A stretch of 64,000 nt of DNA from an uncultured Oscillospiraceae bacterium (GTDB lineage: Bacteria; Bacillota; Clostridia; UMGS1883). Location of the stretch: positions 5,044-69,043 of the forward strand of contig CAZNIC010000006.1 of NCBI GenBank assembly GCA_964572985.1, given 5' to 3'. A program made the translations under genes and the position numbers. The notes under the pieces are model-generated. The model was not told the origin of the DNA, did not search any database, and saw nothing but the letters and a program-made list of their open reading frames with translations. Positions 1-64,000 of this stretch are shown piece by piece (the first letter of the stretch is position 1; each line of letters opens with the position of its first letter).

Positions 1-17
1 CACTTGCGGGCAAGCTT

Positions 18-1112
18 ATGCTTAAGCCTATTGTTCTTGATGCGCTTTCGGGCGAAAATATAAGCGTAGCCGAAGAGACTGCTTCCGGAGAAATGGTTGT
101 CAGTGCAGCAGTACCGATTATTAACGAAAAAAAAGTTACAGGTGCAATTCTTTTGCAGTCCGGGGCTGAAAACATAGGCGAATATACACAACGGATGTCA
201 GCAAGTATTTTTACCTTGGCAATAATCGTGTCGCTTATAGTTGCATGCTTAGGTTTCGTTTTATCCGGGGTTATTACTGCACCTATCCGCAAATTGACGC
301 GTTCGGTTGTGGGCATGACTGAAAACGACGAGGAAGAAAAGCTTGACATTTCTCACGGTGGTGAAATCGGAGATTTGGTAGATTCGTTCAACAAACTGAT
401 TGACAAAATCGAAATTCAGGAACAAAAAAGACAGGAGTTTGTGTCTAATGCTTCGCATGAGCTTAAAACACCGCTCAGCTCCATAAAGCTCATAGCAGAC
501 TCACTTTTGCAGACGCCTGACGCTCCGAGAGAAATGGAAGAAGAATTCTTAAACGACATGAACGTGCAGGTTGACCGACTGACACGTATCATTGATAAAC
601 TCCTTGCGCTCACAAAGATGGATGATACGCTTGCGGTAAGTCGTATGCACTTTACTGTCATGGATATTACCGAGCTGACGAAAAATGTTGTAAAAGCACT
701 TAAACCTTTGGCAGAGTCAAAGAATATTACGCTTACATACGAATCAGATATCGGTATTTTCTCCAGAATTGAAAAAGACAGATTATGGGAAGCTTTCTAT
801 AACATACTTGATAACTCTATTAAATATACTAAAGAGGGCGGAACTGTAAGGATGACGGTTGAAAGAGAAGATAACCGTGCTGTTATCACCATTGCAGACA
901 GTGGCATTGGTATTGCTCAGGGTGAAATCTATAAGATTTTTGACCGTTTTTACCGTGTTGATAAGGCTCGCTCGCGTGAAACTGGCGGTACGGGACTTGG
1001 GTTATCGATTGCGCTTACAGCCGTAGAACTTCACGGAGGTAATATACAGGTTGAGAGCGAAGAAGGTGTAGGAAGCCGATTTAAGATTATTATTCCCATA
1101 ACGCTTAAATAA
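18..1112 (+). CDS. Sensor histidine kinase, C-terminal portion (TM, HAMP, HisKA, HATPase_c). The reading frame is open upstream of position 18, so the 5' end lies outside the window.
   Basis: H-box 'SHELKTPL', G-box 'GGTGLGLSIA' and a TM helix before a HAMP-like linker. No in-frame stop between nt 3 and 18. Confidence 0.85.
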   Translation: MLKPIVLDALSGENISVAEETASGEMVVSAAVPIINEKKVTGAILLQSGAENIGEYTQRMSASIFTLAIIVSLIVACLGFVLSGVITAPIRKLTRSVVGMTENDEEEKLDISHGGEIGDLVDSFNKLIDKIEIQEQKRQEFVSNASHELKTPLSSIKLIADSLLQTPDAPREMEEEFLNDMNVQVDRLTRIIDKLLALTKMDDTLAVSRMHFTVMDITELTKNVVKALKPLAESKNITLTYESDIGIFSRIEKDRLWEAFYNILDNSIKYTKEGGTVRMTVEREDNRAVITIADSGIGIAQGEIYKIFDRFYRVDKARSRETGGTGLGLSIALTAVELHGGNIQVESEEGVGSRFKIIIPITLK

Positions 1113-1124
1113 GGAGATTTCCGT

Positions 1125-2030
1125 ATGAAGAAAATTGTCTCATTGATGTTGGTGTTTGTAATGTGCTTGTCGCTTACGGCATGTTTTGGTACCAACAAAA
1201 ACGAAGTTGAAATCAACATATATTTCAAAAACAAAGAAACAGGCGAGCTTACTGCCGAAACTGTTAAATACACCGGCAGTCAGAATACTGTTGATATGGC
1301 AAACTTCGCAATGGAAAAATTAATAGCAGGCCCTCAAGATAAGGGTAATGAACGCATACTCCCCGACAACCTGACGTTTTCAGAGGTGGTTGTCAAAGAA
1401 GAAATGGCAATGGTAGATTTTTCAAAATCTTTCACACGTTTCAGCGGCCCGACTGAGCTTATGGCAAGGTTTTCCGTTGTTCAAACCCTTTGCGGGATTC
1501 CGGGTATTACCAGCGTTTTGATTACTGTTGAAGGCAAACCGCTTGTTTCGAATTCAACCGGTAACGAGGTAGGCGTTATTAATAAGAAAGATATAGTGCT
1601 TCAGGTTAATCCTGCAGATACTACTAATGTGCAGTTGTATTTTGCAACCTCCAACGCCCGCAACCTTAAAGCCGAACAGCGCAAGGTTATTACGCTTGAT
1701 ACGATTTCAATTGAAAAGACAATTGTTAACGAACTTATCAAAGGACCTTCATCACATGAGTTGATTTCAACGATTCCTTCCGGTACAAAACTTTTGAACA
1801 TTGAAACAAAGGATGGAGTATGCTATGTAAATCTGTCCGCAGAATTTGTCACAAAGTTCAGCGGGGGCTCAGGTGTGCTGAATGTTTACTCTATTGTAAA
1901 CTCTCTTTGCAGCACAGAAAGCGTAACAAAGGTACAGATTCTCATTGAAGGCGAAAAGGGTGCGGAATTCGGCGGATTTGTATTTGATGAACCGCTTGAA
2001 GCAAATATGGATTTAGTAGTTTCGCAATAG
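1125..2030 (+). CDS. gerM: GerM-like sporulation/germination lipoprotein (two GerMN domains)
   Basis: Signal peptide with lipobox 'LSLTAC'. Two repeated GerMN-like segments (~150 aa each). RBS AAGGAGA upstream. Confidence 0.7.
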   Translation: MKKIVSLMLVFVMCLSLTACFGTNKNEVEINIYFKNKETGELTAETVKYTGSQNTVDMANFAMEKLIAGPQDKGNERILPDNLTFSEVVVKEEMAMVDFSKSFTRFSGPTELMARFSVVQTLCGIPGITSVLITVEGKPLVSNSTGNEVGVINKKDIVLQVNPADTTNVQLYFATSNARNLKAEQRKVITLDTISIEKTIVNELIKGPSSHELISTIPSGTKLLNIETKDGVCYVNLSAEFVTKFSGGSGVLNVYSIVNSLCSTESVTKVQILIEGEKGAEFGGFVFDEPLEANMDLVVSQ

Positions 2031-2040
2031 GGGGAGTATC

Positions 2041-2709
2041 ATGCCTGGATTTGATGTTGTTTTATTTGATTTTGATGGTACAATTGCAGATACTTCTCCC
2101 GGTATAAAAGAAGGGTTAAGGCATGTTTTTAGTCTTAACAACATGCCTCTCTTGTCCGATGAAGAAATGGATAAATTTATCGGACCACCTCTTGATGATA
2201 GTTTTGTAAAATATTGCGGAGTTACGCTCGAAAAAGCAAAATCAATGGTTCTTGAATTCAGAGCCCATTACCATACAAAAGCAATTGACAAGTTCTATAT
2301 TTACGAGGGATTTAAAGAAGCAATAAAAGTACTTAAGGACAAAAATATTCTGGTGGGTGTTGCAACAAGCAAGCCCGAAATCATGGCTGTTCATATATTG
2401 AAAAAAGCAGGGATTTTTGATTGTTTTGACGTTATTCAGGGGGCAACTCTTGATGGAAAACTTATAAAGAAAAACGATATCGTCCGTCATGTGCTCGATA
2501 AAGAAAACGTGAAGGGCAAACAAGCGTTGATGGTTGGTGATACCGAGTTTGACATTTTAGGCGCCCACATGAATGGCTTACCGGCACTATGGGTTGCGTA
2601 TGGGTTCGGTACACTTGAAAACGCACAAAAAGAAAAACCCGAATATACAGCACAGGATATGACAGAAATGATAGAATTTTTCCAAACCTTTGACAGGAGA
2701 GAATTATGA
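2041..2709 (+). CDS. HAD-superfamily hydrolase (phosphoglycolate phosphatase / 5'-nucleotidase-like, subfamily IA)
   Basis: N-terminal motif I 'FDFDGTIADT'; motif III/IV 'VGDTEFDILGA'. RBS GGGGGAG. Confidence 0.8.
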   Translation: MPGFDVVLFDFDGTIADTSPGIKEGLRHVFSLNNMPLLSDEEMDKFIGPPLDDSFVKYCGVTLEKAKSMVLEFRAHYHTKAIDKFYIYEGFKEAIKVLKDKNILVGVATSKPEIMAVHILKKAGIFDCFDVIQGATLDGKLIKKNDIVRHVLDKENVKGKQALMVGDTEFDILGAHMNGLPALWVAYGFGTLENAQKEKPEYTAQDMTEMIEFFQTFDRREL

Positions 2710-4601
2710 ATTTATTGACGGCACATGAGCTTACAAAATCTTTCGGAGAAAGAGATTTGTTCAAAAATGTAAGCTTCAATATTGATGAAAAGTCAAAGAT
2801 AGGCCTCATAGGCGCGAACGGAGTGGGCAAAACCACTCTTTTTCGCGTTATTTGCGAGGAAGAAAGCTACAAAGGTACGCTTAATAAAAACAACCTTTTA
2901 AAAATCGGCTATATGGAGCAGACTCCGCCCGAGGACGATAAAACAGACGCGTATTCATATGTGCTGAATATATTTTTGCCTCTTCGGGAAATGGAGGAGC
3001 GTCTTGAAGAGATACGAAGCAAAATCGAATCGGGGAATTCTGACACAGACAGCCTTATTAATCAGCAAGAAGCTCTTAACAATGAGTATATTGATAAGGG
3101 CGGATTAGTGTACAAATCAAAATGTCGCAGCATGCTCTTGGGTTTGGGTTTTACTGAAAACGAGCTTTCCAATAAACTGAGCGAGCTTTCGGGCGGTCAG
3201 CGGACAAGGCTTTCTCTTGCAAGAGTTTTGTTATCTGATGCAAATCTTCTGCTTTTAGACGAGCCTACTAACCATCTTGATATTGATGCAATTGTTTTTC
3301 TGGAAGGATTTTTGAAGGAATATAACAAGGCTTTTATAGTAATAAGCCATGACCGATATTTTCTTGATAAAGTTACAAACCGAACCTTTGAACTTGAATG
3401 CGAACGCCTTACACAATATGATGGCAATTATTCTGTTTTTGCCGAAAAGAAAAAAGCCGCATATCAAGCGGCAGTGAAAAAATACGATAATACAATGAAG
3501 GAAATCAGCCGTATTGAGGGCATGATTGAACAGCAACGCCGTTGGAACAGGGAAAAGAATATAAAAACAGCCGAAAGCAAGCAAAAAGTAATAGACAAGC
3601 TGGAAAAAAACCTTGAAAAACCCACGTCCAACAACGAGAGGGTGAAATTTAAGTTTACAACAACCCTTGAGGGCGGAAATGATGTTATGGTCATAAAAAA
3701 TCTTTCAAAAAGATACGGTGAAAAGAAACTTTTTGAAAATGTAGACTTGTTGTTAAAGAAAAAAGAGTGTGTTTTTGTTCTCGGTCCGAACGGGTGCGGA
3801 AAATCAACATTCTACCGCATTATAAAAGGTGAAGAGGTTGCCGACAGCGGAACAGTTAAATTTGGAAGCAACATCGAATGCGGATACTACGACCAGACCA
3901 GGGGAGATATTGCAGGTGGCAAGACTATTCTTGACGAGGTTTGGGACAGATATCCGAAAATGACACAGACTCAGGTCAGAAATGCACTGGCTGCTTTCCT
4001 CTTTACGGGGGATGAGGTTTTCAAAGAAACTGATTTACTCTCAGGTGGCGAAAAGGCGAGGATTGCTCTTCTTTGTCTCATGCTCAGGGGTTCAAATTTC
4101 ATCTTGTTGGATGAACCCACAAACCATCTTGACCTTGTTTCGCGAGAAGCCTTAGAAGACGCCATTGAAGATTTCGGCGGAACTGTTTTTATCATAAGCC
4201 ATGACAGATATTTGATAAACAAATTAGCGGACAAGCTTTTTGTGTTTGAAAACGACACTATTGTTGAATATAACTGTACCTATGATGAGTATATGGCGCG
4301 AAAAGAAACATCTGATAAGCCTGTAAAGGAAATTTCTGTGCCGAAAGCCGAAAAAATTAATGACTACAAAGCACAAAAAGAAAAAGAGCGTAATAAACGA
4401 ATGAGGACAAATCGTATTGCAAAGCTCGAACTGTTGATAACCGAAACCGAAGAAAAAATCGATGCTGTCTCAGAAGAGATTAATACTGTCGGTGCCGATT
4501 ATCAGCGCCTTATGGAATTAAACGCATCTTTAGACTCACTTAACGGTGAACTTCTTGATTATATGGAAGAATGGGAAAAGCTCAGCGAGGAGGATGATTA
4601 A
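2706..4601 (+). CDS. ABC-F family ATPase (two ABC domains, no TMD, C-terminal coiled coil). A translation factor or ribosome-protection-type protein.
   Basis: Two Walker A motifs ('GANGVGKTT', 'GPNGCGKST'), two 'LSGGQ/LSGGE' signatures and a K/E-rich C-terminal tail. ATGA overlap with the upstream gene. Confidence 0.85.
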   Translation: MNLLTAHELTKSFGERDLFKNVSFNIDEKSKIGLIGANGVGKTTLFRVICEEESYKGTLNKNNLLKIGYMEQTPPEDDKTDAYSYVLNIFLPLREMEERLEEIRSKIESGNSDTDSLINQQEALNNEYIDKGGLVYKSKCRSMLLGLGFTENELSNKLSELSGGQRTRLSLARVLLSDANLLLLDEPTNHLDIDAIVFLEGFLKEYNKAFIVISHDRYFLDKVTNRTFELECERLTQYDGNYSVFAEKKKAAYQAAVKKYDNTMKEISRIEGMIEQQRRWNREKNIKTAESKQKVIDKLEKNLEKPTSNNERVKFKFTTTLEGGNDVMVIKNLSKRYGEKKLFENVDLLLKKKECVFVLGPNGCGKSTFYRIIKGEEVADSGTVKFGSNIECGYYDQTRGDIAGGKTILDEVWDRYPKMTQTQVRNALAAFLFTGDEVFKETDLLSGGEKARIALLCLMLRGSNFILLDEPTNHLDLVSREALEDAIEDFGGTVFIISHDRYLINKLADKLFVFENDTIVEYNCTYDEYMARKETSDKPVKEISVPKAEKINDYKAQKEKERNKRMRTNRIAKLELLITETEEKIDAVSEEINTVGADYQRLMELNASLDSLNGELLDYMEEWEKLSEEDD

Positions 4602-5614
4602 TGCCTTATATAGGTATAATCCGCGGAGTTGGTGAAGGATATTACGCAACAGGTTATATCATAAAAATTATCAAAGCACTTAATCGCAGATTCCGTTCCA
4701 AGATCAAATTTGAAGAGGTTAATCTTGGTGATTATACCCGTCACGGTTGCGAATTGGACCGAAACGAGATAACAAAAATTCGAAGCTGTGACGCTGTGTT
4801 TTCAGGTGATATGCAGGGTATTAATCCTATAGATTATTCGATTGCAGATATTGCAATGATGCTTGATAACTGTATTGAATATACTTGTATTTCGGGACTT
4901 TCGGATTACGGCAACGTTAACGTAATTGTTGCTTCGTATTTTGATGGTGGCACGAGGCTCAGGTACAATGTCACCAATGTTGACGGATGCAGCGAAACCA
5001 GAATATGCAGTACTCATACTGCGATGGGCATTGTAAGGCATGTAAGCCGCGAGTGCGAAAACCGAAGGAGAAGGCTTGCATTTGTAAGCGATGCGGATAA
5101 TGAATACTGTGCAAATCTTTTTTATAAAAAATTTGAGGACTTCACGCTGCCTCTACCTAATTTTCATATGATAAAATTTTCAACTGCGGATATTGCGTAT
5201 GAAGTACTGTTTGACCCGGCACAGTTTGATATGATATTTGCATCCAAGTCATTTTCAGACTATGCGTGGGGAATGTACCGTTCGAGGCTTGATGAGCATT
5301 TTGTTGCATATACGAGATATGCGAAGAGCAAAAGCGTCTATTATGTAAAAGGATTATACTCAAATTTAGCGTCGGCAGATGAAATCCCAAGTATGTGTTC
5401 ATATATCATCGCATTAAGCGATATGTTAAAAATTGAGTTTAACATGAACAAAGAAGCAGAACACCTAAGGCTTGCACTTGATGCCGTTATAAAGACGGGA
5501 AAATCAGTTCTTGAAACGGAAAGCTTTATTCAAGCTGTAATTGATGAACTAAAACGCCCCGTTGAAAGAAAACACTCTAAATCAATAAAAGGAAAAAGAT
5601 ATATCATAAAATAA
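4601..5614 (+). CDS. Degenerate isocitrate/isopropylmalate dehydrogenase-fold protein (likely a non-catalytic paralog)
   Basis: The sequence aligns along its length with LeuB/Icd. 'IGIIRGVGEGYY' sits where 'IAVLPGDGIGPEV' is. 'CDAVFSGDMQG' sits where 'ADAVLFGSVGGP' is. 'DPAQFDMIFASKSFSDY' sits where '[20 protein letters not shown]' is. The catalytic and NAD-loop residues are replaced. TAATG overlap with the ABC-F stop. Confidence 0.55.
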   Translation: MPYIGIIRGVGEGYYATGYIIKIIKALNRRFRSKIKFEEVNLGDYTRHGCELDRNEITKIRSCDAVFSGDMQGINPIDYSIADIAMMLDNCIEYTCISGLSDYGNVNVIVASYFDGGTRLRYNVTNVDGCSETRICSTHTAMGIVRHVSRECENRRRRLAFVSDADNEYCANLFYKKFEDFTLPLPNFHMIKFSTADIAYEVLFDPAQFDMIFASKSFSDYAWGMYRSRLDEHFVAYTRYAKSKSVYYVKGLYSNLASADEIPSMCSYIIALSDMLKIEFNMNKEAEHLRLALDAVIKTGKSVLETESFIQAVIDELKRPVERKHSKSIKGKRYIIK

Positions 5615-5645
5615 GGCAACGGAATTATCCGTTGCCTTTAAAATT
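5614..5645. terminator. Bidirectional hairpin terminator between convergent genes
   Basis: 'AAGGCAACGGAATTATCCGTTGCCTTTAAAA': a 9-10 bp perfect stem with A/T runs on both sides. Confidence 0.6.
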
Positions 5646-7020
5646 AATAGTTTTCAAGTGTTTTTTCGGCTATTTCAACCGAATACAAAACGGCACTTTC
5701 GCTGGGACCGCCTATAAGGCTTCTGCCTTCAACACAAGCTGTCATGCTGATTGCATCGTAGATATCATTTTCGATATATTCGCTGCATTCCTTCATTTCT
5801 GCGAGTGTTAAATCGTCAAGAGCTTTGTTTGCTTTTTCAGCCATAAGAACCATTCTGCCTACGATTGCATGTGCTTCGCGGAAAGGAACACCCTTCTTTA
5901 CCAGATAGTCTGCAACATCGGTTGCGTTCGCAAAACCGCCCTTTGCACCGTTGAGCATTGTTTCTTTATTGATTTTCATAGTACTGATCATACCGTTAAA
6001 AACGGGAACGCAAAGTTTTACAGTATCGATTGCGTCAAAGAGCGATTCCTTATCCTCCTGCATATCTTTATTATAGGCGAGAGGAATACCTTTCATAACG
6101 GTTAAAAGAGCTGTCAAAGAGCCGTAAACTCTGCCTGTTTTGCCGCGGATAAGCTCTGCAACGTCGGGGTTTTTCTTTTGAGGCATAATAGAGGAGCCTG
6201 TGCTGTAACCGTCATCCATTGTTACAAAACGGAACTCGTTGCTGCTCCACAAAATAAGCTCTTCGGAAAAGCGCGAGAGGTGCATCATTACAAGAGAAAG
6301 ATTGCTTGTTAATTCAATGGCAAAATCGCGGTCTGAAACGCCGTCCAGAGAATTTGTTGTAACAGCTGCAAAACCAAGCTCACGGGCTACCATTTCGCGG
6401 TCAAGCGGGTGAGTAGTACCAGCCAATGCACCGCTTCCGAGCGGCATTACATTTGTTCTCTTATATGTATCATTAAGCCTGTCAAGGTCACGAAGGAGCA
6501 TGTTTACATATGCCATGACATGATGCGCAAATGTGATAGGCTGAGCTTTCTGAAGATGAGTATATCCGGGCATAATTGTCTTGGTGTGAGCTTTTGCAAT
6601 TGCAAGCAGTGAGTTGATAAGCTCAACTATCATGCCTTTTATTTCGCAAATTTCGTCTTTTACGTACATTCTTATATCAAGAGCAACCTGGTCATTACGG
6701 CTTCTGCCTGTATGAAGACGTTTGCCTGTATCACCAATACGCTCAATCAATATTTTTTCTACGTTCATGTGGATATCTTCAGCATCGATTTCAAATTCTA
6801 CTTTGCCGTTTTCAACATCAGAGAGAATTTCACCCAAGGTTTTAATAATAAGCATGCTGTCTTCTTCGGATATAATACCCTGTTTGCCAAGCATACGTGC
6901 ATGAGCAATACTGCCTGTGATATCCTGCTTATACAGCCTTTGGTCAAATCTGATTGAAGAGTTGAAGTCGTCAACCTTTTTGTCGGTTGCCTTTTCAAAT
7001 CTGCCACCCCAGAGTTTCAT
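5644..7020 (-). CDS. argH: Argininosuccinate lyase
   Basis: N-terminus 'MKLWGGRFE'; fumarase/aspartase-family signature '[12 protein letters not shown]'. Confidence 0.95.
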
Positions 7021-7076
7021 AATTTCACCTCATTAATAATATAGGGCGGAATTAATCCGCCCTATTGGTTTTTTGA

Positions 7077-8294
7077 TTAAAGTTCGCCGTTTTCCTGGAG
7101 CATCATAGCTCTAACCTTTAAGGGAAGACCAAAGAGGTTAATAAAGCCTTCTGCATCAGCGTGGTTGTAAAGTTCCTTACTGTCGCCGAAAGAAGCAATC
7201 TGCTCATTGTAGAGAGAATACTTACTCTTTGCGCCGGCAGAAGAAATGTGACCCTTGTAAAGCTTAACTCTTACTTCACCTGTAACAGTTTCCTGTGTGC
7301 TGTCAACAAAAGCAGAGAGTGCCTGACGAAGGGGAGTAAACCACTTACCGTCATATACAAGTTCCGAGAACTTAATAGCAGCCTGTCTCTTGAAAGCCTG
7401 TGTATCACGGTCAAGACAGAGATATTCAAGCTCGTCATGAGTATACTGCAAAATTGTACCGCCGGGTGTTTCGTATACACCGCGGGATTTCATACCAACA
7501 AGTCTGTCTTCGCAGATATCAACAATACCTATGCCGTTAGCGCCGCCGATAGCGTTGAGCTTTTCAACAATTTCAACGGGACCCATTTTTACGCCGTCAA
7601 GAGAAACGGGAACGCCCTTTTCGTAACCAACGGTAACGTATGTGGGTTCATCGGGAGCTTTTTCGGGAGATACACCAAGCTTGAGGAGTGTATCGAACAT
7701 AGGTTCATTTGCGGGATCTTCAAGATCCATACCTTCGTGGCTGATGTGCCAGATATTTCTGTCACGGGAGTAGAGATCCTTCTTTGTAACGGGGATTTCG
7801 ATACCGTGAGCTTCTGCATAGTCAACAGCGTCTTCGCGGCTCTTGATGTCCCACATTCTCCAAGGAGCGATAATTCTCAGGTGGGGAGCAAGAGCTTTGA
7901 TTGTAAGCTCAAAACGAACCTGGTCGTTACCTTTACCTGTTGCACCGTGGCAGATAGCTGTAGCGCCTTCTGCGAGAGCGATTTCAACAAGCTTCTTTGC
8001 AATTACGGGACGAGCATGGCTTGTACCAAGAAGATACTTGCCTTCATATACTGCGCCTGCCTTAACTGTGGGGAATATGTAATCTCTTACGTATTCTTCA
8101 CGAAGGTCAGCAATGTAACACTTTGAAGCGCCGGACTTTTTAGCTCTTTCTTCCAAGCCGTCAGTTTCCTTACCCTGTCCTACATCACCACAAACTGCGA
8201 TAACTTCACAGTCGTAGTTTTCACGGAGCCAGGCAATTATGATAGATGTATCAAGGCCGCCGGAATAAGCAAGAACAATTTTTTCTTTTGACAT
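7077..8294 (-). CDS. argG: Argininosuccinate synthase
   Basis: 'AYSGGLDTS' PP-loop. The likely true start is 'MSKEK' at 8294, preceded by AGGAGG; the ORF track extends 14 codons further upstream. Confidence 0.93.
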
Positions 8295-8420
8295 ATTGCA
8301 ATTCCTCCTAAATATGATAAAATAATAAAGTAACAATGTAAATTATACACATCTTCTGTATATTATAAATCACTTTATACAATTAATCAACACTTTTTTT
8401 GAAAAAACGGAGTATTTTTT

Positions 8421-8930
8421 ATGAGAATTTTAGGCATTGACCCCGGCATTGCAATTGTGGGCACGGGAATAGTTGACAAGGTGGGATATAAGTATCAACC
8501 AATATACTATGATTCAATTATTACAAAAGCACATACACCCCTTGAAGACAGAATCGAAACCGTGTATAATAAAACAGTTGAATTGATAAAAACATATAAT
8601 CCCGATGCTGTTGCTGTTGAGGAATTGTTTTTTAACAATAATGCTAAAACCGCATTTGCGGTCGGACAGGCGAGAGGGGTTATTCTTCTTGCGGCAAAAC
8701 AGTACAATGTTCCGTTTTATGAATATACGCCTCTTCAAGTGAAACAGGCATTAACAGGATACGGAAGAGCCGATAAAAAACAGATGCAACAAATGGTCAA
8801 GTCGTTTTTGGGGCTTAGCGAAGTGCCCAAACCCGACGATACTGCAGACGCACTTGCAATAGCAATCTGCCACGGCAACAGCGTAAGATTTAACAATTTG
8901 GAGAAAATTCTGGGAGGGAATAAAATATGA
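8421..8930 (+). CDS. ruvC: Crossover junction endodeoxyribonuclease RuvC
   Basis: 'MRILGIDPG...' at the N-terminus, with the RuvC acidic catalytic residues. Confidence 0.92.
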   Translation: MRILGIDPGIAIVGTGIVDKVGYKYQPIYYDSIITKAHTPLEDRIETVYNKTVELIKTYNPDAVAVEELFFNNNAKTAFAVGQARGVILLAAKQYNVPFYEYTPLQVKQALTGYGRADKKQMQQMVKSFLGLSEVPKPDDTADALAIAICHGNSVRFNNLEKILGGNKI

Positions 8931-9523
8931 TAGCTTTTCTCAAGGGAAAGGTTTCGTCAACAGATGAAACCGGTGCAATTATAGATGTAAACGGCGTAGG
9001 CTTCAATGTTATTATGCCTGCAATTGATATCAATAAGCTGCCCGAAGTAGGTGCAGAAACTCTTGTATATACATATTTATATGTACGCGAAGATGTAATG
9101 GACCTGTTCGGTTTTTCAGACAGAGAATCTATTAAATATTTTAAAAAGCTTATAAGTGTTTCCGGTGTAGGCCCTAAGGCGGCAATTGCACTTTTGTCGG
9201 CACTTACGCCAAGCGAACTTGCGTTGGCGATAATATCGTCTGATGCAAAAGCCATCGGCAAAGCAAAGGGAATAGGTCCGAAAATGGCTCAGCGTATTGT
9301 GCTGGAGCTTAAGGGAAAAGTTGACAGCGAAGACGCAATTGATAACGGACATGTTGCACCGTCATATAAGCCCACGCAGGATTCAAGTGCCGTAAATGCA
9401 CTGATTGCTCTGGGTTGTTCGCCAAGCGAAGCACAGAAAACAGTAATGCAGATATCCGGAGATAATCTTTCTACAGAAGATATTATCAAGGAAGCTTTAA
9501 GGAGGTTGTCAAATGGAATTTGA
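8927..9523 (+). CDS. ruvA: Holliday junction DNA helicase RuvA
   Basis: Helix-hairpin-helix 'GVGPKAA' and '[10 protein letters not shown]'. ATGA overlap with ruvC. Confidence 0.92.
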
Positions 9524-10532
9524 TGAAAGAATGATATCTCCGAATATGCTCCAGGGTGACGATGTTGAAGTAAGTATTCGTCCCAAAACGATGGATGAGT
9601 ATATCGGACAGGATAAAGTAAAGAAAAATCTTGAAATTTATATAAAAGCGGCAAGAGAAAGGCGCGAAGCACTTGACCATGTGCTTTTGTACGGACCTCC
9701 GGGACTTGGTAAAACAACACTTGCGGGCATTATTGCAAACGAAATGGGTGTTAACATTAAAGTTACAAGCGGTCCTGCAATTGAAAAGCCCATGGACATG
9801 GCGGCAATACTTACGAATTTAGGACCTCAGGATGTTTTGTTTATTGACGAAATCCACCGTCTTTCCCGTACTGTTGAGGAAATTCTGTATTCAGCAATGG
9901 AAGACTTTTCATTGGATATCATTGTTGGCAAAGGACCCAGTGCACAGAGCGTAAGACTTTCGCTTCAACCCTTTACGTTAGTAGGTGCAACAACGAGAGC
10001 GGGTCTTTTGTCAGCTCCTTTACGTGACCGTTTCGGGGTTATAGAAAGACTGGAACTTTACACGACGTATGATCTTGTAAATATTATTAAGCGCAACAGT
10101 GCAATTTTGGGCTTTGAGATTTCGGATGAGGGTGCAGCAGAGATTGCGTCACGTTCACGCGGTACACCCAGAATAGCAAACCGCCTTTTAAAGCGCGTCA
10201 GGGATTATGCTCAAGTAAAGAGAGACATGGTTATTTCAAAGCAAAGTGCAGACGAAGCTCTTAACATGCTCGAAATAGACAATCTTGGACTTGATGCAAT
10301 TGATAAAAAAATGATGACATCTATAATGCTTAATTTTGAAGGCGGTCCCGTAGGGCTTGACACCTTGGCGGCAACGATAGGTGAAGACAGCCGTACAATT
10401 GAAGATATGTACGAACCATATCTTTTACAGCTTGGTTTTCTTAACCGCACACCCCGTGGCAGAGTTGCTACAAAAGCGGCATATGACCACTACAAAATAC
10501 AGCCGAAAAACACACAGACAACTTTATGTTAA
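9513..10532 (+). CDS. ruvB: Holliday junction DNA helicase RuvB (AAA+)
   Basis: Walker A 'GPPGLGKTT' and Walker B 'LFIDEIHRL'. Overlaps the ruvA end. Confidence 0.95.
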
Positions 10533-10605
10533 AAGTTTGTGACAAATGCTTTAATTAAGAGGAAAAACGAAATATTATGACGAATATTATTTCGGAGGTG
10601 ATGTT

Positions 10606-12063
10606 ATGCGAAAGACAGCAGCCTTTCTGATGACTGCTGTAATGCTTCTTTTATCAGTAATACAAACAAATGCTTTTACAATTGTTTACGACGGAAAAAC
10701 TGAAGATTATCCGTGGGACCCCATTGTACTGGTTGTTGACGGTAATACCGTTGAAACCAAGGAGATGCCGCCTATTATATTGAACGGCAGGACAATGGTT
10801 CCGGCGCGTGAATTTTTTGAACAGCTTGGCGCTACTGTTACATGGGACAACGATTCTCAAAGGGTTATTATTGAATATAACGGCGAGAAAATTATACTCA
10901 AAATTAATTCAAGGACGGTTTATATCGGTTCAAATTCTGCCAGTATTTCATCCTCCGACCCTGCACCAAAAATCGTTAATAATAAGACGATGATTCCTGT
11001 GAGATTTGTTGCAGAGGAGTTTGGATTTGACGTACAATGGGTTAATGATACAAGAACCGTCAGGATTACGTCTCCGGACGCAGATTCGGTGAAACTGACA
11101 AATGTGACGTTGTCATCAGAGGATGATACTGATTGTGTTTTTATACAGCTTGATGAATTTGTAAACCCAAATGTTTTTAAAATGAGTGAACCCGACAGGA
11201 TTGTTATTGACGTGTACGGTGCAAAAGCCACCATTAAAGACGGCAATATCGAAAAAGAAGGTTCGGCGGTTAAAGGTATACGCTACAGTCAACACGAAGA
11301 CAGATTCAGAGTTGTTGCGGATTTAAAAGCAGAAGCGGATTTTGAAGTGTTAAAGCTTAAAAACGGTGTTGAAATTTCAATCATCAAAACCGGTGAGGAA
11401 ATCGTTCCTGATAATAACGAAAACGGCAACTCGTCATCCGAGGAAAACGTAACCGAAGATAACGATATTAACGAGGACGCGTCAATTAATAACGCCGACG
11501 GCAAGCTGACTATTATACTTGATCCCGGGCACGGGGGCACAGATCCCGGTGCAACATATCCTGTTGGTGTGAAAAATCCTGATGTAAAAGAAAAAGATAT
11601 TACGCTTGATGTGGCACTGCGCGTTAAAGGACAGCTTGAGGCTGCAGGATTAAATGTAATCATGACAAGGACAAGCGATGTTTATCCCACACTGAAAGAA
11701 CGCGTTGAAATGGCAAATAATTCGTCAGCGGATTTATATGTATCCATTCACGTAAATGCAATGGATAACAAGGATGAAATTGACGGCGCACAGGTGTATT
11801 ATCATAAGGATTCCGAGTTTGGTAAAAAACTTGCGAAATATGTATACGAAAGCATTATTGAACACACATCTCTTACAAGAAGAGGCATACAGGACGGCTC
11901 TTCGCTTTATGTCTTAAAAAACACAAAAATGCCCGCAATACTTACCGAGGGCGGCTTCATTACAAACCAGGAAGACCGTGAATATATAAATAGCGAAAAG
12001 GGCAGAAAAGAGATGGCAGACGCAATAAGCAAAGGTATTCTGGAGGCGCTTGATTTATTATGA
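10606..12063 (+). CDS. N-acetylmuramoyl-L-alanine amidase (Amidase_3) with N-terminal copper-amine-oxidase-like 'stalk' repeats and an AMIN-like domain
   Basis: Signal peptide. Two 'NG(R/K)TM(I/V)P(A/V)R' Cu-amine-oxidase-N repeats. Amidase_3 motifs 'ILDPGHGGTDPGA' and 'SIHVNA'. Confidence 0.85.
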   Translation: MRKTAAFLMTAVMLLLSVIQTNAFTIVYDGKTEDYPWDPIVLVVDGNTVETKEMPPIILNGRTMVPAREFFEQLGATVTWDNDSQRVIIEYNGEKIILKINSRTVYIGSNSASISSSDPAPKIVNNKTMIPVRFVAEEFGFDVQWVNDTRTVRITSPDADSVKLTNVTLSSEDDTDCVFIQLDEFVNPNVFKMSEPDRIVIDVYGAKATIKDGNIEKEGSAVKGIRYSQHEDRFRVVADLKAEADFEVLKLKNGVEISIIKTGEEIVPDNNENGNSSSEENVTEDNDINEDASINNADGKLTIILDPGHGGTDPGATYPVGVKNPDVKEKDITLDVALRVKGQLEAAGLNVIMTRTSDVYPTLKERVEMANNSSADLYVSIHVNAMDNKDEIDGAQVYYHKDSEFGKKLAKYVYESIIEHTSLTRRGIQDGSSLYVLKNTKMPAILTEGGFITNQEDREYINSEKGRKEMADAISKGILEALDLL

Positions 12064-12500
12064 GAATTATAGTTGATGCGGACGCATGCCCTGTGAAAAA
12101 TATTATTATAAATACTGCCAAAAAATACAACCTTGAGGTATACATGGTTGTAGATACAAGCCATATTATAAATGATGGATATTCTACGGTTTTCACTGTA
12201 GATAAAGGTGCCGACAGTGCTGATATTTATCTTATCAATTTGGCTAAAAAAGGCGATATTATCGTAACACAGGATTACGGAGTTGCGGCTATGGCGCTGG
12301 GCAAAGGTGCTTTTGCCATTAACCAAAACGGTGTAGTTTATGATTCGTCCAACATAGATTCGCTTCTTTTTGCACGCCATATCGGTAAAAAAATCAGACG
12401 GGCAGGCGGAAGAATTAATTCCGTGCCTAAAAGATGCGCAGACGACGATAAAAAATTTCAAGAAGTGTTCAGCATTTTAATAGAAAAGAACCTTGCGTAA
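12060..12500 (+). CDS. YaiI/YqgN (UPF0178, DUF188) family protein
   Basis: 'MRIIVDADACPV' N-terminus typical of DUF188. ATGA overlap with the amidase stop. Confidence 0.8.
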   Translation: MRIIVDADACPVKNIIINTAKKYNLEVYMVVDTSHIINDGYSTVFTVDKGADSADIYLINLAKKGDIIVTQDYGVAAMALGKGAFAINQNGVVYDSSNIDSLLFARHIGKKIRRAGGRINSVPKRCADDDKKFQEVFSILIEKNLA

Positions 12501-12520
12501 TGCAAGGTTCTTTTTGTGTG
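12488..12520. terminator. Hairpin terminator shared by convergent yaiI(+) and trkH(-)
   Basis: 'GAACCTTGCGTAATGCAAGGTTC' (9-bp perfect stem) followed by 'TTTTTGTG'. Confidence 0.7.
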
Positions 12521-12526
12521 AGTTTA

Positions 12527-13966
12527 CTATTTTCTGTGCCATGCTGATGGAGAAAAGAAAATAAGAAGCGGGAATATTTCCAATCTGCCTGCAAGCATAT
12601 CAAAAGAAAGAACAAGTTTGGAAAGCGGTGAAAACTGAGAAAAGTTGTACATTGGTCCGACTTTTCCAAGTCCGGGTCCCACATTGTTAAGATTTGCCGC
12701 AACTGCGGTAAAACTTGTAGTAAGGTCAAAACCGTCTGTCAAAATTATAAGAAACGATGCGACAAAAACAAAAATATATGTGGCAAAGTAAACATTTATA
12801 ATTCTGATGGTTTCGTGATTAATGGGCTTGTTATCCATTTTGAGTATTTTTACGCTTCGGGGATGAATAAGTGCAGAAAGCTGTTTTTTTACGGTTTTTG
12901 CATAAACAACAAAACGCGACACTTTGATACCGCCGCCCGTACTGCCGGCACAAGCACCGACAAACATCAGTATTACAAGGACAGCTTTTGCCAGAGGTGT
13001 CCAAAGATTGAAATCTGTAGTTGAAAATCCTGTACTCGTCATAATACTTGATGTTTGGAAAAATATATCCGTAATATTAAAATGTGACGGCGCAGATATA
13101 AACAGGGAAACACCTGTTATAAACGTTGCAATAAAGTAGATTGCAAAATACCAACGTAATTCTTCGTTTGAAAACGCATCTTTAAATTTGCGGGCAATTA
13201 ACAAAAAATAAACGTTGAAATTAACACCAAACAGTAACATGAAAACGGTAACAATATTCTGAGCTGCAACAGAATACGACGCCAAAGAATCATTGAGCGG
13301 AGCAAAACCGCCGGTGCCTGCAGTACCAAAGGTTATGCACAGAGCGTCAAACAAAGGCACTTTGGTAAAAAGAAGCAAAATCACCTGTACAACTGTCAGC
13401 GAAAAATAAAGCAGATATAATATGGCTGCGCTTTGCCTGAGCTTTGGTACAAGCTTGCCGACAGATGGTCCCGTACTTTCGGCTTTCAGAATATAAACTG
13501 CCTGTCCGCTTGCCTGGGGCATAATTGCAAGAATAAACACAAGAACACCCATGCCGCCCAACCAGTTTGTAAAACAACGCCAAAAGCTCATGCCGCGGCT
13601 CAAAGCTTCAATATCGGAAAGTATAGTAGCGCCTGTTGTGGTAAACCCGGATACAACTTCATACACGGCATCTATATAAAAAGGAATTTCGCCCGAAACC
13701 GTAAAGGGGATAGCAGCTATCAACGACAGCACAATCCATGCAAGTGATGCCACAATAAAACCTTCACGGGCAAAGAAACGTCTGTTGGAAGGTTTTTTCA
13801 GTTTTACAATAAAGCCGACAAGTCCAAAAAATATTGCGCAACCTATAAAAATAAGGGCTGTTGAGCTCTCGCCGTATATAACGGAAACCAGTGCGGGCAA
13901 AAGCATAAATGCTGATATTGTGACTATAACCCAGCCTGTTATATATCGAATAACTGAATAATTCAT
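12527..13966 (-). CDS. trkH: TrkH/KtrB-family K+ uptake membrane subunit
   Basis: Multi-TM protein with repeated MPM (membrane-pore-membrane) motifs. Likely start ATG 'MNYSV' at 13966; the ORF track begins at an upstream TTG. Confidence 0.88.
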   Translation of the reverse strand: MNYSVIRYITGWVIVTISAFMLLPALVSVIYGESSTALIFIGCAIFFGLVGFIVKLKKPSNRRFFAREGFIVASLAWIVLSLIAAIPFTVSGEIPFYIDAVYEVVSGFTTTGATILSDIEALSRGMSFWRCFTNWLGGMGVLVFILAIMPQASGQAVYILKAESTGPSVGKLVPKLRQSAAILYLLYFSLTVVQVILLLFTKVPLFDALCITFGTAGTGGFAPLNDSLASYSVAAQNIVTVFMLLFGVNFNVYFLLIARKFKDAFSNEELRWYFAIYFIATFITGVSLFISAPSHFNITDIFFQTSSIMTSTGFSTTDFNLWTPLAKAVLVILMFVGACAGSTGGGIKVSRFVVYAKTVKKQLSALIHPRSVKILKMDNKPINHETIRIINVYFATYIFVFVASFLIILTDGFDLTTSFTAVAANLNNVGPGLGKVGPMYNFSQFSPLSKLVLSFDMLAGRLEIFPLLIFFSPSAWHRK

Positions 13967-13967
13967 A

Positions 13968-15347
13968 TTAATGACCCTTTTCAATAATATCGGAAAGAGA
14001 AGTGATTTGATTTGAAGACGTTGTTACAACAATAACCGTATCACCGATATCAAGAGTATCACTACCTTTTGGGATAATCATTTTGCCTTTTCGTGTAATA
14101 CTGCCTAAAATCACATCTTTTCGGAATTTTAAATTCATAATCGGCACGTTTGTAATGTTTTGTTCAGCATGCTTCTTTTTTACCTTTAATTCCAGAGCCT
14201 CGGCTTTACCGCCCAGCATTTTGTAAAGGGTGAGGATTTCGTCCGGATGCTCGGAGTTGCTCATCGCTCTTACGTAACGCAAAATCTGTTCAGCGGTAAT
14301 ATATTTTGAAAATACCGGAGTGCCGATAGGGAGATTGGACAGGATTTTTTCGAAAGCCATACGGCTGATTTTTGTGATTACCTTTGCTTTGGAAGTTTCA
14401 CTTGCATAAAGAGACGTGAGAACATTACCCTCGTCAAAATTGGTAAGGGAAACAAAAGCGTCTACCTCTTCAATGCCTTCCTCTTCTAACAACTCTTCAT
14501 CAGAGGCGTCACCGCACAAAATCATTGCTTTAGGAAGTTGTTCGCTCAGCTCCTGACATCTCTCATAATCTTTTTCGATGATTTTGACAAGCTGTTTGCC
14601 GCGAGAAAGCTTTTCGGCAAGATAATAAGATATCATGCCTCCGCCTGTAATCATAATCGATTTAACGGGCTTTGCGTCAATACCTATTTTCTTTAATGCG
14701 GATGTAACTTCATACAGCGGGAGTACAATAGATATGTAATCACCCGAATGAAGAATTGTAGTACCTTTTGGTATTATGATTTCGTCTCCGTGTTCAACGA
14801 TGCAAACAAGCATTTTATCCGAAATTTTGGAGTGAAGTTCATATATTGCGAGATTGTCAAGGGGAGAAGTAGGGGGAATCTGAATTCTTATGATTGTTGC
14901 ACGCCCCTTGGCAAAGGTGTCAACTTCCAACGCGGAGGGAATTTGGATAAGTCTTTCAATTTCGTTTGCAACAGTTATGTCAGGATTTACTGCCATTGCA
15001 AGACCTAATTCCTCTTGAATAAAACGGATTTCAGCATAATATTCAGGGTCACGTACCCTGGCAATGGTTTTACAGTTACCGGCTTTTTTGGCAATAAGAC
15101 AAGAAAGCAAGCTTGTTTCGTCATTGTCAGTAACCGCAATAAGAACATCTGCAGAGGCAATTCCTGCTTCAATCTGAGCTTTATAGCTGGTACCGCTGCC
15201 TACAATACCTTGTATATCAAAACTGTTTACGGCTTGTTCGACAATCTTTGCATTTGTGTCAAGAAGAGTAATATTATGACCTTCGGCACCAAGCTGTTCA
15301 CAAAGAGTGAGCCCAACCTTGCCGCCGCCTACAATAATAATTCGCAT
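13968..15347 (-). CDS. trkA: TrkA K+ uptake NAD-binding regulatory subunit (two RCK_N plus RCK_C)
   Basis: 'MRIIIVGGGKVG' Rossmann motif at the N-terminus, and a second 'IMITGGGMISYYLA' Rossmann motif. Confidence 0.9.
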   Translation of the reverse strand: MRIIIVGGGKVGLTLCEQLGAEGHNITLLDTNAKIVEQAVNSFDIQGIVGSGTSYKAQIEAGIASADVLIAVTDNDETSLLSCLIAKKAGNCKTIARVRDPEYYAEIRFIQEELGLAMAVNPDITVANEIERLIQIPSALEVDTFAKGRATIIRIQIPPTSPLDNLAIYELHSKISDKMLVCIVEHGDEIIIPKGTTILHSGDYISIVLPLYEVTSALKKIGIDAKPVKSIMITGGGMISYYLAEKLSRGKQLVKIIEKDYERCQELSEQLPKAMILCGDASDEELLEEEGIEEVDAFVSLTNFDEGNVLTSLYASETSKAKVITKISRMAFEKILSNLPIGTPVFSKYITAEQILRYVRAMSNSEHPDEILTLYKMLGGKAEALELKVKKKHAEQNITNVPIMNLKFRKDVILGSITRKGKMIIPKGSDTLDIGDTVIVVTTSSNQITSLSDIIEKGH

Positions 15348-15368
15348 GCAAATTTCCGACCTTTCTTA

Positions 15369-16634
15369 TTACTTTGCGTCTATATCTATCAAATCTGATT
15401 TTAGTTTGGAATATACAATTTTCTGGCCTGAATAAAGGCTGTAATAGCCCGATATGACATAGCTTACGGCAACTGCCATGGCAAAATATAAAACACCGCC
15501 GGTGCCGAAAAGTTCTATGCTTAAAATAATTGAAGCAATCGGACAATTGACTACTCCGCAAAAAAGTGCTACCAAACCGATTGCCGCAGCAAAGGACGGA
15601 TTGAGACCAACCAGAGGAGCAACAAGTACACCAAAAGTTGAACCGATAAAGAAAGTGGGGACAATTTCTCCGCCTTTAAATCCGGATGAAAGAGTTATTA
15701 CGGTGAACACAAGCTTCAAAATAAAAGCTTCGGGGCGGGCAGTGCCATTTTCAACAGCTTTTGCGATAATATCCATGCCTGCGCCGTTGTAATCAAACGT
15801 ACCCAACAAAAGGGTAAGAACAATTACAATTGCAGCACCTGTGATAACCCTGATATATTTGTTTGGTATTTTTGTTTTTAAAAATTTGTTTGTGTTGTGC
15901 ATTGATAACACAAACAATATACTGATAATCGCAACTAAAACCGAAAGAACAAGCACTCCGGTTACGGAGACAAAGTTAATTTCGGGCGCAGCGCTTATCA
16001 AGAATTCGGTTTTCTCAACGTGAAAAAATCCGGCTATTGAAAACGAAACCAGCGAACTGAAAACAACAGGAAGAAGTGCACTGTAATGAATTACTCCAAC
16101 ATTTACAACCTCAAGTGCAAATATTGCCGCTGTAAGCGGAGTGCCGAACACCGCACTGAAAAGCGCGCTCATTCCGCACATTATGCAAACAGACGTATTA
16201 AAATCCTTTAATTTCAAAATACATGCAAATTTTGACCCTATGCTTCCTCCAATCTGAAGAGCAGCACCTTCTCTGCCGGAAGAGCCTCCGCACAAGTGGG
16301 TAAGAGTAGTGCTTATAATAATGAGCGGAGCAACAAGAAAAGACACCTTTCCACCGGTACGCACCGAATCAAGAACCTGATTTGTGCCTTTGTCATTGTC
16401 CATATTACATGTATGATATAAGAAAACAATGATAATGCCGGCTATCGGCAAAAGAAAAATAACATCGGGATGATTAGTGCGGAAATGTGTTGCTGTATCA
16501 ACACTAAAATGGAACAAAACTCCCGCCAAAGCACCGATACTACCAATGATTATTGAAAAAACAATCCATTTTGCAAGTGTGAGGGCATATTCGCCCGCCT
16601 TTTTTGATTGTGACAAAACCCTGTTAAAAAGCAT
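15369..16634 (-). CDS. Voltage-gated ClC-family chloride channel/antiporter
   Basis: 'GSSGREGAALQIGGSIG' (the GREGP-type selectivity motif) in a polytopic membrane protein. Confidence 0.88.
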   Translation of the reverse strand: MLFNRVLSQSKKAGEYALTLAKWIVFSIIIGSIGALAGVLFHFSVDTATHFRTNHPDVIFLLPIAGIIIVFLYHTCNMDNDKGTNQVLDSVRTGGKVSFLVAPLIIISTTLTHLCGGSSGREGAALQIGGSIGSKFACILKLKDFNTSVCIMCGMSALFSAVFGTPLTAAIFALEVVNVGVIHYSALLPVVFSSLVSFSIAGFFHVEKTEFLISAAPEINFVSVTGVLVLSVLVAIISILFVLSMHNTNKFLKTKIPNKYIRVITGAAIVIVLTLLLGTFDYNGAGMDIIAKAVENGTARPEAFILKLVFTVITLSSGFKGGEIVPTFFIGSTFGVLVAPLVGLNPSFAAAIGLVALFCGVVNCPIASIILSIELFGTGGVLYFAMAVAVSYVISGYYSLYSGQKIVYSKLKSDLIDIDAK

Positions 16635-16719
16635 TTTGTGTTCACTCCTATAGTCTGAAACTAACCTAGTTTACTCTATCACAAGAATTTTATTATGTAA
16701 AGTTAAATTTTCATATATC

Positions 16720-16748
16720 TTGACAATAAATATTCAAGAATTTATAAT
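16720..16748 (+). promoter_or_regulatory. Consensus sigma-A promoter (TTGACA, 17 nt spacer, TATAAT)
   Basis: TTGACA at 16720-16725, a 17-nt spacer, and TATAAT at 16743-16748. About 100 nt upstream of the 16848 gene, in the divergent region opposite the ClC gene. Confidence 0.6.
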
Positions 16749-16847
16749 ATAAAAGTGGGTTTGTTTAAAAATTTATCATTAAATTTTTGTTAAAAACCTT
16801 ACATGCTTTTATTTTTATGATATTATTATATAAGATACTCGGAAGGA

Positions 16848-17594
16848 ATGGTATTGAAAATGAAAAATCAACAAAAAAAACAAAGAACTATTGATAAGCA
16901 ATGGCTTTTTTTTATTGCTGTTGGCGTAATTGTGCTTGCGGTTGTAGCAGCACTTATTATATTTGATAATACAAAGACCGATCCTACAGTGCCTTCTGCC
17001 GCAACGGTTTTGGCAGATGCTCAGTCAGAGGAGCTTGACCTCAACGCTGTTGATGCAAACAGTGAAGAGGCAAAAATGGTCAGAGCAACTGCTGCAAACT
17101 ATCTTGATACATTTATATCATGTGATTTTGAAACATTAAAAACATTGATTCATCCTGATGATGCACCTTTCTTTAATTTTGAATCGGAAACTCAGGTTGA
17201 ATTTTACAAGGCAATGTTTCCTCTTGTCAAATATGAAATCAAATCCGTGTGGGAAAAAGACGGTGTTTACGGAGCTCTTACGACTATTACATCACCCAAC
17301 ATGGCAGAAGCAATAGGGGACATACATATTGAACAGATTGATAAAGTTATTTCGGGAGAGGATGCTTCTGCTCAGACAATGGAAGAAATCTCCGATAAAA
17401 TTCTCACAGCAGTAAAAAGCGGCAGTTTGGCTGACGCAAGTTATGATGTTTATGTTATTGTCCAAATTGAAGACGGACAATATGTTCCCAGATGTAACGA
17501 GTATATAGCAAATGCGCTTCTTGGCGGGTATCCCGAGGCAAGCTATGAACTCGCCAGCACAATGATGGAAACAATAGATGTTTTGAGCGAATAA
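16848..17594 (+). CDS. Hypothetical membrane-anchored protein (N-terminal TM, acidic extracytoplasmic domain)
   Basis: ORF with RBS GGAAGG. Single N-terminal TM 'WLFFIAVGVIVLAVVAALIIF'. No recognisable catalytic motif. First gene of an operon with the RR/HK pair. Confidence 0.6.
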   Translation: MVLKMKNQQKKQRTIDKQWLFFIAVGVIVLAVVAALIIFDNTKTDPTVPSAATVLADAQSEELDLNAVDANSEEAKMVRATAANYLDTFISCDFETLKTLIHPDDAPFFNFESETQVEFYKAMFPLVKYEIKSVWEKDGVYGALTTITSPNMAEAIGDIHIEQIDKVISGEDASAQTMEEISDKILTAVKSGSLADASYDVYVIVQIEDGQYVPRCNEYIANALLGGYPEASYELASTMMETIDVLSE

Positions 17595-17603
17595 GGTGAT
17601 TTT

Positions 17604-18293
17604 ATGGCAGATTCTGTAACAAAAGCGAGAATACTGGTTGTTGATGATGAATATAAAATGCGCAGGCTGATAAAAGATTTTCTTGAAGCAAACGGTTACG
17701 TTGTTATTGAGGCAGCTGACGGAGAAGAAGCATTAAATATCTTTTACACCACAAAGGACATTGATCTTATTATTTTAGATGTTATGATGCCCAAAATCGG
17801 CGGTTTTGATGTTTTGATGGAAATGCGCGCTAACAGTTCCGTTCCGATTATAATGCTCACCGCAAGGGCAGGAGAATGCGACGAGATTATGGGTTATGAT
17901 ATAGGCGCAGACCAGTATATAACAAAGCCTTTTAGCCCAAAGGTTCTTGTTGCGAGAGTCGAAGCCTTGTTAAGGCGTACAATGGTGCAGAAAACATCGT
18001 GCTTCAATCTTGGCGGAATTACAGTTGACAAGGTTGCTCACACTGTTTTTGTAAACGGAGAAGAAATTTATCTTAGCGTTAAAGAATTTGATTTATTAAC
18101 ATACATGATTGAAAATCAGGGAATTACACTATCCCGCGAAAAAATTCTTGACAATGTGTGGAACTATGATTATTTTGGCGATGCTCGCACAATTGACACA
18201 CACATTACAAAGTTGCGAAAAAAGCTCGGAAATCTGGGGTGCTATCTCAACACGGTGCGCGGAATAGGATATAAATTTGAGGTGTCGAAATGA
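17604..18293 (+). CDS. OmpR-family response regulator (REC plus winged-helix)
   Basis: 'ILVVDDE' at the N-terminus, phospho-acceptor 'ILDVMMP', and a C-terminal 'VRGIGYKF' wing. Confidence 0.92.
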   Translation: MADSVTKARILVVDDEYKMRRLIKDFLEANGYVVIEAADGEEALNIFYTTKDIDLIILDVMMPKIGGFDVLMEMRANSSVPIIMLTARAGECDEIMGYDIGADQYITKPFSPKVLVARVEALLRRTMVQKTSCFNLGGITVDKVAHTVFVNGEEIYLSVKEFDLLTYMIENQGITLSREKILDNVWNYDYFGDARTIDTHITKLRKKLGNLGCYLNTVRGIGYKFEVSK

Positions 18294-19870
18294 TCAGACG
18301 TTCATTGACCCGTAAAATGATTATAGTTTTTTCGGCAGTTCTTATTGCGGTTGTTGTTCTAAACATTGTCATTAACGGTCTTTTGTTACCCAGGGTTCAC
18401 CGTGCAAATAAGGTTGGTACAATGGAGTCCTTATATTTGGACCTCAAAGAGGAATATGCGTCCGGGTCAGACAGTGACAATGCCATTGAAATAGTAAAGG
18501 ATTCTTTGTCAAACCACAATCTCAGGGTGTTTATATGGGATGAAAACAACAGCCTTGTAATTGATTCGTTGCCGCTCTCAAGAAACGATAACAGGGAATT
18601 CACAAGGAAGGCTGCACCCGAGGCACCGACTTTTGAAGGGACAAACTCTTCCGAAAGACGCGAATTTCAACCTGAATTTCGATTTGACAGAAACAATGAA
18701 ATTTTCATTATGGATATTGATATTCCCGAAGAGCACGTCATAGATTCAAATTCTGACTATACTCTTTTCTCTGTAGAAACATACGAGCATTCTGACGAAG
18801 AAAATATTTGTCTCAGGGGCAAATTTGAAAATGGCTATCGAATATTGATTCAGATGCCCGTAGCATCTATAGATGAAGCGGTGTATATATCAAACATCCT
18901 TTTGCTGATTGTCGGCACGATTATGCTTATAATCGGTATTATAGTTGTTGCGATTACTTCGCGTTCCATTGCAAAACCCGTAAAAGAGTTATCGGGAATT
19001 GCTCAATCAATGAAAAATCTTGACTTTTCGGTTAAATATGAAAGCAACCGTATAGATGAAATTGGTAGCTTGGGCGCCAGTATTAATGCTTTGAGCGAAA
19101 AACTTGAACAAACAATCGGCGAGCTTTGCGAAAAGAATGACAGGCTTGAAAAGGATATAGAACTTAAAAGCAGAATTGACACTATGCGCAAGGAGTTTAT
19201 TGCAAATGCGTCCCATGAACTGAAAACTCCCATTGCTCTGATACGTGGATATGCGGAAGGGCTTAGTGACAATATTGTTACAGACAGTGAATCGCGTAAG
19301 CTCTATACCGATGTTATAACAGAAGAAGCTGACCGTATGGATTATATAACGCGTCAAATGCTCGAATTGATGGAGATTGATGCTACGGATGAAATCCTTA
19401 ACGGACAAGAATTTTCATTGACGCTTCTTGCAGAAGAGGTTATCAACAGTTTTGAAGTTATTCTCAAAACAAAAGATATTTCGCTCGACATTGAAAGCGA
19501 AGGCGAATGTAACGTAAAAGGAGACCGTTACAAAATTTATCAAGCTGTTACAAACTATATTTCCAATGCTATCAACCATGTTGATGATAAAAAAATTGTC
19601 AGAGTTTATTTAAAGAATTATGATGACAAAGTGGAATTTGTGGTGTATAATAGTGGAGTTAATATCCCGGAAGATGACAAAAATGCTATTTGGGAACGTT
19701 TTTACAAGGTTGACAAGGCACACACCCGTGAATACGGCGGTACAGGCTTGGGTCTTTCAATTGTAAAATCCGTTATTTCATTACACCACGGAGATTATGG
19801 TGTGAGAAACCTTTCGGACGGCGTAGAATTCTATTTTACTTTATACAAGGAGATATGTGATGAAACTTAA
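18290..19870 (+). CDS. Sensor histidine kinase (2 TM, ~150-aa extracytoplasmic loop, HAMP, HisKA, HATPase_c)
   Basis: 'SHELKTPIALIRGY' H-box and 'GGTGLGLSIV' G-box. ATGA overlap with the RR gene. Confidence 0.9.
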   Translation: MIRRSLTRKMIIVFSAVLIAVVVLNIVINGLLLPRVHRANKVGTMESLYLDLKEEYASGSDSDNAIEIVKDSLSNHNLRVFIWDENNSLVIDSLPLSRNDNREFTRKAAPEAPTFEGTNSSERREFQPEFRFDRNNEIFIMDIDIPEEHVIDSNSDYTLFSVETYEHSDEENICLRGKFENGYRILIQMPVASIDEAVYISNILLLIVGTIMLIIGIIVVAITSRSIAKPVKELSGIAQSMKNLDFSVKYESNRIDEIGSLGASINALSEKLEQTIGELCEKNDRLEKDIELKSRIDTMRKEFIANASHELKTPIALIRGYAEGLSDNIVTDSESRKLYTDVITEEADRMDYITRQMLELMEIDATDEILNGQEFSLTLLAEEVINSFEVILKTKDISLDIESEGECNVKGDRYKIYQAVTNYISNAINHVDDKKIVRVYLKNYDDKVEFVVYNSGVNIPEDDKNAIWERFYKVDKAHTREYGGTGLGLSIVKSVISLHHGDYGVRNLSDGVEFYFTLYKEICDET

Positions 19871-20630
19871 AAGTTTATTATTAGTTTTAATACTGGTTTT
19901 TCAGTTTTCGATTACGGGAGTTGTGGCTGCAGAAGATAACACGCCTGCTCTTGATTTTAATCAGTTTATAAGCGAAGACGGAACAGCATATATTCCTGAG
20001 TATTTTAACGGCGCACAGATAACCGAGATTCCGCAAAAGGCTTTTTACAACAATGCAAATCTGAAAAAGGTTGTAATGCCTCAGTCGGTTACAAAAATCG
20101 GAAACTACGCTTTTTACAAATGCACAAGCCTTACAGAAGTTGTTTTTTCTGAAAACATAACACAAATAGGCGTTAATGCTTTTGCAAATTGTACAAGTAT
20201 TATAACGCTTAATATGCCGACAAAGCTTGAAAGCGTAGCTGAATTTGCTTTTATGAATTGCAAGGGCTTAACAAATGTCGGTTTTATGGATAGCATCCAT
20301 TCAATCGGTTTTGCATCCTTTGCAAACTGCACTGCTTTGTACACTGTGCAGTTTGGCGCAAATCTTGAAAACATAGCAGCATCCGCATACGCAGGATGCA
20401 CCGCTTTGGAAAAAGTTATTCTTCCCGAAAAGCTTGTAAGACTTAACGAAGATACGTTTTCAAATTGTGCAAATCTTAAAGAGATTGTGTTAAGAAGTAC
20501 ATCTACAACAGTAAACCATAATGCGTATCGTAATTCCCCTCTTGCCGAGGTTAAAGTCGAACCGATTATTGTGACGGAGTTTGAAGAAATAGCTGATGCT
20601 CCTGTTGTTGAAATAACACCGACGGTTTAA
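19860..20630 (+). CDS. Secreted BspA-type leucine-rich-repeat (LRR_5) protein
   Basis: Signal peptide. Repeated 'I(G/P)xxAFxxC(T/K)(S/A)L' units about 23 aa long. RBS AAGGAG 7 nt before ATG at 19860; the ORF track begins at an upstream GTG at 19857. Confidence 0.8.
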   Translation: MKLKSLLLVLILVFQFSITGVVAAEDNTPALDFNQFISEDGTAYIPEYFNGAQITEIPQKAFYNNANLKKVVMPQSVTKIGNYAFYKCTSLTEVVFSENITQIGVNAFANCTSIITLNMPTKLESVAEFAFMNCKGLTNVGFMDSIHSIGFASFANCTALYTVQFGANLENIAASAYAGCTALEKVILPEKLVRLNEDTFSNCANLKEIVLRSTSTTVNHNAYRNSPLAEVKVEPIIVTEFEEIADAPVVEITPTV

Positions 20631-20635
20631 TTGCT

Positions 20636-20670
20636 GCAAGATACCACCTTTTTAGGTGGTATTTTTTGTT
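20636..20670 (+). terminator. Rho-independent terminator
   Basis: 'ATACCACCTTTTTAGGTGGTATTTTTTGTT': a 9-bp stem followed by a T-run. Confidence 0.8.
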
Positions 20671-20714
20671 AACGGAAACACTTTCTGTATATTTTTTATT
20701 TTGATGGAAAATAT

Positions 20715-22334
20715 ATGAATATATCGGGAGGTGGAGAGTTGAAAATTCCCTTTATTTATACACCAAAAGAAAACGAGACTTTTGTTTTACGGGAAAATGA
20801 GATTACTGATTCGTCAGATGATTATCAGCATAACAAAGGCGGGAAAAAGCTTTCCGGATATTATCTTAAAGACATGAATCTGTTAAAAAATGAGTTTGGT
20901 TATAATGTGAGCGGCGATGTAAAATTTCGCGAATTTACCGTGCAAATAAACTCTGATTCTGTAGACGCATGTGTGTTTTATATTGATGGATTGATAAACA
21001 AAAGTCTACTCAACAACTTTGTTCTTTTTCCGATGATGGTTCATTCGCGGGAAATTAGTCTTACAAAGGTCAGCGATATTCCGGACGTATTATTGCCCCA
21101 GGCAGAGCTGCTTTTTGAAAATATGGTTGATGCTCTTGCGTATAACCTTAACTTCGGCAGTGCAATCGTCCTTATAAACGGCATGGAAAAAGCCTTGGCA
21201 CTTGACATAAAAGGATGGAATTCCAAACCCATCGGAGAACCGCAAAGCGAAAAGGTTATTCGAGGACCCAATGATGCTTTCAACGAACAGTTGCGCTCAA
21301 ATACTGCGCTTATAAGACGCCTTATAAGAAATAAAAATCTAACAATTGAAGAAAAACAGGTAGGAATTATAAGTCAGACACCTTGCTCTGTTTTATACAT
21401 GAAAAATATTGCGTCCGATGCTCTTGTAAAAGAAGTTTTAAGACGTATTGAAAATATTGATATTGATTATATTATGACCAGCGCAGAGCTCGAAATGTAT
21501 ATTGAGGACGAAACCTACAGCGCATTGCCGCAGTTCTTATCAACCGAAAGACCTGACAGAACAGCCAAGGCAATACTTGACGGAAAAGTCGCAATTATCG
21601 TTGACGGATCACCTTTTGCTCTTTTGGTTCCGGTAACGTTTTCTGAGCTGAATGAATCAAGTGAAGATTCGTACCTTAGGGTTCCGTATGCCAATTTAAT
21701 GCGCACAGTCAGAACGATTTCGTTTATATTATCAATGCTGTTACCGGGAGTATATATCGCAATAATGAATTTTCATAACGAACTTTTGCCTACAAACCTG
21801 ATGATTGCTATTATTGCCGCAAAAGAAGAGGTTCCGTTTCCCGGATTTATTGAACTGATTTTTATGGAAATTGCATTGGAAATTATTCGGGAGGCAGGGG
21901 TAAGAGTACCGACACCTTCGGGTTCTACGCTAAGTATTGTCGGTGCATTAATTCTCGGTCAAGCCGCCGTAGAAGCAGGGCTGGTTAGTCCTGTTGTAAT
22001 AATAGTTGTATCTCTTTCGGCAATAGGTTCTTTTGCAACTCCAAACTATTACCTTGGGCTGTCGGCACGTGTTATGAAGTTTGTATATATAATTTTGGGC
22101 GGATTTTGGGGACTTTTGGGAATAGCAACAGGGCTGTTTGTGCATGCGCTGTTTTGGGTACACACGTATTCTGTAGGCGTACCTGTTTTTTCGCCTTATG
22201 CACCGCGCACCGCACAAAAAGGTATTTTTGGAATACTTTTGAGTCCAATATGGAAACGAGAGTTGCGAGGCGATTTCCAAAATCCGAAGCGGAAATATAA
22301 AGAGGCAAAAATCTCAAGGAAATGGAAGTATTAA
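20715..22334 (+). CDS. Spore germinant receptor subunit A (GerA/GerKA family)
   Basis: GerA-family length (539 aa) with a C-terminal multi-TM region. The start is uncertain: ATG at 20715 or TTG at 20739, which follows 'GGGAGGTGGAGAG'. Confidence 0.85.
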   Translation: MNISGGGELKIPFIYTPKENETFVLRENEITDSSDDYQHNKGGKKLSGYYLKDMNLLKNEFGYNVSGDVKFREFTVQINSDSVDACVFYIDGLINKSLLNNFVLFPMMVHSREISLTKVSDIPDVLLPQAELLFENMVDALAYNLNFGSAIVLINGMEKALALDIKGWNSKPIGEPQSEKVIRGPNDAFNEQLRSNTALIRRLIRNKNLTIEEKQVGIISQTPCSVLYMKNIASDALVKEVLRRIENIDIDYIMTSAELEMYIEDETYSALPQFLSTERPDRTAKAILDGKVAIIVDGSPFALLVPVTFSELNESSEDSYLRVPYANLMRTVRTISFILSMLLPGVYIAIMNFHNELLPTNLMIAIIAAKEEVPFPGFIELIFMEIALEIIREAGVRVPTPSGSTLSIVGALILGQAAVEAGLVSPVVIIVVSLSAIGSFATPNYYLGLSARVMKFVYIILGGFWGLLGIATGLFVHALFWVHTYSVGVPVFSPYAPRTAQKGIFGILLSPIWKRELRGDFQNPKRKYKEAKISRKWKY

Positions 22335-22340
22335 CTATTT

Positions 22341-23432
22341 ATGATACGTGACGAAAAACTTGGAGTTTACGGCATAACGGCACTGATTGCAACCGTAATA
22401 ATTACGAAAGCTTTAATATCAACGCCGTCATTGTATATAAAACATTCTCAAAGTGCCGGGTGGATTGAAGTTTTAATCAGCGGTTTGTTTGAGTTTATCG
22501 TACTTGCTGTGATTTTAAAACTTACCGAAAGCTATAACGGGCATGATATTTTAGATATTGCCGAAATATCTTTTGGCAAATTTGTAATGAGGTTTATGGC
22601 AATAGTATCATCTGTTGTATTCATCATATGTACCGCTGCAATTTTCCGTTCAATGGCAGAAATGGTGCGAAATACTGTAATGAGGGGTGTTTCCTATGAA
22701 ACTGTTATGGCATTTCTGCTCGTTGCCGGGATTGTTGCGGCACGATTGGGAATAAAAACGCAAATTAATCTGACGGGCTTGATTTTTCCGGTTATTCTTA
22801 TTGCTGTAGCTGTAATTCTTGTCATTAATTACTCCAGACTTTCTCTTGTGAATATACAACCATATTTAGGGCCCGGCTTTTCTGATGTGATAAGCAATGC
22901 ACTTTTGAAAAACGCATCATATTTTGAACTTGGACTAATATTGTTTTTTATCCCTTTTTTACGGGGCAAAAGAGATGTAAAGAAAATCGGCTTTACATCT
23001 CTTTTGATAAGCGTGCTGACGATAAGCATTATCACTTTACTGTATCAGCTATCTGTTCCTTACAAAGCAGCAGAAACTTTTGCGCTTCCGCTTTACCAAA
23101 TGACCCGAATGCTTAGAGCAGGCACGTTTTTTCAAAGAATAGAGCCTCTCAATTTGTTCTTGTGGGGAGGTGCAATGTTTCTTTATGTGGGGCTTGGTAT
23201 ATATATGGCATCTTATACATTTAAAAGAGCTTTTGACCTGCATGATTACAAACCGCTGACCCTATCTGTAGGAATAATAGTTGCACTTGTTTCGCTTATT
23301 CCCGGTTCAGAAACAACCGTCGAAAAAATCTTTGATTTTCTGATGACTTACAGTTACTTTGTATATCCGATAACTCCTTTGATTATCTTGATTTTTGCAA
23401 GAATGACAAAAAGCCCTGACAGAGGTGTTTAA
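22341..23432 (+). CDS. Spore germinant receptor subunit B (GerAB/GerKB, APC-superfamily permease-like)
   Basis: A ~360-aa protein with 10 TM helices, positioned between the A and C genes. Confidence 0.85.
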   Translation: MIRDEKLGVYGITALIATVIITKALISTPSLYIKHSQSAGWIEVLISGLFEFIVLAVILKLTESYNGHDILDIAEISFGKFVMRFMAIVSSVVFIICTAAIFRSMAEMVRNTVMRGVSYETVMAFLLVAGIVAARLGIKTQINLTGLIFPVILIAVAVILVINYSRLSLVNIQPYLGPGFSDVISNALLKNASYFELGLILFFIPFLRGKRDVKKIGFTSLLISVLTISIITLLYQLSVPYKAAETFALPLYQMTRMLRAGTFFQRIEPLNLFLWGGAMFLYVGLGIYMASYTFKRAFDLHDYKPLTLSVGIIVALVSLIPGSETTVEKIFDFLMTYSYFVYPITPLIILIFARMTKSPDRGV

Positions 23433-24717
23433 CATGAAAAAAATCATTGCTTTTATATCTTGTTTTCTGCTTGTTTTTGCATCAGGCTGTACGCGGGTAA
23501 CAGAGCTTGATGAAAAATCTTTTGTAACAGCAATCGGATTTGACAAGGGCGAAAACTATAATTTGCGTTTTACATTCGTTTTTACAAATCCGTCAAAATC
23601 CTCACAATCTTCAAATCCAAAGGAAAAAGATGAAACAATCGTAATCGAAGCGCCGTCGCTTTATTCGGCAATTGAACAAATCAACAATTTTAAAAGTAAA
23701 ACCATAGAGCTAACCCATACACAAACGGTCGTTTTTTCAGAAGAACTGGCAAAAGAGGGGCTTGGCGAATATATTTATATGCTTGTAAGATCAAGCCATT
23801 TTCGACCAAACACGTATGTCTGTATTGCCGACGAATCCTCAATGAAATATCTTGAAAATGTTAATCCGTCGGGAGTTTATCATCTTGAAAAATTTTTTCA
23901 GTTGCTTTTTAACAAGATGACATCCGGAACAAAAGGCGATATGTATCTTTACGACTCATATTTCAGACTAAAAAACGAAAGCGGCGCGGGTGTTTTACCA
24001 TATTGTGCTATTAACAAAACTGTTTTAAAGACCGAAGAAAAAACTGAAGAGGGAAGTGAAGCTCCAAGTGAGGATGTCTCAGATAAACAAATCATAGAAG
24101 GTAAATTTGCTGAAAACACCGACGATTTTGCAATAAACACACTTGCGGGAAACACGGTAAGCCTCAGCGACAATACTTCACAAATTCAAGGTGTGGCTGT
24201 GTTAAAAGACGGATATATGATTACAAAGCTCGGCAATCTCGAAACAATTTGCCTGCAGATGATTACAAACAGCATGCCAAACTACTATTTTACGCTCTCC
24301 AATCCGTCAGATCCACAAAAAATGCTGACATGTTATATAACGCAAAGCAATCCGGTAAAAGTTGATGTCAAATGTGAAAGCACTCCCAAAATCAATATAG
24401 AAATTAATCTCGAAGGAGACTTTTCCGAGGTTGGATATAATGACAAATATATTAGAAACCCTTCTGAATTTGAGCAATATTTTGAAGCCAAAATAGAAGA
24501 AGCTTTGGAAAAGTTTTTAAACAAAATCATAAAGGAACTCGATTGTGATATATGCGCTTTCTCAGATGCAGCAAAATCAAATTTCCTGACAGTTAATGAA
24601 TGGGAAAAATATAATTGGCGCGAAAAATTTAAAGATTCAGATTATAACGTTAAGGTAAATCTTACTATGCGCACTTATGGAGAGTTATCCCAAAGAGGGG
24701 AGAATAATTATGATTAA
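23425..24717 (+). CDS. Spore germinant receptor subunit C lipoprotein (Ger(x)C family)
   Basis: Lipobox 'FASGCT', 'AIGFDKGE' N-terminal motif typical of GerxC. Overlaps the B gene end. Confidence 0.85.
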   Translation: MFNMKKIIAFISCFLLVFASGCTRVTELDEKSFVTAIGFDKGENYNLRFTFVFTNPSKSSQSSNPKEKDETIVIEAPSLYSAIEQINNFKSKTIELTHTQTVVFSEELAKEGLGEYIYMLVRSSHFRPNTYVCIADESSMKYLENVNPSGVYHLEKFFQLLFNKMTSGTKGDMYLYDSYFRLKNESGAGVLPYCAINKTVLKTEEKTEEGSEAPSEDVSDKQIIEGKFAENTDDFAINTLAGNTVSLSDNTSQIQGVAVLKDGYMITKLGNLETICLQMITNSMPNYYFTLSNPSDPQKMLTCYITQSNPVKVDVKCESTPKINIEINLEGDFSEVGYNDKYIRNPSEFEQYFEAKIEEALEKFLNKIIKELDCDICAFSDAAKSNFLTVNEWEKYNWREKFKDSDYNVKVNLTMRTYGELSQRGENNYD

Positions 24718-24859
24718 ATGGACAGTTTTTATCCTTGCGCAGATTTATACAATTTCTTATGCTGTATTTGAGTTAAATAACGGCAACAAAAAAGGTTTTG
24801 TTGCCGTTATGTTGTTGGCAATTATTTCATTGTGTTTATTTGTGAAATATTCAACTTAA
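24710..24859 (+). CDS. Small 2-TM membrane protein (49 aa) translationally coupled to the gerC-like gene. Candidate germinant-receptor 'D' subunit.
   Basis: ATG at 24710 is preceded by GGGGAG 7 nt upstream and overlaps the gerC stop. It has two hydrophobic helices. The ORF track's longer version (24677) starts inside gerC. Confidence 0.45.
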   Translation: MIKWTVFILAQIYTISYAVFELNNGNKKGFVAVMLLAIISLCLFVKYST

Positions 24860-24926
24860 TTATTGCACAATACAAAATATTATGATAAAATAATTAAAAC
24901 AAATTACTACACAGGAGGATTGTATT

Positions 24927-26390
24927 ATGAAAAATAAAAAAGTATGGTTCATAACAGGCGGTCAGCATCTTTACGGTACAGATGCTTTCGCTGAAATGAA
25001 CTCTCATTCTGACGAAATTGCAGCTTATCTCGATTCAAAGCTTCCCGTAACTGTTGTTTCAAAAGGTCTTGTTACATTGCCTGACGAAATTGCATCCGTT
25101 TTCAAGGCTGCAAACGCTGATGACGAATGTATAGGTGTTATCACTTGGATGCACGTATTTTCGCCTTCTAAAATGTGGATAACAGGCTTTAATATGTTAC
25201 AGAAGCCTTTGCTTCACTTACATACACAGTATAACAGGGAAATTCCCTGGGATTCCATTGATATGGACTTTATGAATCTTAACCAGTCGGCTCATGGTGA
25301 CCGTGAACACGGCTTCATTGCAACAAGAATGGGTATTGCAAGAAAGGTTGTTGCAGGTTACTGGCAGAACGATAAAGTTGTTGCAGATATCGAATCATGG
25401 GCAAGAGCTGCAGCAGGTCTTGCATTTTCAAGAAGTCTTAAAGTTGCACGTTTTGGCGACAATATGCGTTATGTTGCAGTTACAGAGGGCGATAAGGTCG
25501 AAGCCGAAATCAAGTTTGGCTGGCAGGTTAACGGTTACGGTATAGGCGATCTTACTGATGTAATAGCCGAAGTTTCCGATGCTGAAGTAGATGCACAGAT
25601 GGCTGTTTATAACGAACGTTATGATATGAATACAGACGATGTTAATGCTGTACGCGAACAGGCTCTCTACGAAGTCGGCATCAAGAAATTCCTTGATAAT
25701 GGCGGTTACAAGGCATTTACAACAACATTTGAAGACCTTCACAATCTCAATCAGCTTCCCGGTCTTGCTGTGCAGGATCTTCACTATGATGGCTATGGAT
25801 TTGGTGGCGAGGGCGACTGGAAGACATCTGCACTTACTGCTATAATGAAATATATGGCACAGGGTAAAGAAGGCGGCACACTTTTCATGGAAGACTATAC
25901 ATATCACCTTGAAGAGGGTAACGAGCTTGCTCTTGGTGCACATATGCTTGAGGTTTGTCCTTCAATCGCTGCAAACAAGCCTAAAATTGAAGTTCATCCC
26001 CTTGGTATCGGCGGCAAAAATCCTCCTGCAAGACTTGTTTTTGACTCAAAACCCGGCGACGCCGTAGCGGCAACAATTATTGATATGGGTAACCGTTTCA
26101 GAATGATTGTATGCACTATGGAAGTTATTGAAAATACACATGCGATGCCCAAATTACCTGTTGCAAGCGTTCTTTGGAAGCCGCATCCTGATCTTGCAAC
26201 AAGCGCAGAATGCTGGATTTATGCAGGCGGTGCACATCATACTTGCCTTTCAACGGCTTTAAGTGTTGATGAACTCCGTGATTTTGCAAGAATGTGCGAC
26301 ATGGAATTTGTTCTTATTGATAAGAATACTGATGTTCATAGTCTTGAAAAAGAATTAATCTATAACGACATCATTTATAAGCTTAAATAA
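24927..26390 (+). CDS. araA: L-arabinose isomerase
   Basis: 'WFITGGQHLYG', 'WMHVFSPSKMWI' and 'DMDFMNLNQSAHGDRE' motifs diagnostic of AraA. RBS AGGAGG. Confidence 0.85.
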   Translation: MKNKKVWFITGGQHLYGTDAFAEMNSHSDEIAAYLDSKLPVTVVSKGLVTLPDEIASVFKAANADDECIGVITWMHVFSPSKMWITGFNMLQKPLLHLHTQYNREIPWDSIDMDFMNLNQSAHGDREHGFIATRMGIARKVVAGYWQNDKVVADIESWARAAAGLAFSRSLKVARFGDNMRYVAVTEGDKVEAEIKFGWQVNGYGIGDLTDVIAEVSDAEVDAQMAVYNERYDMNTDDVNAVREQALYEVGIKKFLDNGGYKAFTTTFEDLHNLNQLPGLAVQDLHYDGYGFGGEGDWKTSALTAIMKYMAQGKEGGTLFMEDYTYHLEEGNELALGAHMLEVCPSIAANKPKIEVHPLGIGGKNPPARLVFDSKPGDAVAATIIDMGNRFRMIVCTMEVIENTHAMPKLPVASVLWKPHPDLATSAECWIYAGGAHHTCLSTALSVDELRDFARMCDMEFVLIDKNTDVHSLEKELIYNDIIYKLK

Positions 26391-26398
26391 TTAACTTT

Positions 26399-26436
26399 TT
26401 CTTGTGCAGAAGCGTCTGTGGTGCTTCTGCACAAGC
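26399..26436 (+). other. Perfect 13-bp inverted repeat hairpin between araA and the surface-protein gene
   Basis: 'CTTGTGCAGAAGC-gtctgtggt-GCTTCTGCACAAG'. No T-run follows; an RBS AAGGAGG and ATG come 10 nt downstream. Confidence 0.4.
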
Positions 26437-26455
26437 CATATAAGGAGGCAAATCA

Positions 26456-28846
26456 ATGAAAAAAATCCTTATCAATTTGTTTTTGGTATTATGTTGCTTG
26501 TTGTCTTTTGCAATTGTTTCGGAAGCTTCGGATATAGAAATTGTTTCTCCATCAGAAGACGAAATAATGCCGGGGCGCGATTTCTATGTTGTTGGCACAA
26601 TTAACAGAGGGAATACAAGCGCAAAAAATAATCCATTAAACATAAAAGTAGAATTAATCGATCCTAAGGGCAATGTTGTGAGAACAATCGGCAGTAATGT
26701 TTCGCCTGACGGATTAACATCAGCAAGCTATTTTCTTGTTGATTATGAAGATGGTACTGCAATAAATGATAATAAGGGCGCGCTTACAAATTCTTTCACA
26801 CCACCCGATATTGTATATAACGGTTCTGACCGTGACAGCATCCGCGATGCACATAGTAAAATTGTCGTAAAAGAAAACTATTTTGCAGCAATTATTTATG
26901 GAGGCGCAACAAAACAGCTCGACCTTAAATACGAAGATGAACACGGTAATGGTTTAAAGGATATCGAAGATGGCAGCTATACGCTCAGAGTATCTGCAGT
27001 AAATTTTGACGGAGAAACAGTTTGCACAACCGAAAAGATTATAAAATTCGCAAATAATAAAGAACGTTTTATTGCAAACAATCTTCCGAAAGGTTTTGCT
27101 GAAGAAAACGACCTCATATTACCACTCTCTGCGGTAGGGCATTGGCAACCCGAAAGGTATTTGTCCGAAAAAACCAATGATTATCAGTACTTTACAAACG
27201 CACGTTTTATAGCAAATTCCGATCATGAATATTCAAATGCTGAAAATGTTGGTGTTTTACTTAACTATCTTTACTCAGATGACGTTACTTTTACGACAAA
27301 ACTCGGCAGTGTATTTAATGACGAAGCCGTTGGTGATATTAGCTACTATTATTATGACATTGGTGAAAAATCAGTTGCATTTGAGCTTTTGGGTGCAAAA
27401 CACGTGAGAGAGGGCGTCATTGAAAAAGCCGAGGAAAAACAATTTGTGAAGATTCTCAGAGCGGAACACACCAATACCGAAACAGGGGCAATTTATCCCG
27501 ATTTTGATATGGCTGATGGTGTTATACTTTCGGAAACAACAAAGCCTGTATTCTATGGCGTGTTCACACCGGTTAAGCCCAAAGCGTCGGCAAACAACGG
27601 TATGTATGTATTAAACAACAGTGTGTCCAAGATTAAAGCTGTTGTTTCGGACGCCGATGGTAATGTTGTATATGAGACAGATATCACTCCCGGACTTGCA
27701 AGAACACAAAACTCCGTTTCAAGATATGAATTTTCATTTACGCTTCCTGTAAACTTTAAAAATCTTGGATACGAAAAGTTGCTTTTAAAGGTATTTGCTT
27801 GTGACTTGGATGGCAATATACTCATGGAGTGCGATGGTATAACACTAAAAGTTGCACCTAAGGGAATGTTTATTGCAGGTTATAATGATACGTATTGGGG
27901 CAAAACATTTTGCGATACGGTAAACATGTTTGGCCCGACGCCTTCCGGTGATGCGTTGATTCCGGACAATTATATATCCCGCGGTGATTTTGCTGCAATG
28001 GTAAACAATCTTTTTGGTCTGGCATTTGATGGTGATAACAGCTTCACAGACCTTGATAAGAAAAGTGTTTTTTACCAAGACTGCATAACGGCACAGGGGA
28101 TAGGTTACATGACAGGCGATGAGCACGGAATGATAAAAGCAGATGATCTTATCAGTCGCGAACAAGCCATGATTATACTTGCGCGTATTTCTAATGCCGA
28201 AATGGGTAACAAGGAAGTAACATTCTTTGACAAAAACGAAATTTCCTTCTGGGCAGAAGATTATGTCAATATTATGGTTTCAAACGGCATTGTTACCGGA
28301 TTTGATGGTTACCTTCATCCCACGGATAATATTACCTGCGCAGAAGCTTCTGCACTTATTATAAAAACTATTAAATGGTTAAATACTAACAGTGAAGAAA
28401 CAATTGAGGAAGAAGTAACTATCATTATCCCCCAAACAGATTTTGGCTCATCAGATTACATCGACAATGTAAACATTGAGAATCTTCAGCTGTTTTTTGC
28501 TGAAAACGAAGCATCCTTTGAAGCTATTGCAAATTACATTGTTCGCAGTTGTAAAAATGGCGTTTATGTGGGCAAAGTAGGTGCAGGCTTGGAAATGCGT
28601 GATTATGCTATGGGTAACTTTGTTTCTTTCTCAGACGATGCCTTAAAGCTTGTTACAACGCTTTCTTCTAAATTTGCCGTATTTTCAATCAAATATAATC
28701 CCAAGAACGAGCAAGCCATACATTTTGTTCTCGGCAAAGATGAAAACAATAAGGATATAGGACTTACATATACATTACTTGATACCGTAAACGGAAAAAC
28801 ATTAACTTCTTTGGATAAAAACTGGTATTACTTTAATCAAAACTAA
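26456..28846 (+). CDS. Large secreted cell-surface protein with C-terminal SLH-like repeats
   Basis: Signal peptide 'LCCLLSFAIVSEA'. Two SLH-like segments ('ISRGDFAAMVNNLFG...LISREQAMIILARI' and 'FWAEDYVNIMVSNGIVTGF...ITCAEASALIIK'). Confidence 0.55.
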   Translation: MKKILINLFLVLCCLLSFAIVSEASDIEIVSPSEDEIMPGRDFYVVGTINRGNTSAKNNPLNIKVELIDPKGNVVRTIGSNVSPDGLTSASYFLVDYEDGTAINDNKGALTNSFTPPDIVYNGSDRDSIRDAHSKIVVKENYFAAIIYGGATKQLDLKYEDEHGNGLKDIEDGSYTLRVSAVNFDGETVCTTEKIIKFANNKERFIANNLPKGFAEENDLILPLSAVGHWQPERYLSEKTNDYQYFTNARFIANSDHEYSNAENVGVLLNYLYSDDVTFTTKLGSVFNDEAVGDISYYYYDIGEKSVAFELLGAKHVREGVIEKAEEKQFVKILRAEHTNTETGAIYPDFDMADGVILSETTKPVFYGVFTPVKPKASANNGMYVLNNSVSKIKAVVSDADGNVVYETDITPGLARTQNSVSRYEFSFTLPVNFKNLGYEKLLLKVFACDLDGNILMECDGITLKVAPKGMFIAGYNDTYWGKTFCDTVNMFGPTPSGDALIPDNYISRGDFAAMVNNLFGLAFDGDNSFTDLDKKSVFYQDCITAQGIGYMTGDEHGMIKADDLISREQAMIILARISNAEMGNKEVTFFDKNEISFWAEDYVNIMVSNGIVTGFDGYLHPTDNITCAEASALIIKTIKWLNTNSEETIEEEVTIIIPQTDFGSSDYIDNVNIENLQLFFAENEASFEAIANYIVRSCKNGVYVGKVGAGLEMRDYAMGNFVSFSDDALKLVTTLSSKFAVFSIKYNPKNEQAIHFVLGKDENNKDIGLTYTLLDTVNGKTLTSLDKNWYYFNQN

Positions 28847-28858
28847 GGAAATGATATA

Positions 28859-29653
28859 TTGCGTAAGTTTTTTTCAATCATCCGTTATTTTTTCATGAAA
28901 CTTAATACAGATAAAATAACACTTTACAGCGCATACTCATCATATTATACGGTAATTTCTTTTATTCCGTTTTTAATATTGATACTTATGCTCTCGGGTG
29001 AATTGTTTAATATTACAAAAGGGGATATTGTCATCTACGCAGGTGACAGTATCCCCAAAAATATTTATAATTTAATTTTTTATCTGGTTGAAGATATAAT
29101 GAAACAAAACTCTGTTTCTATGTTATCCTTTCCGATAGTTACATTGCTTTGGTCATCCTCAAGGGCGATTATGGCATTAACAAAAGGACTTGACTGTATA
29201 TTTGATGTAAAAACAAACCACGGATTGATAAAGCGCAATATTATCAGTCTGTATCGTACGTTGTTTTTAATAACAACAGTTGTTTTTTTTCTGACGATAT
29301 CAGTATTGGGGAATTTCGCCTCAATTGATAAGATTAAATATGTGCGTCCTGTTGTTTCTGTCATTGTTTTGACATTCTTCTTTGCGGGTGCCTATGCGTT
29401 TTTTCCAACCAAAAAACAAAACTATAAAAAGCAGCTTCCGGGCGCATTGTTTGCCGCTTTGTGTTGGATGTTTTTTTCCTTTTTCTTTTCGGTATACGTT
29501 GATAATTATTCCAACAAATCATATGTTTATGGTGGTTTATCTACGCTAATCGTACTAATGCTATGGATTTATTTTTGTACTGGTATAATTTTTATTGGTG
29601 CTGAAATTAACGCTATGCTATTTCCAAATAATGAAAACATTGACACCAAATAA
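28859..29653 (+). CDS. YihY/BrkB-family membrane protein
   Basis: Polytopic membrane protein with YihY-like 'YSAYSSYYTVISFIPFLIL' N-terminal region. TTG start. Confidence 0.7.
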   Translation: MRKFFSIIRYFFMKLNTDKITLYSAYSSYYTVISFIPFLILILMLSGELFNITKGDIVIYAGDSIPKNIYNLIFYLVEDIMKQNSVSMLSFPIVTLLWSSSRAIMALTKGLDCIFDVKTNHGLIKRNIISLYRTLFLITTVVFFLTISVLGNFASIDKIKYVRPVVSVIVLTFFFAGAYAFFPTKKQNYKKQLPGALFAALCWMFFSFFFSVYVDNYSNKSYVYGGLSTLIVLMLWIYFCTGIIFIGAEINAMLFPNNENIDTK

Positions 29654-29684
29654 TCTTCGTGATACTATATAATAAATTAAATAT

Positions 29685-29960
29685 AAAAAGATGTAGGTGG
29701 CGTATTGCTTTTGCAGATACGCATAATAGGGAATCGGGTGCAAATCCCGAACAGACCTGCTGCCGTGATAGGGGAGTTGACCTCACAATGCCACTGAAAC
29801 AATCGGGAAGGCGAGGAAAACGGTGATTCTTGAGTCGGAAGACCTGCCATATCTTTGTACAAATACTTCACAGGTAATTGAAGGGTACACTGTTTGACAA
29901 ATGTTTTTATACACATTTGTTTGTTTTGTGTGCTCACCGTGAAGGTGAGTTTTTTGTTTT
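29685..29960 (+). promoter_or_regulatory. Cobalamin (AdoCbl) riboswitch, copy 1, with an intrinsic-terminator expression platform
   Basis: Conserved core 'AATAGGGAATCGGGTGCAAATCCCGAACAGACC', 'GCCACTG', 'GGGAAGGCG' and B12-box 'AGTCGGAAGACCTGCC' (29833-29848). A terminator hairpin 'CTCACCGTGAAGGTGAGTTTTTTGTTTT' (29934-29960) lies just before RBS AAGGAGG. Confidence 0.9.
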
Positions 29961-29973
29961 CAAGGAGGTTTTT

Positions 29974-30408
29974 ATGAAAAGATTATTTGCTTTACTTATT
30001 ACCATTGTAATGTGCTTTTGCTTGTGTAGCTGTGGCGCCGCCAAAACAGTTGCCGTAAAAGTGGAAATTGATTGCTCCGAAATCATCAAAAATTATGATG
30101 ATCTTTCACCTGAATTAAAAAATGAAAAATATGTTCCTTCAAACGGCATTATCCTCAAGGAAACTACCATAGAGGTAAAAGAAGGAGCTTCTGCGGTTGA
30201 TATTTTGAAAGCTGTTTCTAAGGAATATAACATTCCGATTGATGTGTCGGCAGGTTATGCAAAAAGTATTAATCATATTTCTGAAAAATCCTGCGGCGAA
30301 ATGTCGGGTTGGGTTTACGAAATAAATAACGAAATGTTCATGGATGAATACAAGGCTAAAGACGGTGACCTTATCACTTGGAAATTTGTTTGCAGCTTTG
30401 ATTATTAA
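29974..30408 (+). CDS. DUF4430 (transcobalamin beta-domain-like) lipoprotein; putative cobalamin-binding protein
   Basis: Lipobox 'LCSCG'. DUF4430-type motifs 'SNGIIL', 'SAVDILK', 'GYAKSINHISEKSCGEMSGWVYEINNEMFMDEYKAKDGDLITWKF'. It sits directly downstream of cobalamin riboswitch 1. Confidence 0.75.
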   Translation: MKRLFALLITIVMCFCLCSCGAAKTVAVKVEIDCSEIIKNYDDLSPELKNEKYVPSNGIILKETTIEVKEGASAVDILKAVSKEYNIPIDVSAGYAKSINHISEKSCGEMSGWVYEINNEMFMDEYKAKDGDLITWKFVCSFDY

Positions 30409-30432
30409 TTTTTAATTTAGAATTTAATATAT

Positions 30433-30700
30433 AAAGAAGTAGGTGGCGTATTGCTTTTTGGCAGATACGCATAATAGGGAATCGGGTGAAAATCCCGAAC
30501 AGACCTGCTGCCGTGATAGGGGAGTTGACCTCAAAAATGCCACTGGGTAACCGGGAAGGCGAGGAATACGGTGATCCTTGAGTCGGAAGACCTGCCACTT
30601 CTTTGTACCAAATACTTCACAGGATTTTGAAGGGTACGTTAATTAGGGCATTTTATGAAATGCCTTCTTTGAGTATGCTTTTATTCCTGTAAAAATGCAA
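30433..30700 (+). promoter_or_regulatory. Cobalamin (AdoCbl) riboswitch, copy 2 (~90% identical to copy 1)
   Basis: The same conserved blocks as copy 1, including B12-box 'AGTCGGAAGACCTGCC' (30581-30596). The expression platform diverges, ending in a short 'GGGCATTTTATGAAATGCC' hairpin before RBS AAGGAGG. Confidence 0.9.
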
Positions 30701-30713
30701 GGAGGCGCAAGCT

Positions 30714-32873
30714 ATGAAAGCAAGCTCAAAGATTTTTTTGGTTTTAGCACTAATGTTGACACTTTTAACCGTTGTTACGGTTCAGGCAGGTGAATATATC
30801 ACCACAGCCGAAACCCCCGATGAAACAACCCTAAAATGGGCAACACAGATTGGTGAAGGCTGGCAAAAAAGTGCAGGTGCCCCGATTTTTGTTAATGACA
30901 GTATTGTCATTATTTCCGGGGACGAATTATTGAAGGTTAATCCCAAAAACGGGGAAATAATTCTTCGTGCACAAATGAGCGAAGCACAAAGCTATGGTTA
31001 TGTGGCACCAACATTTGCAGAGGGTAAAATCTTTATGAATTTATCAAACGGTACCGTTGAAGCGTTTGATGCAGATACCTTTGAGTCCGAATGGGTTTAT
31101 ACCGACACATTAAAAGGCAAAGGCATGACACAGGTTACATATTCCGAAAACACGGTTTTTACCGGCTTTTGGAACGGCGAAACAAAGGATGCTAACTTTG
31201 TTGCCCTTGACAGTACAACGGGTCAGTTAAAATGGTCAATGACAATTAACGGTGGTTTCTATTGGGCTGGTGCGTGCTTTACAGAGGATGCTGTTATTTT
31301 TGCAACCGATGACGGCAGCGATAAAATTGCTCATATTTATTCCTGTAATAAGCAAACAGGCGAAATTATAAGTCAAATCGATGTCAGTGACAAGGGCGAC
31401 ATCCGTTCTGCGGCAACATTTTACAACGGCAGAATATACGCTACTACAAAAGGTGGCTACATTATCTCTGCATCGTTAAATAATAACGTATTTTCTGATG
31501 TTAAGTATGGTGAAATCGGTGCGGCGTCCACATCCACTCCTGTTATTTACAAAGACAGGATTTATATCGGTGTAGGAGATAAGACAATTTCTGTGCTTGA
31601 CAGTAATACTCTTGATAAGCTGTTTGCGGTAAATGTTTCAGCATACCCACAGTGTACACCCCTTATTTCAACTTATTACGAAGATGCAGAAGGGTATCTT
31701 TACCTTTATACTACGTACAACAAAACACCCGGAGGCGTAACGCTTGTAAAAATTAAAATCGATGCTGAAAGCAGCGAAGACTGTATTGTAACAGAAATTT
31801 ACGATGCCGAAGGGTATTCTCAGTATTGTATTTCCGACATTATATGCGACGAAAACGGAACTTTGTACTACAAAAATGATTCGGGATATCTTTTTGCGCT
31901 CACAGGCAAAACAACTATTTATGCTTCCATGACAGAAGACGGATTTCTTTTGCCTCAGCGCGATATGTCTGTATCAAAAAACACAGCCGAAAAATATGGT
32001 TATACCGACACTGTGACCGACGGTACATCTGCGCTTGATGTTTTGGTTAAAATCCATGAAGATATGTTTGGCGAGGATTTTACACCGGATACTGCAAATG
32101 ATTACCTTCTGGTTTCAAGTGAGGGGTATTTGTCTCGTGTTGTGTGCATTGATACATATAACTTCGGTTTTGCGGTTAACGGATATGCGCCCCATGACGA
32201 TGTTTTAACCGAATGGGGCTATACGGGATATTCAATTAATCAAGCAAAAGTTTCAAATGGTGCCGTTGTGGAGTTTTTCATTTATCGTGACAGTTGGGCA
32301 ATGGATAATTATGTTCATTTTGAATTGAACGGCTCAAAAATATCGTCTTTAAAAGCTCGTACTGACGAAAACATTACACTTACTCTCAAAGGATATTCTA
32401 TTGGCTGGTACGGCTGCTCGGAAGAGTCACAGCTTGAAAGCATTATAACACCTATCCAAAATGCCGACATAACTTTGGTTGATAGCCTTACAGGCGAAAC
32501 AGAAAAAGTCACCACTACCGATGAAAATGGTAGTTTTAGCTTAAGCTTTGCATGCCCCGGTAAATACATTTTGTCTGCAACAGAAGGGGAGAGCGCAACC
32601 CCCATAATTGCACCTTGGTTTGAAGTTGATGTTAAGGGCATAGCAGTTAGCTTTAATGAGGATAAAACCACTGCAACAATCACATCAAATCTTGACGTGG
32701 CAACCTCTTGTTGGATTATAATTGCTGAATATAGCCAAGATATTGTAACCCGTGTTACAGTACAAGAATCAAATCTTCCCAAAGATTTCTCCACTAATAC
32801 TATCGATATATCAGCCTTTAGCGGTGATATCCGAATTTATGTATGGAATCAAGATTTAGAACCTGTGCGCTAA
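30714..32873 (+). CDS. Secreted PQQ-type beta-propeller protein with C-terminal beta-sandwich domains; BtuG-like candidate surface B12-binding protein
   Basis: Signal peptide (VQA/GEY). Multiple ~40-aa WD/PQQ-like blades over residues ~40-400 with 'G.I..W' repeats. C-terminal Ig/CarboxypepD_reg-like segment 'TTDENGSFSLSFACPGKY'. First gene after riboswitch 2. Confidence 0.6.
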   Translation: MKASSKIFLVLALMLTLLTVVTVQAGEYITTAETPDETTLKWATQIGEGWQKSAGAPIFVNDSIVIISGDELLKVNPKNGEIILRAQMSEAQSYGYVAPTFAEGKIFMNLSNGTVEAFDADTFESEWVYTDTLKGKGMTQVTYSENTVFTGFWNGETKDANFVALDSTTGQLKWSMTINGGFYWAGACFTEDAVIFATDDGSDKIAHIYSCNKQTGEIISQIDVSDKGDIRSAATFYNGRIYATTKGGYIISASLNNNVFSDVKYGEIGAASTSTPVIYKDRIYIGVGDKTISVLDSNTLDKLFAVNVSAYPQCTPLISTYYEDAEGYLYLYTTYNKTPGGVTLVKIKIDAESSEDCIVTEIYDAEGYSQYCISDIICDENGTLYYKNDSGYLFALTGKTTIYASMTEDGFLLPQRDMSVSKNTAEKYGYTDTVTDGTSALDVLVKIHEDMFGEDFTPDTANDYLLVSSEGYLSRVVCIDTYNFGFAVNGYAPHDDVLTEWGYTGYSINQAKVSNGAVVEFFIYRDSWAMDNYVHFELNGSKISSLKARTDENITLTLKGYSIGWYGCSEESQLESIITPIQNADITLVDSLTGETEKVTTTDENGSFSLSFACPGKYILSATEGESATPIIAPWFEVDVKGIAVSFNEDKTTATITSNLDVATSCWIIIAEYSQDIVTRVTVQESNLPKDFSTNTIDISAFSGDIRIYVWNQDLEPVR

Positions 32874-32886
32874 GGGAGGAAGAAGT

Positions 32887-33429
32887 ATGAATTTACTCAC
32901 AACTGTAATTTCTATAATTACACTTCTTTCTATGCACTTGCCTTCAATCGATGTTAGTTATATCAATGATGCAGATGAATACATAGAAGAAAGTGTATAT
33001 TGTTCTGTTGATGCAAGCTCGGTTTCAATAGGAGATGTTATACCAACAGAAGAAATCTCTTTTAATGGCGAAAACTGTGCCGAAATTTTTGTTAATTTGC
33101 TTGAAAGTAATGGTTTTGAGGCAATATATTCCGGTAGTACCAAGGAAGATTTTTATCTTTCTGCCGTAAGCGGTATCGATACTTCGAATGCCTTTGTTTC
33201 GGAGGAATTTGCGGACTTTTTAACTGCACACGGCATTGATTATGAAAATGCTGTATGGGAAGAAAACGTCCTTAGTGAATTTGATTTTACCGAATCATCA
33301 GGCTGGATTTATACCGTAAACGGCGAAATTCCCGATGTGGGAATGAATAGCTACATACCCAATCCCGGAGACGAAATTAAACTTATTTTTACTCTCTGTT
33401 ACGGAGAAGATATTTATTTATTGAACTGA
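32887..33429 (+). CDS. DUF4430 (transcobalamin beta-domain-like) protein with N-terminal signal/anchor
   Basis: 'GWIYTVNGEIPDVGMNSYIPNPGDEIKLIFT', a DUF4430 C-terminal motif. RBS GGAGGAAG. Confidence 0.7.
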   Translation: MNLLTTVISIITLLSMHLPSIDVSYINDADEYIEESVYCSVDASSVSIGDVIPTEEISFNGENCAEIFVNLLESNGFEAIYSGSTKEDFYLSAVSGIDTSNAFVSEEFADFLTAHGIDYENAVWEENVLSEFDFTESSGWIYTVNGEIPDVGMNSYIPNPGDEIKLIFTLCYGEDIYLLN

Positions 33430-33430
33430 T

Positions 33431-34540
33431 ATGAAAAGATTTGTATTGTTTCTACTTATTATTTTATTAATATCAAACACTGTGCATTGTTCTGACATAG
33501 CAAACGAGGCATACAGCACCCCGGGCACCTCTAACGGTGACTGGAGTGCTATTGCTCTTATGTTGTCGGATGAAGACTTTGACAAAGAACGTTATATCAC
33601 AGCCCTCGGTCAATATGTTACAGAAAAGTACGAATATTCCGACAAATTAAGTCGAACAAAGTCAACTGAATGGCATAGGATTGCTATAGCAGTAAATCTT
33701 GCAGGAGAGGATGCAACTGATTTTTGTGGCATTAATCTTATAAACGACGGTGTTTTTTACCGAGAAAATCTTGGCAGGCAAGGGCTTAACGGCTATGTGT
33801 GGGCGCTTATAGCCCTTTGTTCGAGCGATTTTGATGAGCCATACGATGCAGTCAACACAAAAAACAGCATTTTAAACGAAATATTGCTTCGTCAAAACAG
33901 TGACGGTGGGTTTTCTGTTTCGGGCAACACCTCCAATTGCGATATGACAGCCATGACTTTATATGCACTTTCGTTTTTTCAAGACAGGGAAGAGATAAGT
34001 GCTCGGATTGACAATGCCCTTAATTATTTATCAAATATACAAAACGTCGACGGAAGTTTTTCGGAGGGCGGAGTGCCGAATGCCGAAAGTACAGCTCAGG
34101 TAATTATTGCACTTTCAGCACTTGGTAAAAACAAAACCGATGATAAAATGCTAAATGACGCTTACAATGGGTTAATGCTTTTTAAAACAGCTGACGGATT
34201 TTCCCATGTTAGCCCGGGGGAAACAAATACCATTGCAACATATCAAGGAACGTGTGCTGTTGTTGCGGCAGAAAAGCCGAGAGCAATATATAAAAAGATT
34301 AATGATTTCAAAAACGCAACACATTTTGTTGAATTACCAACAGCCTCGGATGAAGAAGAAATTACCCAAACAGAAACTGTATTAACCACCACAGTCAGCG
34401 ATTTATCAACCAAAACCGAAACTGAAACAGCAGCTCTTCAACAGGTATCAGATGATAACAATGGCAGTTTATTTATAATAATATTTTCATTTATCGCTGT
34501 TTGTGGTATAATTACCTTATGTATATGGAGAAAAAAATGA
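33431..34540 (+). CDS. Secreted, C-terminally membrane-anchored alpha/alpha-toroid protein (prenyltransferase / squalene-hopene-cyclase-like repeats)
   Basis: Signal peptide. At least 4 repeats of the 'G(G/Y)(F/W)....(A/T)...(L/I)(A/S)L' type: 'LNGYVWALIALC', 'SDGGFSVSG..CDMTAMTLYALSFF', 'VDGSFSEGG..STAQVIIALSALG', 'ADGFSHVS'. C-terminal TM 'LFIIIFSFIAVCGIITLCIW' followed by RKK. Confidence 0.65.
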   Translation: MKRFVLFLLIILLISNTVHCSDIANEAYSTPGTSNGDWSAIALMLSDEDFDKERYITALGQYVTEKYEYSDKLSRTKSTEWHRIAIAVNLAGEDATDFCGINLINDGVFYRENLGRQGLNGYVWALIALCSSDFDEPYDAVNTKNSILNEILLRQNSDGGFSVSGNTSNCDMTAMTLYALSFFQDREEISARIDNALNYLSNIQNVDGSFSEGGVPNAESTAQVIIALSALGKNKTDDKMLNDAYNGLMLFKTADGFSHVSPGETNTIATYQGTCAVVAAEKPRAIYKKINDFKNATHFVELPTASDEEEITQTETVLTTTVSDLSTKTETETAALQQVSDDNNGSLFIIIFSFIAVCGIITLCIWRKK

Positions 34541-35058
34541 ATTTTAAGAAGAAATCTATCTTTTTGGCAGTTTGTGCTATTTTAATTATTGCGGTTTTTT
34601 TGATATCTAATATACAAAGTACGGAAAATTACGAAAAAAATATATCTGAAAATGGTGATTTTACCGTAACAATATCTATTGATTGTAAAACCATTTTAAA
34701 TGAATATGAAAAGCTTGATAATTCTCTCAAAAACACACAATATGTTCCCGAAAACGGTATTATCCTGAATAAAACAACGGTTTGGGCAAATAAAGGCGAT
34801 ACGGTACTGGATATTTTAAAAAAAGCCACAAAAGAGAATAATATTCAGCTTGAATACTCCCAGTCTCCCAATGACTCATATGTTGAGGGCATAAACCATA
34901 TTTATGAATTTTCTTGCGGTGAGCTTTCAGGGTGGATGTATAAAGTAAACGGTAATTTTGCAAATACCGGCTGTAATTCATATTTTGTTTCGGAAAATGA
35001 CCATATTCAATGGATTTATACTTGTAATCTCGGCGAAGATATAGGAGAAAAATTCTGA
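34537..35058 (+). CDS. DUF4430 (transcobalamin beta-domain-like) protein, N-terminally membrane-anchored; paralog of the 29974 gene
   Basis: ATGA overlap with the upstream stop. TM 'IFLAVCAILIIAVFLI'. 'ENGIILNKTTVWANKGDTVLDILKK' and 'CGELSGWMYKVNG' parallel the first DUF4430 protein. Confidence 0.7.
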   Translation: MNFKKKSIFLAVCAILIIAVFLISNIQSTENYEKNISENGDFTVTISIDCKTILNEYEKLDNSLKNTQYVPENGIILNKTTVWANKGDTVLDILKKATKENNIQLEYSQSPNDSYVEGINHIYEFSCGELSGWMYKVNGNFANTGCNSYFVSENDHIQWIYTCNLGEDIGEKF

Positions 35059-35912
35059 TGCGTTTTTATGATTTTCATCCTCTTACTTTAATTGTATATT
35101 TTGCATCGGTCATTGCATTTACAATGATAACTATGAACCCATTTTTGTTATTATTGTCTTTTTTTGGTGCATTTTTATCGGTAAAAATTATCACAAAGAA
35201 AAGCAGTTTTACTTCATATATTATTATTTTTGCTGCAATATGTCTCACAAATCCGATATTTTCGCACAACGGCGAAACAGTTTTGTTTTATATATTTGAC
35301 CAACGCGTGACGCTTGAAGCGTTAATTTACGGTGTTGGCGCCGGTCTGCTTATTTTATCGGTATTATATTGGTTTAATCTGTTTAGCTATGTTTTCACTG
35401 AGGACAAGCTTGTTTGGCTGGTAGGCAAAATTTCGCCCAAGCTTTGCGTTGTATTTTGTATGGCTTTAAGGTTTATTCCGCTTTTTAAAGAAAACGCAGC
35501 AAATATCTATAACGCACAGCTTTCAATGGGTATTTTTGAAACCAATACATTTAAAGGAAAACTCAAGCTTATAACAAATGTTTTTTCTGCCTTGATTTCA
35601 ATTTCTGTTGAAAACGCTATCGAAACTGCAGACACCATGTCGTCACGTGGTTTTGGCGGCAAAAAGCGTTCTTCATATTCACTAGTTTGCATGTCAAAAC
35701 GAGATGTTTTATTTATTTTTGTTAGTTTGTTACTGGATTTATTGGTGATAATCAATCTTTTAAGTGGGGAAGGCGTGTTTTACTATTACCCCGCACTTTA
35801 TTTTGAAGGTTTTTCGATTTTGTATGTAGTTTTTGCAGTGCTTTGTCATTTGCCTGTTTTAAATGAGCTTACGGAGGAAATAAAATGGAAATACTTGATA
35901 TCAAAAATCTGA
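35058..35912 (+). CDS. ecfT: ECF transporter transmembrane (T) component, EcfT/CbiQ family
   Basis: Polytopic, with EcfT-like coupling-helix region 'ENAIETADTMSSRGFGGKKR' (A-R-G/S motif). TGATG overlap. Confidence 0.75.
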   Translation: MRFYDFHPLTLIVYFASVIAFTMITMNPFLLLLSFFGAFLSVKIITKKSSFTSYIIIFAAICLTNPIFSHNGETVLFYIFDQRVTLEALIYGVGAGLLILSVLYWFNLFSYVFTEDKLVWLVGKISPKLCVVFCMALRFIPLFKENAANIYNAQLSMGIFETNTFKGKLKLITNVFSALISISVENAIETADTMSSRGFGGKKRSSYSLVCMSKRDVLFIFVSLLLDLLVIINLLSGEGVFYYYPALYFEGFSILYVVFAVLCHLPVLNELTEEIKWKYLISKI

Positions 35913-37429
35913 CTTTCAGATATCCTCAATCAAATACAAATGCTCTTTTAGATGTTTCGTTTTCTGTAAACGAAGGTGATTTTGTTCTTTTGTGTGGCGG
36001 CTCAGGCAGTGGTAAAACAACACTTTTGAGACTTTTGAAAGAAGAAATTGCGCCTTTTGGCGAAAAGAGCGGCACTATAAACATAAAAAAAGGTGCAAAT
36101 ATCGGAATTGTTACTCAAGATACCGAAAACCAGATTATATCAGATACCGTATGGCATAACTTGGCGTTTGCGCTTGAAAACATGAACAGACCCGACTGTG
36201 AAATACGTCAAAAAATATCGGAAATTACGGAATATTTTGATATAACACATTTGTTTTATAAAAACACTTTTGAGCTTTCAGGCGGCGAAAAACAGCTTGT
36301 AAATTTAGCGTCTGTTATGGTGACAGACCCCGATATTCTGCTTTTGGACGAACCTACAAGCCAGCTTGACCCCATTGCGGCAAGCCGATTTATGGATATA
36401 GTAAAAAAGCTTAATACCGAAATGAATCTTACGATTATAATTGTTGAGCATCGGGCAGAGGAGCTTTGGAATCACGCAGATAAGGTTGTTTTAATGGAAC
36501 AAGGAAAAAGTCAAATTATGCAAATATGCGATATCAAATCAGGAAAACTGCATGATTATACTGTTGAAAAACCTTATGCAATACAGCTTTTTGAACGCCT
36601 TAATATAAAATCTGATTATCCTTTGACTGTAGGCGGTTGCCGCAGGTTTTTATCGGATAATTTTAAATCCGAAGTCAATGCAATTGAAGAAACAGAATAC
36701 GAAAAAAACACGGCATTAGAATTAAAGGATGTTTATTTCAGATATACAAAAAATTCTGCAGATGTATTAAAAAAGCTCAATTTTAGTGCAGATTTTGGCA
36801 AAATACTTACTCTTTTAGGCGGAAACGGCAGTGGTAAAACAACGCTTTTATCACTAATATCGGGCATAAGAAAGCCCTACAGCGGAAAAATAAAAACATT
36901 CAATCATAAGATTGCAGTTTTGCCTCAAAACGTAAAAACAGTTTTTACAAAAGATGTTTTAAAAGAAGATTTTGCCCTAATTACGGATGATTTTTATGAT
37001 GTCTGCCAAAAGCTCGATATAGAACATCTTTTAGACAGAAACCCCTTTGATTTAAGTGGAGGAGAGGCTCAACGTGCAGCTTTGGCAAAGGTCCTGCTTG
37101 TAAAGCCCGACATTCTTTGTCTGGACGAGCCTACAAAGGGAATAGATGCAAAAGGGAAGAGGCTTATACAAAAAATCCTTAAAATGTTGGCATCAAGTGG
37201 TGTTTGTGTAATAATTGTAAGCCACGATGCTGATTTTTCGGCAGAGATTTCAGATAAATGTGCATTTTTATTTAACGGACAAATTGTATCGGAAGGAAGT
37301 CCGCGAATGGTTTTTTCAAAAAACAAATTTTATACAACATATGCGTCACGCATTTCAAGACATATGTATAAAAATGCAGTTACAATTGATGACGTAGTTA
37401 ATTTGTGCAAAAGGAATGGTCACTATTAA
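35885..37429 (+). CDS. ecfA: ECF transporter ATPase, fused EcfA-EcfA' (two ABC domains)
   Basis: Two Walker A motifs ('GGSGSGKTT', 'GGNGSGKTT'), two signatures ('LSGGEKQ', 'LSGGEAQ'), two Walker B motifs ('LLLDEPTS', 'LCLDEPTKG'). Confidence 0.85.
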   Translation: MEILDIKNLTFRYPQSNTNALLDVSFSVNEGDFVLLCGGSGSGKTTLLRLLKEEIAPFGEKSGTINIKKGANIGIVTQDTENQIISDTVWHNLAFALENMNRPDCEIRQKISEITEYFDITHLFYKNTFELSGGEKQLVNLASVMVTDPDILLLDEPTSQLDPIAASRFMDIVKKLNTEMNLTIIIVEHRAEELWNHADKVVLMEQGKSQIMQICDIKSGKLHDYTVEKPYAIQLFERLNIKSDYPLTVGGCRRFLSDNFKSEVNAIEETEYEKNTALELKDVYFRYTKNSADVLKKLNFSADFGKILTLLGGNGSGKTTLLSLISGIRKPYSGKIKTFNHKIAVLPQNVKTVFTKDVLKEDFALITDDFYDVCQKLDIEHLLDRNPFDLSGGEAQRAALAKVLLVKPDILCLDEPTKGIDAKGKRLIQKILKMLASSGVCVIIVSHDADFSAEISDKCAFLFNGQIVSEGSPRMVFSKNKFYTTYASRISRHMYKNAVTIDDVVNLCKRNGHY

Positions 37430-38108
37430 ACATAGTATTTTTAGTATTTTATCAATAATATTTTTATTAACGTTGGCAATTTTGAGCAATGTTTTTCTTG
37501 GAAATGAAAAGTATATGCTGGTTGCAACCATTGGTGCTTTAATAAGTATAATTCCGTTTTTTACAGCTTTTGAAAATAAGAGACACACAACGCGGGAAGC
37601 CGTTATAATCGCTGTAATGGTAGCACTTTGTGTTTCAGGACGTCTAATTTTTACTATAGTACCGCATTTTAAACCTGTTACAGCACTTGTAATCATAACA
37701 GGCATATATTTTGGTTCCGATGCCGGCTTTATAACAGGCTCTCTTACAGCATTGGTGTCCAATATGCAGCACGGACAGGGTCCATGGACGGTGTTTCAAA
37801 TGTCGGTTTGGGGATTAATCGGTTTTTTTGCGGGATTTTTAAACAAAAAACGACTTTTGCAAAACAGGTTTTCGCTGATGGTTTTTTCGGGTATTTGTGG
37901 GGTTATATATTCTTTAATAATGGATATATATACAACAATAAGCATAGATAGTGTATTTTCATTCGAAAGATATTTGTTTTACGTGGCAACGTCTGTACCT
38001 ATAATGCTTGAATACATAATTTCAAACATTGTTTTTATCTGTGTTTTACAAAAACCTATTGGAAACAAACTTTTGAGAATAAAAACAAAATATGGTTTAT
38101 TTAACTAA
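37416..38108 (+). CDS. ECF transporter substrate-specific (S) component, putative cobalamin-specific (CbrT-like)
   Basis: A 230-aa, ~6-TM protein overlapping the ecfA end and last in the riboswitch-controlled operon. Specificity is inferred from context only. Confidence 0.55.
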   Translation: MVTIKHSIFSILSIIFLLTLAILSNVFLGNEKYMLVATIGALISIIPFFTAFENKRHTTREAVIIAVMVALCVSGRLIFTIVPHFKPVTALVIITGIYFGSDAGFITGSLTALVSNMQHGQGPWTVFQMSVWGLIGFFAGFLNKKRLLQNRFSLMVFSGICGVIYSLIMDIYTTISIDSVFSFERYLFYVATSVPIMLEYIISNIVFICVLQKPIGNKLLRIKTKYGLFN

Positions 38109-38136
38109 AAAAGCACCTTTTTAGGTGCTTTTTTAT
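38108..38136. terminator. Bidirectional terminator between the ECF-S gene (+) and xerD-like gene (-)
   Basis: 'AAAAAGCACCTTTTTAGGTGCTTTTTTATG': an 8-bp stem with U-runs on both strands. Confidence 0.8.
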
Positions 38137-38138
38137 GT

Positions 38139-39122
38139 TTATTCATTATTTTTAAGCTTTTTAGTATTTGCAAGAGGATTACGGTTAACTGCATCATGCA
38201 ACTGTTTTTCGTCAACATGTGTATAAATCTGTGTTGTAGAAAGCTGTTCGTGCCCTAAAATTTCTTGTAATGCTCTCACGTCAACATCTCCGTGAACATA
38301 CATAAGCGTTGCTGCGGTATGTCTGAGCTTGTGCGGGGAGTACTTTTCGGGATCAAGCCCGGCTCTTTCCATATTCTTTTTTACCATTTTATATACCATA
38401 TTATTGGAAATACGAGTTTTTCTTTTGCTCAAAAACAGCGCATCACGATCAATAACACCATCATGAGGTCGGACCTTCAGATAGTCATTTATTGCCGAAA
38501 CACAGGCATCATTTAAATAAACTTTACGTTCTTTGTTGCCTTTGCCTCGTATAAATATGCTTTTTTCTTGCATATCGTGCATATTTATGCCGACAAGTTC
38601 GCTAAGACGCATACCACAGTTCAAAAACAGCGTAATTATGGCATAATCGCGTACTGCAAATTCGCCGTCAACGGCTTCAAGCAGCTTTAAAGATTGTTCG
38701 AGCGTAAGATATCTTGGTAATTTTTTTGGAATTTTAGGAGATTCCAAATCTTTAGCAATATTATCATCAAGCTGATGTGATTTAACAGTCATGTAATTAT
38801 AGAAAGATTTTAAACAGGAAATTTTGCGAGCCAAAGCATTAGGATTGTTGTCACGTGAATTTCTGATATACATAAGAAATTCGTACAAATCATCAGTATT
38901 AAGTTTTTTTAATTCATTTAAAGAAAAATCAGAACAATCAATTGTATCAAATTCATCAAAGGAGGCTTTGTTAAAATAACACAACATAAATCTAAAAAAA
39001 GTTCTGAGGTCATAATAATATTCATGAACAGTTTTATCAGATTTTCCAAGAATGGTAGACATATGGACAAGAAAACGCCGTGCAAAGCCCGGAATATCGT
39101 GGTATTCATTATGTACATTCAT
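38139..39122 (-). CDS. Tyrosine site-specific recombinase, XerC/XerD family, with an extended N-terminal domain
   Basis: C-terminal catalytic motifs 'HKLRHTAAT' and 'LGHEQLSTTQIYTH' (R-H-R-Y tyrosine). The N-terminal region is ~40 aa longer than canonical XerD. Confidence 0.8.
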   Translation of the reverse strand: MNVHNEYHDIPGFARRFLVHMSTILGKSDKTVHEYYYDLRTFFRFMLCYFNKASFDEFDTIDCSDFSLNELKKLNTDDLYEFLMYIRNSRDNNPNALARKISCLKSFYNYMTVKSHQLDDNIAKDLESPKIPKKLPRYLTLEQSLKLLEAVDGEFAVRDYAIITLFLNCGMRLSELVGINMHDMQEKSIFIRGKGNKERKVYLNDACVSAINDYLKVRPHDGVIDRDALFLSKRKTRISNNMVYKMVKKNMERAGLDPEKYSPHKLRHTAATLMYVHGDVDVRALQEILGHEQLSTTQIYTHVDEKQLHDAVNRNPLANTKKLKNNE

Positions 39123-39237
39123 TCTCGTTTCCTCCTACTCCCAATTCAACAAAATTTTTATTTTGTTGAATTGCCTATATTTCTTTCTATGTTATTTTTT
39201 CTTGATTTGTTAAAACAAAATAGGTCTGTACCCTACA

Positions 39238-40479
39238 TCAGTCAATAAGAGCACTTGCAGCAAGCATTACAGCAATTTTTCCGCTTTCGTATGTCAGACC
39301 ACCTTGAAGGTATCCTACGTACGGAGGTTTTATCGGAGCATCTGCGCTGATTTCAATGCTTGCACCCGATACAAATGTTCCTGCAGCCATAATAACCTGG
39401 TGATTGTATCCGGGCATATCCCATGGTTCAGGTGTAACAAAGCTGTCTACCGGTGATGCCGCCTGGATTGCTTTGCAGAATTTTATAAGCTTATCTGCAT
39501 CATTAAACTTAATAGACTGAATTATATCGCATCTCTTCCCCGTGGATGTGGGATTTACCTCAAAGCCGAGTTTTTCCATCATTGCACCGCAAAAAACAGC
39601 AGTTTTAACAGCTTGGGAAACAATATGAGGTGCCATAAAAAAGCCTTGTAACATATGACGGTTTTGACCAAGCGTTGCACCGCATTCTTTGCCTATACCG
39701 GGGCTCGTCTGTCTGTATGCTGCCAGCTCAACACATTCTTTGCTTCCCGCAATGTATCCGCCGGATTGTGCAAGTCCGCCACCAACGTTTTTTATGAGCG
39801 AACCTACAATCATATCTGCACCGTAATTGCTTGGTTCTTCACGTTCGACAAATTCACCATAGCAATTATCAACCATGCAGATAGTGTCAGGTTTTATTGA
39901 CTTAATGAACGATACAATCTCCCCGATTTCTTTTGCGGACAGCGTGTCACGCCAATCATAACCTTTACTTCGCTGAATAATACAGCATTTTACATCACTC
40001 GTAAGCTCTTTTTTTATGTTATCGAAATCGGGTTTGTTGTCTTTTAAATCTACCTGACGGTAGCTAACTCCAAATTCTTTCAGACTGCCGCCTTTTCCGT
40101 CTCCGGAAATACCGATGGCTTCCTCAAGTGTATCATATGGTTTGCCTGTTACTGCAAGAAGCGTATCACCGGGACGGAGTACTGCAAAAAGTGCAATGCT
40201 TAACGCATGAGTGCCATTGACAATGTTATGCCGTACAAGTGCATCTTCTGTGCCAAAAGTATCGGCATAAATCTGATCAAGCACCTCTCTTCCGATATCG
40301 TTATAACCATAGCCTGTAGAATGATTAAAATGAGAATCACTTACGCGGTTTTTTATAAAAGCATTCAGTACTTTTTCCTGATTGTACTGTGCAATATTTT
40401 CAATTTCCTTAAACTGAGGCGCTATTTCCTCTTCTACTTCTTTAGCTAATTTAATAATTCTTTCGTCAATTTTGAGCAT
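39238..40479 (-). CDS. PLP-dependent methionine-gamma-lyase-family protein (YnbB / 'aluminium resistance protein' family)
   Basis: N-terminal 'IAQYNQEKVLNAF...SDSHF..STGYGYND.GRE' is typical of the YnbB family (PF06838). Confidence 0.7.
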   Translation of the reverse strand: MLKIDERIIKLAKEVEEEIAPQFKEIENIAQYNQEKVLNAFIKNRVSDSHFNHSTGYGYNDIGREVLDQIYADTFGTEDALVRHNIVNGTHALSIALFAVLRPGDTLLAVTGKPYDTLEEAIGISGDGKGGSLKEFGVSYRQVDLKDNKPDFDNIKKELTSDVKCCIIQRSKGYDWRDTLSAKEIGEIVSFIKSIKPDTICMVDNCYGEFVEREEPSNYGADMIVGSLIKNVGGGLAQSGGYIAGSKECVELAAYRQTSPGIGKECGATLGQNRHMLQGFFMAPHIVSQAVKTAVFCGAMMEKLGFEVNPTSTGKRCDIIQSIKFNDADKLIKFCKAIQAASPVDSFVTPEPWDMPGYNHQVIMAAGTFVSGASIEISADAPIKPPYVGYLQGGLTYESGKIAVMLAASALID

Positions 40480-40504
40480 AAATAAGACCTTCTTTTACAA
40501 GAAA

Positions 40505-40535
40505 TGGTCTGTCTCATTTACATGAGACAGACCAA
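40505..40535 (-). terminator. Hairpin terminator after the decarboxylase operon
   Basis: 'GGTCTGTCTCATTTACATGAGACAGACC': an 11-bp perfect stem, with a T-rich tract following on the minus strand. Confidence 0.55.
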
Positions 40536-40547
40536 ACCTATTAATTT

Positions 40548-41945
40548 TTATATGGGATGAGTTTTTTCTTCTGTATTTGCAAGGTTTGGATCGATTTTAT
40601 ATTTCTGACCCTGACGATACTTAAAGTATTTTGTTGCAACCTGATCAAAGAGTGCATATGAAAGCACGTCTTCATCCTGTTCAATATATTCTGCAATTTC
40701 ACCTCTGAACTTATCAAGCTCATTAGGAATCTGGTCTGCAGGTCTGCATTTGATAACTTCTTCGTCACCTATAATCTTTTTTCTGAATTCATCAGAAATA
40801 GGTGCAGGTGTCTGACCATATTCACCGCGTACCATAGCGCGGAATTCTTTGGTTGTCATCTTATATCTCTCACCCATTATTACGTTAAGTACAGCCTGTG
40901 TACCAACAATCTGGCTTGTGGGTGTTACAAGAGGCGGATAACCTGCATCGGCACGAACTCTGGGAACTTCATTAAGAACTTCCTCATATTTGTCTTCCTT
41001 ACCCTGCTGCTTAAGCTGAGAAATAAGGTTGGAAAGCATGCCACCGGGAACCTGATATTTAAGAGTATTAGCATCTACGCTGAGTGCTTTGGGGTCAAGA
41101 AGACCACTCTTGATATATTCTTCGCGAAGAGGACGGAAATAGTCAGCAATTTCGGAAAGAAGATTCAAGTCATAGCCGGTATCATACTGAGTGCCTTTAA
41201 GTGTCGCAACCAAGGATTCTGTCGGAGGCTGGCTTGTACCGAGAGACATTGGGCTCATAGCACAGTCAACAACGTCAATACCTGCTTCAATTGCCTTAAG
41301 ATACGTCATAGATGCTACGCCACTTGTATAATGTGTGTGGAGCTGAATCGGAATTTTAACAGCCTGTTTCATTCCTGATACAAGGTCATATGCAACATAA
41401 GGCGTAAGAAGACCTGCCATATCCTTGATACAGATACTGTTCGCACCCATATCTTCCAGCTGTTTTGCAAGCTTGATAAAGGATTCATTTGTGTGGAAAT
41501 CGCTTAAAGTGTAGCTGATTGCCGCCTGAACATGGCCTTTTTCTTTGATTGTGGCATTAATAGCTGTTTCAAAGTTTCTTACGTCGTTAAGAGCGTCAAA
41601 AATTCTTAAGATGTCAATACCGTTTGCAATAGATTTCTGAACAAAGTATTCAACAACATCGTCTGCATAATGACGATAGCCCAAGATATTCTGTCCGCGG
41701 AAAAGCATCTGTAAAGGAGTGTTTTTAGCCTTGTCCTTTATCTTTCTGAGTCTTTCCCAAGGATCCTCGTTAAGGAAACGGAGACAAGAGTCAAAGGTTG
41801 CTCCTCCCCACGCTTCCAAGGAATGATAACCAACTTTATCGAGTTTTTCTACAATACCCAAGATCTGCTCTGTTGTCATTCTTGTTGCAATAAGTGACTG
41901 ATGAGCATCACGGAGGACTGTTTCTGTAATTTTAACCATTTTCAT
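40548..41945 (-). CDS. Carboxyltransferase 5S-type subunit (oxaloacetate decarboxylase alpha / pyruvate carboxylase subunit B homolog lacking a biotinyl domain)
   Basis: 'ITETVLRDAHQSL' N-terminus and TIM-barrel HMGL-like domain. It is 465 aa with no C-terminal 'AMKM' lipoyl/biotinyl domain. Confidence 0.8.
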   Translation of the reverse strand: MKMVKITETVLRDAHQSLIATRMTTEQILGIVEKLDKVGYHSLEAWGGATFDSCLRFLNEDPWERLRKIKDKAKNTPLQMLFRGQNILGYRHYADDVVEYFVQKSIANGIDILRIFDALNDVRNFETAINATIKEKGHVQAAISYTLSDFHTNESFIKLAKQLEDMGANSICIKDMAGLLTPYVAYDLVSGMKQAVKIPIQLHTHYTSGVASMTYLKAIEAGIDVVDCAMSPMSLGTSQPPTESLVATLKGTQYDTGYDLNLLSEIADYFRPLREEYIKSGLLDPKALSVDANTLKYQVPGGMLSNLISQLKQQGKEDKYEEVLNEVPRVRADAGYPPLVTPTSQIVGTQAVLNVIMGERYKMTTKEFRAMVRGEYGQTPAPISDEFRKKIIGDEEVIKCRPADQIPNELDKFRGEIAEYIEQDEDVLSYALFDQVATKYFKYRQGQKYKIDPNLANTEEKTHPI

Positions 41946-41956
41946 TTACCTCCTAA

Positions 41957-43225
41957 TCAAATACCTGTAAAGTTCGCAAGGAATACACCGGCTGCAACAG
42001 CACTACCGATAACACCTGCAACATTGGGACCCATAGCGTGCATAAGAAGGAAGTTTGAAGGATTTTCTTCCTGTCCTACTACCTGGCTCATTCTTGCTGC
42101 CATAGGTACTGCACTTACGCCCGCAGAGCCAATAAGAGGATTAATCTTACCGCCTGTAAGCTTACACATCAACTTCGCAAGAAGCAAACCACCAATTGTA
42201 CTAACGCTGAAAGCTGCAAGACCAAGGCAAATAATAAGCACCGTCTTGGGAGTAAGGAATGTGTCTGCTGTTGCCGTAGCGCCTACGGTAATACCGAGGA
42301 AAATTGTGATAATATTCATGAGCTCATTCTGTGCAGTCTTGCAAAGACGCTCTGCAACGCCGGATTCCTTGATGAGATTACCGAGCATAAGTGTACCTAC
42401 TAAGCTCGCAGAATCAGGAACCAGCAAAATAACGATAAGAGCAACTGCAATGGGGAAAATGATTTTTTCCTTCTGTGTTACGGGACGAAGCTGTTCCATA
42501 ACAATTTGTCTTTCCTTCTTTGTTGTCATCGCCTTCATTATAGGAGGCTGAATAAGCGGAATAAGAGCCATATAGCTGTATGCAGCAATAGCTATAGCTG
42601 AGAGTAATCCGGGAGCAAGGGTCTTTGTAACAAAGATTGCCGTAGGACCGTCTGCACCACCGATAATACCGATTGATGCAGCTTCTTTGAAAATTGTAGC
42701 AACGTTACCGTCAGCGCCAAAACCAAAGAGACCGAACGCGCCCAGTAACACCGCGCAGAAAAACGTAATAAATACACCCAGCTGTGCTGCCGCACCTAAA
42801 AGAATACTCTTAGGGTTGGAAATAAGAGGACCGAAGTCCGTCATACATCCAATACCAAGGAAAATGAGCGGAGGATAAATACCGAGTTTTACACCTAAAT
42901 ACAAAAGGTCTAAAAGACCGCCTTTATTTAAAATAAGGCTGAAATTAAGTTTGCCTCCCTCAAGAAGGTATTCAGGGTCAATAAAGTATTCGGGATGCAT
43001 AACACCACCTAAAGGAAGGTTTGCCAAAAGCATACCGAACGCTATGGGTAAAAGCAAAAGCGGTTCAAACTTTTTCACTATTGCTAAATACAAAAGTACA
43101 CACGCAATAAGAAGCATAACGAGTGTTTTCCAACCGCCATCTGCAAATTTCATCGCTATTTCAGCGACACCGGTTTTCATAGCAAAACTGCTCAAACCGT
43201 CAGCTAACATTTCGAACATTTGCAT
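41957..43225 (-). CDS. Na+-translocating decarboxylase beta subunit (OadB/MmdB/GcdB family)
   Basis: A 422-aa polytopic membrane protein with 'GIIGGADGPT' and the C-terminal hydrophobic core typical of OadB. Confidence 0.85.
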   Translation of the reverse strand: MQMFEMLADGLSSFAMKTGVAEIAMKFADGGWKTLVMLLIACVLLYLAIVKKFEPLLLLPIAFGMLLANLPLGGVMHPEYFIDPEYLLEGGKLNFSLILNKGGLLDLLYLGVKLGIYPPLIFLGIGCMTDFGPLISNPKSILLGAAAQLGVFITFFCAVLLGAFGLFGFGADGNVATIFKEAASIGIIGGADGPTAIFVTKTLAPGLLSAIAIAAYSYMALIPLIQPPIMKAMTTKKERQIVMEQLRPVTQKEKIIFPIAVALIVILLVPDSASLVGTLMLGNLIKESGVAERLCKTAQNELMNIITIFLGITVGATATADTFLTPKTVLIICLGLAAFSVSTIGGLLLAKLMCKLTGGKINPLIGSAGVSAVPMAARMSQVVGQEENPSNFLLMHAMGPNVAGVIGSAVAAGVFLANFTGI

Positions 43226-43256
43226 TTGTGTTCACACTCCAATCTGCGTTAATATA

Positions 43257-43616
43257 TTAGGCAATAGTAACTAAAACGTCGCCTGTATTAACACTGGAGC
43301 CCTTAGATGTAACAACAGTAACTGTACCTGCCTTGGGAGCCTTGATATCATTTTCCATCTTCATTGCTTCCAAAACTACAAGAACATCACCTTCGTTAAC
43401 CTTTGCACCGTTAGACACTTTAATATCAAGCACTGTACCGGGCATGGGAGCCTTTACGGGATCGCCCTTGCCTGCAGGAGCAGCAGCTTTTGCAGGGGCA
43501 GCCGCCTGAGCAGATACTGCCGCAACGGGTGCCGCAGGAGCAGAAACAGCACCGCCTACTTCTTCAACCTCAACTTCATATGAATTACCGTTTACGTTTA
43601 TGATAAATTTTCTCAT
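43257..43616 (-). CDS. Biotin carboxyl carrier protein (1.3S / MmdC-like)
   Basis: Ala/Pro-rich linker followed by biotinylation motif 'LEAMKMEN'. Confidence 0.88.
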
Positions 43617-43630
43617 CTTATTTATCCTCC

Positions 43631-44023
43631 TTAAAATCTGTTATCAAGTACTTCGCGCTTGGCGGCGTTGCCCCATGCGGAAGATACTTTCTTGTAGCTT
43701 CTGATGTTTACGCTTGCACTGCTTGTGCCCATACATGCGGCAACTGCTGCTGTAAGGACTGCGATAAGTTCATTGTCATCAACAGCAGGCTCATCAGTCT
43801 GAACAATAGAATCCTCTATGTTTTTGTCAACAAGGCTCGTCTGTGAATTTGCTTTTTTAGACTGTTTTTCCTTCTTAGGTTTATTGCCCGAGAAAAGGCT
43901 CATTGCCTGAATTGTAAGCATGATAAGTATCAAAATCGCAAATACAACCAACATACCTTCAATTGTAATAACTACACCGTAAGAGATAATCTCACCGGGA
44001 GTTTTAAGATCATATATATTCAT
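43631..44023 (-). CDS. Decarboxylase small membrane subunit (OadG/MmdD-like)
   Basis: N-terminal TM, a charged linker, and C-terminal '[12 protein letters not shown]', the OadG-family signature. Confidence 0.7.
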
Positions 44024-44038
44024 ACAAGCACCCCTCTA

Positions 44039-45526
44039 TCAAAGCGGCATGTTGTCGTGCTTACGTGAAGGAGCACCTACGCGCTTGCTTCTGAGCATTT
44101 CAAATGCTGCAATAACTCTGGGACGAGTTTCGCCGGGGATAATAATATCGTCAACATAACCCATAGCTGCTGCATTATAGGGTGATGCAACAGTTTCTTT
44201 ATATTCTTCAACAAGTGTCTCTCTGCTCTCGCCCGCTTTAAGACGTTCAGAGAACATAACACCAACACCTGCTTCGGGTGCAATTGCTGCAATACATGCT
44301 GTGGGGAAAGCAAGCACGATATCAGCACCGGTCTGCTTCGAGTTCATAGCTGCATAAGCACCACCATATGCTTTCTTAACTATAACATTTACCTTGGGTA
44401 CAGTAGCTTCAGTAAACGCGTACAAAAGTCTTGCGCTCTTTCTTGCCAGACCCCAGTTTTCCTCATCTGCGCTTACCTTAAAGCCTTCAACATCTGTAAA
44501 AGTAAGTATTGCAATGTTAAAAGCATCACAAAAACGCACAAATCTTGCCATCTTTTCAATAGCTTGTCCGCTGAGAGTACCGCCTTCTTCATTGCCCTGA
44601 TTTGCAACAACGCCAACAGTTACACCGTTAAGTCTTATAAAGCCTGTAACTGCGCCTCGTGCATAATTAATATGGCTTTCCATGAAAGCACCATCATCGG
44701 CAACTGCCGCGATAAGGCTTCTTACATCATATTCGCCATCAACACCCATGAAGCTGTCGCTCATACGGTTAAGGTCATCCATACAATCAAACTCAGGAGC
44801 ATCACAAAGATTGTTAGAAGGAAGATAACTCAAAAGAAGCTTTACTGTTTCAAGCGCCAATGTATCATCTTTTGCAATAAAATGAGCATTGCCGGAAACT
44901 GTTGCACATGCTTTTGCGTCAGCACTGTAAGCCTTGTTTGTTGTTGCAGTAACAACAGAGGGCGAATTAACAAAAAGCTCTGCTTTTTCGCTCATAACAA
45001 CAAAATCACTCATTTCGGCAACAATGGCACTTGACGCCGCACATGTGCCGAGTACTGCACAAATTGTGGGTACAACACCCGATACGCGAGATACAGCCGC
45101 AAGAATTTCGCCTACTGCCGCCTGTGCAATAACGCCTTCTTCCAATCTTGCGCCGTTGCTGTCAAGCATAGCAATAACGGGAGCACCCATTTTGGCAGCC
45201 ATTTCGTAAACCTTACAAATCTTTTTTGCGTGCATTTCACCCACACACCCACCAATTACAGTAGGATCCTGTGCATAAGCAAAAGTAAGCCTACCGTCAA
45301 CAGTGCCGTAACCTGTTACAACGCCGTCAGCAGCAGTATCTTTTCCTCGAGCTGAAACAAAAGCATCAAGTTCAATAAAACTGCCCTCATCAAAGAGATT
45401 ATTCATTCTCTCGCCTGCAAGCATTTTTCCCGAACTCTTTACTTTGCTCTGCATATCTGCGCCACCGCCAAGCGATACAGTCTGCCTTGCCGCGTTGCGC
45501 ATAGCAAGCTTTTCATCCATGCTCAT
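44039..45526 (-). CDS. Acyl-CoA carboxyltransferase 12S-type subunit (methylmalonyl-CoA decarboxylase alpha / propionyl-CoA carboxylase beta family)
   Basis: Two crotonase-like CT domains: 'DGVVTGYGTVDGR', 'GGCVGEMHAKKICKV' and 'GGAYAAM'. Confidence 0.88.
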   Translation of the reverse strand: MSMDEKLAMRNAARQTVSLGGGADMQSKVKSSGKMLAGERMNNLFDEGSFIELDAFVSARGKDTAADGVVTGYGTVDGRLTFAYAQDPTVIGGCVGEMHAKKICKVYEMAAKMGAPVIAMLDSNGARLEEGVIAQAAVGEILAAVSRVSGVVPTICAVLGTCAASSAIVAEMSDFVVMSEKAELFVNSPSVVTATTNKAYSADAKACATVSGNAHFIAKDDTLALETVKLLLSYLPSNNLCDAPEFDCMDDLNRMSDSFMGVDGEYDVRSLIAAVADDGAFMESHINYARGAVTGFIRLNGVTVGVVANQGNEEGGTLSGQAIEKMARFVRFCDAFNIAILTFTDVEGFKVSADEENWGLARKSARLLYAFTEATVPKVNVIVKKAYGGAYAAMNSKQTGADIVLAFPTACIAAIAPEAGVGVMFSERLKAGESRETLVEEYKETVASPYNAAAMGYVDDIIIPGETRPRVIAAFEMLRSKRVGAPSRKHDNMPL

Positions 45527-45591
45527 TTTCTATACCTCCCAGTTTAATAAAAAATATTTTCTATAATAAATTAACGGTTCAACCGTTATTA

Positions 45592-46332
45592 TTATCGAGT
45601 TTTAGCAGACGTTTTCTTTTTACTGCTTTTTCCCATGAGCTTTTGACGCTCAGCATCATTAAGATGACGCCATTTCCCCTCGGGCAGATTGCCAAGTGTA
45701 ACATTACCTACCGAGATACGCTTAAGCGATACCACCGTAGCACCAATGGCTTCAAACATCCTTCTAACCTGACGATTCCTGCCCTCATGAATAGTAACCT
45801 TTATTTCACAACCATGTTTTGTCGGCTTCAAAACTTCTACCTTTGCAGGCGCAGTAACTTTGCCGTCAAGCATCACACCGTTACGAAGCATATTCAGACT
45901 TTCGCTATCGGGAAGATTGTTGAGCTGTGCAATATATGCTTTGTTAACAGCATGCCTCGGATGTGTGAGAACATTTGCAAAATCTCCGTCATTTGTCATA
46001 ATAAGGAGTCCGGCAGTATCATAGTCCAGTCTGCCTACGGGATATATCCTTGCATGTACGTCGCGAACAAGCTCCATCACCGTAGGACGGTCAAATTCAT
46101 CGCTTACAGTAGTTACGTATCCCTTGGGCTTATTGAGTAATATATAATACTTTTTACTCTCGGGCTGTATTTTTATGCCGTCAACTTCTACAATATCGCT
46201 GTCGGGATCTACCTCGCAGCCCATATAATCAACAACATCTCCGTTAACTGTTACACGCCCACGACTTATTATTTCTTCGCTGGCACGTCTTGACGCAACA
46301 CCGCACTGTGCCATAAATTTTTGTAATCTCAT
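45592..46332 (-). CDS. rluB: rRNA pseudouridine synthase (RsuA/RluB family, S4 domain plus catalytic domain)
   Basis: 'RLQKFMAQCGVASRR' S4 motif and 'YPVGRLDYDTAGLLIMTNDG' catalytic Asp motif. Confidence 0.88.
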   Translation of the reverse strand: MRLQKFMAQCGVASRRASEEIISRGRVTVNGDVVDYMGCEVDPDSDIVEVDGIKIQPESKKYYILLNKPKGYVTTVSDEFDRPTVMELVRDVHARIYPVGRLDYDTAGLLIMTNDGDFANVLTHPRHAVNKAYIAQLNNLPDSESLNMLRNGVMLDGKVTAPAKVEVLKPTKHGCEIKVTIHEGRNRQVRRMFEAIGATVVSLKRISVGNVTLGNLPEGKWRHLNDAERQKLMGKSSKKKTSAKTR

Positions 46333-47447
46333 TGCATTATTAATCCTTTCAACAGTTTGATTAATATCGAAACCAAGTTTTTCTGTATAACGGCGTCATT
46401 CGCCGCAAGAATATCAACATTACCTATACAACTGCCCGAAAAATATATTTCACAAACACCTATAGTCTGACCTTTTTTGACCGGATAAGTAATATTAAGT
46501 TTATTTTTCAATTCTATATTATCTGTTTCATCATTTGCAACAGAAACAGTAAAATCATCACCGTAAACAAGTCCTACGCTTTCTGCATCTTTGTTATCGG
46601 CAACGTATAAACCGGCACTATCACCTTTTTTACACGCTGTAAAGGCGGTATACTTGTCAAAGCAATGCTCGTATAGCTTGATATGGTCATTCCAGTCATC
46701 CGGAGCTGATAACGTAACGGCAATAAGCAATTGCCCGTCTTTTTCCGCTGCAGAAACAAGACATCTTCCTGCTTTTTTAGTATAGCCGGTTTTTACGCCG
46801 ATAGTATAGTCATACATATTCAAAAGCTTATTGTGATTTGTGAGGCTTCTGTCCCATTGTGAACTTTCCCACGAAATTGTCTTTGCTTTTGTTGAGCATA
46901 TGGTCTTAAACAAAGAGTTGTGTATAGCATTTGCGCTTATCAGTGCCAAATCATATGCCGTTGTATAGTGACTGTCATCAGGCAAACCGTGAGGATTTGT
47001 AAAGTTAGTATTTAAAGCACCGATTTCATTGGCTCGTTTATTCATCAGGACGGTAAACGCTTCAACACTCCCGGCTGTATGTTCCGCCAAAGCCGTTGCG
47101 GCGTCGTTGCCGCTTGACAGCATCAGTCCGTAAAGCAAGTCTTCCACTGTCATATGTTCCCCGGGCGAAAGCCAGATTGACGACCCTTCGGTGCTTGCCG
47201 CAAAAGGACTGACAGTTACAACGTCATCAAGCTTAAGCTCCTCGATTGCAACAAGAGCAGTCATGATTTTTGTTGTGCTTGCCATTGCACGTTTTGAGTA
47301 CGCATTTTTTTCAAAAAGAATTCGTTTTGAATACGCGTCTATTACTATAGCGCTTTCGGCAGAAACTTCTACCTCTGCGCTTGCTCTTATCGGACAAAAC
47401 AACAAAATACCAATTACAAATATCGTCTTAAAATACTTATTCATCAA
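46329..47447 (-). CDS. dacB: D-alanyl-D-alanine carboxypeptidase (S11 peptidase, DacB/DacF-like)
   Basis: Signal peptide, 'ASTTKIMTA' (SxxK), 'SGN' and 'KTG' motifs. Confidence 0.85.
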   Translation of the reverse strand: MMNKYFKTIFVIGILLFCPIRASAEVEVSAESAIVIDAYSKRILFEKNAYSKRAMASTTKIMTALVAIEELKLDDVVTVSPFAASTEGSSIWLSPGEHMTVEDLLYGLMLSSGNDAATALAEHTAGSVEAFTVLMNKRANEIGALNTNFTNPHGLPDDSHYTTAYDLALISANAIHNSLFKTICSTKAKTISWESSQWDRSLTNHNKLLNMYDYTIGVKTGYTKKAGRCLVSAAEKDGQLLIAVTLSAPDDWNDHIKLYEHCFDKYTAFTACKKGDSAGLYVADNKDAESVGLVYGDDFTVSVANDETDNIELKNKLNITYPVKKGQTIGVCEIYFSGSCIGNVDILAANDAVIQKNLVSILIKLLKGLIMQ

Positions 47448-47556
47448 CCCACCGCCTTAGGATATAACTATGTATGTTCGGCTTTTTTGATGAATAAAAC
47501 CTAAAACTTTAACCAAGATATATTATAGCACAAAGCTCTTTCCATTTCAATCAAAT

Positions 47557-47600
47557 TTTTGCAAAAAAAGAAAAAGTCACCTCTTTTTTTCGAGGTGACT
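47557..47600 (-). terminator. Rho-independent terminator downstream of ytfJ
   Basis: Minus-strand 'GTCACCTCGAAAAAAAGAGGTGAC' followed by 'TTTTTCTTTTTTTGC'. Confidence 0.75.
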
Positions 47601-47606
47601 TAAATC

Positions 47607-47999
47607 TTATTCTTCGTCTTTAGAATCTTTGTGTTTTTCGATCATGCTGTTTACTTTGCTGATTGCTGTAGGAATATAATCAACAAGCTTGTCAACAGCA
47701 GAATTTGTGCTTGTGACGGGAATCATTCTTATCTGATCCTTGCTCACAACCAAAAAACCGACAGGCGCAATTGATACGCCTGCACCGCTACCGCCTCCGA
47801 AATGAGGATCTGCTGCGGGTGCTGATGCTGAAAAATCACTGCCGCCTGCTGCAAAACCAAAACCAACTTTAGAAACAGGTATAATTGTCGTTCCGTCAGC
47901 TGTTTCAACAGGACTGCCTACGATAGTGTTCACGTCCACCATCTGCTTAAGGTTCCCCATTACGTTTGTCATAAGTTCATTGATGGGATGTGTACTCAT
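47607..47999 (-). CDS. ytfJ: Sporulation protein YtfJ (GerW family)
   Basis: 'GFGFAAGGSDF...GGGSGAGVSIAPVGFLVV' Gly-rich core typical of YtfJ. Confidence 0.8.
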   Translation of the reverse strand: MSTHPINELMTNVMGNLKQMVDVNTIVGSPVETADGTTIIPVSKVGFGFAAGGSDFSASAPAADPHFGGGSGAGVSIAPVGFLVVSKDQIRMIPVTSTNSAVDKLVDYIPTAISKVNSMIEKHKDSKDEE

Positions 48000-48580
48000 T
48001 TTGACTTCCTCCTTTTTTGACTTTTATATTTAAAAAATTTATATGCAAATATAATTGCCGTAGGTATAATATGTGCAAGGGTTGTTTGGATTATTCCCGT
48101 TGCTGTTATTGCAAATGTGGCCTCGTTAAAAATCGGCTTAATATTCACCTCGGGGTTATCAACCTTCATAAGCTTATCTACAAGTCCGAGCAGATTGTAT
48201 ACCAAAGTATACAAAAGACCCGTCGTTACCGCGGTAGATGCGGCATCCGCCGTACCGAAAGTAAGATTAAGCTTGAAATCGGAAAGCGAAAAACCTTTTC
48301 TTACAAAGCGCCTGAAATCTCCCAGTAGTGAAAGAACAAAATCAAGACCAACTATACTTTTTTCGATTTCATCCTCGGGCTTTTTTTGTTTTTCGGTTGC
48401 TTTATTCTTCTTTTGTTTTTTTTCACCAATCAATTTATTGATTGGAATATCAAAGGAGAATAAAGCAATTTTAACAATAACAAAGGCACCGTTTTCATAC
48501 TTAGCACCAACACCAAGAGGTATAAACAATAGAAAAATTAAGAATACAAGAATTATTCCCGCAATTACAAGAAAGGTCAA
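47996..48580 (-). CDS. ytfI: DUF2953 (YtfI-like) membrane protein
   Basis: N-terminal TM, K-rich region, and position immediately upstream of and overlapping ytfJ, as in B. subtilis ytfI-ytfJ. Confidence 0.65.
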   Translation of the reverse strand: MTFLVIAGIILVFLIFLLFIPLGVGAKYENGAFVIVKIALFSFDIPINKLIGEKKQKKNKATEKQKKPEDEIEKSIVGLDFVLSLLGDFRRFVRKGFSLSDFKLNLTFGTADAASTAVTTGLLYTLVYNLLGLVDKLMKVDNPEVNIKPIFNEATFAITATGIIQTTLAHIIPTAIIFAYKFFKYKSQKRRKSK

Positions 48581-49134
48581 TTTGCCTCCTCCTTAATTTC
48601 GTTAGATTCATCCTCTCCTATTCCCTTTTCGGGAAGCGGTGGTAAATCTTCCAGTGTTTTCAACCCAAAAGTACGTAAAAATTCCATTGTTGTTCCATAC
48701 AAGATAGGTCTGCCCGGTGTTTCGGCACGTCCGAGTTCATCAATAAGACCACGTTCAATTAATCTGTTAACAGAATACGATGAGTCAACACCTCTGATAA
48801 ACTCTACAGTACCTTTTGTGACAGGCTGATTGTATGCAATAATTGACAATGTTTCAATCGCCGAACTGGATAACCCTGCTTGCTTTTTAATCTGACTTAC
48901 TTTTTTTATGTAATCATAACACGCAGGATTGGAAGAAAGCTGATAACAGTCAGCAATTTCAATCAGCCTTATACCTGACTGATTGTCGCGATATTTTTCA
49001 GAAAGAAGCGTTGCGCCTTTTCTGACGTCATCTTCACTTATCTCAAGGCTTGCCGCCATGTCCGAAATTTCAACAGCGTCTCCGATTGCAAATAGTATTG
49101 CCTCAATCGTCTGAGCTACTTGATTCATATCCAT
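48577..49134 (-). CDS. scpB: Segregation and condensation protein B
   Basis: 'AIEAILFAIGDAV' and 'GLIDELGRAETPGRPILYGTT' winged-helix motifs. Start assigned to 'MDMNQ'; the ORF track starts further upstream inside scpA. Confidence 0.85.
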   Translation of the reverse strand: MDMNQVAQTIEAILFAIGDAVEISDMAASLEISEDDVRKGATLLSEKYRDNQSGIRLIEIADCYQLSSNPACYDYIKKVSQIKKQAGLSSSAIETLSIIAYNQPVTKGTVEFIRGVDSSYSVNRLIERGLIDELGRAETPGRPILYGTTMEFLRTFGLKTLEDLPPLPEKGIGEDESNEIKEEAN

Positions 49135-49852
49135 CGAAATCATCACACCTCTGACAAAGAATTTTCCCCTCGTCCTCAATAACAATCATATGACTGTCGC
49201 GTATCAGCTCTAAAATTGCCATAAAAGTAGCAACCATTTCTCCGCGTGTTGTCATATCTTCGAAAAGAGCTTCAAAAAGAACCTTTTTCTGCTTTTTAAG
49301 CATTGCCATAACATATCTTGACTGATGCGGAATAGATACTCTCTTTTTGCCGATTACGCCACTGAAATTTTGCGGAGAAAGCGGTTTTTTTGCCAAGTTT
49401 CTCTCCATTATCATCATAAATGATGCGTAAAGAAGATCCGGTTTCATTATTTTGTTTTCTACAATAACCTTGGGAATATCAAGATTTTCAGGAGCTTTGA
49501 AAACGCTGTCGTCCATAGCATGCTGCATAACATCAAGAGTTTTCGAAATCTCTTTATATCTTTTATATTCCTCAAGACGGTCAACAAGCTCAGCTCTCGG
49601 GTCTTCCTCTTCCTCATCGTACACGGGAAGAAGCATCTTGGATTTGATATACAAAAGCTGAGATGCCATAACCGCAAATTCACTGGAAAGCTCCATGTCC
49701 ATGGCTTCGCATTCTGCAAGATATTCAAAATATTGATCTGTAATTTCCGAAATCGGAATATCATATATGCTTACCTTATTTTTTGATATAAGGTGCAAAA
49801 GCAAATCTAACGGTCCTTCAAATGCCGCCGTTTTAAATGAAACATCACTCAT
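49103..49852 (-). CDS. scpA: Segregation and condensation protein A
   Basis: 'FEGPLDLLLHLI' N-terminal kleisin motif. Confidence 0.88.
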   Translation of the reverse strand: MSDVSFKTAAFEGPLDLLLHLISKNKVSIYDIPISEITDQYFEYLAECEAMDMELSSEFAVMASQLLYIKSKMLLPVYDEEEEDPRAELVDRLEEYKRYKEISKTLDVMQHAMDDSVFKAPENLDIPKVIVENKIMKPDLLYASFMMIMERNLAKKPLSPQNFSGVIGKKRVSIPHQSRYVMAMLKKQKKVLFEALFEDMTTRGEMVATFMAILELIRDSHMIVIEDEGKILCQRCDDFDGYESSSSDD

Positions 49853-49867
49853 AAAAAACCTCTTAGA

Positions 49868-50539
49868 TCAGAAAAGTAGCGGAAGCAAAAAATCAACTAT
49901 TGTTTCAATCCAAATATTATATAAATCAATAATTGGGTTTACCGCCAAACCAATAATTCTGCCCAAAATTCCTGTAAATGACAATGCAATTAAAATAATC
50001 GTTCCGTATCTTTCATACGTTAAAAACTTGTTGTACAAATGATTTGGTAACACTGAAAATAAAATTTTGCTTCCGTCAAGCGGTGGAAATGGAATTAGAT
50101 TAAAAACTGCAAAATTAAGATTCAATATTGTGCACACCAGAAACAAATCAATTGCAAAACTAATAACATTGTTGTCAAAAAGATTAAATCTCAGCGAAAA
50201 CACGTTAAGAACTGCATAAATAGTAACAGCAATAAAAGATAAAAGAATATTCGACAAAGGTCCTGCTACAGACACCAAAACCATATCACGTTTAGGGTCT
50301 TTGAAATAATACGGATTAACAGGCACGGGTTTTGCCCAACCAAAACGGCAGAGAATCATCATGATTGCACCCAGTGGGTCAAGATGCGCCAACGGATTAA
50401 GCGTCAATCTGCCCATCATTTTTGCTGTAGGGTCGCCCAATTTATGGGCTACAAAGCCATGAGAAAACTCGTGCACCGTTATGGCTGTAAAAAGCACTAT
50501 AAAATTTTGCAACAGAGATATAATATCAAAATCAAACAT
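49868..50539 (-). CDS. Site-2 protease family (peptidase M50) membrane metalloprotease
   Basis: 'HEFSHGFVAH' HExxH motif within a TM segment, plus a second metal-binding Asp region 'LNPLAHLD'. Confidence 0.8.
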   Translation of the reverse strand: MFDFDIISLLQNFIVLFTAITVHEFSHGFVAHKLGDPTAKMMGRLTLNPLAHLDPLGAIMMILCRFGWAKPVPVNPYYFKDPKRDMVLVSVAGPLSNILLSFIAVTIYAVLNVFSLRFNLFDNNVISFAIDLFLVCTILNLNFAVFNLIPFPPLDGSKILFSVLPNHLYNKFLTYERYGTIILIALSFTGILGRIIGLAVNPIIDLYNIWIETIVDFLLPLLF

Positions 50540-51827
50540 CGTTTCTTATCAAATCCTCAAAAGTTTCTCTTTTTACAACAATTCGGCTTTCTCCGTCCTT
50601 AACCATAACCATCGCGGGACGCGGAATTCTGTTATAGTTTGAAGCCATTGAATAATTATATGCACCTGTTGTCAATACGGCAATTTTATCCCCGGGTTCA
50701 ACAGGTTGTATGCTCATGTTTTCGCCTATGAGGTCGCCGGATTCACAACACTTGCCTGCAAGTGTAATCTTTTCAGTCTTTTCATCACCGGCTTTGTTTG
50801 CAACAAGACAAGTATATTCCGCCTGATAAAGAATATATCTTGGGTTGTCCCCCATACCCCCGTCAATCGAAACATAACGTCTTATATTTGGTATATCCTT
50901 GATTGCACCTGCAGTGTAAAGTGTTACTCCCGCGGTCGCAACAATACTTCTTCCGGGTTCCATCATGATAAATGGTAATGCAAGCCCTCTCTTCGCGCAG
51001 GCATCCTTTACAACAACACTGACCTCTTCGATATATTTGTCAAATTTAATCGGATCGTCCTTTTCAGTGTAAGTAACACCAAAGCCACCGCCAAGATTCA
51101 ACTCGGTCATTTCAAAACCTGTTTCATCTTTGATATCGCCAATAAAATCAACAAGCAATTTTGCCGCCTCTTTAAATGGTTCGGATTCAAAAATCTGAGA
51201 ACCGATATGACAATGAATGCCGCCCACCAAAAGATTTGTATATTCCAACGCCTTAACAACAGCCTCTTTTGCTTCGCCTGTTTCGAGCGCAAAGCCAAAT
51301 TTTGAGTCAATCTGACCTGTCATTATAAAATCATGTGTATGAGCATCAATGCCGGGTTTGATTCTGAAAAGGATTTTTTGTGTTTTATTAAAATCTCGCG
51401 CTATATTATTGATTCTTTCCAACTCGGACAAATTATCAACAACAATTCTTCCGACATTGTTTTCAATTGCATAACGAAGCTCATCATCAGTTTTATTATT
51501 GCCGTGAATACATATTTTTTCACTTTCCATACCTGCAGAAAGCGCGGTATAAAGTTCCCCTGACGAAACTGAGTCAACACCTAAGCCTTCACTTTGTACA
51601 AGTCTTACAATCGCCTTGTTACACAAAGCCTTTGATGCAAAAAAGACCAAGCCGTTTCCGTCATAAAACTCGTCAATAGAATTTTTATATAATCTGCAAT
51701 GCTCTCTTACAACATTTTCATCAATAACATAAAGCGGAGTGCCGTATTTTTCACAAAGCTCAATGCTGTCACAGCCGCCGATTGTAAGGTGGTTAAGGCT
51801 GTTTACGTCCTGTCCTTCCATAAGCAT
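50532..51827 (-). CDS. lysA: Diaminopimelate decarboxylase
   Basis: Fold-III PLP decarboxylase: 'FFASKALCNKAI' (PLP Lys), 'GGG(F/L)G', 'CESGD'. Confidence 0.92.
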   Translation of the reverse strand: MLMEGQDVNSLNHLTIGGCDSIELCEKYGTPLYVIDENVVREHCRLYKNSIDEFYDGNGLVFFASKALCNKAIVRLVQSEGLGVDSVSSGELYTALSAGMESEKICIHGNNKTDDELRYAIENNVGRIVVDNLSELERINNIARDFNKTQKILFRIKPGIDAHTHDFIMTGQIDSKFGFALETGEAKEAVVKALEYTNLLVGGIHCHIGSQIFESEPFKEAAKLLVDFIGDIKDETGFEMTELNLGGGFGVTYTEKDDPIKFDKYIEEVSVVVKDACAKRGLALPFIMMEPGRSIVATAGVTLYTAGAIKDIPNIRRYVSIDGGMGDNPRYILYQAEYTCLVANKAGDEKTEKITLAGKCCESGDLIGENMSIQPVEPGDKIAVLTTGAYNYSMASNYNRIPRPAMVMVKDGESRIVVKRETFEDLIRNDV

Positions 51828-51864
51828 TCAAATCACTCCTCGTTTTGGTAAAATTATTTTGTTA

Positions 51865-51893
51865 ATTATATCATTTTCCGCACAAAAAGTCAA
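51865..51893 (-). promoter_or_regulatory. Sigma-A-type promoter for lysA (TTGACT, 17 nt spacer, TATAAT, minus strand)
   Basis: Minus-strand 'TTGACTTTTTGTGCGGAAAATGATATAAT', ~40 nt upstream of the lysA start. Confidence 0.55.
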
Positions 51894-51942
51894 GATTAAT
51901 ACAAAGAACGCCCCCTATAACACGGAAGCGTTCTTTACACTT

Positions 51943-52971
51943 TTATTCAGCAGTTGTATATTTTGTCAAATCAATAGAACTATACTTTGAATCATCAACA
52001 TCCATAACATATTTATCGAAAATTGCGTTTATTTTTTCTTCTGTCATGCGTGATGAGCCGATAGTTATGCGCATTTCATGAATATAGTCATCATAGGCAG
52101 CGTCTCCCTTTTTGGGGATATCATAACGCTTAATTACGTGATAGCCGTAGTCCGTTCTGACAGGTTTTGAAATTTCTCCTATTTTAAGACCTTTTACAGC
52201 ATCTTCAAATTCAATAACCATATCTCCGTCAGTAAAAAGATAACCAACTTCAGGATCTTCTCCGGGGTCTTCGTTAAGCTCTACAATTAAATCCTCAAAG
52301 TTTTCGCCGTTCACAGCTCTTTCGTATGCAGCATTTGCTTCCTGGAGTGCGGAGTTTTCATCGCTTCTGCCATCAAAAGTAATGAGAATATGCTTTGCTA
52401 CATAATAATCTCCGTTACCGTACAATCCGTTAAACTGTTCCGCAGCCTCTTCTTCTGTACACTCAAGAGCCAGAATAGACTGGTAAGAATTCATTGCTTT
52501 GAGATAAGTTTTAAAAGAGTCAGCGTCATAACCGTACATTGCCATCATCTGATTAAAAGTTTCTTCGCCACCGTTATAGTCAATATAGGACTTAATAAAC
52601 TCTTCGTTTTTTTCTTCGGAGTATACGCCAAGGGCTTTTGCTTCCAGCATGATTGAATAATCCTGCTTTGCATAATCAAGCGCCAAATTAATTGATGCGT
52701 CACGAGCAGTCAAACCGTCAGACACGAGTATTTTTTCCCATCCGGGCGCAGACCCTGACTGTGTCTGGATTTCGCTTACAGCCTGGTCAAGATAAAAATA
52801 CAGCATATCTGTCGTGATATAATACTCGTCAATTGTTGCAATTACATCAGCGTTGTTTTCTGTTGCTGATCCGGATGGAATATTTGTTTCTTTATCGTTC
52901 TTTTTACCGCAACCCGCCATCATCCCGACAGCAATAATTACAGCCATAATTAAGGTCAAAATTCTTTTCAT
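51943..52971 (-). CDS. prsA: PrsA-like foldase lipoprotein (parvulin-type peptidyl-prolyl isomerase)
   Basis: Lipobox 'MMAGCG'. C-terminal parvulin domain 'HILITF...FEDAVKGLKIGEISKPVRTDYGYHVIKR'. Confidence 0.8.
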   Translation of the reverse strand: MKRILTLIMAVIIAVGMMAGCGKKNDKETNIPSGSATENNADVIATIDEYYITTDMLYFYLDQAVSEIQTQSGSAPGWEKILVSDGLTARDASINLALDYAKQDYSIMLEAKALGVYSEEKNEEFIKSYIDYNGGEETFNQMMAMYGYDADSFKTYLKAMNSYQSILALECTEEEAAEQFNGLYGNGDYYVAKHILITFDGRSDENSALQEANAAYERAVNGENFEDLIVELNEDPGEDPEVGYLFTDGDMVIEFEDAVKGLKIGEISKPVRTDYGYHVIKRYDIPKKGDAAYDDYIHEMRITIGSSRMTEEKINAIFDKYVMDVDDSKYSSIDLTKYTTAE

Positions 52972-53009
52972 AATAACATCCTTTCGTGTGCTAATGCTTT
53001 CATAATAAA

Positions 53010-56000
53010 CTATAATTCAGGGTTTTGCAAGCTATTTAACACAAAGTTTACTTTTTCAATAATATCCTTTTCTGAAGGATTCTGCATTCTGATAAGAATG
53101 TAGGGCTTATCCCCTGCCGAAAACAGAATCCTTACGACACGGCTTGAAGATATTTTGGACAAAACTTTGATATCAGGTGCTTTGGTTTTAATAAACTTAA
53201 GTGTAACGCCGTCAGCAGACTGGTTAATATCAGTTATACCGAGACTGTTTGCACAAGCTTTCATAAGAGCAATTTTCATAAGTGTATCAACACACGCGGG
53301 AATTGTTCCGTATCTGTCCTCCAATTCTTCCTGTACACGGTTGAAATCGTTCATCTCTTCAATTGCTACAATCGACTTATACGCCTCAATACGCAAAGCT
53401 TCCGCATTAATGTATTCGTTGGGAATATATGCGTTTACATTAAGTTCAATCTGTGTAGTTACCTTCTTTTCTTCAGGCGGCAAACCCATCGCCTCATTGA
53501 CGGCATCTGAAAGCATCTGACAATACATATCATAACCAACAGTTGCCATAAACCCGTGCTGTTCAGGACCCAAAACATTGCCTGCACCACGGATTTCAAG
53601 GTCTCGCATTGCTATTTTGAAGCCCGAGCCAAACTCGGTAAATTCCTTAATTGCACGAAGTCTCTTTTCTGCTATTTCATCAAGAGCCTTTGTGGGGTTA
53701 AATGTAAGATACGCATATGCAAGGCGGTTTGTTCTGCCCACTCGTCCTCTTAACTGATAAAGCTGAGACAAGCCGAAATGATTTGCATCTTCAATAATTA
53801 TTGTGTTTACATTTTGTACATCCATACCGGTTTCTATTATGGTAGTGCAGACTAAAACGTCAATTTCTTTGTTTAAAAACCGCATAAGAGTTTTTTCGAG
53901 TTGCGCTTCACTCATCTGCCCGTGCGCCATTTCAACCCTTGCATCGGGAACGAGTGCGGCAATTTCAGCAGCAAGCTTCTCCATGCCGTTAACACGATTT
54001 GATACATAATACACTTGCCCTGAACGCGAAAGCTCACGTTCTATAGCGTTTTGTAAAATAACTTTGTTGTGCTCCAAAACATACGTTTGTACGGGATATC
54101 GGTCCTCGGGAGGATTCATGAGTACGCTCATGTCACGGATACCAACCATCGCCATGTGGAGTGTTCTCGGGATAGGCGTTGCACTAAGAGTTAAGACATC
54201 AACGTTTTTCTTGAATTCCTTGATTTTTTCTTTATGTGCAACACCAAACCTCTGTTCTTCATCAATAACGAGGAGTCCCAATCTCCGGTATTCAATTTTA
54301 GGAGACAAAAGTTTGTGAGTACCGATTACAATATCACATTCACCGCTTTTCAACATGCGAAGAGTTTCCTCTGTTTCCTTTTGGGTTGAAAACCTGGAAA
54401 GCATTCTTATTGTAATAGGGAATTTTTTCATTCTTTGCACAAAATTATTATACTGTTGCTGTGCCAGTATTGTGGTCGGCACAAGGTACGCCACCTGATA
54501 ACCGGAATCCACCGCCTTGAATGCCGCACGCATTGCAACCTCTGTTTTACCGTAACCTACGTCGCCGCACAAAAGTCTGTCCATAGGACGGCTTGATTCC
54601 ATATCCTTTTTGATTTCTTCCACTGCACGGAGCTGGTCTTCTGTTTCTTCGTATATAAAATCCGCCTCAAAATCACGTTGCCAGGAGGAATCTTTTGAAA
54701 AAGCCACGCCTTCGGCGATACTGCGTGCTGCATAAAGTTCTGTAAGCTTTTGTGCCATTTCGGCAACATTTTTTCTTACCTTTGCTTTTGTTGCCGCCCA
54801 TTCCGCACCGCCAAGCTTATTGATGCGTATGCTCTTGCCTTCGCCCGCGCCGACATATTTGTTAATCAAATCAAGCTGGTCAACAGGAATATACAAAAAA
54901 TCAGACCCGCGGTACTCTATTTTGAAATAATCACGTGTAATACCTGCAACTTCAAGGCGTTTCATGCCAATATATTTACCTATACCGTGCACATTGTGTA
55001 CAACAAAATCACCGGGAGCTATATCAACCGGGTTCTTGATTTTTGCAGTATTGGGGTCTTTTTTCACCTTGCGTTTTTTCTTTTCCGAAGCAAAAATCTC
55101 TCGGTCACTTACAACAACAGTGTTGATAAGCGAATATTCAAAGCCTTTATTTACAGAACCTTTTAATATCGCAATGCTGTTTTTTGTATCTTCAACATCA
55201 CTAATCGACGCATAATATGTTGCCCTAAAACCTTTTTCCTCAAGTGCGTCTCTCAGAGACTTTGCTCTTTGGCTGCTTCCGCCTAAAATGTAGATATTAT
55301 ATCTAAGCTTCTGCCATGTTCTTATATCATCATATAAAAAGTCTATATTTCCGCTATAGTTCTGCAGTGTTTTTGCCGTCAGATTAAGGTTGGTTTTAGC
55401 CCTGAAATCCGGACAAATCCTACTTAATGCAGAGATTGACACAATCTTGTTTTTTGTAATTTTATCTATAAGTTTATCATACTTTTGTAAATACTCGCGT
55501 TCGGGGTCAATGTCAACCTCTTTTTCGATAAGAGTTTTAATATTATCTTCAAGTTCAAATCTGATTGTTTCGGCGGTTTCTGATATTCTGTTAGGTTCAT
55601 CAAAAAATACAACATCGTCTTTTTCGATATATGACAAAATACTACCCGTAAATGAGTGTGACGAAGCCGGTACGATTTCTGCAATTTCGCATTTGTCAGT
55701 CGAAAGCTGAGTAAATGGGTCAAAAACTTTAATAAGGTCAACTTCGTCACCGAAAAATTCGATTCTGTATGCGTCTTTTCCCGGCGGAAAAACATCAACA
55801 ATGCCACCACGAACAGCAAACTGACCTGCGTTTTCTACGCTATCAAGCCTTGTATAGCCCATTCTTATGAGCCTGTCAACAACATCTTGCATATTGAGCA
55901 CATCGCCAACATTTACTTCAAAACTCAAAAGTTCAAGGTCCTTCTTTGATACAACGTATTGCATGAAGCTCATTACACTCATTATTACTATTTTCTTTTG

Positions 56001-56327
56001 AGAAACCATAGTAAGAGCACTCATTCTCTTGTTTTCGGCTTCGTTATCAGCGGCTTCTGTTTTATAAAGCATCATATCAGCTTCGGGGATAACCACTGCT
56101 GCATCGGGCTCAAAGAAAGATATATCATCAAAAAGCTTTCGTGCCTGCATTTCGCTGTATGTTATAATAAAGCATTTCTTGTCAAGAGAATTTAATAACG
56201 ACACGACAAAATGGGCCTTCACGGATTCCGAGGGCCCTGTAACATGTATCGGGAACATGTTTTCTTTTGCCGCAGCAACTATGTTTTCATACTCTGCACT
56301 GCCTGTAAGCAGATCTTGAAATTTCAT
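53010..56327 (-). CDS. mfd: Transcription-repair coupling factor
   Basis: 1105 aa. SF2 helicase motifs 'GDVGYGKTEVA', 'DEEQRFG', 'QLRGRVGR'. UvrB-homology N-terminus and TRG motif. Confidence 0.95.
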   Translation of the reverse strand: MKFQDLLTGSAEYENIVAAAKENMFPIHVTGPSESVKAHFVVSLLNSLDKKCFIITYSEMQARKLFDDISFFEPDAAVVIPEADMMLYKTEAADNEAENKRMSALTMVSQKKIVIMSVMSFMQYVVSKKDLELLSFEVNVGDVLNMQDVVDRLIRMGYTRLDSVENAGQFAVRGGIVDVFPPGKDAYRIEFFGDEVDLIKVFDPFTQLSTDKCEIAEIVPASSHSFTGSILSYIEKDDVVFFDEPNRISETAETIRFELEDNIKTLIEKEVDIDPEREYLQKYDKLIDKITKNKIVSISALSRICPDFRAKTNLNLTAKTLQNYSGNIDFLYDDIRTWQKLRYNIYILGGSSQRAKSLRDALEEKGFRATYYASISDVEDTKNSIAILKGSVNKGFEYSLINTVVVSDREIFASEKKKRKVKKDPNTAKIKNPVDIAPGDFVVHNVHGIGKYIGMKRLEVAGITRDYFKIEYRGSDFLYIPVDQLDLINKYVGAGEGKSIRINKLGGAEWAATKAKVRKNVAEMAQKLTELYAARSIAEGVAFSKDSSWQRDFEADFIYEETEDQLRAVEEIKKDMESSRPMDRLLCGDVGYGKTEVAMRAAFKAVDSGYQVAYLVPTTILAQQQYNNFVQRMKKFPITIRMLSRFSTQKETEETLRMLKSGECDIVIGTHKLLSPKIEYRRLGLLVIDEEQRFGVAHKEKIKEFKKNVDVLTLSATPIPRTLHMAMVGIRDMSVLMNPPEDRYPVQTYVLEHNKVILQNAIERELSRSGQVYYVSNRVNGMEKLAAEIAALVPDARVEMAHGQMSEAQLEKTLMRFLNKEIDVLVCTTIIETGMDVQNVNTIIIEDANHFGLSQLYQLRGRVGRTNRLAYAYLTFNPTKALDEIAEKRLRAIKEFTEFGSGFKIAMRDLEIRGAGNVLGPEQHGFMATVGYDMYCQMLSDAVNEAMGLPPEEKKVTTQIELNVNAYIPNEYINAEALRIEAYKSIVAIEEMNDFNRVQEELEDRYGTIPACVDTLMKIALMKACANSLGITDINQSADGVTLKFIKTKAPDIKVLSKISSSRVVRILFSAGDKPYILIRMQNPSEKDIIEKVNFVLNSLQNPEL

Positions 56328-56336
56328 TTCTGCACC

Positions 56337-56894
56337 TTATTTACCGTTAAATTTATTCATTGCGTCACTGACACCGTTTTTAATCAAAGCTTCTATCACA
56401 TCAGGCAAAAGACGGATTGCATCGGAAACTTTTATCCCGTCTTCTTCGCTGAATTTTCCGAGAACATGACTTGTCATGTTGTGTTCTGCTTGACCTACAC
56501 CAAAACGCACTCTGGGGAATTCATCGTTTTGGATTTGATATATGATGGATTTCATGCCGTTGTGACCGCCCGCACTGCCCTTGGGTCTTATACGCACTTT
56601 TCCCGGTTCAAGTGCTACATCATCATACATTACTATAATATTATTTGGTTCAATCTTAAAATATTCACTGGCTTCACGTACACTTTCGCCACTGAGGTTC
56701 ATATATGTCTGAGGTTTTAAAAGTATACACTTTTCTCCGCCTATCATACCGTCACCGTAAATGCCTTTAAATTTAATTTTTGAAACATTTATATTATATT
56801 TATAAGCAAGATAATCAATAGCTGTAAAGCCTACATTGTGCCTGGTTTTTTCATACTCTTTACCCGGATTTCCGAGCCCGACTATAAGATACAT
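56337..56894 (-). CDS. pth: Peptidyl-tRNA hydrolase
   Basis: 'LIVGLGNPG' and 'HNVGF' motifs. Start 'MYLIV' preceded by AGGAAGG. Confidence 0.93.
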   Translation of the reverse strand: MYLIVGLGNPGKEYEKTRHNVGFTAIDYLAYKYNINVSKIKFKGIYGDGMIGGEKCILLKPQTYMNLSGESVREASEYFKIEPNNIIVMYDDVALEPGKVRIRPKGSAGGHNGMKSIIYQIQNDEFPRVRFGVGQAEHNMTSHVLGKFSEEDGIKVSDAIRLLPDVIEALIKNGVSDAMNKFNGK

Positions 56895-56969
56895 GATTTT
56901 TACCTTCCTTTGCATGTTTTCTTCTGCACAAAGTCGGAAAATGCAAGCATTTTCCGACCTGATAGCTAA

Positions 56970-57935
56970 TTATTTGATTGGAGGAGCAAAAAGAGGACTG
57001 ATAGATTCGTCTTCATAAATCTTTTCAATTGCATCTGCAAAAAGCTTTGCAACAGAAATCACCTTGATGTTGGGAGCCTTCTTTTCCTCGGGAAGCTCAA
57101 TAGTATCAAGAACAACAAGCTCTTTAATGGGAGATGCTGCTATTCTTTCCATTGCAGGACCTGAGAGCACGGGATGAGTACAACAAGCGTATACTTCCTT
57201 CGCACCTTTTTCGATAAGTGCTTCTGCACCATGTGTAATAGTGCCTGCTGTATCGATCATATCGTCAACCAAAATAACCTTTTTGTCTTTGATGTCACCG
57301 ATAATATTCATTACTTCGCTGACGTTAGGTCTTGGTCTGCGTTTGTCAATAATTGCAACGGGTGTATCAATAATTCTTGAGAAGTTTCTTGCTCTTGTTA
57401 CGCTGCCAAAGTCAGGAGATACAACAACAACATCTTCCATGGAATCAAACTTTTCAAGATAGTAAGGTGCCAAAAGCGGAACACCCAAAAGATGATCAAC
57501 GGGAATATCAAAAAATCCCTGAATCTGTGACGCGTGCAAATCCATTGTAAGTACTCTTGTTGCGCCTGCCGCTGTAATCAGATTAGCAACCAATTTTGCT
57601 GTAATCGGGTCTCTTGCTTTTGCCTTTCTGTCCTGTCTTGCATAGCCAAAATAAGGCATAACGGCTACGATTCTGCCTGCTGATGCTCTCTTGCAGGCGT
57701 CAATCATTACAAGTAATTCCATGAGGTGATCATTTACGGGATCACATGTGGACTGGATAATGAAAACATCGCTACCGCGAACTGTTTCGTCCAGATTTAC
57801 AAAGATTTCACCATCGGAAAACTTACCAACTTTATTTGCTGAAAGGGGCAAATTCAAATGATTTGCAATACTTGCAGCCAAATTAGGGTTGGAATTTGCT
57901 GAAAAGATCTTGATGTTTTTAGCGTTGTGTAACAT
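56970..57935 (-). CDS. prs: Ribose-phosphate pyrophosphokinase
   Basis: 'KIFSANSNP', 'RFSDGE', 'DLHA.QIQGFFD', 'VSPDFG' and 'DDMIDTAGT' motifs. Start 'MLHNA' preceded by GGAGGAG; the ORF track's upstream extension overlaps glmU. Confidence 0.93.
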
Positions 57936-57958
57936 TGCTACTCCTCCGTTTAATCCTT

Positions 57959-59320
57959 TTACTTTAATCTTTTGTCTTTCCAATCGGTTTTTACCACCTG
58001 ACGGCTTCTTGCTATTGCAAGTGCACCCTCGGGCACTTCGTCAGTAATGGTAGAACCTGCGGCGACATACGCATTATCCTTAACCGTAACGGGTGAAACA
58101 AGGTTCGAATTGCAACCAATAAAGGCATTGTCGCCAATGTTGGTTTTGAACTTGCTTTTTCCGTCATAATTAACAATAACCGTACCACAGCCGAAATTAA
58201 CATTTTTGCCGACTGTAGCATCGCCTATATATGTAAGGTGGCTTGCTTTTGTACCGTCGCCTAAACTGGCGTTTTTAAGTTCAACAAAGTCACCAACCTT
58301 GCAACCTTTGCCTACAGTACTGTTGGGTCTCAAATAAGCATAAGGACCAATATGAGAGCCTTCATCAACACTACTGTCAACTATAGTGGAAAAATAAACA
58401 TCACAGCCATCACCGATTTTGCTGTTTACGATACGACAATTTTGACCGATTGTAACCCCGCTTCCGATAACAGAACCATTTTCTATTGTCGTACCGGGAT
58501 AAATCACACTGTCTTTTCCGATAACTACATCGTCATCAATATATGTTGTATCAGAATCAATGATTGTAACGCCTTCAAGCATAAGTTTTTTATTTATACG
58601 CTTACGCATAATTTTTTCTGCTTCGGCAAGCTGTACACGGTCATTAACGCCGGAAATTTCACACGCATCATCAACTACATATGCTCCGACTTTAAGTCCG
58701 TTATTCTTCATCAGCGCAAGTGTATCCGTAAGATAGTACTCGCCCTGTGCGTTGTTATTTGTAAGTTTATCAAGTGCACTCAAAAGCGCCTTTGACTCAA
58801 AGCAATACATACCGGAATTAATTTCGCAAATCTGCTTTTCTTCTTCTGAGGCATCCTTTTGCTCCACAATCCTGTCAATATTGCCTTCGCTGTCACGAAT
58901 TATACGACCGTATCCGAAAGGATTTTCAACAACAGAGGTCAATACAGTACAGGAATTACCGTTTTCTGCATGAAGCTTTGCTGCATTTTGCAATGTATCT
59001 GACGTAATAAGCGGTGTATCACCCGCAAGAATCATCACATTAGTGCTGTTTTTTATAAAATCCTTTGCCTGCATAACAGCATGACCGGTACCTTTTTGTT
59101 CTGCCTGTGTCACATACACAGCCTTATCGCCTACAGCTTCAACAACCATCTCCGCCTTATGTCCAACAACAACACAAACGCTGTCCGCTCCGGACTTTAA
59201 TGCCTCATCTATAACGCGGTTTACCATTTCCTTGCCTGCGACCGTGAAAACAACTTTGGATTTTTCTGATTTCATCCTTTTTCCTTCACCTGCAGCAAGT
59301 ACAACAAGGGAAAAACTCAT
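57959..59320 (-). CDS. glmU: Bifunctional GlcNAc-1-P uridyltransferase / GlcN-1-P acetyltransferase
   Basis: '[13 protein letters not shown]' N-terminus and C-terminal left-handed beta-helix hexapeptide repeats. Confidence 0.93.
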
Positions 59321-59354
59321 TTAATAAACATCTCCTGAAAATTACTTTAATGCA

Positions 59355-59395
59355 AAACAGAGAAAAAAGGCAAGCGAAAAAAGCCTGCCTGATTT
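59355..59395 (-). terminator. Terminator downstream of spoVG
   Basis: Minus-strand 'AGGCAGGCTTTTTTCGCTTGCCTTTTTT'. Confidence 0.6.
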
Positions 59396-59404
59396 CATGT
59401 GTTG

Positions 59405-59677
59405 TCAATCGGCCAACTGCTCGTTCATTACTTCTTCATATTTTGCCAAAATAGCGCTCTGAAGTGTTTCACGAAGCTGACTTGTAATGGGATGAACAAT
59501 ATCCTTATACTCGCCTTCGGCATTTTTTCTGCTCGGCATGGCGATAAACATTTTTTCTACACCATCAATAATTTTGATATCGTGAATAACAAGCATATTA
59601 TCAAGTGTCACCGATACAACAGCTTTCATTTTTCCTTCGGAAGTTATTTTTCTTACTTTGATGTCAGTAATTTGCAT
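59405..59677 (-). CDS. spoVG: Stage V sporulation / septation regulator SpoVG
   Basis: 'MQITDIKVRKI......AVVSVTLDN.LVIHDIKII.G....FIAMPSRK' is near-invariant SpoVG sequence. Confidence 0.95.
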   Translation of the reverse strand: MQITDIKVRKITSEGKMKAVVSVTLDNMLVIHDIKIIDGVEKMFIAMPSRKNAEGEYKDIVHPITSQLRETLQSAILAKYEEVMNEQLAD

Positions 59678-59832
59678 ATAATTCCCTCCTAATTTTCTTA
59701 ACCAAGTTGCCTAAAGACACTTGATTTTTTCTCTATATTTGTATAATATCAAAATATAGAGAATTTTTCAATAGTAATTTATGAAATTTTTTGATATAAT
59801 ATTATTACATTGGGTATATTGGAGGAATAACC

Positions 59833-61197
59833 ATGAACGAAAACTTACTTTCCAAAGGTTTTAAAATACACTTCATCGGTATTGGCGGCATCAGCATGAG
59901 TGCCCTCGCGCGCATATTGATTGAGGATGGTTGTATAATAACCGGTTCTGACATACGCGAGTCGCACATAACCGACAACCTCAAAAATGCAGGTGCAAAA
60001 ATCTTCATCGGCCATAACAAGGAGAACATAACAGACCAGCACCTCATCGTGCATACTGCAGCTGTAAAGCCCGACAATCCCGAAATTGTCAGAGCGAAGG
60101 AGCTCGGAATTGAGATAATCGACCGCGCAGAGCTTCTTGGCGTGATAATGAAGCGTTATAACAACCCTATTGCTGTTTCCGGCACACATGGGAAAACCAG
60201 CACAACCGGTATGGTGTCCCAAATTTTTCTTGCTGCAGGCGTTGACCCCACCGTCACAATCGGTGGCGAATTGGATGTAATAGGTGGCAATTTAAGAGTG
60301 GGCAAAAAAGATGTTTTTATTGCCGAAGCTTGCGAATATCACCGTAGCTTTTTAAAATTCTTTCCCAAAATTACTCTTATGCTTAATATTGAGGCCGATC
60401 ATCTTGACTTTTTCAAAGACCTTGACGATATTATTGACACTTTTCATTCACTCGCGCTTCTTACTCCCGATGACGGCGCAATAATTGCAAACTCCGATGA
60501 TGACAACGTAAAAAAAGCCCTGCGTGGTGTTGCTAAAAACATCGTTACATTCGGGATTGTTAATGATTGTGATTATAAAGCTGTAAATATCACTCACGAT
60601 TCATCTGACCGATGCAATTTTGATGTGATAAAAGACGGCGTGTTCTACGCATCACTTTCGTTATCTGTTCCGGGTACTCATAGTGTATACAATGCTTTGG
60701 CAGCATTTGCCGCAGCCGACATTTCCGGTATTGATAAAGACGCTATAATCGGTGCTCTCGGCGAATTTGTAGGTGCACACCGCCGTTTTGAACGCAAAGG
60801 ATTGTGTAACGGTGCGCTTGTTGTTGATGATTATGCACATCATCCGTCGGAAATCAAGGTTACTCTTGATGCCGCCAATAAAATGGGCTTTAAAAAAGTT
60901 TGGTGCGTATTCCAGCCCCATACCTATACCCGCACAAAAACATTGTTCAAAGACTTTGTCCAAGTATTTACCGAAAGCGGAGTTAATGTTATCATAACAG
61001 ACATTTATGCCGCAAGAGAAAAAGATACAGGCATTGTAAGCGCAAAAGAACTTTCAGACGCAATTGAAAATTCACTGTACATCAAAACTTTTGACGACGT
61101 CGAGGCATATCTTAAAGCAAATTTAAATGACAATGATATTGTTATCACAATGGGTGCCGGTGACGTATACAAAATTGGTGAAAATATATTAAAATAA
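59833..61197 (+). CDS. murC: UDP-N-acetylmuramate--L-alanine ligase
   Basis: 'HFIGIGGISMSALA' and 'VSGTHGKTSTT' Mur-ligase motifs. Confidence 0.93.
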   Translation: MNENLLSKGFKIHFIGIGGISMSALARILIEDGCIITGSDIRESHITDNLKNAGAKIFIGHNKENITDQHLIVHTAAVKPDNPEIVRAKELGIEIIDRAELLGVIMKRYNNPIAVSGTHGKTSTTGMVSQIFLAAGVDPTVTIGGELDVIGGNLRVGKKDVFIAEACEYHRSFLKFFPKITLMLNIEADHLDFFKDLDDIIDTFHSLALLTPDDGAIIANSDDDNVKKALRGVAKNIVTFGIVNDCDYKAVNITHDSSDRCNFDVIKDGVFYASLSLSVPGTHSVYNALAAFAAADISGIDKDAIIGALGEFVGAHRRFERKGLCNGALVVDDYAHHPSEIKVTLDAANKMGFKKVWCVFQPHTYTRTKTLFKDFVQVFTESGVNVIITDIYAAREKDTGIVSAKELSDAIENSLYIKTFDDVEAYLKANLNDNDIVITMGAGDVYKIGENILK

Positions 61198-61221
61198 ACG
61201 TACAAGAAAGAAGAAATAGAA

Positions 61222-63186
61222 ATGAAAACAGTAGATTTAAGTCTTGCAAAATTGAAAAACGTTTCTTCAAACCAAGACATCTATACATTTTCCAAAGATG
61301 GTGGTATGCTTCTTTTTGAAGGTGTAAAAGGTACAATTTGTTCTCACGAATGTAATAGAGACGAATATATCGTATTTGAAGTTACAAACCTTAGTGAATA
61401 TTCTACCAGTGTTACCTTGAATTTCTGGGATACCGAACAAATAGACAGTAACATTACGGTAAAAATAGGTCTTCTTCCCCATGTCAAAACAGTTGTTTCG
61501 CTGAAAGAGGAATCTGCCGAGGGCGGCGTCTTGTTTTTAAAAAGAAAACCCGGCAGACTGAAAACCGTAGTTCTCGGAACACCTGTAAAGCTCAAAAACT
61601 TGACACGTTTCGCGTTCGGTGTGGCGCCCTCTCCGAGTGACGTTCAGCTAAAAATCGACCGTGCATACATAACAGATAACGAACCCGTATATACGGTCCC
61701 TGATGTAAAACTTGTCGACACGTTAGGACAGAAAAAAATTACCAATTGGCAAGGAAAAACAAACAACGAGGACGAGCTTCGAGAATATCTTTTAAGCGAA
61801 TATGAAAAAGAAACTACGCTCCCTACCGACTGTTCTCCTTACGGAGGTTGGCTTGGCAAGAAATTTGAAGCAACAGGCTTTTTTGCACTTGAAAAAGACG
61901 ACAGACGTTACTGGCTTAAAGACCCTGACGGTTACGCTTTCATAAGTTGCGGACTTGACTGCGTAGGTGTTGACGGAGACTGCAATATCACGGGTATAGA
62001 AGGGTTCTGCGACTATCTTCCACCCCTTGATACACCCGGTTGGGCAAAGTTTCGTCATGGTAACGAAAGCTTTTTCAGTTGGCACAAATACAATCTTTAT
62101 CGCACATTTGGCGAAAACTGGTACGATGCGTGGACAAAGATAACAAAGCGCAGACTTATTGAATGGGGCGAAAACACGGTTGCCTGCTGGAGTGACATGA
62201 GGTTTATTAAAAATTCGAATCTCCCCTATGTTCATATTCTCCACGGTTTTCCTCGCACTACAAAAAATATTTTCCGTGATTTTCCTGATGTTTTTTCTCC
62301 CGAGTACAAAGAAGAAAGCATTAAATGGGCACAGCAGCTTGAAGAATTAAAAAACGATAAAAACATGATAGGTTATTTCATGAGCAATGAGCCGCACTGG
62401 GCATTTTCTGATGGGCTTAATATAGCAGCTGTAACGCTGGAAATTGACGAAAATTTCTATTCTAAGGATTTTATAATAAACAATCTAAAATCGCAGTATG
62501 GCACGGCAGAAAGCCTTAATTCGGCATGGAACGCATCCTACTCCTCTTTTGAGGATTTATACAATCCTATCGATAAGGACTTACTCAATAAAACCGCTTG
62601 GGATGATTTGATGAGTATATCTGCCGAAATGGTACGTGAATTCATTAAGGTGCCTGCACTGGCAATAAAGGATGTTGACCCCAATCATTTGAATCTCGGC
62701 ATGCGTTACGCCTGGGTTGCAAACAAAACGGTTACCGTAGGATGTGAATATTTTGATGTATTCTCCTTTAACTGCTATCGCCATGACCCTTACGGCAGTA
62801 TTCAGCACATTGTTGACTTGGTGGATATGCCTGTTATGATTGGTGAATTCCACTTCGGTGCCCTTGACCGCGGCTTGGACGCAACAGGTATTCAAGGCGT
62901 TGCGAGTCAGGAAGACAGAGCCAAGGCATATCGTTATTATATGCACCGCGCAGCCTCTCACCCTTACTGCCTAGGTGCACACTATTTCACGCTTAATGAC
63001 CAAGGTTATTTAGGACGCTTTGACGGCGAAAACTATCAGATAGGCTTTGTGGATGTGTGCAACAAGGAATACCCTGAAATTGTGGAGTCTGCAAAGAAAA
63101 CAAACCGAGAAGTATATCTTGTTGCAAACGGCGACATGGAGCCAACAAGCGAGAAACAAACGGAAATTAATTCAATATGCTATTAA
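61222..63186 (+). CDS. Putative glycoside hydrolase, clan GH-A-like TIM barrel. Family undetermined.
   Basis: Candidate acid/base 'FMSNEPHW' and nucleophile 'MIGEFHFG' in the order and spacing typical of GH-A enzymes. No signal peptide. Confidence 0.4.
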   Translation: MKTVDLSLAKLKNVSSNQDIYTFSKDGGMLLFEGVKGTICSHECNRDEYIVFEVTNLSEYSTSVTLNFWDTEQIDSNITVKIGLLPHVKTVVSLKEESAEGGVLFLKRKPGRLKTVVLGTPVKLKNLTRFAFGVAPSPSDVQLKIDRAYITDNEPVYTVPDVKLVDTLGQKKITNWQGKTNNEDELREYLLSEYEKETTLPTDCSPYGGWLGKKFEATGFFALEKDDRRYWLKDPDGYAFISCGLDCVGVDGDCNITGIEGFCDYLPPLDTPGWAKFRHGNESFFSWHKYNLYRTFGENWYDAWTKITKRRLIEWGENTVACWSDMRFIKNSNLPYVHILHGFPRTTKNIFRDFPDVFSPEYKEESIKWAQQLEELKNDKNMIGYFMSNEPHWAFSDGLNIAAVTLEIDENFYSKDFIINNLKSQYGTAESLNSAWNASYSSFEDLYNPIDKDLLNKTAWDDLMSISAEMVREFIKVPALAIKDVDPNHLNLGMRYAWVANKTVTVGCEYFDVFSFNCYRHDPYGSIQHIVDLVDMPVMIGEFHFGALDRGLDATGIQGVASQEDRAKAYRYYMHRAASHPYCLGAHYFTLNDQGYLGRFDGENYQIGFVDVCNKEYPEIVESAKKTNREVYLVANGDMEPTSEKQTEINSICY

Positions 63187-63187
63187 A

Positions 63188-63215
63188 CAAAAGCTCAGCA
63201 TTGCTGAGCTTTTGT
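63188..63215 (+). terminator. Terminator for the 61222 gene
   Basis: 'AAAAGCTCAGCATTGCTGAGCTTTTGTT'. Confidence 0.75.
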
Positions 63216-63217
63216 TA

Positions 63218-63250
63218 TGCAAAAAGGAGAGCAGAAATGCTCTCCTTTAA
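63218..63250 (-). terminator. Terminator for the convergent minus-strand gene
   Basis: Minus-strand 'AAAGGAGAGCATTTCTGCTCTCCTTTTT'. Confidence 0.7.
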
Positions 63251-63252
63251 GT

Positions 63253-64000
63253 TTAGTTAAGTGTACCTTCGATAGGTGCCATAATGGGCTTCATGCCACT
63301 CTTTGAATTCCATACAAATGCCTTGTATTCCACTGCATATGCAACCTGTTCCAAAGTTACATAAACGGTTTCAGCATTATCAGTAGAAGTTACCGCCTTA
63401 ATAACTGCGCCGTCTATATCGTAATAAGCAACCATAACAGTTACTGTTTCACCGTCGTAAGATGTGTAAACAGCCTTATTGTCTACCACTTCGAACTTCG
63501 TGCTCATATCCTCTGTTGTTGCAACGATAAGCTCAGGAACATAGCTTGTGTTTTCGGAATCGTAAATGATGTATTCATTGTCTGTTGTTGTATAAACAGC
63601 AAAGTCAACTGCACCGTCAACAACATAATCTGTAACATCAAATACTACATATTCACCGGATACTGTACCAGTTGCAATAATCTCTGCAGGAAGGTCAAAT
63701 CCTGTTACGTTGCCTCTTGTCCATGTATCGTTGAGTGCCGAAGCGTCGTAAATAACCGCACCTGTTGTGCCGTTATTACCACCTGCATTAAGGTGAAGTC
63801 TTACATATGCCTTTTCAACTGTTGCATAAGAAGGAATGTTTGTTTCAAAGCCTGCCAGACCTGCACGTTTGTTCCAACGGTTGTCTGTCATAAGTCTTGC
63901 GGGATACTCAGCACCTGTTTCACTTGCGAAGCCTGTAGTGTTGCCGTTTGCAGACTTCATTGAATCGCCCTTAGTAGCTTTGTAGTTTGTTGCGTTGTAG
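63253..64000 (-). CDS. C-terminal part of a larger, probably secreted beta-rich protein. The frame stays open to the window end and the 5' end lies beyond it.
   Basis: No stop between 63960 and 64000 in frame. Thr/Val/Tyr-rich alternating beta pattern. No recognisable catalytic motif. Confidence 0.5.
   Translation of the reverse strand, partial: YNATNYKATKGDSMKSANGNTTGFASETGAEYPARLMTDNRWNKRAGLAGFETNIPSYATVEKAYVRLHLNAGGNNGTTGAVIYDASALNDTWTRGNVTGFDLPAEIIATGTVSGEYVVFDVTDYVVDGAVDFAVYTTTDNEYIIYDSENTSYVPELIVATTEDMSTKFEVVDNKAVYTSYDGETVTVMVAYYDIDGAVIKAVTSTDNAETVYVTLEQVAYAVEYKAFVWNSKSGMKPIMAPIEGTLN

Follow-up and report, generated by a model that had tools for sequence, protein, structure and literature searches.

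A five-gene operon of an uncultured Oscillospiraceae bacterium with a 5S-type and a strongly derived 12S-type carboxyltransferase: a putative split Na+-translocating oxaloacetate decarboxylase

The window, i.e., the whole 64 kb stretch of DNA analyzed, contains on the minus strand (45526..40548) five co-oriented and tightly packed genes in a single-operon layout, namely genes encoding a 12S-type carboxyltransferase, an OadG/MmdD-like anchor, a BCCP, OadB and a biotin-less 5S carboxyltransferase (Table 1). The gene content, order and strand given in the initial annotation were confirmed for all five genes; their identities rest on homology matches whose E-values reach 1e-150, which leaves no role for chance. 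The intergenic gaps from the 12S to the 5S gene are 15, 14, 31 and 11 nt, and a Shine-Dalgarno sequence was found at each of them. The only strong intrinsic terminator lies directly past the 5S gene; no terminator was found within the cluster, and neither a promoter nor a terminator separates the 5S gene from the other four, as would be expected if it were an independent unit. The short hairpin upstream of the 12S gene may be a weak terminator, and no sigma-70-like promoter was predicted in the 65-nt spacer between the rsuA-like and 12S genes. Co-orientation and tight packing are consistent with co-transcription of the five genes. In the nearest publicly available genome (GCA_965342825.1, locus L001), all five genes are present within the same neighborhood. 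This neighborhood consists of housekeeping genes and does not include citrate lyase genes. Genes for methylmalonyl-CoA mutase and epimerase were not found in the 64 kb window, and a biotin carboxylase gene was found neither in the operon nor in the window.

Table 1. Features of the operon and its boundaries (positions in the window).
Feature	Position	Strand	Remarks
12S-type (MmdA/PccB-like) carboxyltransferase homolog, strongly derived, 495 aa	44039..45526	-	PF01039 full length, E 8.8e-127
Remodelled oxyanion-hole-1 motif of 12S	45002..45049	-	GTCAASSAIVAEMSDF vs canonical GPCAGGAVYSPA.TDF
Remodelled DVPGFLPGxxQE motif of 12S	44459..44494	-	DVEGFKVSADEE; P347, P351, G352 and Q355 of the canonical motif replaced
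Oxyanion-hole-2 motif of 12S, YGGAYAAM	44345..44368	-	G389-A390 kept; Ala at the PccB-D422 position
OadG/MmdD-like membrane anchor, 130 aa	43631..44023	-	PF04277; TIGR01195 52 vs cutoff 36
Stand-alone BCCP, 119 aa	43257..43616	-	PF00364; EAMKME, biotinyl Lys86 (codon 43359-43361)
OadB, carboxybiotin decarboxylase/Na+ channel subunit, 422 aa	41957..43225	-	PF03977 E 1e-154; TIGR01109 491 vs cutoff 191
5S-type oxo-acid carboxyltransferase (OadA-like), 465 aa	40548..41945	-	PF00682 + PF02436; NF008985 814 vs cutoff 718
Intrinsic terminator, operon end	40505..40534	-	13-bp stem, 6 GC pairs, then T-rich tail
Short hairpin, 7 bp	45572..45588	-	Between rsuA-like gene (upstream) and 12S gene

The 5S protein exceeds the NCBIfam equivalog cutoff; its scores were 513–516 bits with OadA of V. 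cholerae (2NX9) and PycB (5KS8) and 469 bits with the 5S subunit 1RQB. Its D13, K174, H203 and H205 align with D17, K178, H207 and H209 of the V. cholerae protein, reportedly the metal/catalytic residues (Studer et al. 2007). Unlike classical OadA, the protein has no association domain; a BCCP domain is also absent. Translation probably starts at the second ATG (41939). Identity of the 5S proteins across all sampled relatives was 68–99%. In the BCCP, an Ala/Pro linker connects the N-terminal anchor peptide with the biotinyl domain. According to the alignment, its N-terminal 20 residues are near-invariant across the hybrid and pump-less clusters, and this peptide resembles the anchor of the transcarboxylase 1.3S subunit. 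OadB retains the canonical motifs GGADGPT, GSAGVSAVPMAAR and MHAMGPNVAG, and its comparison with Salmonella OadB (6IVA) gave 392 bits with the motifs conserved. Thus, at the level of sequence, the catalytic motifs of 5S, BCCP and OadB look intact. The anchor protein contains an N-terminal transmembrane helix (residues 17–35, hydropathy peak 2.87) and matches the MmdD model NF047902 weakly. Two conserved C-terminal motifs, one of them IRSYKK..W, are common to it and to the delta subunit of a 12S-only operon of the methylmalonyl-CoA decarboxylase (MMD) type (L016).

The 12S protein differs strongly from its canonical orthologs. It scored 506 bits with the TIGR01117 (mmdA) model (cutoff 999), versus 845–943 bits for the canonical orthologs. 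It keeps 118 of the 180 near-universal carboxyltransferase columns (defined using part of the sequences compared), versus 170–180 of 180 in canonical orthologs from the same type of operon. The motifs DSGGAR, AVYSP, ELGGA..H and PGFLPGxxQE are remodelled, and AVYSP, located beside oxyanion hole 1, is gone. Alignment to PccB (3IBB) showed that A164-S165 replace G182-G183 in oxyanion hole 1, which is A-S in the window protein and G-G in the canonical ones. Many core motifs survive along with oxyanion hole 2; the protein keeps a D-S-x-G-x-R, G-x-C-A, D-F and G-F...E-E skeleton. In 75% of the proteins of the wider short clade, T or S occupies the first position of oxyanion hole 2. The remodelled motifs vary between lineages and do not converge on a new consensus.

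The AlphaFold 2 model of the 12S protein (pLDDT 86) gave TM-scores of 0.92–0.95 to 1VRG, 1ON3 and PccB, and the fold is predicted to be intact. Comparison with L001 revealed a dN/dS of 0.035, i.e., strong purifying selection. Among the formerly universal positions, 76 lost ones now vary like ordinary ones (1.26 vs 1.16 bits), another 99 are near-invariant (0.16 bits) and nine were re-fixed to new residues. Constraint on the protein has therefore been released at certain positions only.

The initial annotation described the operon as a hybrid gene set. This is accurate with respect to its content, but the arrangement is not unusual: the same gene order recurs across Clostridia (Petroclostridium, Monoglobus, Oscillospiraceae and the Dorea/Faecalicatena group of gut Lachnospiraceae), and the sample includes 32 distinct 12S clusters (90% identity) of this arrangement, with 2419 member sequences in one Dorea-type cluster alone. 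Related clusters have already been lumped under 'oxaloacetate decarboxylase' (PMC3561251). Of the sampled loci, 38 extended far enough upstream, and the 5S and 12S genes were linked in every one of them: 31 with the pump, 6 pump-less and 1 with looser spacing (L135); no member of this 5S family was found without a 12S-like gene among them. The derived 12S was found in 31 of 44 5S-linked clusters and in none of 19 operons where 12S is the sole carboxyltransferase (raw counts, kinship ignored). It occupies at least four separate places on the 5S tree, which suggests at least four origins of the derived state. The orthologous operons of Petroclostridium and Monoglobus encode a canonical 12S (177–180 of 180 columns), that of Petroclostridium reaching 943 bits on TIGR01117 and 180/180 conserved residues. 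The identity of 12S to seven outgroups was 38–46% in the window clade versus 56–71% in canonical hybrids, while OadB and 5S were equally similar to them in both groups. Within the window clade, 12S identity was 51–65% and 5S identity 81–89%. The acceleration is specific to 12S, which evolves faster than its operon partners.

A comparison with known systems indicated partial similarity to several of them. Like the Na+-translocating methylmalonyl-CoA decarboxylase (EC 7.2.4.3; MmdABCDE of Veillonella parvula, MmdADECB of Propionigenium modestum), the operon combines an alpha subunit of the 12S type with a delta anchor resembling OadG, a BCCP (gamma) encoded separately and a beta subunit of the OadB type. 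However, it has an extra 5S gene, lacks the epsilon subunit and has no mutase or epimerase gene nearby, and the MMD-context proteins reach 916–943 bits where the window alpha homolog has 506 bits and 118/180 columns. With the classical OadGAB (Klebsiella, Vibrio, Salmonella; EC 7.2.4.2) it shares a 5S-type carboxyltransferase with conserved metal/catalytic residues, a canonical OadB and an OadG-family anchor, but the window alpha subunit is devoid of the association and BCCP domains. The BCCP is a separate protein, as in the split OadA/B/D/H of E. faecalis (PMC6193673). Unlike both of these enzymes, the window operon carries a 12S-like gene, and unlike known oxaloacetate decarboxylases it is located among housekeeping genes rather than beside genes for citrate lyase or citrate transport. 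The three soluble components of the operon recur in the Propionibacterium methylmalonyl-CoA:pyruvate transcarboxylase (12S, 5S, 1.3S; EC 2.1.3.1), whose 1.3S-like N-terminal anchor peptide the window BCCP also bears, and in the pump-less 12S-BCCP-5S clusters of Clostridia, Geobacter and Bathyarchaeia. The window operon differs from both in the insertion of OadB and the anchor gene, and from the pump-less clusters in its derived 12S, which is mostly canonical there. The general architecture is also similar to that of glutaconyl-CoA decarboxylase GcdABCD (Clostridium symbiosum/Acidaminococcus), where the delta anchor and the BCCP N-terminus link the soluble alpha head to the beta subunit (PMC7145394). 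However, GcdA is distant from the window 12S (92 bits), and glutamate-fermentation genes do not accompany the operon.

All these characteristics allow us to assume, with a probability of about one half, that the products of the operon form a single membrane complex, namely a biotin-dependent Na+-translocating oxaloacetate decarboxylase of the split Firmicute type, with a 12S subunit that is probably non-canonical and mainly structural. The intact 5S would transfer the carboxyl group of oxaloacetate to biotin on the separate BCCP, and carboxybiotin would be decarboxylated by OadB with export of Na+, the soluble head being anchored to OadB by the OadG/MmdD-like protein. The complex would likely have a housekeeping function, converting oxaloacetate derived from PEP to pyruvate and gaining Na+-motive force. 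The 12S-like protein, probably inherited from an MmdA- or transcarboxylase-like ancestor, would form an oligomeric core that binds the C-terminal tail of the anchor and the N-terminal peptide of the BCCP; 5S would dock on this core, as in the Propionibacterium transcarboxylase. Since the window 12S has lost one third of the universally conserved residues, its main role is probably that of such a core and not of a second working head. A canonical methylmalonyl-CoA carboxyltransferase function is improbable for it, its catalysis presumably being lost or changed. The predicted fold, the dN/dS value and the presence of 12S in all 38 loci indicate that the protein is still needed. A carboxyltransferase of a related C. 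thermocellum cluster was found in membrane fractions (PMC3039559). On the other hand, carboxyl transfer in the 12S family relies on backbone-amide oxyanion holes, a role described for G182/G183 of PccB, and active enzymes tolerate G/A variation there (A-G/A-G in MCC-beta, G-A/G-G in AccD4) (10.1101/2024.04.30.591959; 10.64898/2026.02.06.704326), so the sequence is no proof of 12S inactivity. A dN/dS as low as that of an enzyme and the survival of oxyanion hole 2 and of many core motifs would also speak against an inert 12S. The E. faecalis enzyme works without any 12S (PMC6193673); hence, a 12S scaffold is not generally required.

The initial annotation proposed that one BCCP and pump could serve two working heads, for methylmalonyl-CoA and oxaloacetate. 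In this reading, 12S (acting on methylmalonyl-CoA, malonyl-CoA or another acyl-CoA) and 5S would both load one BCCP, so that either substrate could drive Na+ export. This is plausible for the relatives with a fully canonical 12S, such as those of Petroclostridium and Monoglobus, but for the window protein it is possible at best and on balance unlikely. The order of the first four genes matches that of Propionigenium, mmdA-D-(E)-C-B, and the retained fold, motif skeleton and oxyanion hole 2, together with strong purifying selection, are in line with an active 12S. An Ala where PccB has D422 would be compatible with a relaxed acyl specificity (for a summary of the D422 literature, see PMC7835884). 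These features are opposed by the loss of one third of the universal residues at positions that now drift, the A-S oxyanion hole 1 without its flanking AVYSP motif, the lineage-specific remodelling and the restriction of the derived 12S to operons that also encode 5S. Genes of the methylmalonyl-CoA pathway are absent nearby, and a malonyl-CoA-decarboxylating head would presumably waste a fatty-acid precursor. The degeneration of 12S also counts against a membrane-tethered transcarboxylase or reversible carboxylase, which needs both heads working and which we consider rather doubtful. Here 5S would take the carboxyl group of oxaloacetate and 12S would hand it to an acyl-CoA such as acetyl-CoA, which would yield malonyl-CoA without ATP, with OadB serving as an overflow valve or running in reverse, the Na+ gradient driving carboxylation of pyruvate or acyl-CoA. 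All three transcarboxylase components are present, and reversal of these pumps was reportedly shown in classical work by Dimroth and Hilpert in 1984. Close relatives contain pump-less three-gene versions with a canonical 12S (L020, L098, L101, L102), and such clusters were proposed to be transcarboxylases in the Clostridia strain BL-4 (PMC7764203) and Geobacter (PMC2996986). However, in the sampled clusters 12S is mostly canonical where the pump is missing and mostly derived where it is present, which is the opposite of what pump-assisted transcarboxylation predicts for the window.

A new catalytic role of the derived 12S on carboxybiotin or a non-CoA substrate, e.g., as a soluble decarboxylase of carboxybiotin, as a regulator of its flux or as a transferase with another acceptor, seems improbable. 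It would agree with the strong selection, the nine re-fixed positions and the retention of the biotin-side oxyanion hole. In addition, three pump-less 12S-BCCP-5S clusters (L111, L112, L134) have a derived 12S and need a carboxybiotin sink; if 12S is inert there, carboxybiotin has no obvious sink unless the pump is encoded elsewhere, and these loci may indeed simply have OadB elsewhere. No new motif is conserved across lineages, and we know of no precedent for such a role. Finally, 5S is as similar to PycB (516 bits with 5KS8) as to OadA and passes the PycB domain model NF006761, which could mean that it belongs to a two-subunit pyruvate carboxylase with biotin carboxylase elsewhere, the rest being an ordinary methylmalonyl-CoA decarboxylase. 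This is very improbable given the lack of a biotin carboxylase gene in the operon and the window, the terminator-free 11-nt gap between OadB and 5S, the linkage of 5S to OadB in 31 of the 38 loci and a window 12S that is no canonical MmdA.

Five genes of the minus strand, encoding a 12S-type carboxyltransferase, an OadG-like anchor, a stand-alone BCCP, OadB and a 5S-type carboxyltransferase, form the operon. The intergenic gaps are 15, 14, 31 and 11 nt, with a ribosome-binding site in every gap. The initial annotation had proposed this gene content and order, and had named a promoter or terminator splitting off the 5S gene, together with pairing of 5S with another BCCP elsewhere in the genome, as evidence against it. 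Nothing of the kind was found between OadB and 5S; the profile matches, coordinates, strand, spacing and terminator position thus show that the description was correct.

Features of the operon and of the adjoining region (window positions; scores are given with the model cutoffs)
Feature	Position	Strand	Characteristics
12S-type carboxyltransferase	44039-45526	-	495 aa; PF01039 full length, E 8.8e-127
OadG-family anchor	43631-44023	-	130 aa; TIGR01195 52, cutoff 36
Stand-alone BCCP	43257-43616	-	119 aa; EAMKME motif
OadB	41957-43225	-	422 aa; TIGR01109 491, cutoff 191
5S-type carboxyltransferase without biotin domain	40548-41945	-	465 aa; NF008985 814, cutoff 718
Terminator	40534..40505		sole strong terminator, directly 3' of the 5S gene
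YnbB/Met_gamma_lyase-family PLP enzyme	39238-40479	-	PF06838, E 5e-188
Xer-like tyrosine recombinase	38139-39122		directly at the strand switch
Strand switch	~38100-38140		plus-strand genes end at 38108, minus-strand genes at 38139
Bidirectional hairpin	38106-38135		within the strand switch
Cobalamin riboswitch	29677-29865	+	RF00174, 108 bits
Cobalamin riboswitch	30423-30613	+	RF00174, 113 bits

The 5S ORF begins with MKMVKITE, and an AGGAGG sequence is located 3 nt 5' of the first ATG and 9 nt 5' of the second. Since, in addition, the ortholog in L001 (GCA_965342825.1, the closest public genome) was called at 463 aa, the true start is probably 41939 (the 5' end of the ORF spans 41939-41945).

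Over its full length, the 5S protein shares 60-65% identity with V. cholerae OadA (2NX9) and PycB (5KS8). Its residues D13, K174, H203 and H205 align with D17, K178, H207 and H209 of 2NX9, which are reported to be the metal and catalytic residues (Studer et al. 2007). The protein corresponds to the 5S/OadA-type alpha subunit of a Na+-translocating oxaloacetate decarboxylase (OAD), with oxaloacetate as its predicted substrate. The C-terminal association and biotinyl domains of the classical OAD alpha subunit are absent, the protein stopping after the carboxyltransferase domain, and the TIGR01108 score (708) was below the cutoff of 756.5. The model specific for the 5S subunit of transcarboxylase (TC), NF008984, gave 581 bits, also below its cutoff (827), and the PDB scores of 469-516 did not discriminate among PycB, OadA and the 5S subunit.

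OadB is of the carboxybiotin decarboxylase/Na+ channel type, with GGADGPT, GSAGVSAVPMAAR and MHAMGPNVAG conserved relative to Salmonella 6IVA; it equally corresponds to the beta subunit of Na+-translocating methylmalonyl-CoA decarboxylase (MMD). The anchor contains one transmembrane helix (residues 17-35), like the small gamma anchor of OAD, and a PDB comparison gave no informative match. The delta subunit of an MMD-type operon with 12S alone shares its conserved C-terminal motifs, and despite a score of 25 against a cutoff of 150 with the MmdD model NF047902, its architecture and these motifs still resemble an MMD-type delta subunit. The BCCP, in which EAMKME is the biotinylation motif, scored 90 with the MmdC model NF047903 (cutoff 200). 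Its N-terminal 20 residues are nearly invariant in all relatives aligned, a pump-less cluster included, and resemble the N-terminal anchor of the TC 1.3S subunit.

The operon was further compared with known systems. In MMD, 12S is the sole carboxyltransferase, whereas here a 5S gene follows OadB by 11 nt. TC genes for 12S, 5S and a small BCCP bearing an N-terminal anchor lie side by side, and the window likewise encodes all three in one place; however, TC is soluble and has no decarboxylating membrane subunit, whereas OadB and the OadG-like anchor lie within the operon. With its separate BCCP and an alpha subunit reduced to the carboxyltransferase domain, the operon matches the split OAD of E. 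faecalis, which works without any 12S protein (PMC6193673). The related clusters Cthe_0699-0701 and Ccel_1736-1738 were treated simply as 'oxaloacetate decarboxylase' (PMC3561251), and pump-less related clusters as putative transcarboxylases (PMC7764203, PMC2996986). No description of the five-gene arrangement was found in the searched literature, where such clusters appear only under a lumped 'OAADC' label or, without the pump, as a proposed 'transcarboxylase'.

To evaluate the distribution of the operon, related loci were compared. In GCA_965342825.1 (12S 95% identical), the same five genes are found in the same neighbourhood, and loci whose 12S identity is as low as 48% also show this gene order, in uncultured Clostridia, Petroclostridium xylanilyticum, a Monoglobus MAG and Oscillospiraceae MAGs. 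A genome-contig scan with a 12S alignment listed mostly distant carboxyltransferases, and neither the window species nor C. thermocellum was among the matches listed. A metagenome scan seeded with 5S yielded 80 loci (68-80% identity), and in 38 of them the upstream DNA was 4.6 kb or longer. The arrangement 12S...OadB-5S was found in 31 of the 38, and six contained 12S-BCCP-5S with the pump missing; in one (L135) the same genes were more loosely spaced. A 5S gene without a 12S-like gene was found in none of these 38 loci. This recurrence shows that the set of 12S, OadB and 5S is the normal form in Clostridia, so that its description as an unusual hybrid was not upheld.

The largest group of matches was from human-gut Lachnospiraceae (Dorea, Faecalicatena contorta, Sporofaciens), and one Lachnospiraceae cluster at 90% identity comprised 2419 member sequences. 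The Lachnospiraceae version is represented by the locus L160 (3122-8398) and by proteins P0121-P0240; its 479-aa 12S-like protein, annotated as 'acyl-CoA carboxylase subunit beta', keeps about 106 of 180 conserved columns (defined below). A small ORF of ~113 aa lies between the rsuA-like and 12S genes in several relatives (L002 7491-7832, L088 6546-6887, L090 6451-6798); it has no Pfam match and is absent from the window and L001.

The state of 12S was scored over 180 columns whose conservation reaches at least 93% among 74 canonical 12S/PccB/MmdA-type proteins of many phyla. Of these near-universal columns, 118 are kept by the window protein and 107-130 by its clade (~100 sequences, 483-505 aa), compared with 170-180 by orthologs that Petroclostridium, Monoglobus and others encode in this operon type. 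The losses fall in the classic motifs.

Classic motifs of canonical 12S proteins and their state in the window
Canonical motif	Window 12S
NDSGGARIQEG	LDSNGARLEEG
GPCAGGAVYSPA.TDF (oxyanion hole 1)	GTCAASSAIVAEMSDF; PccB G182-G183 replaced by A164-S165
ELGGA..H	deleted
DVPGFLPGxxQE	DVEGFKVSADEE
AVMGxEGA	AAIAPEAG
Oxyanion hole 2 (G-A)	G389-A390, retained

With the mmdA model TIGR01117 (cutoff 999), the window protein scored 506 bits and its clade mates 485-606. The scores of MMD-context proteins and canonical hybrid orthologs were 845-943 (Petroclostridium 943, Pelosinus 937, Dethiosulfatibacter 916), leaving a clean gap to the window clade; L020, a pump-less Bacillota ortholog, scored 882. The window 12S is thus not a canonical MmdA-type carboxyltransferase. 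PDB scores (377-413 bits) were alike for PccB, 12S and archaeal enzymes and did not discriminate among them.

The divergence is confined to this subunit. Identity of 12S to seven outgroups was 38-46% in the window clade versus 56-71% in the canonical hybrids, while OadB and 5S were equally identical to these outgroups in both groups, which rules out fast evolution of the whole lineage. Within the window clade, 12S identity was 51-65% versus 81-89% for 5S. The 76 formerly universal columns that are not kept vary about as much as ordinary columns (1.26 vs 1.16 bits), and in only nine formerly universal columns has a new residue become fixed. A further 99 universal columns remain almost invariant (0.16 bits). 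The AF2 model of 12S was confident, with TM 0.92-0.95 to 1VRG, 1ON3 and PccB, and dN/dS against the 95%-identical ortholog in L001 was 0.035, similar to the values for 5S (0.022) and for flanking housekeeping genes. The intact fold and this dN/dS rule out a decaying pseudogene.

The 12S proteins were then clustered at 90% identity and classed by genomic context, and context-labelled trees were used for 12S and 5S. All 19 clusters with OadB and no 5S (MMD-type) were canonical. Among the 32 hybrid clusters (12S, OadB and 5S), four were canonical and 28 derived, and the 12 clusters with 5S and no pump included eight canonical, three derived and one partial sequence. Derived 12S was therefore found in 31 of 44 clusters with 5S versus 0 of 19 without it (Fisher p = 8e-8, phylogeny not corrected for). 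In the 5S tree, the derived state arises at four or more separate positions, with canonical states between them. This contrast and the scattered derived states show that 12S has been freed from its usual constraints only where 5S can also load BCCP, and repeatedly so.

Note that three loci with 12S-BCCP-5S and no OadB or anchor (L111 4899-8392, L112 4472-7670, L134 5257-8395) carry a strongly derived 12S (77-89 of 180 conserved residues); none of the proposed explanations accounts for carboxybiotin removal in them. L092 (474-5004) contains a canonical 12S (176/180), the C-terminal part only of the OadG-like protein, BCCP and 5S. No OadB was detected in the ~900 nt between BCCP and 5S, and the pump may be in the process of loss.

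The neighbours of the operon are housekeeping genes of a spore former within Clostridia. On the upstream side lie rsuA-like, dacA-like, ytfJ, a DUF2953 gene, scpB, scpA and an M50 peptidase gene, and also lysA-like, prsA-like, mfd, pth, prs, glmU and murC. On the downstream side lie genes for the YnbB-like PLP enzyme and the Xer-like recombinase, followed by an ECF uptake cluster under B12 regulation; araA, gerABC, trkAH, argGH and ruvB are located farther off. The search of the 64 kb window for genes of methylmalonyl-CoA mutase/epimerase, citrate lyase, PEPCK and biotin carboxylase found none. The YnbB-family gene adjoins the operon terminator; its position is conserved in L001 and not in more distant relatives (dN/dS 0.020). 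The two tandem cobalamin riboswitches are each followed by a plus-strand gene, one for a 176-aa protein and one for a 719-aa protein that combines a beta-propeller with a CarboxypepD_reg domain. Next come genes for a prenyltransferase-like toroid protein, DUF4430, CbiQ, a double ABC ATPase and an ECF S-component, up to 38108; the whole group resembles a cluster for capture and uptake under B12 control. At the strand switch the GC skew changes sign, with a cumulative peak at ~36-38 kb; the switch could be the replication terminus or mere coding-strand bias.

The best-supported reading, made from sequence comparison, is that the operon encodes a split Na+-translocating oxaloacetate decarboxylase. 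The 5S protein would load BCCP, and OadB would decarboxylate carboxybiotin and export Na+, while the soluble head would keep the architecture of TC or MMD. In MMD-type enzymes, MmdD tethers the 12S-type alpha subunit. Because 5S has no association domain, the anchor is MmdD-like and a 12S-like gene is present in every sampled locus with enough upstream DNA, the 12S-like protein is probably the hub tying 5S and BCCP to the membrane; canonical acyl-CoA carboxyl transfer would have been lost or altered in the window lineage. The enzyme would turn oxaloacetate formed from PEP into pyruvate and add to the Na+-motive force, as was proposed for related organisms (PMC3561251), and the housekeeping location fits this role. 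The fuller reading, to which we assign a probability of roughly 0.4, is that of a clostridial Na+ pump on a TC-shaped head, whose 12S hexamer decayed at least four independent times to a non-catalytic pseudo-carboxyltransferase serving as an assembly hub only.

The residues of the oxyanion holes were dropped as an argument for inactivity: carboxyl transfer proceeds via backbone amides, and active MCC-beta and AccD4 tolerate G/A at both holes (10.1101/2024.04.30.591959; 10.64898/2026.02.06.704326), so that sequence cannot prove 12S inactive. This tolerance, the strong selection on 12S, the E. faecalis enzyme and the three pump-less derived clusters make three other readings possible. One is that proposed in the initial annotation, namely a shared BCCP and pump serving both carboxyltransferases: a working enzyme would show the same purifying selection, and the model is quite plausible for relatives with a canonical 12S (Petroclostridium, Monoglobus), but it fits less well with the strongly derived window protein. 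A pump-assisted transcarboxylase is possible as well; TC has two competent carboxyltransferases, and here the 5S motifs appear intact and 12S strongly derived. It is also possible that the derived 12S, maintained by strong selection, has acquired a new activity.

Biotin-dependent Na+ pumps are a textbook case of decarboxylation-driven energy conservation, and Clostridia dominate gut and rumen metagenomes. To our knowledge, there is no complete holoenzyme structure of such pumps, and the clostridial versions have never been characterised. Every part of the operon belongs to a known family, and the gene set occurs widely under piecemeal annotations; in the searched literature, neither the conserved architecture of five genes nor the recurring degeneration of 12S appears to have been described. 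If 12S is an assembly core, the clostridial enzyme would have a subunit composition that is not known from any oxaloacetate decarboxylase, and it would be a clear case of recurrent pseudoenzyme evolution. If repeated decay is the true reading, TC, MMD and OAD would be linked in one evolutionary series, and in gut Firmicutes many genes labelled 'mmdA' or 'acyl-CoA carboxylase beta' would not encode enzymes of propionate metabolism. The 12S-like genes carry the annotation 'acyl-CoA carboxylase subunit beta' or 'methylmalonyl-CoA decarboxylase alpha', and mmdA serves to mark the succinate route to propionate (e.g., PMC12888040); therefore, derived 12S genes of Lachnospiraceae and Oscillospirales could be misread as propionate capacity. 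For saccharolytic Clostridia, the operon bears on the routing of PEP to pyruvate and the gain in Na+-motive force (PMC3561251). The outcome is a concrete, testable hypothesis on the subunit composition of the oxaloacetate decarboxylase of Clostridia, along with a warning for predictions of propionate metabolism that rely on 'mmdA'.
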